A stretch of DNA of 32,057 bases, taken from contig JAEOTE010000125.1 of NCBI GenBank assembly GCA_016839945.1, positions 1-32,057 on the forward strand, given 5' to 3'. The notes below the pieces were generated by a model that was not told where the DNA came from, did no database searches, and saw only the letters and a list, made by a program, of their open reading frames with translations. Positions 1 to 32,057 of this stretch are shown here, piece after piece. Both the position numbers and the translations under genes were made by a program. The number at the start of each line of letters is the position of its first letter. Within the stretch, counting starts at the first letter, position 1. Source of the DNA: Candidatus Heimdallarchaeota archaeon. Lineage in GTDB: Archaea > Asgardarchaeota > Heimdallarchaeia > Heimdallarchaeales > Heimdallarchaeaceae.

Positions 1-2
1 AC

Positions 3-161
3 CAAACATCAGTTATGAAACTATTACATGATTTTAAAGAACTGGATGATGAAGTAGTACTGCAACGGATATATGATTTAGTTAATAAAGAGATTATCAA
101 AACAAGTGTAACCGATGATTACACTCAAACATTCTTTAGCTTGGATACAGATTTCTTTTAA
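3..161 (+). CDS. 3' end of a gene truncated by the window edge; C-terminal winged-helix tail paralogous to the two large membrane proteins downstream
   Basis: Frame 3 reads QTSVMKLLHDFKELDDEVVLQRIYDLVNKEIIKTSVTDDYTQTFFSLDTDFF* (TAA at 159-161). This aligns by eye to KTTVMVLLDNINDFDDEVILSNIIELVKKEMII at the end of 3618..7166. Not in the ORF track. Confidence 0.85.
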   Translation, partial: QTSVMKLLHDFKELDDEVVLQRIYDLVNKEIIKTSVTDDYTQTFFSLDTDFF

Positions 162-252
162 TTGCTTTGCTACTTTAAATAAATATAAATAAAAAAACAA
201 AAAACTATAACCATACTAAAGAAAAAGACTATAGACTATTCGGGGCAGTTCA

Positions 253-3200
253 ATGAGATTCCAGATAGGAAAAAACAGAAAATATGTTATTTTATTTCTA
301 ACGATATCATTACAGCTGTTAATTGTTTCATCTTCTTCTAACAATTTTTTATTGGTTCAAGCATCAAAATTTGAAGTTGAAAATCCAACGAAGTATGATT
401 CAAGTTTTTCAAATAATGTTTATCCAAATATATTTTCGAAAGAAGATATAAAGTACAACCCAATCAATAACGTTACTGGAGCAGGTTCAAGTTTTACAGC
501 AAAAGATATTTTGAATGTTTATGATGAACAGAATCTAAATTTGACATATAATGTTGGAAATGAAAATTTTGAAGATATTTATTTCATTAATCCAATCTCT
601 GGGTATACTCCTTATTCCCTACAATATAATTTAACAAGTATAACAGCAAAAACTGATTGGTATCCAGTTGAAAGCAATACTGATGGTACTGAAATTGAAA
701 TTGGATATAATGCAGATAGAATTGCTGCAGCACAGGCATTCGAAGTAAAATGGGACTATGCTTTATTTTTGGGTTCAAAAATCTATCTTAAGTATTTAGG
801 AAATACAGGAGCTCAGAATCTTGAATTAATTATAGTTAAAGCTGATGAAATTTCAGGTTATCCTAATATGAGTTATGAATATACAAATGACACAAATGAT
901 CCTTATAATAATGCTAATCAAATTCCTGAGAGTACAATAGATAACATTGTTTTCTACAATTTCACTGATGTAATTCTTGAAAGAGGTACATATTTTGTAG
1001 TAGCAAATGTTACTAATCCAGTAGCATCTGCTAAAAATTTTGATTGGTTTGGAAATACTCTAGGTGATGATGATGGAGATACTTATTTTAGATCACTTAA
1101 TGGTTCTTGGTCTTTAGAAGTTGCAACTGATTTAACATGCATTCCATTATTACTCCCATCAGATGAGTTTGGAAATCCTTTGGAAATTACAAATCCTTCT
1201 AATATTTATCTCCAAGATAATGGGGGGGATATTCTAAGTATTACTCACTCAATTACTTCAATAGGTAGTCACACTCTTACTAGTAATACTTCAGTGGAAA
1301 TCTCATTCAATAATTCTTATTCATTTAGTTTAGACAGAGCTGTATCTTCTAGTTATCAAGCTTTTAATTCCACTTATGGTGATTTCTCAATTTATTGGAA
1401 TTTAACATGGAGTGTAGAATTTGCTGATCCTTCTCCTTACTCTCTATACAACAGAACATTCTTAGTCTCTGTTCCAAATGACTGGTCATTAATTTCAACT
1501 TGTTATTATAATGAATCAGATATTCTTAGTTCAGTGAAAACTGCTGAAGGATATTTGTGTGGTTTTGGTTTTAATTCTTCAGCAGGAGATTTAAGACTGG
1601 AAACAACAAGCACAAACTACATCCAAAATCTGAATCTCATCAGAGATAGTTTACCCTCACAGTATTATTATTTAGGGTATTGGACAAATGATGGAGAGAC
1701 AGCTTTTGGTCATCCTGGATCTACAATTACAGCTGATCTTACTATAAGTAACGCAGTAACAACTGGAGAAATGAATTTCACAGTATGCAATCCTGATGGC
1801 ATTTTGTTACCTTTGAAAAGCTCTTTACCTGCTAATCTTTCATATGTTGATACAACAGAATATACTCAAAGTGGAATTACTTATTCAAGTCCAGGTATTT
1901 TTACTTCAAGCATAACATTTGATCCCTCAGTGTATGGAACAGAAGTTGTTGGTACTTGGTCAGCTTTTATTTATTGGAATAATGGAACTGAGGTAGGGAT
2001 TTTTTCTAAAGAGATATATGTTCAATGTGCTACTCGTTTCAATATCTCTTGGGAAGAAACTCCAGGTAATAATCAATGGTTATCTGATACTGAAGGATCT
2101 ATTCTACGTAAGAATGGTGATTTGCTAAATTTACGAGCTACTTATTCATCAATAAGTGAGCCTTATTTTGATGAGTATGGTCTTTCTATTCCTAATTCAA
2201 ATATTACATACTCAACAAGCTGGGGATTGTCAGGGAATTTCAGTAGTAATTATCCTAATTATAATCTGACATTTATCGCTTCAGCAACAGCAGGAATGCA
2301 TTCAATTGATGTAAATACGTATGATAGTTTCTGCGAACCTCATTCTCATTCATTAGATATCGAAATATTCAATATATATAGGATTGAACCTCGTGAAACC
2401 GATATTAAAGTAAATTCTACTGATAATTTAGTTATAGCATTTAGTATGATAAATGAAACAGATCCAGCTGAAGGAGTTATCTTCCCAGATTCGGTTGAGC
2501 TTTTAATTAATAGTAATCCTGTTTCTAGTGGTTTTTATACGCAAGATACTGAAGGTGATTATACTACACTTTCAATCAGGATAGGGACTTATGGTATAAC
2601 AGAAGGAACTGCGAATGTTACAATTTTAGTTACAAAAAGTAATTTTAGATCTGGATATTCTATTCAACCTGTTTCCTTTGATTTTGAGGTTCAAGTCTTC
2701 CCCGGTTCTACACCTTTTGAATTTCCATTTTATTACTACATAATTATTGGAGCTGGTATTTTAGTTATTTTCTTATTAACTATATCATTAATCTCTGTCT
2801 CTAGATCAAGAAAGAAAATTCCAACAACATTTGTTGATACAACAGATAAAGCAAAAATTGTTGGATTACTTGACAGTGTTTTATCAATGAAGAAGATTCT
2901 CTTTATCCATTCAGAAACAAGTCTCCCTGTTTATGATCTAGATATTGGCGAAAAAACAGAAGTTGATACAACATTGATTTCAGGTTTTCTCAGTGTTGTT
3001 GGACAAATGGGAAAAACAATAGGAGGTAGTGATACAGGTGATATTAGAAAGCTCGAATATAGAAATTTTGTAGTAAATGGTGTAAGCTCGGAAAATTATA
3101 CTGTTTTTCTCTTCACAACATCTGATATAATAAAAGAGTTTACTGCTAAACTTTTTGATTTAGTCATGTGGTTTAATTACACTTTTCCTATAAATCAGGA

Positions 3201-3513
3201 AGCTTGGGATGGTAACAAAGAAACATATGTAAAGAATAAAAGATTAATCGAAGATAAAATAGCTGACTCTTTATATTTATGGATTTATTTCCCACTTGAG
3301 GTAAATCCAAGAAAAGAAAGTGAAGTAAAGAAATTAAAAGAAGTAAATCCAAAAATAGTTGCATTCATAAAGAAAAAGAAACAAATAACTCTTAGCACTT
3401 TAATTACTAAATTCCAAGAACAATCTCTAGAAGCAGTTTTGACTTCGTTTTTCACAATGGTAAATAGTGGATATCTAAGAAGAAGACAATTTCAATCATT
3501 TACAAATACGTAA
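253..3513 (+). CDS. Large type I membrane surface glycoprotein (receptor-like): signal peptide, beta-rich ectodomain, one TM, cytoplasmic longin-like domain plus winged helix
   Basis: Hydrophobic N-terminal signal; S/T/N-rich ectodomain with many N-x-S/T sequons; TM YYYIIIGAGILVIFLLTISLISV followed by basic SRSRKK; cytoplasmic ILFIHSETSLPVY...DTTLISGFLSVV...IRKLEYRNFVV pattern typical of Asgard longin-like domains. Confidence 0.8.
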   Translation: MRFQIGKNRKYVILFLTISLQLLIVSSSSNNFLLVQASKFEVENPTKYDSSFSNNVYPNIFSKEDIKYNPINNVTGAGSSFTAKDILNVYDEQNLNLTYNVGNENFEDIYFINPISGYTPYSLQYNLTSITAKTDWYPVESNTDGTEIEIGYNADRIAAAQAFEVKWDYALFLGSKIYLKYLGNTGAQNLELIIVKADEISGYPNMSYEYTNDTNDPYNNANQIPESTIDNIVFYNFTDVILERGTYFVVANVTNPVASAKNFDWFGNTLGDDDGDTYFRSLNGSWSLEVATDLTCIPLLLPSDEFGNPLEITNPSNIYLQDNGGDILSITHSITSIGSHTLTSNTSVEISFNNSYSFSLDRAVSSSYQAFNSTYGDFSIYWNLTWSVEFADPSPYSLYNRTFLVSVPNDWSLISTCYYNESDILSSVKTAEGYLCGFGFNSSAGDLRLETTSTNYIQNLNLIRDSLPSQYYYLGYWTNDGETAFGHPGSTITADLTISNAVTTGEMNFTVCNPDGILLPLKSSLPANLSYVDTTEYTQSGITYSSPGIFTSSITFDPSVYGTEVVGTWSAFIYWNNGTEVGIFSKEIYVQCATRFNISWEETPGNNQWLSDTEGSILRKNGDLLNLRATYSSISEPYFDEYGLSIPNSNITYSTSWGLSGNFSSNYPNYNLTFIASATAGMHSIDVNTYDSFCEPHSHSLDIEIFNIYRIEPRETDIKVNSTDNLVIAFSMINETDPAEGVIFPDSVELLINSNPVSSGFYTQDTEGDYTTLSIRIGTYGITEGTANVTILVTKSNFRSGYSIQPVSFDFEVQVFPGSTPFEFPFYYYIIIGAGILVIFLLTISLISVSRSRKKIPTTFVDTTDKAKIVGLLDSVLSMKKILFIHSETSLPVYDLDIGEKTEVDTTLISGFLSVVGQMGKTIGGSDTGDIRKLEYRNFVVNGVSSENYTVFLFTTSDIIKEFTAKLFDLVMWFNYTFPINQEAWDGNKETYVKNKRLIEDKIADSLYLWIYFPLEVNPRKESEVKKLKEVNPKIVAFIKKKKQITLSTLITKFQEQSLEAVLTSFFTMVNSGYLRRRQFQSFTNT

Positions 3514-3617
3514 TCTGTTTTTGAACCCTTTCTTACCTTAAAACGATTGCTCAATACAATAAAAATTTAAATAATAATTCTTAAGGTTAAGAAAAGAAAG
3601 GTACTGGGGTTTGTCAT

Positions 3618-6600
3618 TTGGATTCAAATTTATCAAGTGCTAAGAGAATAATTAACCGAGTATTCACTGTGTATTTATTGGTTTTAATCACTTTATCTAC
3701 AATCAGCTATTCTACTTTGGGTAGTCAAACTAACAATTATTTTAACATTACAAGTAATCCAGATTCATTTACGAATATATTTCAGAATGATTTTAACGAT
3801 AAGATAAAATTCCAGGGTAGTGGTTATGATTATACTCCAATAGCTAGCATCATTTTTAATGGTAGCACTTTTTCAACTAGTGAAAATATGGATGTAGAAC
3901 ATTCTATTATTACATCTACAAAGTATGTGAATCCAACAACTCGTTCAGCTAGTTTAGATATTCCTGCTCCAACTGGATACTCGGATGTTTCATTGGATTA
4001 TAATATAACGAACATTGTAACTATAGAAGACTATTATAGAATAGAAGAAGTGGGGACAGCTCCTTATGAATTGAATAAAGATCAAGATATTGCTTTAGCA
4101 CAAGAATTTGAAGTGTTCTGGGATTATGCGATCTTCACTGGGGCTAATATGACTTTCGACAATAATCGCGTTGGTGATTTTGGGACCTATCAAATGGATT
4201 TGTTCATTGTTAATTCTACTGGTTCAGCTCCAAATGTGACTGATGTATCAAATGTTTTGAGTTATTGCCTTTCTTCCCCGTTTAACGAAAGTAACTATAG
4301 CATTCTTGATGATACAATGAAATTCTATGATTTTGAGGATATAATTCTTGTAAAAGGCAAATATTTTGTTGTAGCAAATCTCACTGTAATTGATTCAGGA
4401 AATGATAGTGAATTTATCTGGGGAGGAAAAACAGGAACTAAAGATTCTGAAACCTATTTCAGAGACAATGGAGGTTCATGGAGTGCTGGTGTGAATGTTG
4501 ATTTATCATTATTTGCAAAATTACTTCCATCAGATGAATCAGGTTTTCCTTTAACAATTACAGATCCAACTACTATAGAACTTGAAGATGATGGTAGCCC
4601 AGTATCTTCATTAACAGGTTCAATTACAAGTGGTTCTCACACATTAACAAGTAATACTTCCGTACAAATAAGTTATGAGAACAATTATGTTTTTCAAAGG
4701 TTATATGTAAGCAATTCAGAGATAATGGCATCCAACTCTAGTTATCTAGATTACACAAATCAATGGAATGTTAGTTTTGATATAATTGAAGAAGTCGATA
4801 CAATATACACAAACATTAACAGGACTCTTCTAATTCCAACTCCTGATGATTGGGAATCAATAACTTTTTCACTTTATTGGAATAGCTCTTTGCTTTATTC
4901 AGAAAGAGTTAATGATGGGTATGAATTTTACCTTAATGATTCCATTTATGGTGGAAGTTTTGTTCTTAGAACAGAAAGTCCTAATTATATTCAAAATCCT
5001 ACTTTTTCAGATGATGTGGAAGTAACAGAAAATTATGTTTTAGGAACTTGGACTCCTCATCCAACAGGAGATAATGCTACTGGAATACCCGGTTCAACTA
5101 TTTTTACGGAAGCAGGAGTAAAGAATATTTCTACAAGCGGTGGAACATTTAATTTCACCTTATTCAATAGTAATGGAGAAATTATTCAACAAAAAAATTA
5201 TACAGAATTACTTACAATAGATCTAATCTATAATGATGTCTCTAATTATTCGGGTATTGGTTATATTGATGGAAGTGTTTACAAACATAATATAACTATT
5301 GATCCTTCAGTATATGGAACTGATGTAGAAGGTTATTGGACAGCTGTTGTATTCTGGCAAAATGGAACTGAAGTAGGAATGTTTTCGAAAAGAATAGCAG
5401 TTGAAAAACCTACCTTAGCAGAATTTGAATGGGAAGAAACTTTAGGCCTGAATGACTGGACTAATGATACATTTGTTGAACTTAAAAGAATAAACGGTCA
5501 TGGTATAGATGCTAATATTAAATACTATAACACAAGTGATCCATTTTTCACAGGCGTTGGTTCTGAAATTCCAAGCGCAATAGTGTATTATAATGCCACT
5601 TGGGGAGATTCTGGATTATTCAATTTTGGAGCTTCTGAATACAATAAAGATATTATGACTAATGCATTGATTGGAACGTATAATATTAGTTTAACTGCAT
5701 CTGGCCCATTTCTAGAAACACATACAATTGAGTTCTCAATAAAAATAATCCATCAATTTGATATTAATCCAGAAAGAAATAATTATTATGTTAATTATAC
5801 AAATTCTCTCAATGTTAGGTTTGGCTTAAGAGATATTTCTTATGGAAATGAACTAATCACTCCTGATACACTAGATCTAGTTCTTAATGGGAATCCATTA
5901 ACACTATCAAATTATTCCTATGGTTATACTGACAATCTCATTGATATTTTACTAAACACTAACAGTTTAGGACTCGATATAGGAGATCACGAACTGGAAA
6001 TAACGGTTACAAAAAACGATTTTGTTGCTGATTATGGTGTAATTTCAACAAGTACGAGTACCACTATTACAGTAACAGAAATTCCAACTATGATTGAAGT
6101 TGTAGATATCGAAACTGAATTAGACATCAATACTCAATCATCTCTTTCCTTCAAAATTATTGATACCAATCATTCTGCTGATATCTCTGGTGCATCATTT
6201 GATGTAATTTTTGATCTCCCTGAAGTTGAGCTAATAGAAAAGCACGAAACAAATGGAATTTATACTATAACTTTCAGAGTTAATGAACCAACAAAAGCAA
6301 CGCTAAACATTTACCTAAATATAACAAAATCAGGATATGAAACAAAATTAAATTATCGAATACCAGAAGCAATAACGATAGATATTCCTGGACCTGGAAT
6401 ACCTCTAGGAGTTCTAGTAGCGTTAATAGCAGTAGCTGTCGTAATAGGTGGAGGAGCTGGTACTTTCTTCTTTTTAAGAGCAAGAAGAAGAACAAGACAA
6501 AGACTGTTAATTGAAAAGAAAGAAAAAGCAAGAAATCTTTTCCAAAGTGCGTTTATGATTAGGAAAATACTTGTTGTACATCATGAGACAAGTCTTCCAG

Positions 6601-7166
6601 TTTATGAAATGAGTATGGAAGAAAATATCGGTTTAGATTCCTCAATGATTACTGGAGTATTGCAAGCAATTTCCTCAATAGGAATGGAAATGATTGGAGC
6701 TCCAACAGGAGTTAAGAAAATAGAATATTATGGTTTTGTAGTTACAAGTGCTTATAGTGGTGCTTACACAAGCTATGTGTTTTCAGAAACTGAATTAGAT
6801 CCTGAAATTGTAAAAGGTGTATCAAATCTAGCAAAATGGTTTGACGTTATATTTGGTTATGATTCAGAGCAGTGGGATGGTTCAATGGATCTATTCAATG
6901 AGTATAAAGATACCATAAATGAAAAGGTGTTTCAAGAGCTATATCTTTGGTTAGTTTATCCAATTGAACTAGCACCTGACACAATGAGAAAATATGAAAG
7001 TTTCTCTCCAATAAACAAGATGATTGTTGACTTCATTAATAGTAAGGAGAAAACCACAGTTATGGTACTGTTGGACAATATAAATGATTTTGATGATGAA
7101 GTAATTCTTAGTAATATAATTGAATTAGTAAAGAAAGAGATGATAATTACTCACACAAATGATTAA
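3618..7166 (+). CDS. Paralogous large type I membrane glycoprotein with cytoplasmic longin-like domain plus winged helix
   Basis: Collinear with 253..3513: AQEFEVFWDYAIF vs AQAFEVKWDYALF, DPSVYGTDVEGYW...WQNGTEVG vs DPSVYGTEVVGTW...WNNGTEVG, HHETSLPVY vs HSETSLPVY, LYLWLVYP vs LYLWIYFP. TM GIPLGVLVALIAVAVVIGGGAGTFFFL followed by RARRR. TTG start. Confidence 0.8.
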   Translation: MDSNLSSAKRIINRVFTVYLLVLITLSTISYSTLGSQTNNYFNITSNPDSFTNIFQNDFNDKIKFQGSGYDYTPIASIIFNGSTFSTSENMDVEHSIITSTKYVNPTTRSASLDIPAPTGYSDVSLDYNITNIVTIEDYYRIEEVGTAPYELNKDQDIALAQEFEVFWDYAIFTGANMTFDNNRVGDFGTYQMDLFIVNSTGSAPNVTDVSNVLSYCLSSPFNESNYSILDDTMKFYDFEDIILVKGKYFVVANLTVIDSGNDSEFIWGGKTGTKDSETYFRDNGGSWSAGVNVDLSLFAKLLPSDESGFPLTITDPTTIELEDDGSPVSSLTGSITSGSHTLTSNTSVQISYENNYVFQRLYVSNSEIMASNSSYLDYTNQWNVSFDIIEEVDTIYTNINRTLLIPTPDDWESITFSLYWNSSLLYSERVNDGYEFYLNDSIYGGSFVLRTESPNYIQNPTFSDDVEVTENYVLGTWTPHPTGDNATGIPGSTIFTEAGVKNISTSGGTFNFTLFNSNGEIIQQKNYTELLTIDLIYNDVSNYSGIGYIDGSVYKHNITIDPSVYGTDVEGYWTAVVFWQNGTEVGMFSKRIAVEKPTLAEFEWEETLGLNDWTNDTFVELKRINGHGIDANIKYYNTSDPFFTGVGSEIPSAIVYYNATWGDSGLFNFGASEYNKDIMTNALIGTYNISLTASGPFLETHTIEFSIKIIHQFDINPERNNYYVNYTNSLNVRFGLRDISYGNELITPDTLDLVLNGNPLTLSNYSYGYTDNLIDILLNTNSLGLDIGDHELEITVTKNDFVADYGVISTSTSTTITVTEIPTMIEVVDIETELDINTQSSLSFKIIDTNHSADISGASFDVIFDLPEVELIEKHETNGIYTITFRVNEPTKATLNIYLNITKSGYETKLNYRIPEAITIDIPGPGIPLGVLVALIAVAVVIGGGAGTFFFLRARRRTRQRLLIEKKEKARNLFQSAFMIRKILVVHHETSLPVYEMSMEENIGLDSSMITGVLQAISSIGMEMIGAPTGVKKIEYYGFVVTSAYSGAYTSYVFSETELDPEIVKGVSNLAKWFDVIFGYDSEQWDGSMDLFNEYKDTINEKVFQELYLWLVYPIELAPDTMRKYESFSPINKMIVDFINSKEKTTVMVLLDNINDFDDEVILSNIIELVKKEMIITHTND

Positions 7167-7255
7167 ATTTCTTTCATCTCAGAATTTTTTTCTTAATTAT
7201 ACTAACAGATATATACATACACTTTCATCAGTATAGATAACAATTGGTGATTTAA

Positions 7256-7594
7256 ATGAAAAAATTGTTATTTGTTATTTGGACTGATAATAAAGGAATT
7301 TTTACACATATCATGATGAATGTTTTGGATTTAAATGAAAAAGGATATGAAGTTGGTATTGTCTTTGAAAGCGAAGGATGCAAACTAGTGCTTCATTATG
7401 ATGAGAATGAAAACGATAAATTTGAAAAAATAAAGAAACTAAACTTAGTAGCGTCCGTTTGCAAAGTTTGTGCAAAAGGAATGGGAGCTCTTGAGTCAGC
7501 TGAAAAACAAAATCTTCCAATACATGATGATTTGTTTGGTCATACTCCTCTCGAAAAATGGATTGCAAATGGTTACGAATTAATTTCAGTTTAA
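7256..7594 (+). CDS. DsrE-family small protein (sulfur relay/redox-like)
   Basis: 112 aa with V.IVFESEG, CKVCAKGMG and C-terminal GH...NGYELI pattern of DsrE-like proteins; GGTGA ribosome-binding motif just upstream. Confidence 0.7.
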   Translation: MKKLLFVIWTDNKGIFTHIMMNVLDLNEKGYEVGIVFESEGCKLVLHYDENENDKFEKIKKLNLVASVCKVCAKGMGALESAEKQNLPIHDDLFGHTPLEKWIANGYELISV

Positions 7595-7668
7595 TAATTT
7601 TCTTCACTACTTTTTCTTTTATTAGGTTAATCTTTAAATAGAATCGTTTCTATAAAAAAGAAGTTCAA

Positions 7669-9183
7669 ATGTTGAAACATAAAGAAGGAAAAAAATGGAT
7701 TGTAGCTTTCTTCACTCTATTCTTGAGTGTAGTTGTTTTTGAATCATTATTCTTACTTCTAATTCCTATGCATTGGGAGTTTAATGATTTCTTATCAGAT
7801 ACCTTAGGTATTAATACTAATTACGCCCTTATAATCATACTAATATTTTGTATTCCACTAATATATTCTATTTTCTTTTTAGTAAGAAATTTGATTTTCA
7901 TTAAAAGGGAAGATAAAACAGATCCTGCTCTAGTAAATAAGATATTATCGATTTTGCTTTTTGTAATCACAATAGCTTTGCTTATTACTCTCATTCTTCT
8001 GTTTGGTGAAGATTCTGTAATAATTATACAGCTTTTAGAATATTATAGTATATTTCTTTTTATGGTAATAATTGTTGGATTTATTGTACTATTATATCCT
8101 CTAGTACCTGAAATAATTAGATTTATCAAGAAACCTGTTAAACCTTTATTTCAACCAAAAGCTAAGAAATACACAATCCTGTCATTCTTCTTTTTGTTTT
8201 ATATATGGATCCTAGTTATGCCTATAATCTTTCCACCAACAAACGTAATTAAAGGAGAACTTCCCCCAAAACCGTTGATAATAGCTCATAGAGGTGGAGC
8301 ACATTATGCTCCAGAAAATACATTAGCTGCAGGGATTTACACATCAAATATCCAAGCTGCAGGCTGGGAAATAGATGTAAGAATTAGTAATGACGGAATC
8401 CCCTTCCTAATGCATGATGATACTTTGGAAAGAACTACTAATGTTTCTGAAGAATTTCCAAGTCGTATTGATAATAGATCAGAGACATTCACCATTTCTG
8501 AACTTAAACAACTTAATGCTGGTAAATGGTTTGTAGACAATGATCCTCATGACACTATAAAGAAGGGGAGAGTTCCGAGCTCTTTAATTGAAATCTACAA
8601 TGTTGCAACTATTCCGACCTTAGAAGAAGCTTTGAATTTTTCACGAGATAATAACCTAATAATTAATGTTGACTTTTATGGTCCTAAAAATGATCATCCA
8701 TACTATAATCAGTACTTCAATACTTGCTTCTCAGTACTAGCAAATGCTGGAATAGATGAATTGATATGGTTGACATCATATAATGAGGAATGGTTAGAAT
8801 ATACAATGAATAATGCACCTAATATGAAAGCAGTTCTCTCAGTAGGTCTTTCTGATAATGTAAACTTGGAAGAATTCAAAAACTCAGGATATGATATGAT
8901 TAACACACATCATGGAAGATCAAATAGACTCTATAGAGCTGCAGCTGAAGATGGCATCTCAATAAATGTGTGGACAGTTGACCTTTCATCCAGATTTCAA
9001 CAGGTGTGGACTCTGGGAGTAACATCAGTAACAACGAATGAGCCAATTGTTTTTATTGAGATGGCTAAACCTAATTGGATAATTCAAAGACCAATTTACA
9101 TAGTTATTTGGCTATTAGTTGACTTAATTGGTGTTAGTTCAATTTTAGTTGCCAGGTATATTAGAAGTAAAAAACAAATATAG
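7669..9183 (+). CDS. Multi-pass membrane glycerophosphodiester phosphodiesterase, GDE2/GDE3/GDE6 (GDPD5/2/4)-like
   Basis: GDPD motifs AHRGG, APENT, WEIDV and FLMHDDTLERTT; about five N-terminal TM segments and one C-terminal TM. Confidence 0.9.
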   Translation: MLKHKEGKKWIVAFFTLFLSVVVFESLFLLLIPMHWEFNDFLSDTLGINTNYALIIILIFCIPLIYSIFFLVRNLIFIKREDKTDPALVNKILSILLFVITIALLITLILLFGEDSVIIIQLLEYYSIFLFMVIIVGFIVLLYPLVPEIIRFIKKPVKPLFQPKAKKYTILSFFFLFYIWILVMPIIFPPTNVIKGELPPKPLIIAHRGGAHYAPENTLAAGIYTSNIQAAGWEIDVRISNDGIPFLMHDDTLERTTNVSEEFPSRIDNRSETFTISELKQLNAGKWFVDNDPHDTIKKGRVPSSLIEIYNVATIPTLEEALNFSRDNNLIINVDFYGPKNDHPYYNQYFNTCFSVLANAGIDELIWLTSYNEEWLEYTMNNAPNMKAVLSVGLSDNVNLEEFKNSGYDMINTHHGRSNRLYRAAAEDGISINVWTVDLSSRFQQVWTLGVTSVTTNEPIVFIEMAKPNWIIQRPIYIVIWLLVDLIGVSSILVARYIRSKKQI

Positions 9184-9187
9184 TTCA

Positions 9188-10195
9188 TCATAAGACGAGT
9201 ACAAGAATTACGCCACAAATGGTTAGTAAAACTCCTAACAAACCGATTTTGTTTATTTTCTCTTTATTTATAACCCAAGATATCGGAAGAGCAAATAGAG
9301 GACTAGAAGCAGCAATCAATGACATTAAAGGCGCTCCAGCAACTCTTGTTCCTTCTGCAAAAAGAAAAGCTCCAGCTGAGGTTCCTAAAAGTGCTGCTAT
9401 TAATAACCATCCCCAATGTTTCTTATTCCAGTTTTTAATTTTATATTTCGGCGTCCTCCAAGCAAACAAAATTAAAACCAAAGCAGCGAACGGAAAGCGT
9501 GCTGCATTTCCAATTAAACTACTATTAGCTTCAGTATTCAATAAATCAGAGATAATGTTCAAAACCTTGTCAGTATAAACAATACCAAAAGCCCACGAAA
9601 TTGATGCAACCAGACCAATTGCAACAGAAAACCAAATCTTAAACCTAGGTTTTTCAATGATTGATTTGAATTTATTTTTAAAATTTGTAGGATTATCAAT
9701 ATTCTCATTTACTTCATTTTCAGCAGTAATTTTTTCTTCTAGATTCTGATCTTGTGTCTTGGATGTTAGTTCCTGACTTTTGGCGATTAATAAGACACCA
9801 CCGATTATTAGAATAGCAGAGATATAAAACCAGTAGTAGATTTTTGTGTGAAGAATTAAAGCTGATAAAAGGAAGGTTATCAAAGGGAAAGTCATTGAAA
9901 CAGCTAATGCTTTGGTTGTACCAAGTAGTTCTTGAGCCATAAAATAAGCTGTATCTCCAATTACTTGTGCAAATAGAACACTAACCAGCAGAAGAAGCCA
10001 GATACTGGATGAGAAAGAGAACATTTCAAGAAAAACACCTAGAATGAGAGCAGCAATAACAAAAGTTATTGCTCCTATTGTTGTCCTTACTGCATTGATT
10101 TGAGATGGAGAAGCTACACTCTCTACCTTTCTGATCATAGCATTGGAGATTACAAAACAAAGAATGGAGGAAACAGCTATAATCTCTCCAGCCAT
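9188..10195 (-). CDS. DMT/EamA-family transporter
   Basis: About 10 TM segments in two EamA repeats; characteristic GDTAYF...LG..KA, FP....LS..IL and SPLFALPIS...KEKI...G.LG patterns. Confidence 0.85.
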   Translation of the reverse strand: MAGEIIAVSSILCFVISNAMIRKVESVASPSQINAVRTTIGAITFVIAALILGVFLEMFSFSSSIWLLLLVSVLFAQVIGDTAYFMAQELLGTTKALAVSMTFPLITFLLSALILHTKIYYWFYISAILIIGGVLLIAKSQELTSKTQDQNLEEKITAENEVNENIDNPTNFKNKFKSIIEKPRFKIWFSVAIGLVASISWAFGIVYTDKVLNIISDLLNTEANSSLIGNAARFPFAALVLILFAWRTPKYKIKNWNKKHWGWLLIAALLGTSAGAFLFAEGTRVAGAPLMSLIAASSPLFALPISWVINKEKINKIGLLGVLLTICGVILVLVL

Positions 10196-10274
10196 AAATG
10201 TGATTCAATTGAATACTTCTTTACTATTGTGGTGAAACGCTTCTTCATGAAATCTTTATATAAATGCTAAAGAT

Positions 10275-11399
10275 TTGAGAATAATATCAAAAGGTGTTGT
10301 GATTTTGAACACTAAAAATGATGAAGAGTACATAATTGAGCAGTTCACTATTGAGAAAGATGAATTTGAAGAGTACTCGAAATTAATCACTCAAGCATTC
10401 CTAAGTGATGAAAATGCAATACAAGAAGGTGCAACTGTAGCATTTTCAGAGGACACTTTCAATATGGTGTTTGGTGCTCCTTCCATTTACAATAATTTAT
10501 TTATCAGAGCGATTCATAAATCATCAGGACAGATGGTTGGTTTCTTAGGAGCTATTCCTCGAAATCTTTCAATTTTAGATAGTATTTACAAATTCGCTAT
10601 CCTTGCATGGCTCTGTGTTCATTCTGATCATCAGAGAAAAGGTTTAGCAAAGAGGATGGGTAAGAAAGCATTTGAGATAAGTCTTAATACTGATTATGAT
10701 GGAGGATTTTCTTTTCATGAACCTAAACAGCATGGAATAGATGTTTCAACATCTGTATCCAGAGAACTGAAAATACCTCTTCAGACAATAGCAACCCTGA
10801 CTAAATTCGTCATTAAAGCGTTTGATGTAGATAAAGTTTCTACTGTAGTTAAACTAAGGTGGTATGAGAAACTAGTATTCAGATTTTTTGAGAAAGTAAA
10901 AACTGTTGATTCTAAGCAAATAAGAAATCATCTAGAGAAAGATATACCAGCTATGTTTGAGATAATTCAAGAGCAGGTAAAACGACATCAAGTATCTATT
11001 GTACCTGATTTAGAGGATTTCAAATGGATGCTAAAGAATCCCAACGTGAATTGTGTTGTTCATGAAGATAACAAAGGCAAAGTAAAAGGCTTTATGCTAG
11101 CTTGGGAATTCATTCTTGCAGGTATGGGCAACCAAGTCCCATATGGCTGGTTAGATATGGTCCACATACACAGATTGAATACTGAAGAAGCTAGCAACTT
11201 AGCGAATTATTTGTGTCAAACATCAAAGAAACGAGGATGGTTAGGATTGCAAACACCATACATCCCTTATTTTGATTTTAAACCATTGAAAAAAGCAAAA
11301 TTCTTCTCCTTCAGTTATAAAATAAATATTGACATTTTCAACTTGAAGAATGTACCTATACCTGAAGAAGTTGAATCTATCTATTTTGATTGGAGATGA
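10275..11399 (+). CDS. Double-GNAT acyltransferase resembling glycylpeptide N-myristoyltransferase (NMT)
   Basis: GNAT acyl-CoA-binding motif LCVHSDHQRKGLA; second GNAT-like half; segments match recalled NMT motifs (VGFLGAIP, KDIP, GKVKGF). The true start may be a few codons downstream. Confidence 0.7.
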   Translation: MRIISKGVVILNTKNDEEYIIEQFTIEKDEFEEYSKLITQAFLSDENAIQEGATVAFSEDTFNMVFGAPSIYNNLFIRAIHKSSGQMVGFLGAIPRNLSILDSIYKFAILAWLCVHSDHQRKGLAKRMGKKAFEISLNTDYDGGFSFHEPKQHGIDVSTSVSRELKIPLQTIATLTKFVIKAFDVDKVSTVVKLRWYEKLVFRFFEKVKTVDSKQIRNHLEKDIPAMFEIIQEQVKRHQVSIVPDLEDFKWMLKNPNVNCVVHEDNKGKVKGFMLAWEFILAGMGNQVPYGWLDMVHIHRLNTEEASNLANYLCQTSKKRGWLGLQTPYIPYFDFKPLKKAKFFSFSYKINIDIFNLKNVPIPEEVESIYFDWR

Positions 11400-11440
11400 T
11401 TTCGGAAAAATCCTAAAATTTTCTCCTTGATTGTTTGTAA

Positions 11441-11704
11441 TTACTTTCTAGATATTTTAAAAACTACTGGATTTTTGTAATCAGGGCAACATACAGTAAC
11501 ACTGTCTTTTTCATCTTCCCAAGGAAAACTCGCTCCTATTCTAATCCCTAAAACATAAGGATAAATCGAATGAAATGCTGCTGCACAGATTTTTCCTCTT
11601 TCTTCTGGATATTTATATTTCTCTCCAACTTGATGTCCATATGGGCATGTTCCGGCTTCTAGAATACTAACTACTTCTATTGCAACTTCACTTTCTTCTG
11701 ACAT
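11441..11704 (-). CDS. TIGR04076-family Cys-rich small protein
   Basis: GTCPYGHQVGE...ICAAAFHSIYPY...CCPD..NPVVFKI signature; AGGTGG ribosome-binding motif upstream. Confidence 0.85.
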   Translation of the reverse strand: MSEESEVAIEVVSILEAGTCPYGHQVGEKYKYPEERGKICAAAFHSIYPYVLGIRIGASFPWEDEKDSVTVCCPDYKNPVVFKISRK

Positions 11705-11719
11705 TTTTTCTCCACCTAT

Positions 11720-12217
11720 CTATTCCGATTTCATACCATAAAGTTTTTCTCTAATATCTTGATCTGTCCAGCCTGAGATTCTTTTAAAGATCCACACTGC
11801 TTGTCCTAGGTGATTACTCTCATGATTAATCAATCCAGCTATCATCTTTCTTCTTGGTCTTTCTCCAAAACCAGTTTTAATTATCTCTTCCTCTTGTTCC
11901 TCTGTCATATTCTCAATACCTTCGCTAACTGCAGAAGAGATCCTTTGGAATTCCTTTTCCAAATCCGCTAATGAAACAGTATCGTCAGGTAAAGTTCCAT
12001 ATTGGAAACCTAGTTTTGTGTCTTCAAAATCTACATTAGGAATAAGATTCTTAAACCAATTGAGGGTTGAAAGTAAGTGTCTAAATATCAACTCAACTGA
12101 CCAGGTGTCTTCTGTATACTTCTTGTGAAAAATTTCTTCATCTACAAGTTTGAAGAGCTTAAAATGTTGGTTTCTGTCCTCTTCTACTAGTTTATAATAA
12201 TCTGCTAATGAAAACAT
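11720..12217 (-). CDS. DinB/YfiT-family protein
   Basis: WSV..IFRHL and HESNHLGQ metal-binding His pattern; four-helix size. Confidence 0.85.
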   Translation of the reverse strand: MFSLADYYKLVEEDRNQHFKLFKLVDEEIFHKKYTEDTWSVELIFRHLLSTLNWFKNLIPNVDFEDTKLGFQYGTLPDDTVSLADLEKEFQRISSAVSEGIENMTEEQEEEIIKTGFGERPRRKMIAGLINHESNHLGQAVWIFKRISGWTDQDIREKLYGMKSE

Positions 12218-12254
12218 AAAAAATTGTTTAGTTTTAGATATTTAAATCTGATTG

Positions 12255-13520
12255 TTAAGATGCATGCAATTGCCAAAACCAGAAAATCCAATAGAGTATA
12301 ATTAGAATTGCACCTATTATACTAGGAATTTTCTTCTTTCCTTTCAATAGTTTTATTGCAGAAATATTCACTACACCAAAAACTAACATAAAAATGACGC
12401 TTGCAGCAGTTGCTACTATTTCAATATTGAATATTAATACAAAAATTATACTAATAATTCCAGAAGCAGCAATAGCTCTAGCTGGAACTCTTGTTTTCTT
12501 ATTAATTTTGGAAATGGCTTTTGGAATAACTTTTTCATGAGATAACATGTAAGATAATCGTGAAGATCCAAGTAGTGTTGCGTTGATTGCAGAAGCAGCT
12601 GACACTATAGCTGCAAAAGCCATAATCCACCTGCCTGCCCCTTTTAGAAAAACTTCTGCAGAATGTGTAAGTATTACTTCTCCAATATTCTCTAATTCGA
12701 GACTCCAACCAAGAACTCCAACTGTTATTACAGCAACAGAAACATAAAGAATCAAAACAATGATTATTGAAAGAAACATACCAATAGGCAAGTCTTTTTC
12801 TGGATTTTTCATTTCTTCAACTGAATTTGAGAGGATTTCAAAACCTTCCATTGAAACGAAAATTAATACAGAGCTAGCAATAACAGGAAGGAAGCCATTT
12901 ACAAGAAATGAGGGATCTGTAAAATTAGACTTCTTTACGGCGAAAATTCCAACTATTACATAAAGAACAAGTATTCCAATTTTTACTAGTACTAAGATAT
13001 TTTGCGTTCTACTAGTTTCCTTAATACCTATAAGATTTAAGCCAATAAATAAAAGAACACTTAAAATTTGAAAAATAAAAGCTGAAATATTCGCTTCATA
13101 GAATGGTAGAGTTATTATCTTATCTCCAAACAGATGCCATACTTCTCCCAAATACCATCCAAAAGTCATTGCGTATAAGCTTACTGAAAAACTGTATCCA
13201 AACCAAAGAATAATCCCTAAAGATCCAGATAGCTTTTTTGATTTGAACGCTTCTCGAACGTAAATAAATGCTCCTCCAGCTCTTGGGTATCTAAGAGCAA
13301 GGTGAACATAACTATAAGCAGTAAAAGCACTAACAATGCCTGCAAGAATAAAAGATAAAAATGCCCCTGGACCTGTGTTTGAGATTACTAGTCCTAAAAC
13401 AGAAAAAACTCCACCTCCAATAAGTGCACCAACAGCTATTCCTAAAGCTTCTTTTAAACCAAGCTCTTTAGAAAGTTCAACAACCTCAGCATTGGCTTTG
13501 ATGTCATTATTGTCGGACAT
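12255..13520 (-). CDS. APC-superfamily amino acid permease
   Basis: ELGL...IGGGVF, YPRAGG, GFE...EEMKNPEKDLP and SSRL.Y motifs; about 12 TM segments. Confidence 0.92.
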   Translation of the reverse strand: MSDNNDIKANAEVVELSKELGLKEALGIAVGALIGGGVFSVLGLVISNTGPGAFLSFILAGIVSAFTAYSYVHLALRYPRAGGAFIYVREAFKSKKLSGSLGIILWFGYSFSVSLYAMTFGWYLGEVWHLFGDKIITLPFYEANISAFIFQILSVLLFIGLNLIGIKETSRTQNILVLVKIGILVLYVIVGIFAVKKSNFTDPSFLVNGFLPVIASSVLIFVSMEGFEILSNSVEEMKNPEKDLPIGMFLSIIIVLILYVSVAVITVGVLGWSLELENIGEVILTHSAEVFLKGAGRWIMAFAAIVSAASAINATLLGSSRLSYMLSHEKVIPKAISKINKKTRVPARAIAASGIISIIFVLIFNIEIVATAASVIFMLVFGVVNISAIKLLKGKKKIPSIIGAILIILYWIFWFWQLHAS

Positions 13521-13643
13521 TTGAACCCCATTTTATGAGCAAATTTCTGTAGTAAGTTTAAGAATTTTTAGGTAATTCTCGAACTGATAATATCTGTTTT
13601 TAGTTAATAAACATAATAAATTCAAGTATTACAGCGCTTGAAC

Positions 13644-14579
13644 TTATGGAATTATGAAAGAAAAAACCAGTTGAACAATTAGGAGAACAAAAGATACTGT
13701 AAAGAGAGACCAAACCAGTTTTTTATTCCAATTAGCTATGTATCTTCCATTATTCAATCCAAAAGGAAGAAGATTGAATATCAAATATATGTAGAAGAAA
13801 GTTGCGAGTATATTAAATCCTGAAAGAAAAATTGTTGGTAGTACTTGTATTCCAGCAAGAACTAGAATGTTAAATATAAAAATCAAAGCTTGCCAAAATA
13901 GAATCCAAACTACACCAGTTAGTGCAACTATACCTCTTTCTTTATTCCTATCGTCCACATCTCTAAAAACTAGAAAGCTTGGTAAGATGACAAATGGAAT
14001 TAAAACACTGAATAAACCTACAAGGAATCCTTGCAGCCATAAGACATGACCACTTCTTACTCTCAAATTACGTGCAGCAATATTTTCAGCTACCATGTGT
14101 CCACCATATATCAATCCTATACTAACAAAATATATCAGCACAATCCAAGCTGTAGTTATATTTAGGGAAGCTCCTTTGAATAGAGTTTGATCAACTATAA
14201 AATGAAGGGTCATTATTACAAATGCATAGAAAGTAGCAGCTATTATGTTTACAAAATTATAATTGAAAGAGAAAAGTGAGAACATAGGAGACCTAAGAAG
14301 GAATCTATCTCGAGGTTGAAAAAATACAGATTTTTGTTCAGCATCTCTGGGACTCAGATAATCTGAACGTTCGATTCTCTTCGGTGGTTCTTCTTCTACT
14401 CTCTTAACAACGGGACTTACTTTAGCTTTCTTGTACTCGTCAGTTTGATAAATTGCTATTTTTAGACAATCATGCTGCTCTGGTAATCTATGTTTAGCAC
14501 AATAGTACTGACTACATAGCTTACATTTGAATGGTAAAGAATCTTCTTCTTCACAATCTGGATAAGAGCAACCTTTCAT
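13644..14579 (-). CDS. AN1-type zinc finger fused to a degenerate M50 (site-2 protease)-like membrane domain
   Basis: CSYPDC...LPFKCKLCSQYYCAKHRLPEQHDC is a zf-AN1. The C-terminal multi-TM domain has GIVALTG and FNLLPFGLNNG...WN resembling archaeal M50 motifs but lacks HExxH. Confidence 0.75.
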   Translation of the reverse strand: MKGCSYPDCEEEDSLPFKCKLCSQYYCAKHRLPEQHDCLKIAIYQTDEYKKAKVSPVVKRVEEEPPKRIERSDYLSPRDAEQKSVFFQPRDRFLLRSPMFSLFSFNYNFVNIIAATFYAFVIMTLHFIVDQTLFKGASLNITTAWIVLIYFVSIGLIYGGHMVAENIAARNLRVRSGHVLWLQGFLVGLFSVLIPFVILPSFLVFRDVDDRNKERGIVALTGVVWILFWQALIFIFNILVLAGIQVLPTIFLSGFNILATFFYIYLIFNLLPFGLNNGRYIANWNKKLVWSLFTVSFVLLIVQLVFSFIIP

Positions 14580-14619
14580 TTCTAAATTCCCTTTCTCATA
14601 TACACTTAAAGCACTTACT

Positions 14620-15498
14620 TTACATCATATATTGGATACAAACCCCAGTATTTAGCAATTTATCTCTGATTTTACTAGATAGTGGTTTTGACATCTTTTC
14701 CCAGATATTTTTTGACTTTGATTTCCCAATAATCACTAGGTCAGGTTCATATTTTCCAAAGATAAATTCCAATGATCTCAGAACTTTGTGACCAATTATA
14801 AATTTAGGCTGTATAATTTGACCAAAGCCAAAAATTTGAGAGTAATCATCTATATACACACTAAATTGTTTTTGTTCTTTCTTGATCTCTTTTTCATGCT
14901 TAGCTCCTTCCAAAGGAACAATATCTGGAACTTCAGCAATATGGTAAATTTTAACCTTAGCTCCTTTTTGAGGAGATGCTATAGCTGAAGCCCAACGTAG
15001 AAGGAAAGGATCTCTATCAGAATATGGTAATAAGACTGCAATTTCTTTTAATTTATCAGAAATCTTTTTTATAGAAGGAGGAAAGACTTGCAGAACTTCT
15101 GTGTCAATATGAGGTATCACAGAATTTGAAATACTTTGAATTGTCATCTTATCAAATATTGTAGGTCTTCTTCTTCCAGACATTATAACCAAATTGTGTT
15201 TCTTTTCATTCCAATACTCAATGATAACTTTTGGAACATTTTTACCTCTTTTGACTTTGAGTTCGTGCTCAATTTCAAATTTAGTTAGTTTCTCCCTGTA
15301 TTTATCTATATATCCCCCAACCTTCTTACCTACATGTAACAAATCGATTTTTGCACCATATTCATGGGCAATGAAAAAAGCTAATTCTAATCCCATACAT
15401 TCGAATGAATTTCCACCAATTGGAACTAATATATGTTCTAAATTAAGAAAAAACTCGTCTTGAAAATCATGGTGTAGCTTCTTAGGTATTTTGCTCAT
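14620..15498 (-). CDS. Universal stress protein with two USP domains
   Basis: HILVPIGG...IDLLHV...NLVIMSG and second repeat IAVLLP...IYHIAEVP...DLVIIG. Confidence 0.85.
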   Translation of the reverse strand: MSKIPKKLHHDFQDEFFLNLEHILVPIGGNSFECMGLELAFFIAHEYGAKIDLLHVGKKVGGYIDKYREKLTKFEIEHELKVKRGKNVPKVIIEYWNEKKHNLVIMSGRRRPTIFDKMTIQSISNSVIPHIDTEVLQVFPPSIKKISDKLKEIAVLLPYSDRDPFLLRWASAIASPQKGAKVKIYHIAEVPDIVPLEGAKHEKEIKKEQKQFSVYIDDYSQIFGFGQIIQPKFIIGHKVLRSLEFIFGKYEPDLVIIGKSKSKNIWEKMSKPLSSKIRDKLLNTGVCIQYMM

Positions 15499-15574
15499 TC
15501 TGCTGTTCGTTTATATAGCAGATTCATCTAATATAAAGCTTCTTCTTCACTTAATTTCATAATCTACAATTTCA

Positions 15575-16585
15575 TCATATATATTCTCTCAAATCAATTA
15601 TATCTTCAGCAGAAGGTCCAGTACCTATAAATGCGACTTTGACTTTTGTTTCATCTTCAATCCTATTAATGAAATCTTCTGCTTCACCTTTAATTTGATT
15701 AATATCATTAGCTTTAGCTATTTCAGGAAAGATAATATCAAATTTAGTCACTGCTATTTGTGTAGCACCGTTTAATCTTACAGCTTTTTTAGCTAATTCA
15801 TAATTGAATGGAGCAGCTCTTCGAGGTCTTCCTGTTACTGCACCATATTCTGTCCAACCTCTTTTTTTCACTTCATCCATAGGTAACTCTCCTGGGAGAT
15901 CACCTGTTCCCACTCGAGTAACAAATGCTTTCAAAACCACCACTACATCTGATACTCTTGTTGGTCCAACTCCTATATCAGAGCATATTGCAGCTGCAGA
16001 TGTATCTTTTGAGGTAACATATGGATAGCTTCCATGGAATAATGAAAGAAGTATCGCTTGACTACCCTCAGCTTGAACCTTCAGCCCTTGATCTAAAGCA
16101 TCATTAATCTCAACACTTACATCAGTTAGATAGGGTTGTAATTCAGGAATATCTCTAGCTACTTTTAATTTTCTTAAAGCTCTGTCTACATTTGCAGGAC
16201 CTGTACCACTACCAGTAGTACCTATTTTTCCTTTGAGATGTCCATTTGATGAGTCAAGCTCAATATGTTTATCCTCTATGATTCCTGATTGATAGTCAAC
16301 TCCAAATCTTTCTTGAGTTTTAGTTTCTTCTAATTCTTTGAAAAGAACTTTAGGATCGACTAAAACTCCAGCTCCAATGAGTAAACGAATAGAGGGATTA
16401 ATAAAACCTGAAGGAATCATTCGAAGTTTGTATTCTCTATTCTCAAACTCTATTGTATGACCAGCATTAGTACCTACACCGGCTCTAACAACAATTGATG
16501 GGTTATCAGATAAAGCGAGGTAAGAGAGAATTTTACCTTTGCCTTCATCTCCCCAGAAACCTCCACATATTACTGTAAGAGTCAT
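15575..16585 (-). CDS. purA: Adenylosuccinate synthetase (short archaeal type)
   Basis: GGFWGDEGKGK, NAGHT, IGTTGSG.GPA, YPYVTS and EYGAVTGRPRR motifs; 336 aa as in archaeal short forms. Confidence 0.97.
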   Translation of the reverse strand: MTLTVICGGFWGDEGKGKILSYLALSDNPSIVVRAGVGTNAGHTIEFENREYKLRMIPSGFINPSIRLLIGAGVLVDPKVLFKELEETKTQERFGVDYQSGIIEDKHIELDSSNGHLKGKIGTTGSGTGPANVDRALRKLKVARDIPELQPYLTDVSVEINDALDQGLKVQAEGSQAILLSLFHGSYPYVTSKDTSAAAICSDIGVGPTRVSDVVVVLKAFVTRVGTGDLPGELPMDEVKKRGWTEYGAVTGRPRRAAPFNYELAKKAVRLNGATQIAVTKFDIIFPEIAKANDINQIKGEAEDFINRIEDETKVKVAFIGTGPSAEDIIDLREYI

Positions 16586-16809
16586 AAAGTTTCACTGAAA
16601 CAAAATATACTATGTCCTTTATATATTTTAGTCAATATGATGCTTAATACAATGTCAAAAAGAAAATATTCGGTTTTTATGCACTAAATATAAATACTAA
16701 AAATCGTATAGCTTTTGATTAAAATGGTTGAAATCTGGAAAATAGCTTGGATATCAAACTATTCTGTTGAAGTTTTACAAGAGAAATATGCACTTGTAAG
16801 GTTTAGAGA

Positions 16810-17694
16810 TTGTTTCAGGAGAGTGTTAATTTCATGAAATATTCGAAATATAGACATGAAGGAGACAGTTTGGAACTTAACCTTTTTGTTAAAGGAATTG
16901 GTTTGAAATCTCTTCACCTTGGACTTTGGCCAAAGGGGCAACCTTTAGCTTTTGATGATGTGTCGGAAGCTCAAAAAAAATTTACTATAAAATTAATTAG
17001 CATGTTTCCAAAAGACGTAGAAACAGTTCTAGATGTTGGAGCAGGAATAGGTGACAATGCGATTTATATGGCAGAAAAAGGGATGAAAATTACATGTATA
17101 TCTCCATCACCGAGTCAAGAGAAACATTTTGTAGAGAATATTCTTCCAGAATATGAAAATGTAAATTTTATCCGAAATAAATATGAGAATCTTGATATCA
17201 ACGAGAAGTTTGATGTAGTATTAATGAGTGAATCATGCACCTATTTCCCAATGAAGAAAGGTCTTGAACAAACAAATAGGTATCTGAAAAAAGGTGGATA
17301 CTTAGTTGTGGGAGATACTTTTAGAAAGGATAACAGAACAACTTTCAAAAACCTACATAGACTTGAGTCTTACATAGAAACTGCAGAAAAAAACGGTTTA
17401 ATTCAAATGGAGAACATTGATGTAACTGACCAAGTGATTCAAACAATAGAATTAATCTATAATGTACTCAAATATATCCCACCAATTACAGAGGTTATAC
17501 TTGATTTCTACAAAAGAATGTTTAGGAGAAAATATTGGATAATTTCTAAGCTGGTTTCAACATTTTTCCCACAGGAGCTTAACATAGCAAAAGATATTCT
17601 GTTTGACGCTGGACTACGTAGAGCAGATCCAGAATTATTCCTTGAATACATTACATACAGATTTTTAGCTTTTAAGAAAGAAATTGATTCTTAG
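16810..17694 (+). CDS. Class I SAM-dependent methyltransferase (tocopherol/sterol/sarcosine-methyltransferase-like); likely start ATG 16834
   Basis: LHLGLW...AQ, VLDVGAGIG motif I, FDVVLMSES and LKKGGYLVVGD; AGGAG precedes ATG 16834. Confidence 0.85.
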   Translation: MFQESVNFMKYSKYRHEGDSLELNLFVKGIGLKSLHLGLWPKGQPLAFDDVSEAQKKFTIKLISMFPKDVETVLDVGAGIGDNAIYMAEKGMKITCISPSPSQEKHFVENILPEYENVNFIRNKYENLDINEKFDVVLMSESCTYFPMKKGLEQTNRYLKKGGYLVVGDTFRKDNRTTFKNLHRLESYIETAEKNGLIQMENIDVTDQVIQTIELIYNVLKYIPPITEVILDFYKRMFRRKYWIISKLVSTFFPQELNIAKDILFDAGLRRADPELFLEYITYRFLAFKKEIDS

Positions 17695-17780
17695 TAGACA
17701 GTGTTATTTTACATATGCCTTTATCAACTTGAATAGTAGAAAAGCTAATAAGCAACCATTCTACGTTAAACTGAGTAAAA

Positions 17781-18344
17781 ATGTCCATATATGGAGCAGT
17801 GAAAATTGTTCTTCTAGGCGATTTTGCTACAGGTAAGACTACTCTAAAGCGAAATTTTATGGGTCTTCATTTAGATGAAGTGTATATGAGTACATTAGGA
17901 GTTGACTTAGCAACACACAAACATCTTGATGAGGATATGGAGCTAACTTTTCAAATTTGGGATCTTGGAGGACAAAAAGATTTCAGAGAAATGCGAAAAA
18001 AGCATTATGCTGGGTCAGAAGGTGGATTATTAGTTTTTGATAAGAGTCGTCCAGAAACTTTTGCTCACTTAAAAGAATGGTTGGATGAGGTAAGTACTCC
18101 TCTAAAAGAGAAAATTCCTATAATAGTTCTAGGTAATAAGAACGATCTTCTTGATGCTGATAACAATCAAAGATTTGATTTAGAAGCAGAACAATTTGTA
18201 AATGAATATAAAAATAGCTTTGAAAATATCGAATTGGTAAATTATTATTCTACTTGTGCATTAACAGGATTGAATGTTCAAAGAGCTTTTAGTGAATTAG
18301 GTAGATTAATTATCAGAAAGAAAAGCGATGAACTAAAGATATAA
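17781..18344 (+). CDS. Rab-like small GTPase (Ras superfamily)
   Basis: G1 GDFATGKTT, G2 YMSTLGVD, G3 WDLGGQ, G4 NKND, G5 TCAL; no C-terminal cysteine motif. Confidence 0.95.
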   Translation: MSIYGAVKIVLLGDFATGKTTLKRNFMGLHLDEVYMSTLGVDLATHKHLDEDMELTFQIWDLGGQKDFREMRKKHYAGSEGGLLVFDKSRPETFAHLKEWLDEVSTPLKEKIPIIVLGNKNDLLDADNNQRFDLEAEQFVNEYKNSFENIELVNYYSTCALTGLNVQRAFSELGRLIIRKKSDELKI

Positions 18345-18393
18345 AGAAAGGAAAGAATTAAAATCTGTATTCTCTTTGAAGTTTTAAAAAAGA

Positions 18394-19308
18394 TTGGGAA
18401 ATACTATGTCTAACGGAATTGATTTTGGTGGCATTTTTACAATGCTAATACCAATCCTAGTTTTTATTGCTCTATATTTAGGTTTTTATGTATGGGGTAA
18501 ATTTGCTAATAGAAAAAAGAAAGAAGGTTATTTTGACGATGTTCTAACCTCTTTAGATCCATTTATACTCAACTATTCAAGAAAAGATCCTAATGATAGG
18601 CAAGTAGAAATTAGAACTCAACTGAATGAAGAATTTTTAGTTACAAGTGCATCAACTTGGTTGATTCTATTACCTAGAACAAGTTTTCCAACAATGCTTG
18701 TTGATGGATTATTTTTTAGAAATAAAGATTCCGTTGGAATTGCTGCTAACTTTGCAGAAAAACCTAGAGTCCTCTTTGAGGTAATCCCATATCGATTAAA
18801 ATCTGCAATCAGGAAAGACTTTGATTACCTTGTAGAAATCGATGATATTGCTACACCAAATGTAGAGGTTAACGAATCTTTCCTTATCAAATCTAATAAA
18901 CCAAGAGTACTAAATCAATTAGTTAGAAGTAAAATGTTCACAAAAAATTTAGAGAATTACACAAAAGAATTACAATGGATATCTGTTAGAACAGACGAAC
19001 CAAATTTCGAGATGAAGTTTAGCATATCAGACAAACCTGCAGATCTTCTAGCATTAATGAAAATGACAATGACCATTTTGAAATTTTTTGGTCAAGTTAC
19101 TGAAAAAACTAAAGACCAACCAATACCTGTTGTATTAAAGAAAGAAACTAAGAAACTATCAGAAAAGGAAAAACAAAAACAGGAAAAAGAAAAAGAGAAA
19201 TATCTCAAAGAAAGAGAAAAACGTAGAGAGAAAGCTAGAAAAGAGGAAGAAAGAAGAGCTAAGAAAAGAGCAAAAGAGGAAGAAAGAGCTAAAAGAAAAG
19301 GTAGTTAA
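18394..19308 (+). CDS. Single-pass membrane protein, CCDC47/DUF1682 (PAT complex subunit)-like, with a charged coiled-coil tail
   Basis: N-terminal TM ending in WGKFANRK, a globular cytosolic domain, and a long K/E/R-rich C-terminal helix; collinear by eye with recalled CCDC47 motifs. Start is TTG 18394 or ATG 18406. Confidence 0.6.
   Translation: MGNTMSNGIDFGGIFTMLIPILVFIALYLGFYVWGKFANRKKKEGYFDDVLTSLDPFILNYSRKDPNDRQVEIRTQLNEEFLVTSASTWLILLPRTSFPTMLVDGLFFRNKDSVGIAANFAEKPRVLFEVIPYRLKSAIRKDFDYLVEIDDIATPNVEVNESFLIKSNKPRVLNQLVRSKMFTKNLENYTKELQWISVRTDEPNFEMKFSISDKPADLLALMKMTMTILKFFGQVTEKTKDQPIPVVLKKETKKLSEKEKQKQEKEKEKYLKEREKRREKARKEEERRAKKRAKEEERAKRKGS
19239..19300 (+). repeat. Short intragenic duplication (33-bp period) encoding KEEERRAK / KEEERAK
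   Basis: aaaagaggaagaaaga occurs at 19239 and 19272 within the charged tail. Confidence 0.55.
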
Positions 19309-19474
19309 AACTATACTTTCCCTCTTTCAATGTTTTCATATTTCATAGTGTTTAAGGCAATAATTTATATAGTTTCAAGAAAGAAAAATCTTGAAAATAT
19401 TTATTTAAATTCAGCTATAACATCGATTGTTAACTATTTTATAATATACGAGTAATATGAGGTAAAGGTAAGAA

Positions 19475-20332
19475 ATGACAAATACAAAAATGAAAATTAT
19501 AGTTGATAGCACTAGTGATATCCCTGAAGAATTTGTTAAGAAGTACGATATTGATATAGTTCCTGTTTATATCCAATATGATGACAAAATGTATGCTGAT
19601 AGGTTTGAGCTTAAATCTTCTGAGTTTTATAATGTTTTAAGAGAAGTTGATGAGCTACCAACAACTTCGGCCCCTCCTCCTAAAGATTTCTGGGAAAAAA
19701 TTACTGATAGTGTAAAGGATTATTCTTCAATTTTTATAATTACTTTGACTTCTAAACTTTCAGCAACATTTCAGAGTGCAAAAATCGCTGCATCTAAAAT
19801 GAAGAATGTAAAAGTTCATCTTTTAGACTCAAAATTTGGTTCAGGTGTAGCTACATTTTTATCTATTGCAGCTGCAAAACTGTCAAGAAAAGGAGTTCCA
19901 GCAGAAGAAATAGTTGAAAGAGTAGAAAAATTGAGAGATGAATCGATACTTGTTGGTTATGTTGATAATCTTGAAAATCTTAAGAAATCTGGAAGAATTT
20001 CTAACTTAAAATACTTTGTAGCAACAATAACAAATTCTAAACCAATTTTAGAGTTACGAGATGGAATTCTTGAAGCGATTGGTAAAGCATCAGGAAAACA
20101 GAAAGCTATTAGGAAAGTAATTTCGTCATTAATGGATAAAGTGAATAAAGATAAGAAGTATGATATGATGATAACTCATGGCGATGATATTGAAACAGCT
20201 GAATTTCTAATGAAGAAACTAGAAAAGAAAATACCAATCAGAGAAAAACTCATTAGTCATCTGACTCCAGCTTTAGGGGTTCATTTGGGTATTGGAACAG
20301 TTGTTGTCTCTTTAGTTCCAATTATTGATTAA
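19475..20332 (+). CDS. DegV family fatty-acid-binding protein (FakB-like)
   Basis: IIVDSTSD, PTTSAP, SKLSATFQSA, LKKSGRI, KPIL and LGVHLG motifs. Confidence 0.93.
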   Translation: MTNTKMKIIVDSTSDIPEEFVKKYDIDIVPVYIQYDDKMYADRFELKSSEFYNVLREVDELPTTSAPPPKDFWEKITDSVKDYSSIFIITLTSKLSATFQSAKIAASKMKNVKVHLLDSKFGSGVATFLSIAAAKLSRKGVPAEEIVERVEKLRDESILVGYVDNLENLKKSGRISNLKYFVATITNSKPILELRDGILEAIGKASGKQKAIRKVISSLMDKVNKDKKYDMMITHGDDIETAEFLMKKLEKKIPIREKLISHLTPALGVHLGIGTVVVSLVPIID

Positions 20333-20350
20333 TTCACAACGATATTCATA

Positions 20351-21895
20351 TTAGATCTCTTTAGCTTTAAATTGCATTGCTAAATCTATGACTTTCCATA
20401 TGTGTTCAGGAATATCTGAAGCCATTAATCCAACTCCATATCTTTCAGCTGCATGCTCTCCAGCTTTGCCAGAAATATAAGCTCCTAGGCAAGCTGAAAT
20501 GAAAGGATCGTTGTTCACAGATAAGATAGCAGCAACAATTCCTGTGAGTGTATCACCAGTGCCAGCAACTGTCATTCCTGCATGACCTGTTTGGTTGATT
20601 TTGGTTCTATTTCCATCTGAAATAATGTCTAAGTGACCTTTGAGGAGGATTGTAGTTTGCCATTTTGTAGCAACTTCAGCGACAATTGTGCAATCTTCTT
20701 CTAAATCACCTGTTAGTTTTCTTTTGAATATTTTTGTAAACTCTCCTCTATGTGGGGTTAATACTGAATTATGATATTGCAATAAAAATAGATGTTCCTC
20801 ATCCATAATACTCAAAGCACTTGCATCAATTATGATGTTTCTTTTTTCCTTATTACTTAGTAATTCTAGAAGTGTTTCTTTCGTAGTATCTGTTTCCATC
20901 ATACCTGGTCCAATGACAAATGTTGAACCTTTCAATCTTGGATGTTTATACATTCTAATAATATCAGATGATTCAATTTCTCCCTCATGAGCTGGTATCG
21001 TAATAAAATCAGGAGCAAAAGATGCGACGGTATTCCTAATATCAGTGGGAGTTAAAATAAATATCAGATCTGCTCCAGTACGAAATGCTCCCATTCCAGC
21101 TAAAACTGGAGCTCCAATATACTCTTTTGAACCAGCTATTACTGTAACAACTCCGTTTTGTCTTTTATGACTATCCACACGTCTTTTGGGGAAAAACCAT
21201 TTGAGATCACCAATCCCCACATATTTCTCAGAATCAATAGGAATGCCAATATCTCGAACAATAACTTCAGCTTTTGGAAAATCTCCTTCCTTTATCTTAT
21301 TTCTGCCTAAACAGACAATTTTGTTTGCATTTCGAATATATAACTTATTTTCTTCCTCTGGATTGTAACCAGATGGAATATCTAATGCCAATAGGTTTCC
21401 TTTATATTTTGAATTAAGATATTCAATCATTGATTTATATGGCTCTCGTGGAGTTCCAGTAATTCCTATTCCCAGAAGTGCATCAACAATAACAACATCC
21501 TTTTCAAGATTATAAAAGATGTTCTCAACTTGTTTAACTTCTTTTACATAAGATATCTTCTTTTGTGGCAAAATTTCCTTTAACTTCTTGAAGTTCTCTT
21601 GAGAAGCAAGAGAATTGAATTTCTTTTTTTCTCCAAATAAAAACAAAGAACACTCATAGTTTTTTTGAAGTAAGTATTTGATTGCTACGACTCCATCTCC
21701 TCCATTGTTTCCATATCCTGCTAATATTGCTATATTTTTACTTGAAACACTCTTTGCAAACTTATCTACTTCTTCTGCTACAACTTTACCTGCAACCTCC
21801 ATCATTTCAAAGATTGTAATTCCTGTAGCAAATGCATTATCTTCTAAAGCTCTAGTCATTCGTATTGTAAAAAAACCATTTGTCTGTTTATTCAT
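20351..21895 (-). CDS. nnr: Bifunctional NAD(P)H-hydrate epimerase/dehydratase (YjeF; NnrE-NnrD)
   Basis: GYGNNGGDG, DALLGIG and LDIPSG (epimerase); SHK..NG..VIAGS..Y.GA, IGPG, LTPHRGEF and AGTGDTLTG (dehydratase). Confidence 0.95.
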   Translation of the reverse strand: MNKQTNGFFTIRMTRALEDNAFATGITIFEMMEVAGKVVAEEVDKFAKSVSSKNIAILAGYGNNGGDGVVAIKYLLQKNYECSLFLFGEKKKFNSLASQENFKKLKEILPQKKISYVKEVKQVENIFYNLEKDVVIVDALLGIGITGTPREPYKSMIEYLNSKYKGNLLALDIPSGYNPEEENKLYIRNANKIVCLGRNKIKEGDFPKAEVIVRDIGIPIDSEKYVGIGDLKWFFPKRRVDSHKRQNGVVTVIAGSKEYIGAPVLAGMGAFRTGADLIFILTPTDIRNTVASFAPDFITIPAHEGEIESSDIIRMYKHPRLKGSTFVIGPGMMETDTTKETLLELLSNKEKRNIIIDASALSIMDEEHLFLLQYHNSVLTPHRGEFTKIFKRKLTGDLEEDCTIVAEVATKWQTTILLKGHLDIISDGNRTKINQTGHAGMTVAGTGDTLTGIVAAILSVNNDPFISACLGAYISGKAGEHAAERYGVGLMASDIPEHIWKVIDLAMQFKAKEI

Positions 21896-21956
21896 CGAAT
21901 ATAGTTATTTTTGCTTTCTAATAACTTTTTTTAAATAAATAAAAAGGGGGAAGCTT

Positions 21957-22526
21957 CTAAACAATCCCCAAATATTTACGTGCTTTTTTATGCTCTTTTT
22001 CTAATTCGATTTTAAGAGCAGAGGTCAATTCATCCCCTATTAATATTTTTTCCTGGAAATCAATGAAGGCAGTCTCAAAGGAACTAAGAGAATTATCAAT
22101 AAGTTCTTCTTCATTATCACTTTTTTCAATAAAAGTGATTGTTTTACTCAAGTTTTTTGTGATTGTCTGCAAGAGTTCTGCAGCTTCTTCTTCGTTTTTG
22201 CAAAAACTTAGTATCTTTTTAGGAGTTTTAAGTGGAAAATCTAATCCTTCCATCTCTGTCATTAAATCATACATTTCTGCATTAATGCCCTCCAATTCAT
22301 TAAATAATGATCCTAGTGATGAAAGGTTGGATAGTATAACTTCTTTCTGTTTTGCAACGTCTTTTTTTTCTTTGACAACTTTTCGTATGTCATGAATCAC
22401 TTTTGGTCCAATATCGACAATTGTCTTTGTATTCTTACTCCATTTATTGCTTACTTCATCTAAATTCTCTTGAAAAGATCCTGTTGCGTATGCAAGAGAG
22501 TCTGTCCTTCTATATTCATTCTCCAT
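21957..22526 (-). CDS. Hypothetical all-alpha/coiled-coil acidic protein (probable start ATG 22526)
   Basis: Long ORF of helical composition; AGGTGA ribosome-binding motif precedes ATG 22526. The track start at 22535 is a GTG inside that motif. Confidence 0.7.
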   Translation of the reverse strand: MENEYRRTDSLAYATGSFQENLDEVSNKWSKNTKTIVDIGPKVIHDIRKVVKEKKDVAKQKEVILSNLSSLGSLFNELEGINAEMYDLMTEMEGLDFPLKTPKKILSFCKNEEEAAELLQTITKNLSKTITFIEKSDNEEELIDNSLSSFETAFIDFQEKILIGDELTSALKIELEKEHKKARKYLGIV

Positions 22527-22722
22527 ACATATCACCTATGGAATCGAAAGGGTATAACTATAATTATTAAAAATGAAAATGAAAAAATACAAGCATTCCC
22601 TTTCGGAAACATTACATGAATAACTTATCATGTACATAATTAAACTTAACGTTAGATTCAAGGATAACTTTTTTTCTCAAAAATCGATGACTTAAAAATA
22701 ACATGAACTAAGTGTCATCAAA

Positions 22723-23724
22723 ATGCCTTACTCTATGAATTCCAATGATGTGAAAGGAAAAACCTTGGATGTTCAACTGTACATTTCTCAATGCGCCTCT
22801 TTGGCACACAGTCTCTTGTATATGACTCAAAAACCAGGTGGGGCATCATTTTCTAAAGAATTTGAAGACACAAAATCTGAGCATTTTCTTGCTGGGGGAA
22901 GTAGCTTATTCTCTCCTATATTCGGTTTGGCAAAAAGAGGGATGCTAGTAGCTGAGAATCATCTGTGGTATGAGGATGCTGAAATTGGTTTCTTCATTAT
23001 GAAGGGATTAGAAAAAGCCAAAACTTGGTACACACCATCAGGAAATACAATCCTTGGGACCATAATAATGTTTACTCCAATAACACTTGCTGTTGCATAC
23101 AACTATGCCAATGAAGGAATGAAAACTAATATCAAACTCAATCTTGATAATGTTGCAAATATAAGCGAACAATTTCTCAAATATTCAACCACTGAAGATT
23201 GTATTTACCTTACAAAAGCGTTGAATAAATTCGTATCTGATAGGATTCTTCCTTCTGATAAAGAAGATGATGATTTTAATTCTTTTATTCAAATACATCA
23301 GCATGAAAGAACTAATTTGTTTGAGTACTTAAAATTCTATGAAAATAGAGATCTAGTTTTCTATGATTTGTCTCATAAGTATCATATCACATTAAAACAT
23401 GGATTTCCAACATTCACAAGAGTTTTTGAAGAAAATCAAAATTTCAAAAATGCAATAACACAGACATATATTACACTTCTATCTGAAAGAAAAGATACTC
23501 ACTTAGCAAAAAGATTTGGTAATGAAATAGCAACTGAAGTGAAAAAGAAAGCTAAAGATGTTATTAAGGCTGGTGGAATCTTTACTGAAGAAGGAAAAGA
23601 TTTAATCCTAGATTTAGACAGATACTTACGAACAACAAAGAAGAGGATTATAAATCCAGGCTCAATAGCTGATATTACTGCTACTACTGTTTTTCTAGCA
23701 CTGCTTCAGGGATATCGTCCTTAA
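22723..23724 (+). CDS. citG: Triphosphoribosyl-dephospho-CoA synthase (CitG/MdcB) family protein, archaeal type
   Basis: KPGG, GNT.LG.I..F.P, DTHLAKRFG and NPGSIADITA motifs. Confidence 0.85.
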   Translation: MPYSMNSNDVKGKTLDVQLYISQCASLAHSLLYMTQKPGGASFSKEFEDTKSEHFLAGGSSLFSPIFGLAKRGMLVAENHLWYEDAEIGFFIMKGLEKAKTWYTPSGNTILGTIIMFTPITLAVAYNYANEGMKTNIKLNLDNVANISEQFLKYSTTEDCIYLTKALNKFVSDRILPSDKEDDDFNSFIQIHQHERTNLFEYLKFYENRDLVFYDLSHKYHITLKHGFPTFTRVFEENQNFKNAITQTYITLLSERKDTHLAKRFGNEIATEVKKKAKDVIKAGGIFTEEGKDLILDLDRYLRTTKKRIINPGSIADITATTVFLALLQGYRP

Positions 23725-24772
23725 CTATAACTTCTTGTTCAAACATCTTCTTGGTGGTTTCTAGTAATTTTGTAGCTGATACTGGCTTTTCATATTCTAG
23801 AATAATTAGTCTATTTAATAGTTTTATTAGAAGTGTTGAATCCTGATCTGTAGAAATGATTTGAACATGAACTGGAGAGTTAAATAAATATTGAAATCCT
23901 TTTTCTGCAGCTTTAAAGAGATCATGCAATGCTTTATGCTTATCAGAAATTTTTTCATCAGTTAAGACAGATACCAAACTCCTTCCATAGATATCTATTC
24001 TATCTGGTTTGAAAGTTTCTAAAAATGTTTTTTCTATCTGTTTGTGTGGTTTTGTCTTAAATTGTCTATATTTTTTAACAACAAGTTCTTCGATTTTAGA
24101 TTCCATTATAATTACAGCAAATGGGAGTACTATTGTTTGTACTACGTTTCCCCCATGAGTTAGTAAATAGCAATTTCCTTTATTGCATTCATTAATTTTG
24201 GATGAGATCTTACGTAGACTCTTGCTTAATACTTGATAAATTGAGAAACTGTCTATATTGTAGTTAGGTGCATTTGCTCTTACAACCAAAGGTTGGTTTT
24301 CGACAGAAAACAAACACCATGCTGTGAGTTTTTTCCCTTCAGCTGATTCAATTAAAGTGTTAGCGATTTCTGTTCCACATTGAAGCAGTATCTCTTTGCA
24401 TTCATCATGGAATTTCTGAAAAACACTTACATTTCCTGCAAAATTCTCAACTTCTTCCTTATAATTCTCTGTGAAATAATCAGAAATACATGCACTTACA
24501 TATTCTGCATATTCGTTGGGCATTTCATCCGATACTTGAAGAATGAAAATAAGTGATTCCTTAGATTTGAGTAGATACTGACTTTCTTCCAATAAAACCC
24601 TTGAAAGTTTTTCTTTCTCTGTTTCTTCAACAAATCTTAGAATAGCCGTAATAAGACCAGAAACTAAAACCTCATCTCCCCTAGAATACTCTTTATAGTC
24701 AAAAACGGGTAATCCATGTTCAGTTATTATGAGTATTCTTTTAATTAGCAAGTAGTCAACTCCATATATCAA
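23684..24772 (-). CDS. Soluble longin-like domain protein with two further roadblock/longin-like repeats
   Basis: N-terminal ILIITEHGLPVF...DEVLVSGLITAILRF...F.GNV..F..F is the Asgard longin pattern; the two following ~110-aa segments show alpha-beta-beta-alpha-beta-beta-beta patterning. Confidence 0.7.
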   Translation of the reverse strand: MIYGVDYLLIKRILIITEHGLPVFDYKEYSRGDEVLVSGLITAILRFVEETEKEKLSRVLLEESQYLLKSKESLIFILQVSDEMPNEYAEYVSACISDYFTENYKEEVENFAGNVSVFQKFHDECKEILLQCGTEIANTLIESAEGKKLTAWCLFSVENQPLVVRANAPNYNIDSFSIYQVLSKSLRKISSKINECNKGNCYLLTHGGNVVQTIVLPFAVIIMESKIEELVVKKYRQFKTKPHKQIEKTFLETFKPDRIDIYGRSLVSVLTDEKISDKHKALHDLFKAAEKGFQYLFNSPVHVQIISTDQDSTLLIKLLNRLIILEYEKPVSATKLLETTKKMFEQEVIVKDDIPEAVLEKQ

Positions 24773-25637
24773 ATATATTTAACGTTTGTAATATCTCTTC
24801 TTTCTTTGGAATATCTCCTAAAACTTTCTGCTTGGAAACTATTGTATTAATTAAAGACACTAATTTGGTCTTAGATTTAAGCTGAACCACTTGTTGGAAA
24901 AACATGAAATTATAATGGTATAAGTGTAATAAATAATTATCCAAACAAGCATGTTGCAATACAATGAAGAAATTTGTGTCTCCAAACTTAGTTTTTTTAG
25001 GATTTTTTGGAAATAAATAATCTTCTTTTTTGGAAGATAAGAAAATCAGACTATTAAGAAAGTCTTTATTCTGAGGAGAAAACACTTCTGGAGAACTGAA
25101 TATCACAAACCTACCTCTTCTTTTATAAGCTGCAATAACAATTGGTTTATCATCGATAAGAGCAAGAGGGATGTATTTCTTTATTCCTGATTCTTTCATG
25201 AATTTTTTATTGCTGTTATAGTCTATCACATGTGCTTTTGTTACCATTAATTTAGTTCCAACAAGTCTTGTTTCTTCTGCAATCTTTGGAAGTCCATAAA
25301 CGAATTTTGATTGAAAGGATATCCCTAACTCTTCACTCATCTCTCCGAAAAATCTCCCTAACTCTTCCCATTTTTTTGGTGAAGGAAGTGTAAGAATCAG
25401 GCATCCACCAATATCTATGTAAGATGTTAATTCGATAAAAAGCTCTTGATTTAATTTTTTCTTAGGCAATCCTATAAACAGAACATGTGATTTCTCTAGT
25501 GTTTTTCTATCTAGTCCGCCACTGACTTTTTTAATAACATTAAACTTTATTTGTGCAGTTTCAGAATCTATTGAATCTATAATCTCTTTTGCTTTAATTT
25601 GTTCATTTAGGGTGGTATCAATAGAACAAACTTTCAT
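24756..25637 (-). CDS. GIFT (GldG/IFT52)/class-I-glutamine-amidotransferase-like fold protein, no signal peptide
   Basis: LEKSHVLFIGLPKKKL....IELTSYIDIGGCLIL...LGISF and GRFVIFSSPEVF...N..FL patterns. Confidence 0.6.
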   Translation of the reverse strand: MKVCSIDTTLNEQIKAKEIIDSIDSETAQIKFNVIKKVSGGLDRKTLEKSHVLFIGLPKKKLNQELFIELTSYIDIGGCLILTLPSPKKWEELGRFFGEMSEELGISFQSKFVYGLPKIAEETRLVGTKLMVTKAHVIDYNSNKKFMKESGIKKYIPLALIDDKPIVIAAYKRRGRFVIFSSPEVFSPQNKDFLNSLIFLSSKKEDYLFPKNPKKTKFGDTNFFIVLQHACLDNYLLHLYHYNFMFFQQVVQLKSKTKLVSLINTIVSKQKVLGDIPKKEEILQTLNIFDIWS

Positions 25638-25700
25638 CTAAAATAGAATTGGATGAGTTAATATAAACTTGTTGCGATTGAGGAAGAAGTTTGATTTACT

Positions 25701-26762
25701 TCAATCTTGTTTTTTGGCTTTTATTATCTTCCTTAAATCTCTTCTCAGCTTTCTCGCTGCATTGCTTTCAGGAGCAAAACGTAGAGATGTTGTTACTTCT
25801 TCATATGCATCTTGAAATTCTTCTTTCACCTTTAAACTTACAGCTCTCAAAAGGTGTGCTTTTGCAGATGTATGAGGTACATTTAGCTTCTCCTCTTCCA
25901 CAATAGCTAATACTCTTCCTGTATATTGTAAAACTTTCTCATGCTTATTTTCTTGAGCATATAGGACTGATATTTTGGATAAAATACCTATATTTCCATC
26001 ATCATTTTCTATATAGTGTTCAAGTAATTCTATGCTTTTTCCTCTTAAATCGGAAATATTGTAATAATCAGCTGCTTTAGTTAATAAAAGGGGATTTTTA
26101 ATTTCGGAGAAATGCATTACTCTATAATAAAAAAACAAATACAGTCCTGCACCAACAATAACTGCAAGAAATTGACATATGATGAAGAATATATCTTCTG
26201 ACAAGAATGCTGATGAAAATGGAAGATAGAGTAAACCTGCACATATCAAACCTGTTACACTAATCCATACCCAGAAACGTGTTCCAAAGAGAAGTATGAA
26301 CCTTTTCTGACGTATTGTTTTTTCATCTTCCCCCTCAATCTCTGTTATCACTTGAAGACTGTCTGTGACGGTTACATTTCCTGCGAATTCTATCAATGAA
26401 AAGACAAATAGTAGAATGTAAGTGTATATAATTGCTACATTAGTATAACGATCATCAGGACTGATATATCGTGTTAAAACTAATAAATTGTTAATAATAA
26501 GAGCGATTAAAGTATAATTTCTTAATATCTTAATGTGCACTAAGAATATTGAACGAGTATGATGTATTTGTTTTGGTAAAGGACGTCGACGAAATCTTGC
26601 TAATCCCCACCCTACTAGAACACTTACTGAAGCTGGAAAAGAAACAAAAGACATTGAAAGATCAACAAAAGAAAGCAAGAATACAATTGATCCCAAAATT
26701 ATCATGCCTAAATCTTCATTTGATAAAGCCATTTCTATTTCGTCTTCAAACATATTAATCAC
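25701..26762 (-). CDS. Multi-pass membrane protein with C-terminal TPR repeats
   Basis: About six hydrophobic segments, then TPR-like helices (AHLLRAVSL...FQDAYEEVTTSLRFAPESNAA). Confidence 0.75.
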   Translation of the reverse strand: MINMFEDEIEMALSNEDLGMIILGSIVFLLSFVDLSMSFVSFPASVSVLVGWGLARFRRRPLPKQIHHTRSIFLVHIKILRNYTLIALIINNLLVLTRYISPDDRYTNVAIIYTYILLFVFSLIEFAGNVTVTDSLQVITEIEGEDEKTIRQKRFILLFGTRFWVWISVTGLICAGLLYLPFSSAFLSEDIFFIICQFLAVIVGAGLYLFFYYRVMHFSEIKNPLLLTKAADYYNISDLRGKSIELLEHYIENDDGNIGILSKISVLYAQENKHEKVLQYTGRVLAIVEEEKLNVPHTSAKAHLLRAVSLKVKEEFQDAYEEVTTSLRFAPESNAARKLRRDLRKIIKAKKQD

Positions 26763-26829
26763 AACTCATTAGGTAAGTAAAAAAGTAAAGGTATTGATAA
26801 ATCTGACGTATAAACTAACAAAAATTAGT

Positions 26830-29445
26830 TTATCCTTTCATTTGTTGCTTCTTTGGTTTTTCTATCTTCCTGATACATGATTTAGACTGTTTACTTAGGA
26901 CTTCTTCTTCTAACACTTTTGCTAGTCGCTGTACTGCTTCTAAATGATGAACCAGCGTGTCTAAATAACTAAAAACATCTCCTGGGTAAAGCTGAATATT
27001 ATGTTTTTTTCTTACTTCTTCAGCTATTCTTGAAGGAGAATATCCCTCATTTCTTAAATCAACGATAATCTTTGAGAAATTTATCTCACCACAACCACAA
27101 AATGGTTTGTCAGAACAATTACAATCTAGGAAACTTTTTGTCCAATCAGTAAAGGTATCAATTACAAACTTAGAAGGATTCTTTCTCCCCCAACCATGTC
27201 CAGAATAAAGATCTAGAACTACACCAGAGAAGATATTTGTGGAGATTGTAGATTTTAAAATTCTTTCAATTTCACCATGTAGTCTTGATGATAAATGAGC
27301 CGATCTAAATGGTTGAATTTTGATAGCTAAATTATATGCAAAATCTTCACTGAAATCTTTTGATTTTTGCCTTTTAATCTCTTGAACAAGACGTAACGCA
27401 TAAGAAGGAGCTAAGAAGGATAACGAAACTGCTTTTCCCAACTTTGTTGGATAAATAATTTTATTTTCAACACTAATCATTTCCATTTTTCTAAGAGCCT
27501 TCATATTCTCCCTTAAAGGAGTAGATCTACCTAATATATTAGCAAAAATCATTTTATCATTGGAAATTTCTACTTTTCCAAATGAGGTAACTGTTGCCAA
27601 TATCTCTTCCTCCTCTTGAATAGTATCAAGAACTGGGTCTACATCCTCAATTGGTTTTGTTAGTAAATCGAAAGCAATTTGTTCTTCTGTTTCTTTTTGT
27701 CCAACGAAAATCTTTCTTCCTGGTTCAACAAGCATATAGACTTTCCCTTTATCATGATACCCCAATCTTCCAGCTCTCCCAAGCATCTGGTGAAATTCTG
27801 CAACAGACAGCCAATGAATCCCCATAGCTAAATTATCAAAAATAACTGTTGATGCTGGAAAATCTACTCCTGCTCCTAAAGCAATTGTAGTTACTACGGT
27901 TGAGAATTTACCTTTCTCAAAACCTCTTTCAACAATTTTTCGATGCTTAAATGTTAAACCTGCATGATAAAATGATGATTGAATTCCTCTTTTTTTCAAT
28001 CTTTTAGCAAGTTTTTCACAATTTCTTCTAGAATTCGTAAAAACAAGAGATTGTCCTGCATATCCAGTACTTGATACTACCTTTTCTTCATTTTTACACA
28101 GTTTATATAGATGATTAAACCGTTCTTCTTCTCTTTCTGTTAAAACTGTGTGTCTTTCCAAAGGAATAGGACGATCAAGATATGAAACATAGTCAGCTGA
28201 AAGATCTTCTGCTAGTTTTTCTGGATTTCCTATAGTTGCTGAAAGGTAAATAAATTGAGCTTTAGGAAATAATGCCTTTAATCTAGCTATTAATCCATTA
28301 AGACGAAATCCTCTTCCTTCTGCAACTAGCATCTGAACTTCATCTATTACAATAACACCTAAGTCTCCCATGGCTTTATGTTTTCCATCTCTTAAAAGAA
28401 AATCAAACGCTTCATAGGTTGCTACAACTATATCAGAAGCTTTGAAATCATCATCGATAATTGGAGAAAATTCTCCATCAATCTGTATTCTACTCATCCC
28501 AACTCTAATTGCAGTATTAAGGTTGATTTTCCTATATCTTCTCTTAAATTGTTCATATTTTTGATTTGTTAAAGCAACTAAAGGAGATAGATAAACAAAT
28601 TTCTTACCTTTAAGAGCACTCTTGATTCCTGCTATCTCACCAACAAGAGTTTTTCCAGCTGTTGTCCCAGCAACAATAAGCAAATCATTTCCTTCCATCA
28701 GTCCACTCTCCAGTGATTTCATCTGTATTGGAAGAAGTTTTTTTATTCCTTCTGAAAAGAGTAAATTTCTTATTTTTGTAGGTATTTTTGTTGCATCACG
28801 TATATGTAGAGCTTTTTCATAGGTCTTAGCTGGTATTATATCAAAAAGAGTTGAATCTGGATTATTAATAGGATCCTGTTCTGACCCTAAAGTAATGTTC
28901 TCTAGTACAAAATCTAATTCTCCTTCTCTCTCAGCTTGTTGTTGAAAGAATCTTGTTAATCCCCCTGATACAATCAGATTACTGCGTTGTAATTCTTGCT
29001 CTACCTCATTCTTACAACAGTAACTACATATTCGATGATTCTTATATTTAATCGAATCTTGTTCCAAAGTTGTCCACTTATTTCTCTTAAACAAACAATA
29101 CCAACATAGTTCTGCAACTTTAGGTTTTGATATTTTGAATGTAGAACAATACTCAAGAAATCCCTTTCTATCCCAAGGAACATCAGTGTCTAAAATAAAA
29201 AGAAAATCAGCTTCTCTTAGATGTTCAGTAGCTGTTCTTGGTCGGAGGTAGATGTTTGAGCTTCGACCAATCTTTAAATATTTATAGACTCTCAAATATT
29301 CTTTCTCGTAAATAAATTGCAATCTCATGTGTGTAATGAAATTCTTATCTTTCTTATCTCGTAGATGAAAATACACTATATCAGTAGAGCGCTTATTTTT
29401 GTTCCAGTTGTAAAGCACAGCAATATATGGTTTAGGTAGTTTCAT
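26830..29445 (-). CDS. Archaea-specific Ski2-like SF2 helicase (ASH-Ski2 / DUF5814-type)
   Basis: Q motif LLPIQ, TTAGKT, PLVALTNQKY, DEVQ, LSATIGN, FTNSRR, YHAGL and QMLGRAGR; N-terminal CxxC pairs and C-terminal CNCSDKPFCGCG. Confidence 0.92.
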   Translation of the reverse strand: MKLPKPYIAVLYNWNKNKRSTDIVYFHLRDKKDKNFITHMRLQFIYEKEYLRVYKYLKIGRSSNIYLRPRTATEHLREADFLFILDTDVPWDRKGFLEYCSTFKISKPKVAELCWYCLFKRNKWTTLEQDSIKYKNHRICSYCCKNEVEQELQRSNLIVSGGLTRFFQQQAEREGELDFVLENITLGSEQDPINNPDSTLFDIIPAKTYEKALHIRDATKIPTKIRNLLFSEGIKKLLPIQMKSLESGLMEGNDLLIVAGTTAGKTLVGEIAGIKSALKGKKFVYLSPLVALTNQKYEQFKRRYRKINLNTAIRVGMSRIQIDGEFSPIIDDDFKASDIVVATYEAFDFLLRDGKHKAMGDLGVIVIDEVQMLVAEGRGFRLNGLIARLKALFPKAQFIYLSATIGNPEKLAEDLSADYVSYLDRPIPLERHTVLTEREEERFNHLYKLCKNEEKVVSSTGYAGQSLVFTNSRRNCEKLAKRLKKRGIQSSFYHAGLTFKHRKIVERGFEKGKFSTVVTTIALGAGVDFPASTVIFDNLAMGIHWLSVAEFHQMLGRAGRLGYHDKGKVYMLVEPGRKIFVGQKETEEQIAFDLLTKPIEDVDPVLDTIQEEEEILATVTSFGKVEISNDKMIFANILGRSTPLRENMKALRKMEMISVENKIIYPTKLGKAVSLSFLAPSYALRLVQEIKRQKSKDFSEDFAYNLAIKIQPFRSAHLSSRLHGEIERILKSTISTNIFSGVVLDLYSGHGWGRKNPSKFVIDTFTDWTKSFLDCNCSDKPFCGCGEINFSKIIVDLRNEGYSPSRIAEEVRKKHNIQLYPGDVFSYLDTLVHHLEAVQRLAKVLEEEVLSKQSKSCIRKIEKPKKQQMKG

Positions 29446-29487
29446 ATTAAATCACACAAAAGAAAACAAATTCTTTTATCATTCAAA

Positions 29488-30039
29488 TTACGTTGAATCT
29501 TCTCCTTTAGTATCAGTTATTTCTATTGATTGTCCACAACCTGTACAGAACTTCGCAGTAATTGCATTGATTTTCTCACAATTTTCACATTCTTTTTGCA
29601 ATTTGCTTCCACAGAATTTACAGAATTTCAACAATTTTACTTCTTGTGAACAACTAGGACAAATTACTGTTTTATCTGATGTTTTTGGTTGTTCTGCAGG
29701 AACAGGAGAAGGAGGTTTTTCTTGTGTTGATGGTGCTTGTTCTTGAGTTGCTCCTGGTATCTGTAACCATGCAGGTCGAGAAGGTTTGTAACTAGAGGAT
29801 GGTGTTTCTGTTTCAGCAGTTGATGAAACTGTTATCTCCTCTTTCATTTCTGGATCAACTTCATAAATATACTCTAAAATAGGTGTTTCTTCTGGAACAA
29901 CAATTTTCTTTTTTTGTTGCTTCATAACTGCAAGAGCTAGGAAATCTTTTACATTTTCTTGATCAGAACCACAATGAGGACATATCTTTGTACCTTCCTC
30001 AATTTCTTCCCAGCATGCTAAACAATTTGATGAATTCAT
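29488..30039 (-). CDS. Zinc-ribbon protein: N-terminal ribbon, P/S/T/E-rich linker, C-terminal double zinc ribbon
   Basis: CLAC/CPHC, CPSC/CKFC and CENC/CTGC pairs with a low-complexity linker. Confidence 0.85.
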   Translation of the reverse strand: MNSSNCLACWEEIEEGTKICPHCGSDQENVKDFLALAVMKQQKKKIVVPEETPILEYIYEVDPEMKEEITVSSTAETETPSSSYKPSRPAWLQIPGATQEQAPSTQEKPPSPVPAEQPKTSDKTVICPSCSQEVKLLKFCKFCGSKLQKECENCEKINAITAKFCTGCGQSIEITDTKGEDST

Positions 30040-30211
30040 ATGGGATTAAGCACCTATCAGTGATTTTAACTAAATATACCAGTATTTCTTTCTATTTAAC
30101 ACTTGATATTTATATTTCTGCTATTTTCTTAATGTAATCTCTTATAAAAATAGCTTTCAAACACAATAAAACTACATCGAAAAGATTTTAATGTAAATAA
30201 CTAATCAAACG

Positions 30212-30616
30212 ATGAGAACAATGCCCAAAAAAGTTAAGTTGATAAAATGCAAAAAATGTGGGGAATCTTGGATACCAACTGATGTTCCTACAAATAAGGA
30301 ATGGACTAAAGTAGCTCCAATGCCATCAGCTGATGGTTCAGTAACTATCACAGTAATGGCGACATGGAATTGTCCAAAATGTGGGAAAAGTGTTATGGGA
30401 GCTAAAGGGAAAACTAAAGGCGAATTCAAAGAAGAGGACACTAAAAAATACAAAATTGAACATGCTTTAGACTCTGGTGAAAAATTGAATCTTGAAGAAC
30501 TAGCTGAGGATATTGGTGTCCAAGTTGAAAGCTTGAAAAAGATTATACCAATGTATGTTAAAAAAGAAGGAATTAAAGGAAAAATTGATGGTAATTACTT
30601 TATTCCTGATAAATAG
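30212..30616 (+). CDS. Zn-binding Cren7-like domain fused to a winged helix (PCI-like C-terminus); probable start ATG 30221
   Basis: CKKCG...KEWTKVAPMPSADGSVTITVMATWNCPKCG resembles the Zn-containing Cren7-related family; LNLEELAEDIG...GIKGKID is a winged-helix pattern. Confidence 0.6.
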   Translation: MRTMPKKVKLIKCKKCGESWIPTDVPTNKEWTKVAPMPSADGSVTITVMATWNCPKCGKSVMGAKGKTKGEFKEEDTKKYKIEHALDSGEKLNLEELAEDIGVQVESLKKIIPMYVKKEGIKGKIDGNYFIPDK

Positions 30617-30684
30617 AAATACTAGATGGTAAAGTTTTTTAAAGCATAAAAAAAATCACGGTCAGAAAGTCAGAAGGGAAAAAA

Positions 30685-30909
30685 ATGGTTTTCACTGCAT
30701 ATGATGGTATCTTAACAGGAGGATTGCTAACTTTTCTACTTGTCTTATTCGCTATTCTTTCTGTAATAGCTTTGATATGGTTTGTTTTGTACATAGAAAT
30801 GTCTCAGAGAAAGAATTGGAAACTAAGCGTTACCATCCTTGTAACAAATAGTCTGATAATTGCTTTCGAAATACAATTGATTCTTCTAAAGGTTAATGTA
30901 GTATTCTGA
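30685..30909 (+). CDS. Ost5/TMEM258-like small two-TM protein (putative oligosaccharyltransferase accessory subunit)
   Basis: 74 aa, two TM segments; IWFVLYIEMS and SLIIAF..QLILLKVNVVF resemble recalled TMEM258 AWFFVYEVTS and SLFMGFGVLFLLLWVGIYV. Confidence 0.6.
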   Translation: MVFTAYDGILTGGLLTFLLVLFAILSVIALIWFVLYIEMSQRKNWKLSVTILVTNSLIIAFEIQLILLKVNVVF

Positions 30910-31026
30910 CATTACAAACTTATCTTTTAGCTTTCTAGCTTTATTTTTATCTATTCTTGAGAGACCATAAAAAGATTAAATAGGTAGTTCAACATAAATC
31001 ATCAAGATTAAAAATCAAAGAATAAA

Positions 31027-31893
31027 ATGCGTGGTTTCATGGATAATCAAACATTTTTACATTTCTTATCAAAAGGGGAAATCGTTTCAGCTATACAAAC
31101 CTCAAGTAAGAAAATATCCGTGAAATCAGATGAACAAGCAAGAGAATTATTCGTAAAAGCTATGAAGAATAAAGAAATAACAGCTTCAAAAATAAGAAAA
31201 ACATGGTCAAAAGCAATGGAAAATTTGTTCTTTTCCGAATTCCAACATATGTTTTCATTTACACCTACGAAAAAATTCGATACTTCTACTAAGCTTAAAA
31301 ATGCTTTACAAAAAATGTCCAAAGAGATAGAAAAAGATCTTAATGTTACAGTTTCAAATAGTTATATTTCTAAAATTTCCTCTTCTCCTTTACATTATAT
31401 GTATGTGTTATCATTCAAGAAACTAAAAGATTTTCAAGAATTCTTATCATTACCACTTTCAAAGCAACTTCTAATCTCAATCTTTCCTGAAATCGGTTTT
31501 GCTGCTTTTTGGCCTTTACCTAAAGATGTGAAATACAAATATTCTTCACAATTGTTAAAGGATGCTCTCACTAATCTAACTGATATTAAAATTAATGCTC
31601 TGTTACTAAGAAAATTTACCACTCAAGAAACCATAAATAAACTGGGAATCTCTACTCCACAAGAAATAGCAGGATTTGCTGGTTTGGATGTCATAGAATT
31701 CAGAGGACCTAATGTTATGCTAGGATTATCAGGTCTAAAAAAAAGACATGATGCTAATGTAGATGTAATAACAAGGGTTGGTCCTTTCACAGAAATTGAA
31801 TCAGATACAATTCAATTGATCTGTGGAAAAGGTGTTCTATTTAAGAAATATGAGGGAATTCTTTCTCTTCTAAAAGTGCTTAAATCTAATTAA
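31027..31893 (+). CDS. Hypothetical basic alpha/beta protein (weak by-eye resemblance to CENP-N/Chl4)
   Basis: 288-aa ORF with normal codon composition; no confidently recognised motif. Confidence 0.7.
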   Translation: MRGFMDNQTFLHFLSKGEIVSAIQTSSKKISVKSDEQARELFVKAMKNKEITASKIRKTWSKAMENLFFSEFQHMFSFTPTKKFDTSTKLKNALQKMSKEIEKDLNVTVSNSYISKISSSPLHYMYVLSFKKLKDFQEFLSLPLSKQLLISIFPEIGFAAFWPLPKDVKYKYSSQLLKDALTNLTDIKINALLLRKFTTQETINKLGISTPQEIAGFAGLDVIEFRGPNVMLGLSGLKKRHDANVDVITRVGPFTEIESDTIQLICGKGVLFKKYEGILSLLKVLKSN

Positions 31894-31991
31894 TTTCAAG
31901 TTTTCCAAACTTTTACTTCGTAAAACTGTGATACCTAAAAAAATATAATAAATGAAATGAAGTTCAATAAAAGAAAATAAGGTTTCTAGGA

Positions 31992-32057
31992 ATGATTGAA
32001 GTAATTCAAATTAGTAGAGGAGGTTCAGGAGGAGTAACAGGAGCTAAAATCCTCGCT
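31992..32057 (+). CDS. Probable 5' end of a gene truncated by the window edge (possibly MBL-fold hydrolase)
   Basis: ATG 31992 opens MIEVIQISRGGSGGVTGAKILA, which runs off the end and is reminiscent of the GG..E.GGNKIL start of archaeal MBL/RNase J-like proteins. Confidence 0.35.
   Translation, partial: MIEVIQISRGGSGGVTGAKILA

What the first reader, a model, noticed from the sequence alone, without database searches (positions are those of the whole stretch)
3..7166. Tandem array of at least three receptor-like surface glycoproteins that carry a cytoplasmic longin-like domain plus winged helix
Seen: two full genes and the unannotated tail of a third (3..161). The two full genes share signal peptide, ~800-900 aa ectodomain, one TM, a longin-like domain and a winged-helix end; only the winged-helix tail of the third is visible. 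Known: longin domains are scaffolds and GEF modules for Rab-family GTPases in eukaryotes (TRAPP, Mon1-Ccz1, DENN) and typically dimerise. Inference: these are transmembrane receptors coupling extracellular contact or ligand directly to small-GTPase regulation, possibly as hetero-oligomers of the tandem paralogues. A Rab-like GTPase (17781) and a soluble longin protein (23684) lie in the same window. I do not recall a characterised prokaryotic signalling system with this architecture.
Basis: partly seen in the sequence, partly recalled or inferred. Interest (0 to 1): 0.8.

Follow-up and report, generated by a model that had tools for sequence, protein, structure and literature searches.

The report
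Asgard surface receptors with longin tails
A Heimdallarchaeial gene cluster encodes large single-pass surface proteins whose inner tail folds like the longin domains that organise membrane traffic in eukaryotes, side by side with soluble copies of that tail, an architecture not described before whose link to small GTPases is still unproven.

The parts
3..161 (+). Last 52 codons of soluble tail-only paralogue S2. The gene starts on contig C84 (about C84:5522/5567) and has no TM and no ectodomain.
   Evidence: exact and unique 127-base overlap C84|window; ORF continuous in frame; S2 clade support 100/100.
253..3513 (+). Receptor paralogue T-A (1086 aa): signal-like aa 10-30, ectodomain, TM aa 822-853, tail from about aa 860.
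   Evidence: T-A clade support 100/99 with orthologues in 4 other genomes.
2716..2811 (+). Transmembrane helix of T-A, followed by SRSRKK.
   Evidence: hydropathy 2.76; basic cluster on the C-terminal side.
2884..3285 (+). Longin-like domain of T-A, placed by alignment to the modelled tail of T-B.
   Evidence: tail HMM E 1.4e-78.
3319..3510 (+). C-terminal winged-helix region of T-A, placed by alignment. Boundaries are approximate.
   Evidence: fold inferred from the T-B model.
3618..7166 (+). Receptor paralogue T-B (1182 aa from TTG 3618; the public call of 1165 aa starts 17 codons later).
4014..4547 (+). Lectin/CBM-like jelly-roll beta-sandwich at the N-terminal end of the T-B ectodomain (aa about 133-310).
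6369..6482 (+). Transmembrane helix of T-B, followed by RARRRTRQR.
6555..6953 (+). Longin-fold domain of the T-B tail (tail residues 16-148): beta-beta-alpha-beta-beta-beta-alpha-alpha, preceded by a juxtamembrane helix (tail residues 2-16).
6579..6605 (+). Invariant loop motif H-x-E-T-S-L-P-V-[FY] between strands 1 and 2 of the longin domain (tail residues 24-32).
   Evidence: Invariant columns H24 E26 T27 S28 P30 in 35 of 35 rows. Relaxed to H-x-x-T-[SG]-L-P in clade T-C and to Q-H-E-x-C-[LI]-P in S2.
6987..7163 (+). Acidic winged helix at the C-terminus of T-B (tail residues 160-218).
7256..7594 (+). DsrE-like 112-aa gene directly downstream. It is a conserved neighbour and is not shown to belong to the system.
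   Evidence: Pfam DsrE E 7.2e-5. Present directly behind the array in 5 of 6 same-genus loci.

Best explanation
The locus is part of a five-gene paralogue array of a Heimdallarchaeial genome. It holds three type-I single-pass surface proteins and two soluble proteins that consist of the cytoplasmic tail alone.

Shown. Each membrane member has a signal-like N-terminus and a long acidic, sequon-rich ectodomain. In the modelled member that ectodomain starts with a lectin/CBM-like jelly roll. There follow one TM helix and a cytoplasmic module of about 215 aa, made of a longin-fold domain and an acidic winged helix. This module defines a family found across the sampled phylum, usually directly behind a TM helix.

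Inferred mechanism. The ectodomain binds a glycan or another surface ligand: a partner cell, the cell's own envelope, or a polymer. Inside, the longin domain acts as longin and roadblock domains do elsewhere, as a dimeric platform. A receptor tail pairs with a second tail or with one of the soluble paralogues S1 and S2. Together they present the invariant HxETSLP loop and the conserved central helix to a cytosolic partner. The acidic winged helix is a protein-binding module, not a DNA-binding one.

The array would thus be a membrane-tethered adaptor system that links what the cell touches to a cytosolic assembly. The partner is unknown. A small GTPase is the leading candidate only by analogy with TRAPP, Mon1-Ccz1, Ragulator and MglB.
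For: Architecture.

Array: the C84|window join and 7 tail-bearing genes in this genome at E <= 0.01 (8 rows, two of them the two ends of one gene). All 6 same-genus loci fetched carry 1-2 soluble plus 2-3 TM paralogues in tandem. Four paralogue clades have support of 100/99 to 100/100 and hold members from 4-6 genomes each, so the duplications predate the species.

The WH is acidic.

Lectin-like N-terminal domain.

Family range: 63 clusters at 50% identity in 1.84 billion proteins, mostly with the tail at the C-terminus. 197 of 301 genomes of the phylum match, and 28 of 28 in the own family. 24 of 28 tail-bearing ORFs in 16 of 20 distant loci have a TM helix just upstream. Minimal forms with TM plus tail but no ectodomain exist, for example P0017 and P0070.

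Dimeric platforms are the rule for longin and roadblock domains, including solved Asgard ones (passages of PMC10933270; PDB titles 8yqg and 9jue).
Against: No binding of any kind was tested. The complex predictor was unavailable, so tail-tail and tail-soluble pairing is inference from paralogy, co-location and the habits of the fold.

No partner is identified, and no conserved non-paralogous neighbour emerged in distant loci. The neighbours found were FMN reductase, sulfatase, TauE and peptidase U32, shared only within one family.

No sequence-level membership in any Pfam longin or WH family: 0 hits for the window's own tail at E <= 1 and none for the whole proteins apart from one spurious hit.

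Ligand binding by the jelly roll is inferred from fold only. Only about 30% of one ectodomain was modelled.

Cleavage of the signal-like segment, surface exposure and glycosylation are not shown.

Expression is unknown.
Confidence: 0.5

Rival explanations
1. The tails, alone or as hetero-oligomers, are GEFs or GAPs, so the receptors switch a Rab/Arf/Rag-like GTPase directly in response to outside contact.
Against: There is no genomic association. The GTPase at 17781 lies 10.6 kb and ten unrelated genes away, which by my estimate is expected by chance about 0.3 of the time. Only 3 of 20 distant loci hold a GTPase within about 8 kb. Its conservation near the array is seen only within one genus with generally conserved synteny. 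The motif is S/G-L-P, not G-P, and no arginine is among the invariant or near-invariant columns. Non-GTPase longins score equally: Sec22b 10.7, AP sigma/mu 9.9, SRX 8.5. No interaction was tested.
Confidence: 0.2
2. These are structural envelope proteins or adhesins. In this reading the proteins are the surface coat or adhesion fibres of a cell without an ordered S-layer. The tail only anchors, sorts or clusters them, for example by tethering to the cytoskeleton or to ESCRT-like machinery. No signal is passed.
Against: It does not explain why soluble tail-only paralogues are kept in the array as two separate clades with 100/99 and 100/100 support. It also does not explain why the tail loop motif is invariant while the ectodomains diverge: 35 of 35 rows for the motif against 41% mean column identity overall.
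Confidence: 0.2
3. These are membrane-tethered transcription regulators. The C-terminal winged helix binds DNA, either at the membrane or after proteolytic release, and the soluble paralogues are the free regulators.
Confidence: 0.05

Closest known systems
Longin-domain platforms of Rab GEFs (TRAPP Bet5/Trs23-synbindin; Mon1-Ccz1; Fuzzy-Inturned/CPLANE)
   Different: Sequence identity is only 8-13%, and there is no Pfam match. Here the domain is fused behind a TM helix of a large ectodomain protein and is followed by a winged helix. No TRAPPC3-like or other complex partner lies nearby, and no GTPase link is shown.
Roadblock/LC7 platforms (bacterial MglB; LAMTOR/Ragulator; Asgard Roadblock proteins, PDB 9jue, 7yh1, 7f8m)
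   Different: Roadblock matches stop at tail residue about 120. The two further helices up to residue 148 fit longin topology better. Tethering here is by an integral TM helix of the same polypeptide, not by a lipidated partner.
Asgard longin proteins described so far (Tran et al. 2024, PMC10933270; Lokiarchaeal Roadblock-Longin protein, PDB 8yqg)
   Different: The passages of that paper that I read list soluble architectures: fusions to GTPase, roadblock or TRAPPC3 domains. The word 'transmembrane' occurs 0 times in its main text. The receptor-fused form with a WH is not among them.
GAP-type longins (FLCN, NPRL2, SMCR8/C9orf72) and their Heimdallarchaeial look-alikes (PMC12290439)
   Same: There is a strongly conserved motif ending in proline in the loop just before strand 2 of the longin domain.
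   Different: The motif is [ST]-[SG]-L-P, not G-P. No conserved arginine finger is present. The WDG motif lies after helix 2, not beside the loop. Not a member on these criteria.
Longin SNAREs (Sec22b, Ykt6, VAMP7)
   Different: The topology is opposite: SNAREs are tail-anchored with the longin domain at the N-terminus and a SNARE motif. Here there is no SNARE motif and there is a large ectodomain.
Lectin-like domain of Clostridioides difficile Cwp84 and phage baseplate/tail-tip receptor-binding jelly rolls; CBMs
   Different: Identity is 4-15% and there is no Pfam match. Sugar-binding residues were not examined.

Membership tests
Longin-fold domain (structural superfamily) | Topology beta-beta-alpha-beta-beta-beta-alpha-alpha | tested here: met
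   DSSP of the model: E17-24, E30-35, H44-62, E70-73, E76-83, E86-92, H98-121, H127-143.
Longin-fold domain (structural superfamily) | Superposition on solved longin domains over most of the domain | tested here: met
Pfam longin families (Longin, Fuz_longin_1 and others) | Sequence-profile match above threshold | tested here: not met
   No longin family for P0001 or P0002 at E <= 0.01. No longin family among the top 25 families matched by the 35 tails at E <= 1. No PDB sequence hit below E 0.3.
Roadblock/LC7 | N-terminal helix plus a five-stranded sheet, with no second C-terminal helix packed in place of the N-terminal one | tested here: inconclusive
GAP-type longin (FLCN/NPRL2/SMCR8 class) | GP motif just before strand 2 | tested here: not met
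   The corresponding position reads S-L-P (G-L-P in clade T-C). The motif definition is taken from passages of PMC12290439.
GAP-type longin (FLCN/NPRL2/SMCR8 class) | Conserved catalytic arginine finger | tested here: not met
   No Arg among the invariant or >=90% conserved columns of 35 tails. Only a basic pair, K69 K70, is conserved. Spatial equivalence was not checked.
Longin/roadblock GTPase platform (GEF or GAP in function) | Binds and regulates a small GTPase | not testable with these tools
Indirect genomic test: a GTPase lies within about 8 kb in 3 of 20 distant loci, with 32 Ras-family matches per 3.0 Mb as the base rate.
Longin/roadblock dimer | Homo- or heterodimer through the sheet edge and central helix | not testable with these tools
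The only support is co-encoded, separately conserved paralogue clades.
Winged helix | Fold alpha1-beta1-alpha2-alpha3-beta2(-beta3) | tested here: met
DNA-binding winged-helix regulator | Basic recognition helix and wing | tested here: not met
   Net charge of helix 3: median -3, range -6 to 0. Whole C-terminal domain: median -5.
Type I single-pass membrane protein | N-terminal signal-like segment, one TM helix, basic residues on the cytoplasmic side | tested here: met
   Hydropathy and flanking sequence. No signal-peptide predictor was available, so cleavage is unknown.
N-glycosylated surface protein | Sequons enriched outside the cell, oligosaccharyltransferase present, glycans attached | tested here: inconclusive
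   Sequon enrichment (8 of 2000 and 0 of 2000 shuffles reach the observed count) and one STT3 gene at E 2.7e-50 are met. Attached glycans cannot be tested here.
Lectin/CBM-like jelly roll | Beta-sandwich superposable on lectin or CBM domains, with a sugar-binding site | tested here: inconclusive

The most novel reading that the evidence does not exclude
A phylum-wide Asgard class of single-pass surface receptors carries its own longin platform. On ligand or cell contact, the tail together with the soluble paralogues S1 and S2 forms a membrane-tethered heteromeric longin-WH complex. This complex recruits or switches one of the cell's many Ras/Arf/Rag-like GTPases. It would be a prokaryotic outside-in signalling route and a plausible forerunner of membrane-localised longin/roadblock platforms such as Ragulator, TRAPP and Mon1-Ccz1.
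Probability: 0.15. Interest if true: 0.9.

Novelty: new variant of a known kind. Interest (0 to 1): 0.65.

Why it matters
Asgard archaea encode many longin and roadblock domains and small GTPases, but what they act on is unknown. The passages I read of the structural survey of these proteins (PMC10933270) list only soluble architectures. They also note that GTPase genes in that Lokiarchaeon are generally not in operons with their possible regulators.

A family that welds a longin domain to the inside of a large lectin-bearing surface protein gives a concrete handle. The tail profile matches two thirds of the genomes sampled from the phylum. In the own family it is found in every genome sampled, and in the own genus it comes with dedicated soluble paralogues. 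It says where in the cell, and probably in response to what, one class of Asgard longin domains works.

The tails are small, confidently modelled and carry an invariant loop motif. Pull-downs and GEF/GAP assays against a finite set of about 32 GTPases are therefore feasible.

Even if no GTPase is involved, this is a new kind of archaeal cell-surface protein, relevant to the cell-cell contacts invoked in models of eukaryogenesis.

Tried and rejected
- **Pfam on the two receptors.** The only hit was a sub-threshold Cleaved_Adhesin match that falls inside the cytoplasmic tail of P0001. I judged it spurious.
- **Pfam on 35 tails at E <= 1.** Only scattered weak hits; 4 members matched TnsA_C, best E 0.0045. 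There was nothing for the window's own tail.
- **Pfam on 35 long homologues.** The ectodomains are unannotated, except FG-GAP_3 in P0085 and Big_7 in P0103.
- **PDB sequence searches.** With the tail and with its profile, nothing below E 0.3. With the 362-aa protein at 23684, nothing.
- **ESM Atlas.** The tail gave only unnamed Asgard clusters. The ectodomain gave Lectin_like/Big clusters at 0.84, which I used as a lead only.
- **hhalign of the C-terminal 69 residues against PCI-type WH segments of distant relatives.** Aligned in register, but probability only 17%. Superseded by the structural match.
- **Conserved non-paralogous neighbours in 20 distant loci.** None beyond family-level synteny.
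- **Sequencing runs.** No RNA holder was listed; there were 3 DNA runs of one study of marine sediment.
- **Laying their contigs on window 1-3000.** This gave short, low-depth pieces covering 10-13 of 30 bins, with no joints and no loose ends. Two records run past the left end. It could not identify the left flank.
- **Literature searches for a TM-anchored longin in Asgard or archaea.** Nothing matching was found.
Full report
**What is in the window.** Two long co-directional ORFs fill 253..3513 (1086 aa) and 3618..7166 (1182 aa from a TTG; the public gene call is 1165 aa). They are paralogues, 35% identical over 812 ectodomain columns (E 1e-116) and 31% over 205 tail columns (E 2e-34). Each starts with a basic n-region and a hydrophobic stretch (aa 10-30 and 11-34). 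Each has exactly one further strongly hydrophobic helix (aa 822-853 and 918-955), followed by SRSRKK or RARRRTRQR and a tail of about 220 aa.

The ectodomains are acidic (net -61 and -81), poor in Cys (6 and 1) and rich in NxS/T sequons. The counts are 25 against 15.3+-3.3 in composition-preserving shuffles (8 of 2000 reach it) and 31 against 15.9+-3.3 (0 of 2000). The tails carry 2 and 0 sequons. One STT3/AglB gene is present. 'Type-I surface protein, probably N-glycosylated' is therefore a fair reading of the sequence. Cleavage, exposure and glycans are not shown.

**The third gene and the size of the array.** The frame at 3..161 resembles the last 38 residues of the second gene (47% identity, E 3e-8). 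Contig C84 (6186 bases) of the same assembly ends with exactly the 127 bases that open the window. This 127-mer occurs at no other place in the genome, and the ORF continues in frame. The gene that ends at 161 is a tail-only protein of about 215-230 aa with no TM helix.

Upstream on C84 lie a second soluble paralogue (4695-5384) and a third full-length receptor (1000-4581, 1193 aa). The array thus has five members, in the order TM, soluble S1, soluble S2, TM (T-A), TM (T-B). The genome holds two more members elsewhere: C24, a short form with TM and tail, and C70, an 838-aa receptor with a divergent tail. Logan contigs from two runs of one marine-sediment study extend 558 and 309 bases beyond the window's left end. 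They show strain differences at 128-161, a likely cause of the assembly break. This agrees with the join but does not identify the flank.

**Conservation of the array.** The tail profile finds matches in 18 of 18 other genomes of the genus sampled. All 6 loci that I fetched carry 1-2 soluble and 2-3 TM paralogues in tandem. In a maximum-likelihood tree of 28 tails, four paralogue types form clades with members from several genomes: T-A 100/99, T-C 100/100, S1 100/99 and S2 100/100. The T-B type is an unresolved grade. The duplications therefore predate the species, and each type has been kept. S2 is a consistently divergent type. Its loop motif reads Q-H-E-x-C-[LI]-P, and its central helix is replaced by an acidic, proline-containing stretch.

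**The tail is a longin fold plus a winged helix.** No sequence method recognises it: Pfam and PDB sequence searches all drew blanks. With a 35-row alignment, AlphaFold2 gives mean pLDDT 85.3 and pTM 0.82. The order of elements is helix 2-16; strands 17-24 and 30-35; helix 44-62; strands 70-73, 76-83 and 86-92; and helices 98-121 and 127-143. A small alpha/beta domain follows at 152-218 with pLDDT above 90.

- Foldseek against the PDB returns 11 hits at E <= 1e-3, all longin or roadblock proteins: TRAPP, LAMTOR, Fuzzy, MglB, Mon1-Ccz1, dynein LC7 and sigma/zeta adaptins.
- A Foldseek-independent scan of 48,161 chains puts only longin/roadblock proteins in ranks 1-47.

**The family.** An exhaustive HMMER scan of 1.84 billion representatives finds only 63 clusters at E <= 1e-3. 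The tail sits at or near the C-terminus of proteins of 58-2900 aa, and most of the long ones have a TM helix just upstream. Soluble homologues of about 225 aa (39 clusters) and full-length ones (21 clusters) are all labelled hypothetical. Where they are named, the source is Heimdallarchaeota or Heimdallarchaeaceae MAGs.

Across 301 genomes sampled from the phylum, 197 match at E <= 1e-5. That includes 28 of 28 in the own family at E 1e-55 to 1e-110; elsewhere the matches are weaker, E 1e-6 to 1e-19. I picked 20 of the best-scoring loci from 8 other families. In these, 24 of 28 tail-bearing ORFs in 16 of 20 loci have a TM helix directly before the tail, and tandem pairs of about 750-aa receptors are common. 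The exceptions are cytoplasmic proteins that join the same longin-like domain either to Zn-ribbons and arrays of PCI-, UFL1- and DDRGK-type winged helices, or to an FG-GAP propeller.

**Is there a GTPase link?** The Ras-family gene at 17781..18344 is real (E 7e-32), but it is one of 32 Ras-family matches in 3.0 Mb. From that density I estimate a chance of about 0.3 of finding one within 10.6 kb of a 13-kb array. Ten unrelated genes lie between, mostly on the other strand: DsrE-like, GDPD, EamA, a GNAT, DinB, an amino-acid permease, zf-AN1, Usp, adenylosuccinate synthetase and a methyltransferase. The GTPase recurs near the array in two same-genus loci, together with the same housekeeping genes, which is ordinary synteny. 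In the 20 distant loci a GTPase lies within about 8 kb in 3, no more than the base rate predicts. The protein at 23684..24772 is a sub-threshold Fuz_longin_1 match (E 0.0026). It shares the start of the tail's domain (I-K-I-L-I..E.G-L-P-V-F; hhalign P 5e-4).

**Motifs.** In 35 of 35 aligned tails the loop between strands 1 and 2 reads H-x-E-T-S-L-P. Other invariant or near-invariant positions are the central helix (L51 Q52 A53 I57 G58 E60), a basic pair K69 K70, W110 F111 and W122 D123 G124. According to passages of PMC12290439, the GAP-type longins FLCN, NPRL2, SMCR8 and C9orf72 carry a G-P motif at the end of the loop before strand 2, next to a catalytic arginine. The motif found here occupies the same place but is S/G-L-P, and no arginine is conserved. 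The family is therefore not a member of that class on these criteria. The location does mark this loop as the likely functional site.

**Reading.** Shown: the architecture, the folds, the array and its conservation, and the phylum-wide coupling of TM helix and tail. Inferred:
- The lectin-like ectodomain binds a glycan or another surface ligand.
- The longin domain dimerises with another tail or with the co-encoded soluble paralogues.
- The conserved loop and helix face, together with the acidic WH, recruit a cytosolic partner.

I give this adaptor-platform reading a probability of 0.5. Direct GTPase regulation gets 0.2, a purely structural coat or adhesin role 0.2, and DNA binding 0.05. The complex predictor was unavailable, so no pairing was tested.

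**Novelty.** I found no description of a TM-anchored longin protein in Asgard or other archaea in the held literature. For PMC10933270, PMC12290439 and PMC9834061 I read passages. All other papers I saw only as search listings. Subscription journals and supplements were not examined, so a prior mention cannot be excluded. The folds are known. New here are the fusion to a receptor, the added WH, and the array with soluble paralogues.

Noticed in passing
window 7256-7594 (+): A DsrE/DsrF-like 112-aa gene starts 90 nt behind the last receptor on the same strand. It is found directly behind the array in 5 of 6 same-genus loci. It may be co-transcribed, but no functional link is evident.
   Followed up: partly
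window 10275-11399 (+): A GNAT acetyltransferase whose best Pfam match is the N-terminal domain of N-myristoyltransferase (E 1.8e-9). This is of interest in an organism with many Arf/Ras-like GTPases.
   Followed up: no
window 17781-19308 (+): The Ras-family GTPase (E 7e-32) is followed after 50 nt by a 304-aa protein with a weak CCDC47/PAT-complex match (E 1.3e-3, below cut-off). The pair recurs in a same-genus locus (L023).
   Followed up: no
window 23684-26762 (-): A 362-aa protein has a sub-threshold Fuz/MON1/HPS1 first-longin match (E 0.0026) and weak profile similarity to the receptor tail (hhalign P 5e-4). Two overlapping or adjacent ORFs of 293 and 353 aa on the same strand, without any Pfam hit, lie upstream of it. 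This is possibly an operon of longin-type proteins.
   Followed up: partly
P0097-P0101; L058:7624-9795 (-): Distant cytoplasmic relatives carry the same longin-like domain (tail HMM E 1e-15 to 1e-20). It is embedded in proteins with N-terminal Zn-ribbons and arrays of PCI-, UFL1-, DDRGK- and FeoC-type winged helices.
   Followed up: partly
L050:5027-8098 (-), L061:6523-8676 (+): Cytoplasmic proteins join an FG-GAP / BBS2-BBS7-like beta-propeller to the longin-like domain. In L050, DDRGK- and PCI-type winged helices lie between the two.
   Followed up: no
G000 C24:4190-5275 (+) and C70:5202-7715 (-): Two further family members lie outside the array. One is a short form with a small ectodomain, a TM helix and the tail (362-aa frame). 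The other is an 838-aa receptor with a divergent tail (motif I-H-K-E-S-G); its ectodomain shares the W-x-N-G-T-E-V-G motif with the array genes.
   Followed up: partly
window 128-161: Logan contigs of two of the three runs differ from the window at 8 positions plus one inserted base, just past the 127-base overlap with C84. This strain heterogeneity probably caused the assembly break.
   Followed up: partly
L049:7178-7759 (+) and 5 similar ORFs: A protein of about 195 aa without a Pfam match lies next to the 750-aa receptor genes in 5 loci of one other family, convergent with the receptor gene where I checked the orientation.
   Followed up: partly

Follow-up and report, generated by a model that had tools for sequence, protein, structure and literature searches.

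The analysed window, a 32,057-nucleotide stretch of contig JAEOTE010000125.1 from a Candidatus Heimdallarchaeota archaeon, contains a gene for a membrane protein that the initial annotation described as a full-length archaeal counterpart of the animal enzymes GDE2, GDE3, and GDE6. These enzymes have been studied as animal regulators in neuronal differentiation, Wnt and uPAR signalling, and neurodegeneration. The locus raises the questions of how far the resemblance extends, what the archaeal protein would act upon, and how archaea and animals came to share the family. No description of prokaryotic members of the six-transmembrane (TM) GDE family, or of Asgard archaea in connection with GDE2/GDPD, was found in the open-access papers searched.

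Architecture of P0001

The open reading frame at positions 7669..9183 of the + strand starts with ATG and, according to the ORF list and its translation, encodes a product of 504 residues, P0001 (stop codon included in the coordinates). The ATG is the right start codon because homologues align from residue 2–3 to the end. The N-terminal membrane module (residues 8–187; 7690..8229, +) is formed by five helices, which were delineated by hydropathy, the positive-inside rule, the helices of the predicted model, and a profile match of the TM region alone. Hydropathy places the TM cores at residues 14–32, 54–72, 92–110, 128–146, and 170–188, followed by the GDPD domain and TM6 at 476–494. The AlphaFold model of P0001 (pLDDT 93.4, pTM 0.90) contains the same six long helices, those of the membrane module spanning residues 8–30/32–46, 52–81, 88–125, 127–154, and 164–187, and the five-helix module packs confidently against the barrel. 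Loop 1 of the module contains the motif EFNDFL, and residues Y66 and K91 form a signature shared with eukaryotes.

The GDPD catalytic barrel (residues 199–466; 8263..9066, +), predicted to be extracytoplasmic, was assigned from Pfam domain PF03009, which spans residues 207–459 with an E-value of 7e-28, and from a fold match to 2pz0 with a TM-score of 0.87 by target. The subfamily insert LNAGKWFVDNDP and the motifs DHPY and WTLGVTSVTT are located in the barrel. The sixth TM helix (residues 474–497; 9088..9159, +), defined by hydropathy, alignment, model, and residue table, comes after the conserved junction P468-x-W470 and leads into a short, basic tail, ARYIRSKKQI, which is predicted to be cytoplasmic. 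Every archaeal motif quoted in the initial annotation is present in the translation of P0001.

The numbers of lysines and arginines in successive loops are 4/0/5/0/7/(GDPD)/4, and according to the positive-inside rule the protein is therefore oriented N-in, GDPD-out, C-in. The GDPD domain is thus predicted to face the outside of the cell, as had been proposed from the sequence, and both termini are predicted to be cytoplasmic. Hydropathy, the positive-inside rule, and the AlphaFold helices agree on the order of five TM helices, GDPD domain, and one TM helix that had been described at the outset.

Homology to the animal enzymes

The similarity of P0001 to animal GDPD5-like and GDPD2 proteins is far beyond chance: in a search of 1.84 billion proteins, named animal representatives of both matched residues ~10–496 with E-values of 2e-42 to 1e-46. 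GDE2 (GDPD5), GDE3 (GDPD2), and GDE6 (GDPD4) are, like P0001, composed of five TM helices, an extracellular GDPD domain, and one more TM helix, and are 24–31% identical to it over about 480 residues. The alignment is colinear from TM1 to TM6, and the motifs in common include FN-x-[FY]-L in loop 1, the LNAGxWF..DP insert, HPY, W..GV.SVT[ST], and P-x-W ahead of TM6. P0001 has the same catalytic residues as the animal enzymes (His, Arg, Glu, Asp, His, and Asp), which are ecto-phosphodiesterases of GPI anchors, lyso-PI, and glycerophosphodiesters. It differs from them in its length (504 residues, against 540–650), by two extra residues in the insert of the catalytic domain, and in the lack of both the cysteine-rich cytoplasmic N-terminal extension and the long C-terminal trafficking tail. 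The extension and the tail are missing from all Asgard members in the alignment; they are vertebrate regulatory additions rather than features that define the family.

The homology includes the membrane module. When the TM region of the Asgard proteins was aligned on its own to that of animal GDE2/3/6, hhalign returned 96.1%, an E-value of 3e-9, and a score of 64 over 146 columns, whereas the reversed alignment scored 16, column shuffles up to 14, and block shuffles up to 29. Five polar or aromatic positions of the module, N39, Y66, K91, P185, and P190, are kept across Asgard archaea and eukaryotes. The model of P0001 superposes on a chordate GDPD5-like cluster with a TM-score of 0.81 over 480 residues, so that the predicted fold, together with the catalytic residues, matches that of the animal enzymes. 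P0001 is a full-length homologue of GDE2/GDE3/GDE6, as the initial annotation had claimed; the end-to-end animal matches, the homology of the TM regions, and the similarity in predicted shape all bear this out. Close homologues are 79–82% identical to it, and conservation of the family extends to hundreds of sequences.

The annotation had also compared P0001 to strings given for human GDE2. EFNWYL, LGPKPALIGHRG, LNAGQWFLKTDP, WCAGVPSVTS, and PLWIM occur verbatim in P0221, P0198, and P0215, unnamed representatives whose neighbours in the tree are named vertebrate GDPD2 proteins, whereas FLMHDTTLRRTTNVEEEFP and YCLMWVTADLV do not occur verbatim, the closest string being FLMHDATLRRTTN.

Other GDPD proteins resemble P0001 in part. 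In the PF10110 (GPDPase_memb) proteins of Bacillota, a GDPD catalytic domain is likewise joined to a polytopic membrane domain, but the membrane module and its arrangement differ; PF10110 has no match in P0001 at E <= 1 in the Pfam search, and the model of P0001 superposes on these proteins with TM-scores of 0.53–0.54 over about 340 residues. The soluble or periplasmic GlpQ/UgpQ enzymes (PDB: 2pz0, 5t91, 1ydy) share the barrel fold and active-site residues of P0001 but lack a TM module, and form the outgroup in our trees. The scores of P0001 against the NCBIfam equivalogs are far under their cut-offs (UgpQ-type NF006989, 89 bits against 264; GlpQ-type NF008354, 51 against 254). The trees separate the six-TM clade, including its Anaerolineae proteins, from the soluble GDPDs with 99–100% support, and P0001 falls into one clade with GDE2/3/6 (100% support against soluble GDPDs). 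The three outcomes that would have refuted the initial reading of P0001 as a GDE2/3/6 counterpart, namely grouping with bacterial membrane GDPDs, a cytoplasmic catalytic domain, and a TM region that does not align with GDE2, were each checked, and none was borne out. Searches of the PDB by sequence and by fold returned soluble GDPD domains only, and no structure of a six-TM GDE.

Distribution and phylogeny of the family

The six-TM GDE is an accessory gene with a patchy distribution across Asgard lineages, Anaerolineae, and a limited set of eukaryotes. Of 251 genomes of the Asgard phylum, 29 carry it; they belong to 5 of 28 families, and the gene is missing from the other genera of the window's own family, two single-contig genomes included. 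Further members occur in Anaerolineae bacteria, Mastigamoeba, the ichthyosporean Chromosphaera, unidentified protists, and animals. A match labelled 'Nanopelagicaceae' was rejected as an actinobacterial member, since it nests inside Promethearchaeota and most likely represents a mis-binned contig.

The Anaerolineae proteins (Chloroflexota; Anaerolineaceae, Brevefilum), whose sole annotation is 'glycerophosphodiester phosphodiesterase family protein', belong to the same family and have the same architecture as P0001, to which they are 29–35% identical over the full length (hhalign of the TM region alone, 96%, E 1e-9). They differ from P0001 by an acidic C-terminal tail of 70–100 residues and, in the membrane module, by tryptophan in place of Y66, alanine or phenylalanine in place of K91, and a two-residue insertion in loop 2. 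Their genes have conserved neighbours, encoding a PfkB kinase, a C_GCAxxG protein, and a SulP transporter, which give no hint of function.

The chances are about even that eukaryotic GDE2/3/6 did not come from an Asgard gene, and that horizontal transfer instead distributed the family among anaerobes of sediments, between bacteria and Asgard archaea in either direction and from a prokaryote into the amorphean or holozoan line at an early stage. The gene of the window would then be just one accessory copy rather than an ancestor-like one. The patchy occurrence among Asgard genomes and the small number of known eukaryotic carriers are in agreement with such a history. Eukaryotes together with Anaerolineae are the best topology under LG models (95–96 support), and the catalytic domain of the bacterial proteins resembles its eukaryotic counterpart slightly more (35.3% vs 31.8%). 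Approximately unbiased (AU) tests of 37 rows, which used LG+F+G4, a model under which long-branch artefacts are likelier, rejected the nesting of eukaryotes with the window's Heimdall-type group (p 0.0002) but not a grouping of eukaryotes with Asgard archaea (p about 0.14). Under a site-heterogeneous model, however, the tree does not settle how the four clades branch, and the membrane module speaks against such a history: the eukaryotic module scores 64 against Asgard archaea but 34.7, within the range of the controls, against bacteria, and its Y66 and K91 are shared with Asgard proteins only. The bacterial range is moreover confined to one class, whereas the Asgard range covers several.

Active site and candidate substrates

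Residues H207, R208, E216, N217, E234, D236, H249, D250, R255, and D335 are invariant or nearly so among 101 family members and are kept in Asgard archaea, Anaerolineae, and eukaryotes alike. The histidine and arginine of the HRG motif, the second histidine, and the acidic metal ligands of the GDPD domain are all intact in P0001. H207 and R208 are the equivalents of GDE2 H233, GDE3 H229, and GDE3 R230, mutation of which kills activity (PMC7033719, PMC5576486, PMC11314389). P0001 is apparently a catalytically competent enzyme. Animal GDE3 is a Ca2+-dependent ecto-enzyme that works in cis on lipid substrates.

P0001 is probably a membrane-integral phosphodiesterase of the GDE2/GDE3/GDE6 type whose metal-dependent action is directed at lipid headgroups on the outside of the cytoplasmic membrane. 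Five TM helices would be followed by the GDPD barrel on the outer face and by the sixth helix, and the conserved TM bundle would position at the membrane surface a divalent-cation-dependent active site that is predicted to comprise two histidines, one arginine, and acidic metal ligands. The reaction at this site may be the hydrolysis, in cis, of the phosphodiester in a glycerophospho-alcohol headgroup. Judged by analogy, a lipid headgroup is the likeliest substrate; the enzyme could attack archaetidylinositol, one of its glycosylated forms, or another membrane lipid or lyso-lipid, or else a glycerophosphodiester set free in the vicinity. The cleavage may be PLC- or PLD-like, comparable to the action of GDE3 on lyso-PI and glycerophosphoinositol and of GDE2 on glycerophosphocholine.

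Archaeal lipids consist of ether-linked isoprenoid chains on sn-glycerol-1-phosphate, and because of this backbone their stereochemistry differs from that of known GDPD substrates. The genome encodes an inositol-3-P synthase (TIGR03450, E 1.8e-85) and an archaetidylinositol-phosphate-synthase-like protein (157 bits), which makes cleavage of inositol ether lipids by P0001 plausible. The synthase-like gene is, however, present in 246 of the 251 Asgard-phylum genomes, as compared to 29 that carry GDE, and therefore inositol lipid alone fails to explain which genomes are carriers.

A less likely role, though one that deserves some weight, is that of a nutrient-scavenging ecto-glycerophosphodiesterase equivalent to GlpQ, which would cleave soluble diesters from decaying biomass for the uptake of phosphate, glycerol-phosphate, or alcohol, with the TM module as a mere anchor. 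The Asgard, Anaerolineae, and Mastigamoeba carriers are mostly anaerobic sediment heterotrophs, and a patchy, accessory occurrence is in keeping with a nutritional gene. Among solved structures, soluble GlpQ/UgpQ-type enzymes are closest in fold, and soluble GPC and GroPIns are also hydrolysed in vitro by GDE2 and GDE3. Nevertheless, an anchor needs no more than one TM helix or a lipobox, yet the conserved five-helix module has been kept, and no transporter or glycerol-phosphate metabolism gene was seen as a conserved neighbour at eight Asgard loci.

Surface proteins and lipid anchors

Upstream of the GDE gene and on the same strand are two large S/T/N-rich ORFs, in accordance with the described position downstream of surface-glycoprotein genes; a small DsrE-like ORF (7256–7594) lies in between. 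At their C-termini, these upstream glycoproteins have a TM helix and a cytoplasmic tail; hence, they are not lipid-anchored. None of the neighbours of the window's GDE gene recurs beside homologues at the eight Asgard loci.

It is improbable that the six-TM GDE module was born in Asgard archaea as a trimmer or releaser of surface glycoconjugates anchored by inositol phospholipids, was handed on to the stem of the eukaryotes, and was recruited there for the cleavage of GPI anchors; eukaryotes would in that case be the sister group of all Asgard members together, a placement that the AU test does not reject. If this were true, surface-anchor shedding would be a pre-eukaryotic, Asgard-derived trait.

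Still somewhat less credible is the reading of P0001 as an ancestral anchor-shedding enzyme that frees archaeal surface proteins from GPI-like lipid anchors, which would date regulated shedding to before the eukaryotes. It draws on the full-length homology to the GPI-cleaving GDE2/3, the predicted outward-facing catalytic domain, the inositol-lipid synthesis genes, and four matches to PIG-L-family deacetylases in the genome. PIG-L is, however, a generic deacetylase family. Searches of the 88%-complete genome for Gaa1 (PF04114), C13/GPI8 peptidase (PF01650), and PIG-A (PF08288) gave no match; the Gaa1 search is weak because its control matched none of the prokaryotic control genomes. The host, with its archaeal lipids, differs from animals in having no detectable GPI-protein machinery. 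The adjacent glycoproteins are TM-anchored and are not conserved neighbours, and the nesting of eukaryotes with the Heimdall-type group was rejected. Two archaeosortase-family genes in the genome leave room for surface proteins that carry a lipid anchor of a different type. GDE was considered as the releaser of archaeosortase anchors and rejected, since the two do not co-occur across Asgard families: in family f13, archaeosortase is found in 4 of 54 and GDE in 13 of 54, with one overlap, and in family f26 in 0 of 5 and 3 of 5, respectively.

The initial annotation had gone further than homology in proposing that the enzyme releases lipid-anchored surface proteins and that anchor shedding has pre-eukaryotic roots. 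Neither shedding of GPI-anchored proteins by P0001 nor inheritance of the enzyme by eukaryotes from archaea is supported, given the GPI transamidase and PIG-A searches, the TM-anchored glycoproteins upstream, the presence of the family in Anaerolineae, its patchiness in Asgard archaea, and trees that do not resolve an Asgard–eukaryote sister relationship. That the ORF was wrongly called, or that P0001 is a pseudo-enzyme devoid of catalysis, is hardly conceivable: nothing was found in favour, P0001 retains every catalytic and metal-binding residue, all of them invariant, and the close homologues at 79–82% identity, the hundreds of relatives, and the high-confidence model speak against it.

Significance

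For eukaryogenesis, the six-TM GDE is one more candidate membrane-surface enzyme common to Asgard archaea and eukaryotes; it is not yet countable as an Asgard-derived eukaryotic signature protein because it is accessory, is also present in Anaerolineae, and may have been transferred in any direction among these lineages. The compact archaeal and bacterial homologues, which are about 500 residues long, tail-less, and confidently modelled, would be attractive targets for structure determination. They would equally lend themselves to work on the way in which lipid substrates are brought by the TM bundle to the active site of the GDPD domain.

Architecture and family membership of the GDE protein

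The GDE protein is encoded by an open reading frame of 504 codons that begins with ATG (7669-9183, + strand), in a window with a G+C content of ~31%. A Pfam scan identified a PF03009-type GDPD domain (residues 207-459, E 7e-28) as its sole domain, with no match to the bacterial membrane domain PF10110, and the protein scores far under the NCBIfam cut-offs of the UgpQ (89 versus 264) and GlpQ (51 versus 254) equivalogs. Kyte-Doolittle analysis places five hydrophobic cores before the GDPD domain (14-32, 54-72, 92-110, 128-146, and 170-188) and one after it (476-494), which bears out the initially annotated layout of five transmembrane helices, GDPD domain, and one transmembrane helix. The loops, from the N- to the C-terminus, contain 4, 0, 5, 0, and 7 lysines and arginines before the GDPD domain and 4 after it. 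By the positive-inside rule, this pattern cleanly predicts a topology with both termini inside and the catalytic domain facing outwards, as had been proposed.

The nearest relatives of the protein are Heimdall-type Asgard proteins with 55-82% identity. An exhaustive HMMER search against 1.84 billion representatives returned 120 proteins at E <= 1e-30. Exact look-ups identified several of the full-length matches as GDPD5-like proteins from a crinoid, starfish, snail, and tunicate, GDPD2 from birds and Polypterus, and an unnamed annelid protein, all of which (E 2e-42 to 1e-46) span query residues ~10 to ~496. The architecture by which the literature defines GDE2, GDE3, and GDE6 is the same as that of the window's protein. 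Sixteen aligned Asgard, Chloroflexota, and animal proteins are colinear from the first to the sixth transmembrane helix. They have in common FN-x-[FY]-L in loop 1, LP-x-KP-x-[IL]-x-HRG, FLMHD..L.RTTN, the LNAGxWF..DP insert, HPY, W..GV.SVT[ST], and P-x-W, with Y..IW after it in the sixth helix. These are the subfamily features listed in the initial annotation; most of the strings that it gave for human GDE2 occur verbatim in vertebrate-clade representatives, and two longer ones are only approximate.

The membrane module is alignable on its own. Profiles of 11 Asgard and 10 animal N-terminal regions, restricted to the transmembrane part, were matched by hhalign with a probability of 96.1% (E 3e-9, score 64, 146 colinear columns), whereas the reversed-alignment control scored 16, column shuffles (n=30) <=14, and 20-column block shuffles (n=30) <=29. 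The Asgard and Anaerolineae modules match similarly (96.4%, score 66), and the score of Anaerolineae versus animals (50.9%, 34.7) is within the control range.

Predicted structure and active site

The AlphaFold2 model of the GDE protein, built from a 101-sequence alignment, has a mean pLDDT of 93.4 and a pTM of 0.90, and contains a barrel and six long helices. When clusters of the ESM Atlas were searched by shape, the protein matched one from Promethearchaeota (TM-score 0.88) and a chordate 'GDPD5-like' one (0.81, 480 residues, rmsd 3.7), whereas Bacillota GDPDs with PF10110 reached only 0.53-0.54 over about 340 residues, which together with the lack of a PF10110 match separates the protein from the bacterial membrane GDPDs. 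Sequence and fold searches of the PDB found no solved structure of the six-helix module, and the sole matches were soluble GDPD domains, such as 2pz0 (TM-score 0.87 by target).

The inactivating mutations GDE2 H233A, GDE3 H229A, and GDE3 R230A all lie within the HRG motif (PMC7033719, PMC5576486, PMC11314389), which corresponds to H207-R208 in the window's protein. The Asgard, bacterial, and eukaryotic members retain these two residues with little or no variation, along with E216, N217, E234, D236, H249, D250, R255, and D335. The architecture, membrane-module profile, fold, and conserved catalytic residues make membership in the GDE2/3/6 family, as a full-length archaeal counterpart, well supported, and indicate that the enzyme is probably active.

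Distribution of the family

Among GTDB species representatives, full-length relatives are confined to Asgard archaea (Promethearchaeota, Helarchaeota, Thorarchaeota, and an 'uncultured archaeon') and Anaerolineae (Anaerolineaceae, Brevefilum, and 'Chloroflexia'), besides one copy labelled Nanopelagicaceae. Its contig, DATKTW010000045.1, carries tandem six-helix GDE genes (L006:2971-4527 and L006:4641-6013); as the first nests within Promethearchaeota, the contig probably comes from an Asgard genome and was mis-binned, and we do not regard the copy as actinobacterial.

The gene is accessory within the window's phylum: 29 of the 251 sampled genomes carry it, as do 12 of the 89 high-quality ones, and 5 of 28 families are represented. 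Of 19 other genomes of the genus, 10 have it; none of six genomes from other genera of the family does, two of which are single-contig assemblies. The window's genome has one copy and, elsewhere, one weak, unrelated GDPD match. Another genome of the phylum carries a full-length homologue (G242:C178:6955-8460, - strand) with one in-frame TGA, which could reflect a pseudogene, sequencing error, or recoding.

The eukaryotic range extends past animals, which make up the remaining named members of the eukaryote clade, to the ichthyosporean Chromosphaera perkinsii, the anaerobic amoeba Mastigamoeba balamuthi, with three gene models (P0126, P0169, and P0228), and a microbial eukaryote on a 39.6-kb ENA metagenome contig (L083:6001-7527). 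Two Mastigamoeba models, g12355 and g12357, are near each other on one scaffold, and an 886-aa model aligns with the archaeal protein at three separate places, pointing to a tandem fusion or merged gene model. The gene on the metagenome contig is intron-less and lies ~1.5 kb from genes for a Glyco_transf_22 (ALG9/ALG12/PIG-B-type) mannosyltransferase and a C2orf69-family protein.

Phylogeny and origin

The six-helix proteins form one clade relative to soluble GDPDs (support 99-100%). LG+C20 PMSF analysis supports Asgard (96), Anaerolineae (100), holozoan and protist (92), and long-branched Mastigamoeba (100) groups, with no supported branching order among the four; LG models rooted on soluble GDPDs pair eukaryotes with Anaerolineae (95-96). 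AU tests, performed with a site-homogeneous model on 37 sequences, reject neither eukaryotes with Asgard (ΔlnL 7.3, p 0.14-0.15) nor Asgard with bacteria (p 0.14). Had eukaryotes simply inherited the gene by vertical descent from a Heimdall-like ancestor, they should nest with the Heimdall-type sequences to which the window's protein belongs, and this placement was rejected (ΔlnL 45.4, p-AU 0.0002). Descriptive signals conflict: eukaryotes are tied to Asgard by the membrane module and by residues Y66 and K91, whereas the eukaryotic catalytic domain is slightly nearer to the bacterial than to the Asgard one (35.3% versus 31.8% identity). Because of these clashing signals and the scope of the AU tests, the 'pre-eukaryotic roots' proposed initially are neither established nor excluded; the homology to GDE2/3/6 holds, and archaeal ancestry is one candidate origin.

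Substrate and function

The ecto-PLC GDE3 depends on Ca2+, cleaves lyso-PI and GroPIns, and attacks GPI anchors in cis; GDE2 is PLD-like. By analogy, the best-supported mechanism is that the conserved transmembrane bundle would place the metal-dependent active site of the GDPD domain at the outer surface of the membrane, in position to cut the glycerophospho-alcohol headgroup of a lipid, lyso-lipid, or nearby diester. Inositol lipids are plausible substrates, as the genome encodes an inositol-3-phosphate synthase (TIGR03450, E 1.8e-85; PF01658, 71 bits) and a CDP-alcohol transferase with archaetidylinositol-phosphate synthase as its top match (157 bits versus a cut-off of 180). A gene of the latter kind occurs in 246 of 251 genomes of the phylum, and such near-universal presence leaves the patchy occurrence of the GDE gene unexplained. 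The protein may instead scavenge soluble diesters, although its retention of the elaborate five-helix module speaks against a purely anchoring role of the helices.

Shedding of lipid-anchored proteins, initially suggested alongside cleavage of inositol ether lipids, is not supported by the gene content of the genome. No C13/GPI8 peptidase or PIG-A domain was found in the 88%-complete assembly, nor was Gaa1, in a weak search whose control matched 0 control genomes; the four PIG-L-family genes belong to a generic family. The two ORFs upstream of the GDE gene (253-3513 and 3618-7166, + strand) encode paralogous proteins of 1086 and 1182 aa without Pfam matches, each with an N-terminal signal or anchor and an S/T/N-rich ectodomain (27 and 32 N-x-S/T sequons). 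Both end in a C-terminal transmembrane helix (LYLWIYFPLE and LYLWLVYPIE) and a ~60-aa cytoplasmic tail, and thus are predicted not to be lipid-anchored. Their adjacency carries no weight, since neither they nor any other neighbour of the GDE gene turned up next to its homologues at 8 Asgard loci. Release of archaeosortase-anchored proteins was rejected because archaeosortase/exosortase-family genes, two of which occur in the window's genome (G000:C62:38278-38970 and G000:C40:949-1551), do not follow the GDE gene across the phylum. They are present in 23 of 25 sampled genomes of the family and few elsewhere in the phylum.

Other genes of the window and significance

A 374-aa ORF (10275-11399, + strand) matches the N-myristoyltransferase N-terminal domain (PF01233, E 1.8e-9) and encodes an NMT-like enzyme; it also matches GNAT acetyltransferase families. 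At the N-terminus of a 311-aa ORF (13644-14579, - strand) lies a zinc finger of the AN1 type (PF01428, E 1e-12), for which eukaryotes are the best-known source.

The GDE family is known and the architecture is the same; the new part is its prokaryotic membership. Homologues are publicly annotated as generic 'glycerophosphodiester phosphodiesterase family protein', and a few carry the JGI label 'glycerophosphoinositol inositolphosphodiesterase'. A search of an open-access library found no paper tying Asgard archaea or other prokaryotes to GDE2/3/6. The prokaryotic proteins are useful models for a family of enzymes that is important in animals, and the gene is a cautionary candidate among those common to Asgard archaea and eukaryotes.

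Follow-up and report, generated by a model that had tools for sequence, protein, structure and literature searches.

N-myristoylation of proteins is taught as a modification found only in eukaryotes, and we know of no accepted prokaryotic origin for N-myristoyltransferase (NMT; EC 2.3.1.97; Pfam PF01233 and PF02799; human NMT1, yeast Nmt1p). The enzyme is built from two GNAT lobes in tandem, of which the N-terminal one is the acyl-CoA lobe, and its terminal carboxylate is the catalytic base. In the EINFLC motif of NMT, Phe-Leu forms a beta-bulge whose backbone amides make the oxyanion hole, and the Asn (N246 of HsNMT1) belongs to the pocket that receives the Gly-2 amine. T282 of HsNMT1 is the Thr holding the catalytic water, and residues ~115-150 of HsNMT1 are the core segment covering myristoyl-CoA.

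Several other proteins share the double-GNAT design. In Eis (PDB 3sxn) the C-terminal carboxylate is likewise directed into the active site; Eis also contains a third domain and assembles into hexamers. Eis and the mycobacterial tandem GNAT MAB_4324 (PDB 7q3a) contain a double-GNAT core with an active N-lobe, and the same fold with an active N-lobe is found in HisAT/NAT16 (9emd), which has archaeal relatives, and in archaeal Ta0821 (3c26). In the HisAT subtype, not the C-terminus but a beta-hairpin of the second lobe, with a Trp, lies in the active site; HisAT uses a free amino acid as acceptor and acyl chains from C2 to C16.

The locus described here encodes a protein of a Heimdall-group Asgard archaeon that resembles NMT in its tandem-GNAT architecture with an N-terminal acyl-CoA lobe and, as read from the alignments, in a bulge strand of the FLCVH type (WLCVH in the Heimdall protein) followed by the presumed CoA loop. 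It differs from NMT in having no ribosome-binding N-terminal extension, as reading of the sequence indicates, and in its invariant terminal Arg. We regard it as probable, with moderate confidence, that this is a soluble stand-alone acyl-CoA-dependent N-acyltransferase of ~364 amino acids with NMT-type architecture, that it is not orthologous to eukaryotic NMT, and that it belongs to one compact family within a large superfamily of ~350-aa double GNATs, most of them bacterial.

The gene and its similarity to N-myristoyltransferases

The window, that is, the whole stretch of 32,057 nucleotides that was analysed, contains on its forward strand a maximal open reading frame of 374 codons from a TTG plus the stop (10275..11399), encoding the NMT-type double-GNAT protein. 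The first-pass annotation had described this frame correctly, and all eight motifs that it quoted are present in the translation. The true start is probably not 10275 but the TTG at 10305, which gives a coding sequence of 364 amino acids plus stop (10305..11399, forward strand), because the relatives are 363-364 aa long and their N-terminus matches query residue 11, because the match to the family profile begins at 10308 (position 2 of the profile model), and because a GGTG on the same strand (10293..10296), which could act as a Shine-Dalgarno-like element, precedes this TTG by 8 nt.

The protein is a genuine but distant homologue of NMT. The N-terminal NMT domain of Pfam (PF01233) matches residues 27-128 with 38.1 bits (E 1.8e-9), above the gathering cut-off of 25 bits, whereas true NMTs reach 145-152 bits on the same profile; no Asgard genome in our sample exceeds 39 bits on it. 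The C-terminal domain (PF02799) aligns to residues 210-274 over profile positions 25-91 of 198 with 14.1 bits, below its gathering cut-off of 27.9 bits. In addition, Acetyltransf_9 (38 bits) and Acetyltransf_1 (26.3 bits) each match above their own Pfam cut-offs. In a phmmer search of PDB sequences the top 28 matches were all NMTs, aligned in two collinear stretches. With the family profile the top 35 PDB matches were NMTs, with the best E value of 6.3e-15 and both lobes collinear, while the best non-NMT GNAT had E 0.004 and Eis E 0.83.

Over 226 columns, comparison of the family alignment with an NMT alignment by hhalign gave a probability of 98.8 and E 5.4e-17. In it, EEYSKLITQAFLSD lies opposite KELYTLLNENYVED, SSGQMVGFLGAIPRNL opposite SNQKLVGFISAIPANI, WLCVH opposite FLCVH of NMT, IRNHLEKDIP opposite LRPMTKKDVP, and EDNKGKVKGF opposite ENDGKVTDF. 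MAFFT L-INS-i in addition matches SKKRGW to AKSKGF and IFNLK to LYNWK, and the C-termini of the two proteins coincide in this alignment. The identity to NMT is ~15%. The collinearity with NMT motifs described in the first-pass annotation is reproduced by Pfam, phmmer, hhalign and MAFFT L-INS-i.

Predicted structure and the active centre

The AlphaFold2 model of the Heimdall protein (pLDDT 93.4, pTM 0.89) has the NMT-type double-GNAT fold. The top 50 Foldseek matches are all NMTs (TM ~0.75), and the model superposes on NMT over both lobes, with predicted correspondence of 333-337 residues at rmsd 2.6-2.9 A and Z 31-33. In a wide search of ~48,000 PDB representatives that stand for one sequence cluster each, NMTs had Z scores of 31.1 and 29.2, against 22.6 for MAB_4324, 19.9 for Eis and 14.8 for HisAT, and no chain of FemX type occurred among the best 50 matches listed. 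These values bear on another reading, in which the protein is an N-acyl or N-acetyl transferase of small molecules (an amino acid, a polyamine, an amino sugar or an antibiotic-like amine) that shares the NMT-type scaffold and is likened to HisAT/NAT16, MshD, Eis or a clavulanate-pathway enzyme. HisAT demonstrates that such a scaffold can serve free amino acids; at the same time, the small-molecule double GNATs, with Z of 14.8-22.6, stand much below NMT, and the segment aligned to the Ab-loop of NMT is conserved in the family together with the entire C-lobe. We consider this reading possible but rather unlikely; its further evidence comes from the distribution of the family (see below).

In the reading that we favour, the N-terminal GNAT lobe (residues ~14-190; 10314..10844, forward strand) is the presumed catalytic and acyl-CoA-binding part, as suggested by the matches to Pfam NMT and Acetyltransf_9/1, by the secondary structure of the model and by alignment to the NMT N-lobe. 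Within it, W112-L113 (10608..10613, forward strand) align to Phe-Leu of EINFLC and would have the same role as in NMT. The replacement of the EINFLC Asn, suspected earlier, is borne out: the Heimdall protein has Ala111 at this position and the family consensus has Ser. The GNAT motif-A pyrophosphate loop (Q/R-x-x-G-x-G/A) is represented by Q120-R-K-G-L-A125 (10632..10649, forward strand), for which hhalign gives R-S-K-R-V-A as the NMT counterpart. Across the family H119 does not vary, with G123 and A125 almost as strictly kept, and the acyl-CoA loop of the Heimdall protein is, to judge from its letters, intact. Nothing in the Heimdall protein matches the opening ~36 residues of the NMT core (HsNMT1 115-150): the structural alignment begins with model residue 14 at HsNMT1 151, and only ~3 residues precede model residue 14 in the probable 364-aa protein.

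The C-terminal GNAT-like lobe (residues ~205-374; 10887..11396, forward strand) is presumed to bind the acceptor; it is delimited by the weak NMT_C match, a stretch collinear with yeast NMT, and alignment of the model up to its last residue. A conserved insertion specific to the family, D-G-G-F-x-x-x-E-P-x-Q-H-G, has no equivalent at that place in NMT. Around the position of HsNMT1 T282 the family has an insertion of its own of 14 residues, and there hhalign and MAFFT are at odds with the secondary structure that the model shows.

The register of the C-terminus turned out to be even closer to NMT than first thought. In the structural alignment of the model, residue 374 falls exactly on the last residue of five NMTs, namely HsNMT1 496, AfNMT 492, ScNMT 455, LmNMT 421 and CaNMT 451, and in the comparison with deltaC3 HsNMT1, model residue 371 aligns to residue 493. 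By this alignment of a predicted model, the C-terminal residue would occupy the active-site position of the catalytic carboxylate of NMT. The comparison with 9emd gives only Z 14.8, and the model appears to follow the NMT register at the C-terminus. The terminal D372-W373-R374-COOH (11388..11396, forward strand) is also a fixed end point of the family: WR, FR or LR is terminal in 116 of the 119 relatives listed, 97 of them ending in DWR, with nothing beyond. Since the terminal Arg itself is invariant, the constraint may be on its side chain and not on the carboxylate.

In the mechanism that we propose, the N-terminal lobe would bind acyl-CoA via the loop Q-x-x-G-x-A, which is intact, and the thioester would be polarised by backbone amides at the W112-L113 bulge, a putative oxyanion hole; the C-terminal lobe would form the acceptor cleft. 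The free carboxylate of R374 would reach the active centre, because the chain ends exactly at the NMT end point, and would probably deprotonate the acceptor amine. That the protein has lost catalysis and keeps only the fold, as a scaffold or binding protein, is hardly credible as an alternative. The occurrence of broken copies in some genomes would suit this, whereas ~120 proteins at 33-90% identity keep H119, G123, A125, the W-L bulge and the terminal WR with little or no change, and this (near-)invariance of motif A, the bulge and the chain end points to selection on the active centre.

Relationship to NMT and to other prokaryotic families

The closest structural neighbours of the Heimdall protein are not the NMTs. 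The nearest ESM-Atlas clusters are bacterial, with TM scores of 0.84-0.86 and alignment through residue 374, compared with 0.79 for NMT. They belong to a second tier of ~350-aa double GNATs from bacteria and archaea, labelled as 'GNAT family N-acetyltransferase', which have the same length and two-lobed model as the Heimdall protein, share 20-24% identity with it and give similarly weak Pfam NMT and NMT_C matches. Many of these second-tier proteins end in Y-x-[DE]-x-R-COOH, while the Heimdall family ends in WR-COOH and has conserved motifs of its own. According to the ESM-Atlas cluster labels, the commonest holders are Aminicenantota, Acidobacteriota, Pseudomonadota and Myxococcota; for one sub-group the search for related loci found a single Thermoplasmata chromosome. 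NMT-type folds in archaea and bacteria were noted in a 2025 paper (PMC12219266), and the second tier corresponds to them.

The first-pass annotation had seen in the protein a candidate ancestor or sister of NMT, and had named widespread bacterial double GNATs as best hits among the observations that would count against this. What we find is divided: the bacterial ~350-aa families are structurally closer to the Heimdall protein than NMT is, and an NMT profile gives them scores that equal or exceed that of the Heimdall family (62.9 versus 52.8 bits, with more than 500 for true NMTs), which in part is the adverse outcome named there; among solved structures, NMT and not Eis is the best match. In the maximum likelihood tree, where NMT is represented by metazoan sequences and two divergent, probably giant-virus, forms, NMT groups with the second-tier prokaryotic families (SH-aLRT 91), and the Heimdall family forms a clade of its own with strong support (SH-aLRT 100). 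A word-based search starting from the divergent NMT P0176 had added a single relative to the NMT set. The ML tree thus speaks against a sister relationship; at the same time, an AU test on 48 rows under LG+G4 does not reject NMT and the Heimdall family as one clade (p 0.362).

A working archaeal transferase of myristoyl or other long-chain acyl groups to the N-terminal glycine of proteins, directly ancestral or sister to eukaryotic NMT, is in our opinion very improbable. In its favour are the AU test, the fact that NMT is the best match among solved structures and shares the C-terminal register, and the host, a Heimdall-group Asgard archaeon. Against it stand the position of NMT in the ML tree, the profile scores of the second tier, the ceiling of 39 bits on PF01233 in the sampled Asgard genomes, and the lack of the EINFLC Asn and of the segment with which the NMT core begins. 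The distribution is a further argument against it. The family was found in 26 of the 201 sampled genomes of the phylum, which represent 8 of 59 genera and belong chiefly to the window's own family, and no match was obtained in 10 sampled genomes from the other families of the same order. Elsewhere it occurs in a few further Asgard lineages and, sporadically, among bacteria.

The bacterial holders are Smithella, Leptospirales, Neomarinimicrobiota and Fusibacter. Their family members reside on bacterial contigs of 0.16-5.7 Mb and are nested inside the archaeal clade in the tree. In the Ca. Heimdallarchaeum genomes the copy is broken, from which it follows that the function is dispensable. The movement of the family between Asgard archaea and several bacterial phyla, its patchiness, the broken copies and the large, bacterial superfamily behind it all agree with an enzyme for small molecules. 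The neighbourhood does not provide the biosynthetic context that such an enzyme would lead one to expect: no neighbour is conserved, every neighbour cluster being found in at most 9 of 45 loci, and the most widespread of these clusters are common only to close relatives and do not include the window's own neighbours.

As far as its predicted model goes, the protein shows that prokaryotes already have the complete NMT design, a pair of GNAT lobes, one of them for CoA, and a chain end fixed where NMT has its catalytic carboxylate; one compact family of this design is concentrated in Heimdall-group archaea. The origin of NMT thereby becomes a tractable question, that of which prokaryotic family was the source, and small soluble proteins are on offer for probing the ancestral substrate. 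An interpretation in terms of eukaryogenesis is tempered by the fact that the family is patchy, has been exchanged with bacteria and is no nearer to NMT than its bacterial cousins.

Acyl donors, acceptors and the proteome

Concerning the acceptor, we lean slightly, and tentatively, to an amino group of a peptide or protein, not restricted to N-terminal glycine; a small-molecule amine is quite possible too, without being our choice. The lack of a ribosome-binding extension and of a Gly-2 signal in the proteome would fit the latter. The source genome holds two paralogues, and up to four matches are found in related genomes. It is conceivable, but improbable, that Heimdall-group archaea fatty-acylate their own protein N-termini or lysines with these two to four paralogues per genome, which could then be the stock from which NMT arose, given that the AU test does not reject a sister relationship. 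If true, this would mean a prokaryotic kind of protein lipidation with the same catalytic design as in eukaryotic NMT. In the open literature, we found no paper that combines N-myristoyltransferase with Asgard archaea.

As to the donor, the genome encodes one AMP-binding ligase and one acyl-CoA dehydrogenase, so that some acyl-CoA can be made, as an NMT-like enzyme would need; no acyl-CoA-binding protein (ACBP) was found in this 88% complete genome, which argues against such an enzyme. The proteome is likewise at variance with a Gly-specific ancestor or sister of NMT. By crude start calls, Gly-2 is depleted, occurring in 2.6% of 2403 ATG open reading frames versus 5.8% for Gly overall. The scan for enriched MGxxxS/T that had been proposed as a check, also crude, showed no enrichment of MGxxx[ST] (9 of 63 versus 267 of 2340, p 0.43). 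Moreover, the Arf proteins described in two papers on Asgard archaea lack a myristoylation site or Gly-2. The few open reading frames with MGxxxS/T encode an M23 peptidase, an ABC transporter, RNA polymerase subunit B and others; none of these candidates is homologous to a protein known to be myristoylated. An apparent MG start falls within a Ras-family GTPase gene, the frame of which runs on upstream.

Likeness to N-myristoyltransferase in sequence and predicted fold

The product of the ORF at 10275-11399 on the forward strand, P0001 (374 codons counted from TTG), is an uncharacterised, putative double-GNAT acyltransferase of the N-myristoyltransferase (NMT) type. A 2025 paper on HisAT/NAT16 (PMC12219266) notes that NMTs had previously been reported as limited to eukaryotes, and reports that AlphaFold DB contains, for archaea and bacteria, NMT-type double-GNAT structures whose C-terminus lies at the active site; a Thorarchaeota protein is among the entries of its table.

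The first-pass annotation had proposed an NMT-like enzyme that might be an ancestor or sister of eukaryotic NMT; its observation on the sequence is confirmed, and its interpretation is partly supported. In Pfam, the NMT N-terminal domain (PF01233) matches P0001 with 38.1 bits, above the cut-off of 25, beside generic GNAT models, and the collinear NMT_C match (14.1 bits) lies under its cut-off. The first 28 PDB matches of the single sequence are NMTs, as are the first 35 of a profile of 53 family members, led by yeast NMT (E 6.3e-15, both lobes in order); E rises to 0.004 for the first non-NMT GNAT and to 0.83 for Eis. The motif pairs of the first-pass annotation were reproduced by profile-profile comparison of the family with NMT (probability 98.8%, E 5.4e-17, 226 columns), and an L-INS-i alignment carries the correspondence through to the last residue. 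The reported change of the EINFLC Asn was also found: it is Ala111 in P0001 and Ser in the family consensus.

The AlphaFold2 model built from the family alignment has two alpha/beta lobes (pLDDT 93.4, pTM 0.89), and its best 50 Foldseek matches in the PDB are NMTs throughout (TM ~0.75, ~370 columns). A second structure search, independent of Foldseek, over ~48,000 PDB representatives gave Z 31.1 for yeast and 29.2 for Cryptosporidium NMT, followed by the tandem GNAT MAB_4324 (22.6), Eis (19.9) and the clavulanate tandem GNAT (18.9), with MshD (15.6) and HisAT (14.8) lower still. Among PDB structures NMTs are the best matches; the nearest ESM-Atlas clusters are bacterial (Aminicenantota, Acidobacteriota, Pseudomonadota and Myxococcota; TM 0.84-0.86, aligned through residue 374), closer than eukaryotic (0.79) or giant-virus (0.72) NMT clusters. 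In a comparison with ~1000 chains, model and NMTs prove to be in exact C-terminal register: model residue 374 falls on the last residue of human NMT1/2 (496) and of the Aspergillus (492), yeast (455), Leishmania (421) and Candida (451) enzymes, and for human NMT1 deltaC3 truncations the alignment ends at model residue 371, equal to 493. N-terminally, human residue 151 pairs with residue 14 of the model, which lacks an equivalent of the first ~36 residues of the NMT catalytic core (115-150).

The gene and its family

A word-based search found 107 relatives with 35-90% identity, whose source names are Heimdallarchaeota, Lokiarchaeota/Promethearchaeota, Thor-, Gerd- and Sigynarchaeota and, where annotated, called 'GNAT family N-acetyltransferase'. 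They are nearly always 363-364 aa long and start at query residue 11, the genomic match to the family profile begins at 10308, and GGTG at 10293-10296 (+) lies 8 nt upstream of an in-frame TTG at 10305. The real start is therefore most likely TTG 10305, giving a protein of 364 aa, and TTG 10275 is probably an over-extension. Residues are numbered here on the 374-aa translation. The window is AT-rich (G+C 30-34%). The four flanking ORFs, all on the opposite strand, encode a 335-aa hydrophobic multi-pass protein (9188-10195), an 87-aa Cys-rich protein (11441-11704), a 165-aa protein (11720-12217) and a 421-aa hydrophobic protein (12255-13520); none was found again beside family members at other loci, and no conserved neighbour emerged across 45 family loci, so the double-GNAT gene stands alone.

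Invariant or nearly invariant in the family are Y19, E22, G52, F90, G92, V115, H119, G123 and A125, and further on E149, P150, G154, R217, D223, W322, W373 and R374. WR, FR or LR are the very last residues in 116 of the 119 listed proteins (DWR in 97), and the three exceptions have ends unrelated in sequence. By analogy with NMT, such a residue-exact chain end would be expected if the terminal group itself were functional; given the invariance of the terminal Arg, its side chain could also be what is constrained.

The source genome has a second copy, P0090, on contig C115 (L002:1387-2562, forward strand), with 45% identity and a DWR end; its ORF as listed encodes 391 aa, of which the actual protein probably comprises ~365. 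Related genomes contain one to four family matches.

Distribution and relation to NMT

Among 201 genomes drawn evenly from the phylum, the family profile (E <= 1e-20) matches 26, belonging to 8 of 59 genera. It is present in 18 of the 21 sampled Heimdallarchaeaceae, with no matches in 10 genomes from other families of the same order or in two large families (40 and 19 genomes). PF01233 matches 23 of the 201 genomes with the same distribution and never above 39 bits, compared with 145-152 for true NMTs; by these scores, none of the 201 has a true NMT. In complete genomes of Ca. Heimdallarchaeum the gene is in pieces: in Ca. H. aukensis (CP084166.1, L059:6001-7092) the frame stops after 120 aa, and at G026:C1 ~1011617-1012705 and G074:C1 ~1138301-1141232 the profile matches separate pieces, some on opposite strands.

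Members are unevenly scattered and also occur outside the archaea. Bacterial GTDB species representatives contain intact members with the DWR end on long contigs, among them those of Smithella (160 kb), a deltaproteobacterium (5.7 Mb), Leptospirales (187 and 331 kb), Neomarinimicrobiota and Fusibacter (1.25 Mb), and a 2.3-Mb bacterial chromosome (loci L038, L043, L045, L049, L058, L062, L064 and L068). Since the bacterial sequences branch inside the archaeal diversity in the tree, transfer between domains is suggested, and binning error is less likely. The exchange with bacteria, together with the patchy distribution and gene loss, leans towards small-molecule acylation or an otherwise portable function.

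An exhaustive HMMER search of 1.8 billion representatives revealed a second tier of mostly bacterial double GNATs (344-411 aa, 20-24% identity), which have the same weak NMT and NMT_C matches as P0001 and many of which end in Y-x-[DE]-x-R-COOH; the search also reached two true NMTs directly, with E between about 1e-5 and 3e-4. Scores against a full-length NMT profile exceed 500 bits for true NMTs; the second tier reaches at most 62.9 (median 42) and the family at most 52.8 (median 44). On these scores, the family is not closer to NMT than its second-tier cousins.

In an 83-row tree (LG+C20 PMSF, quick search), where NMT is represented only by metazoans and two divergent short forms, the latter probably of giant viruses judging by Atlas clusters, NMT and the family form separate long-stemmed clades (SH-aLRT 100 each). 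NMT groups with second-tier groups (91), and the family with another one (96 in a 48-row tree). The proposed ancestral or sister relationship thus does not appear in the tree, but forcing the two into one clade on the 48 rows lowers the log-likelihood by 7.3 units, and the AU test does not reject that topology (p-AU 0.362); a sister position is neither supported nor excluded.

P0161 (371 aa), P0176 and P0307 (364 aa), located on ~1-2 kb metagenomic contigs, are short divergent true NMTs (Pfam NMT and NMT_C, 104-163 bits). They are probably giant-virus NMTs, because ESM-Atlas clusters of like size and domains are labelled 81-96% Nucleocytoviricota.

Possible function

An enrichment of MGxxxS/T in the proteome, envisaged in the first-pass annotation, was not observed in a crude proteome made up of 2403 ATG ORFs that do not overlap and span 100 aa or more: Ser/Thr occupies position 6 in 9/63 Met-Gly ORFs vs 267/2340 others (p 0.43), and Gly is at position 2 in 2.6% of ORFs vs 5.8% Gly overall. 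The few MGxxxS/T ORFs encode an M23 peptidase, an ABC transporter, a TPR protein, RNA polymerase subunit B and a CCA-adding enzyme. One seeming case is internal to a Ras-family small GTPase (G000:C133:8618-9352, forward strand, locus L080; 135.8 bits to Pfam Ras, with further matches to Roc and Arf), whose frame runs 27 codons further upstream of the apparent Met-Gly start. In published work, Asgard Arf proteins are without myristoylation sites or Gly-2. The search of the source genome, at 88% completeness, turned up one AMP-binding ligase, one acyl-CoA dehydrogenase and no ACBP.

A peptide acceptor is slightly favoured by a likeness to NMT that far exceeds that to small-molecule double GNATs, by conservation of the segment aligned to the NMT Ab-loop, and by paralogue expansion of the family. 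We read P0001 as a candidate acyl-CoA N-acyltransferase that retains the NMT catalytic layout (CoA loop, bulge strand and terminal carboxylate) and is without the Gly-2-specific elements of NMT.
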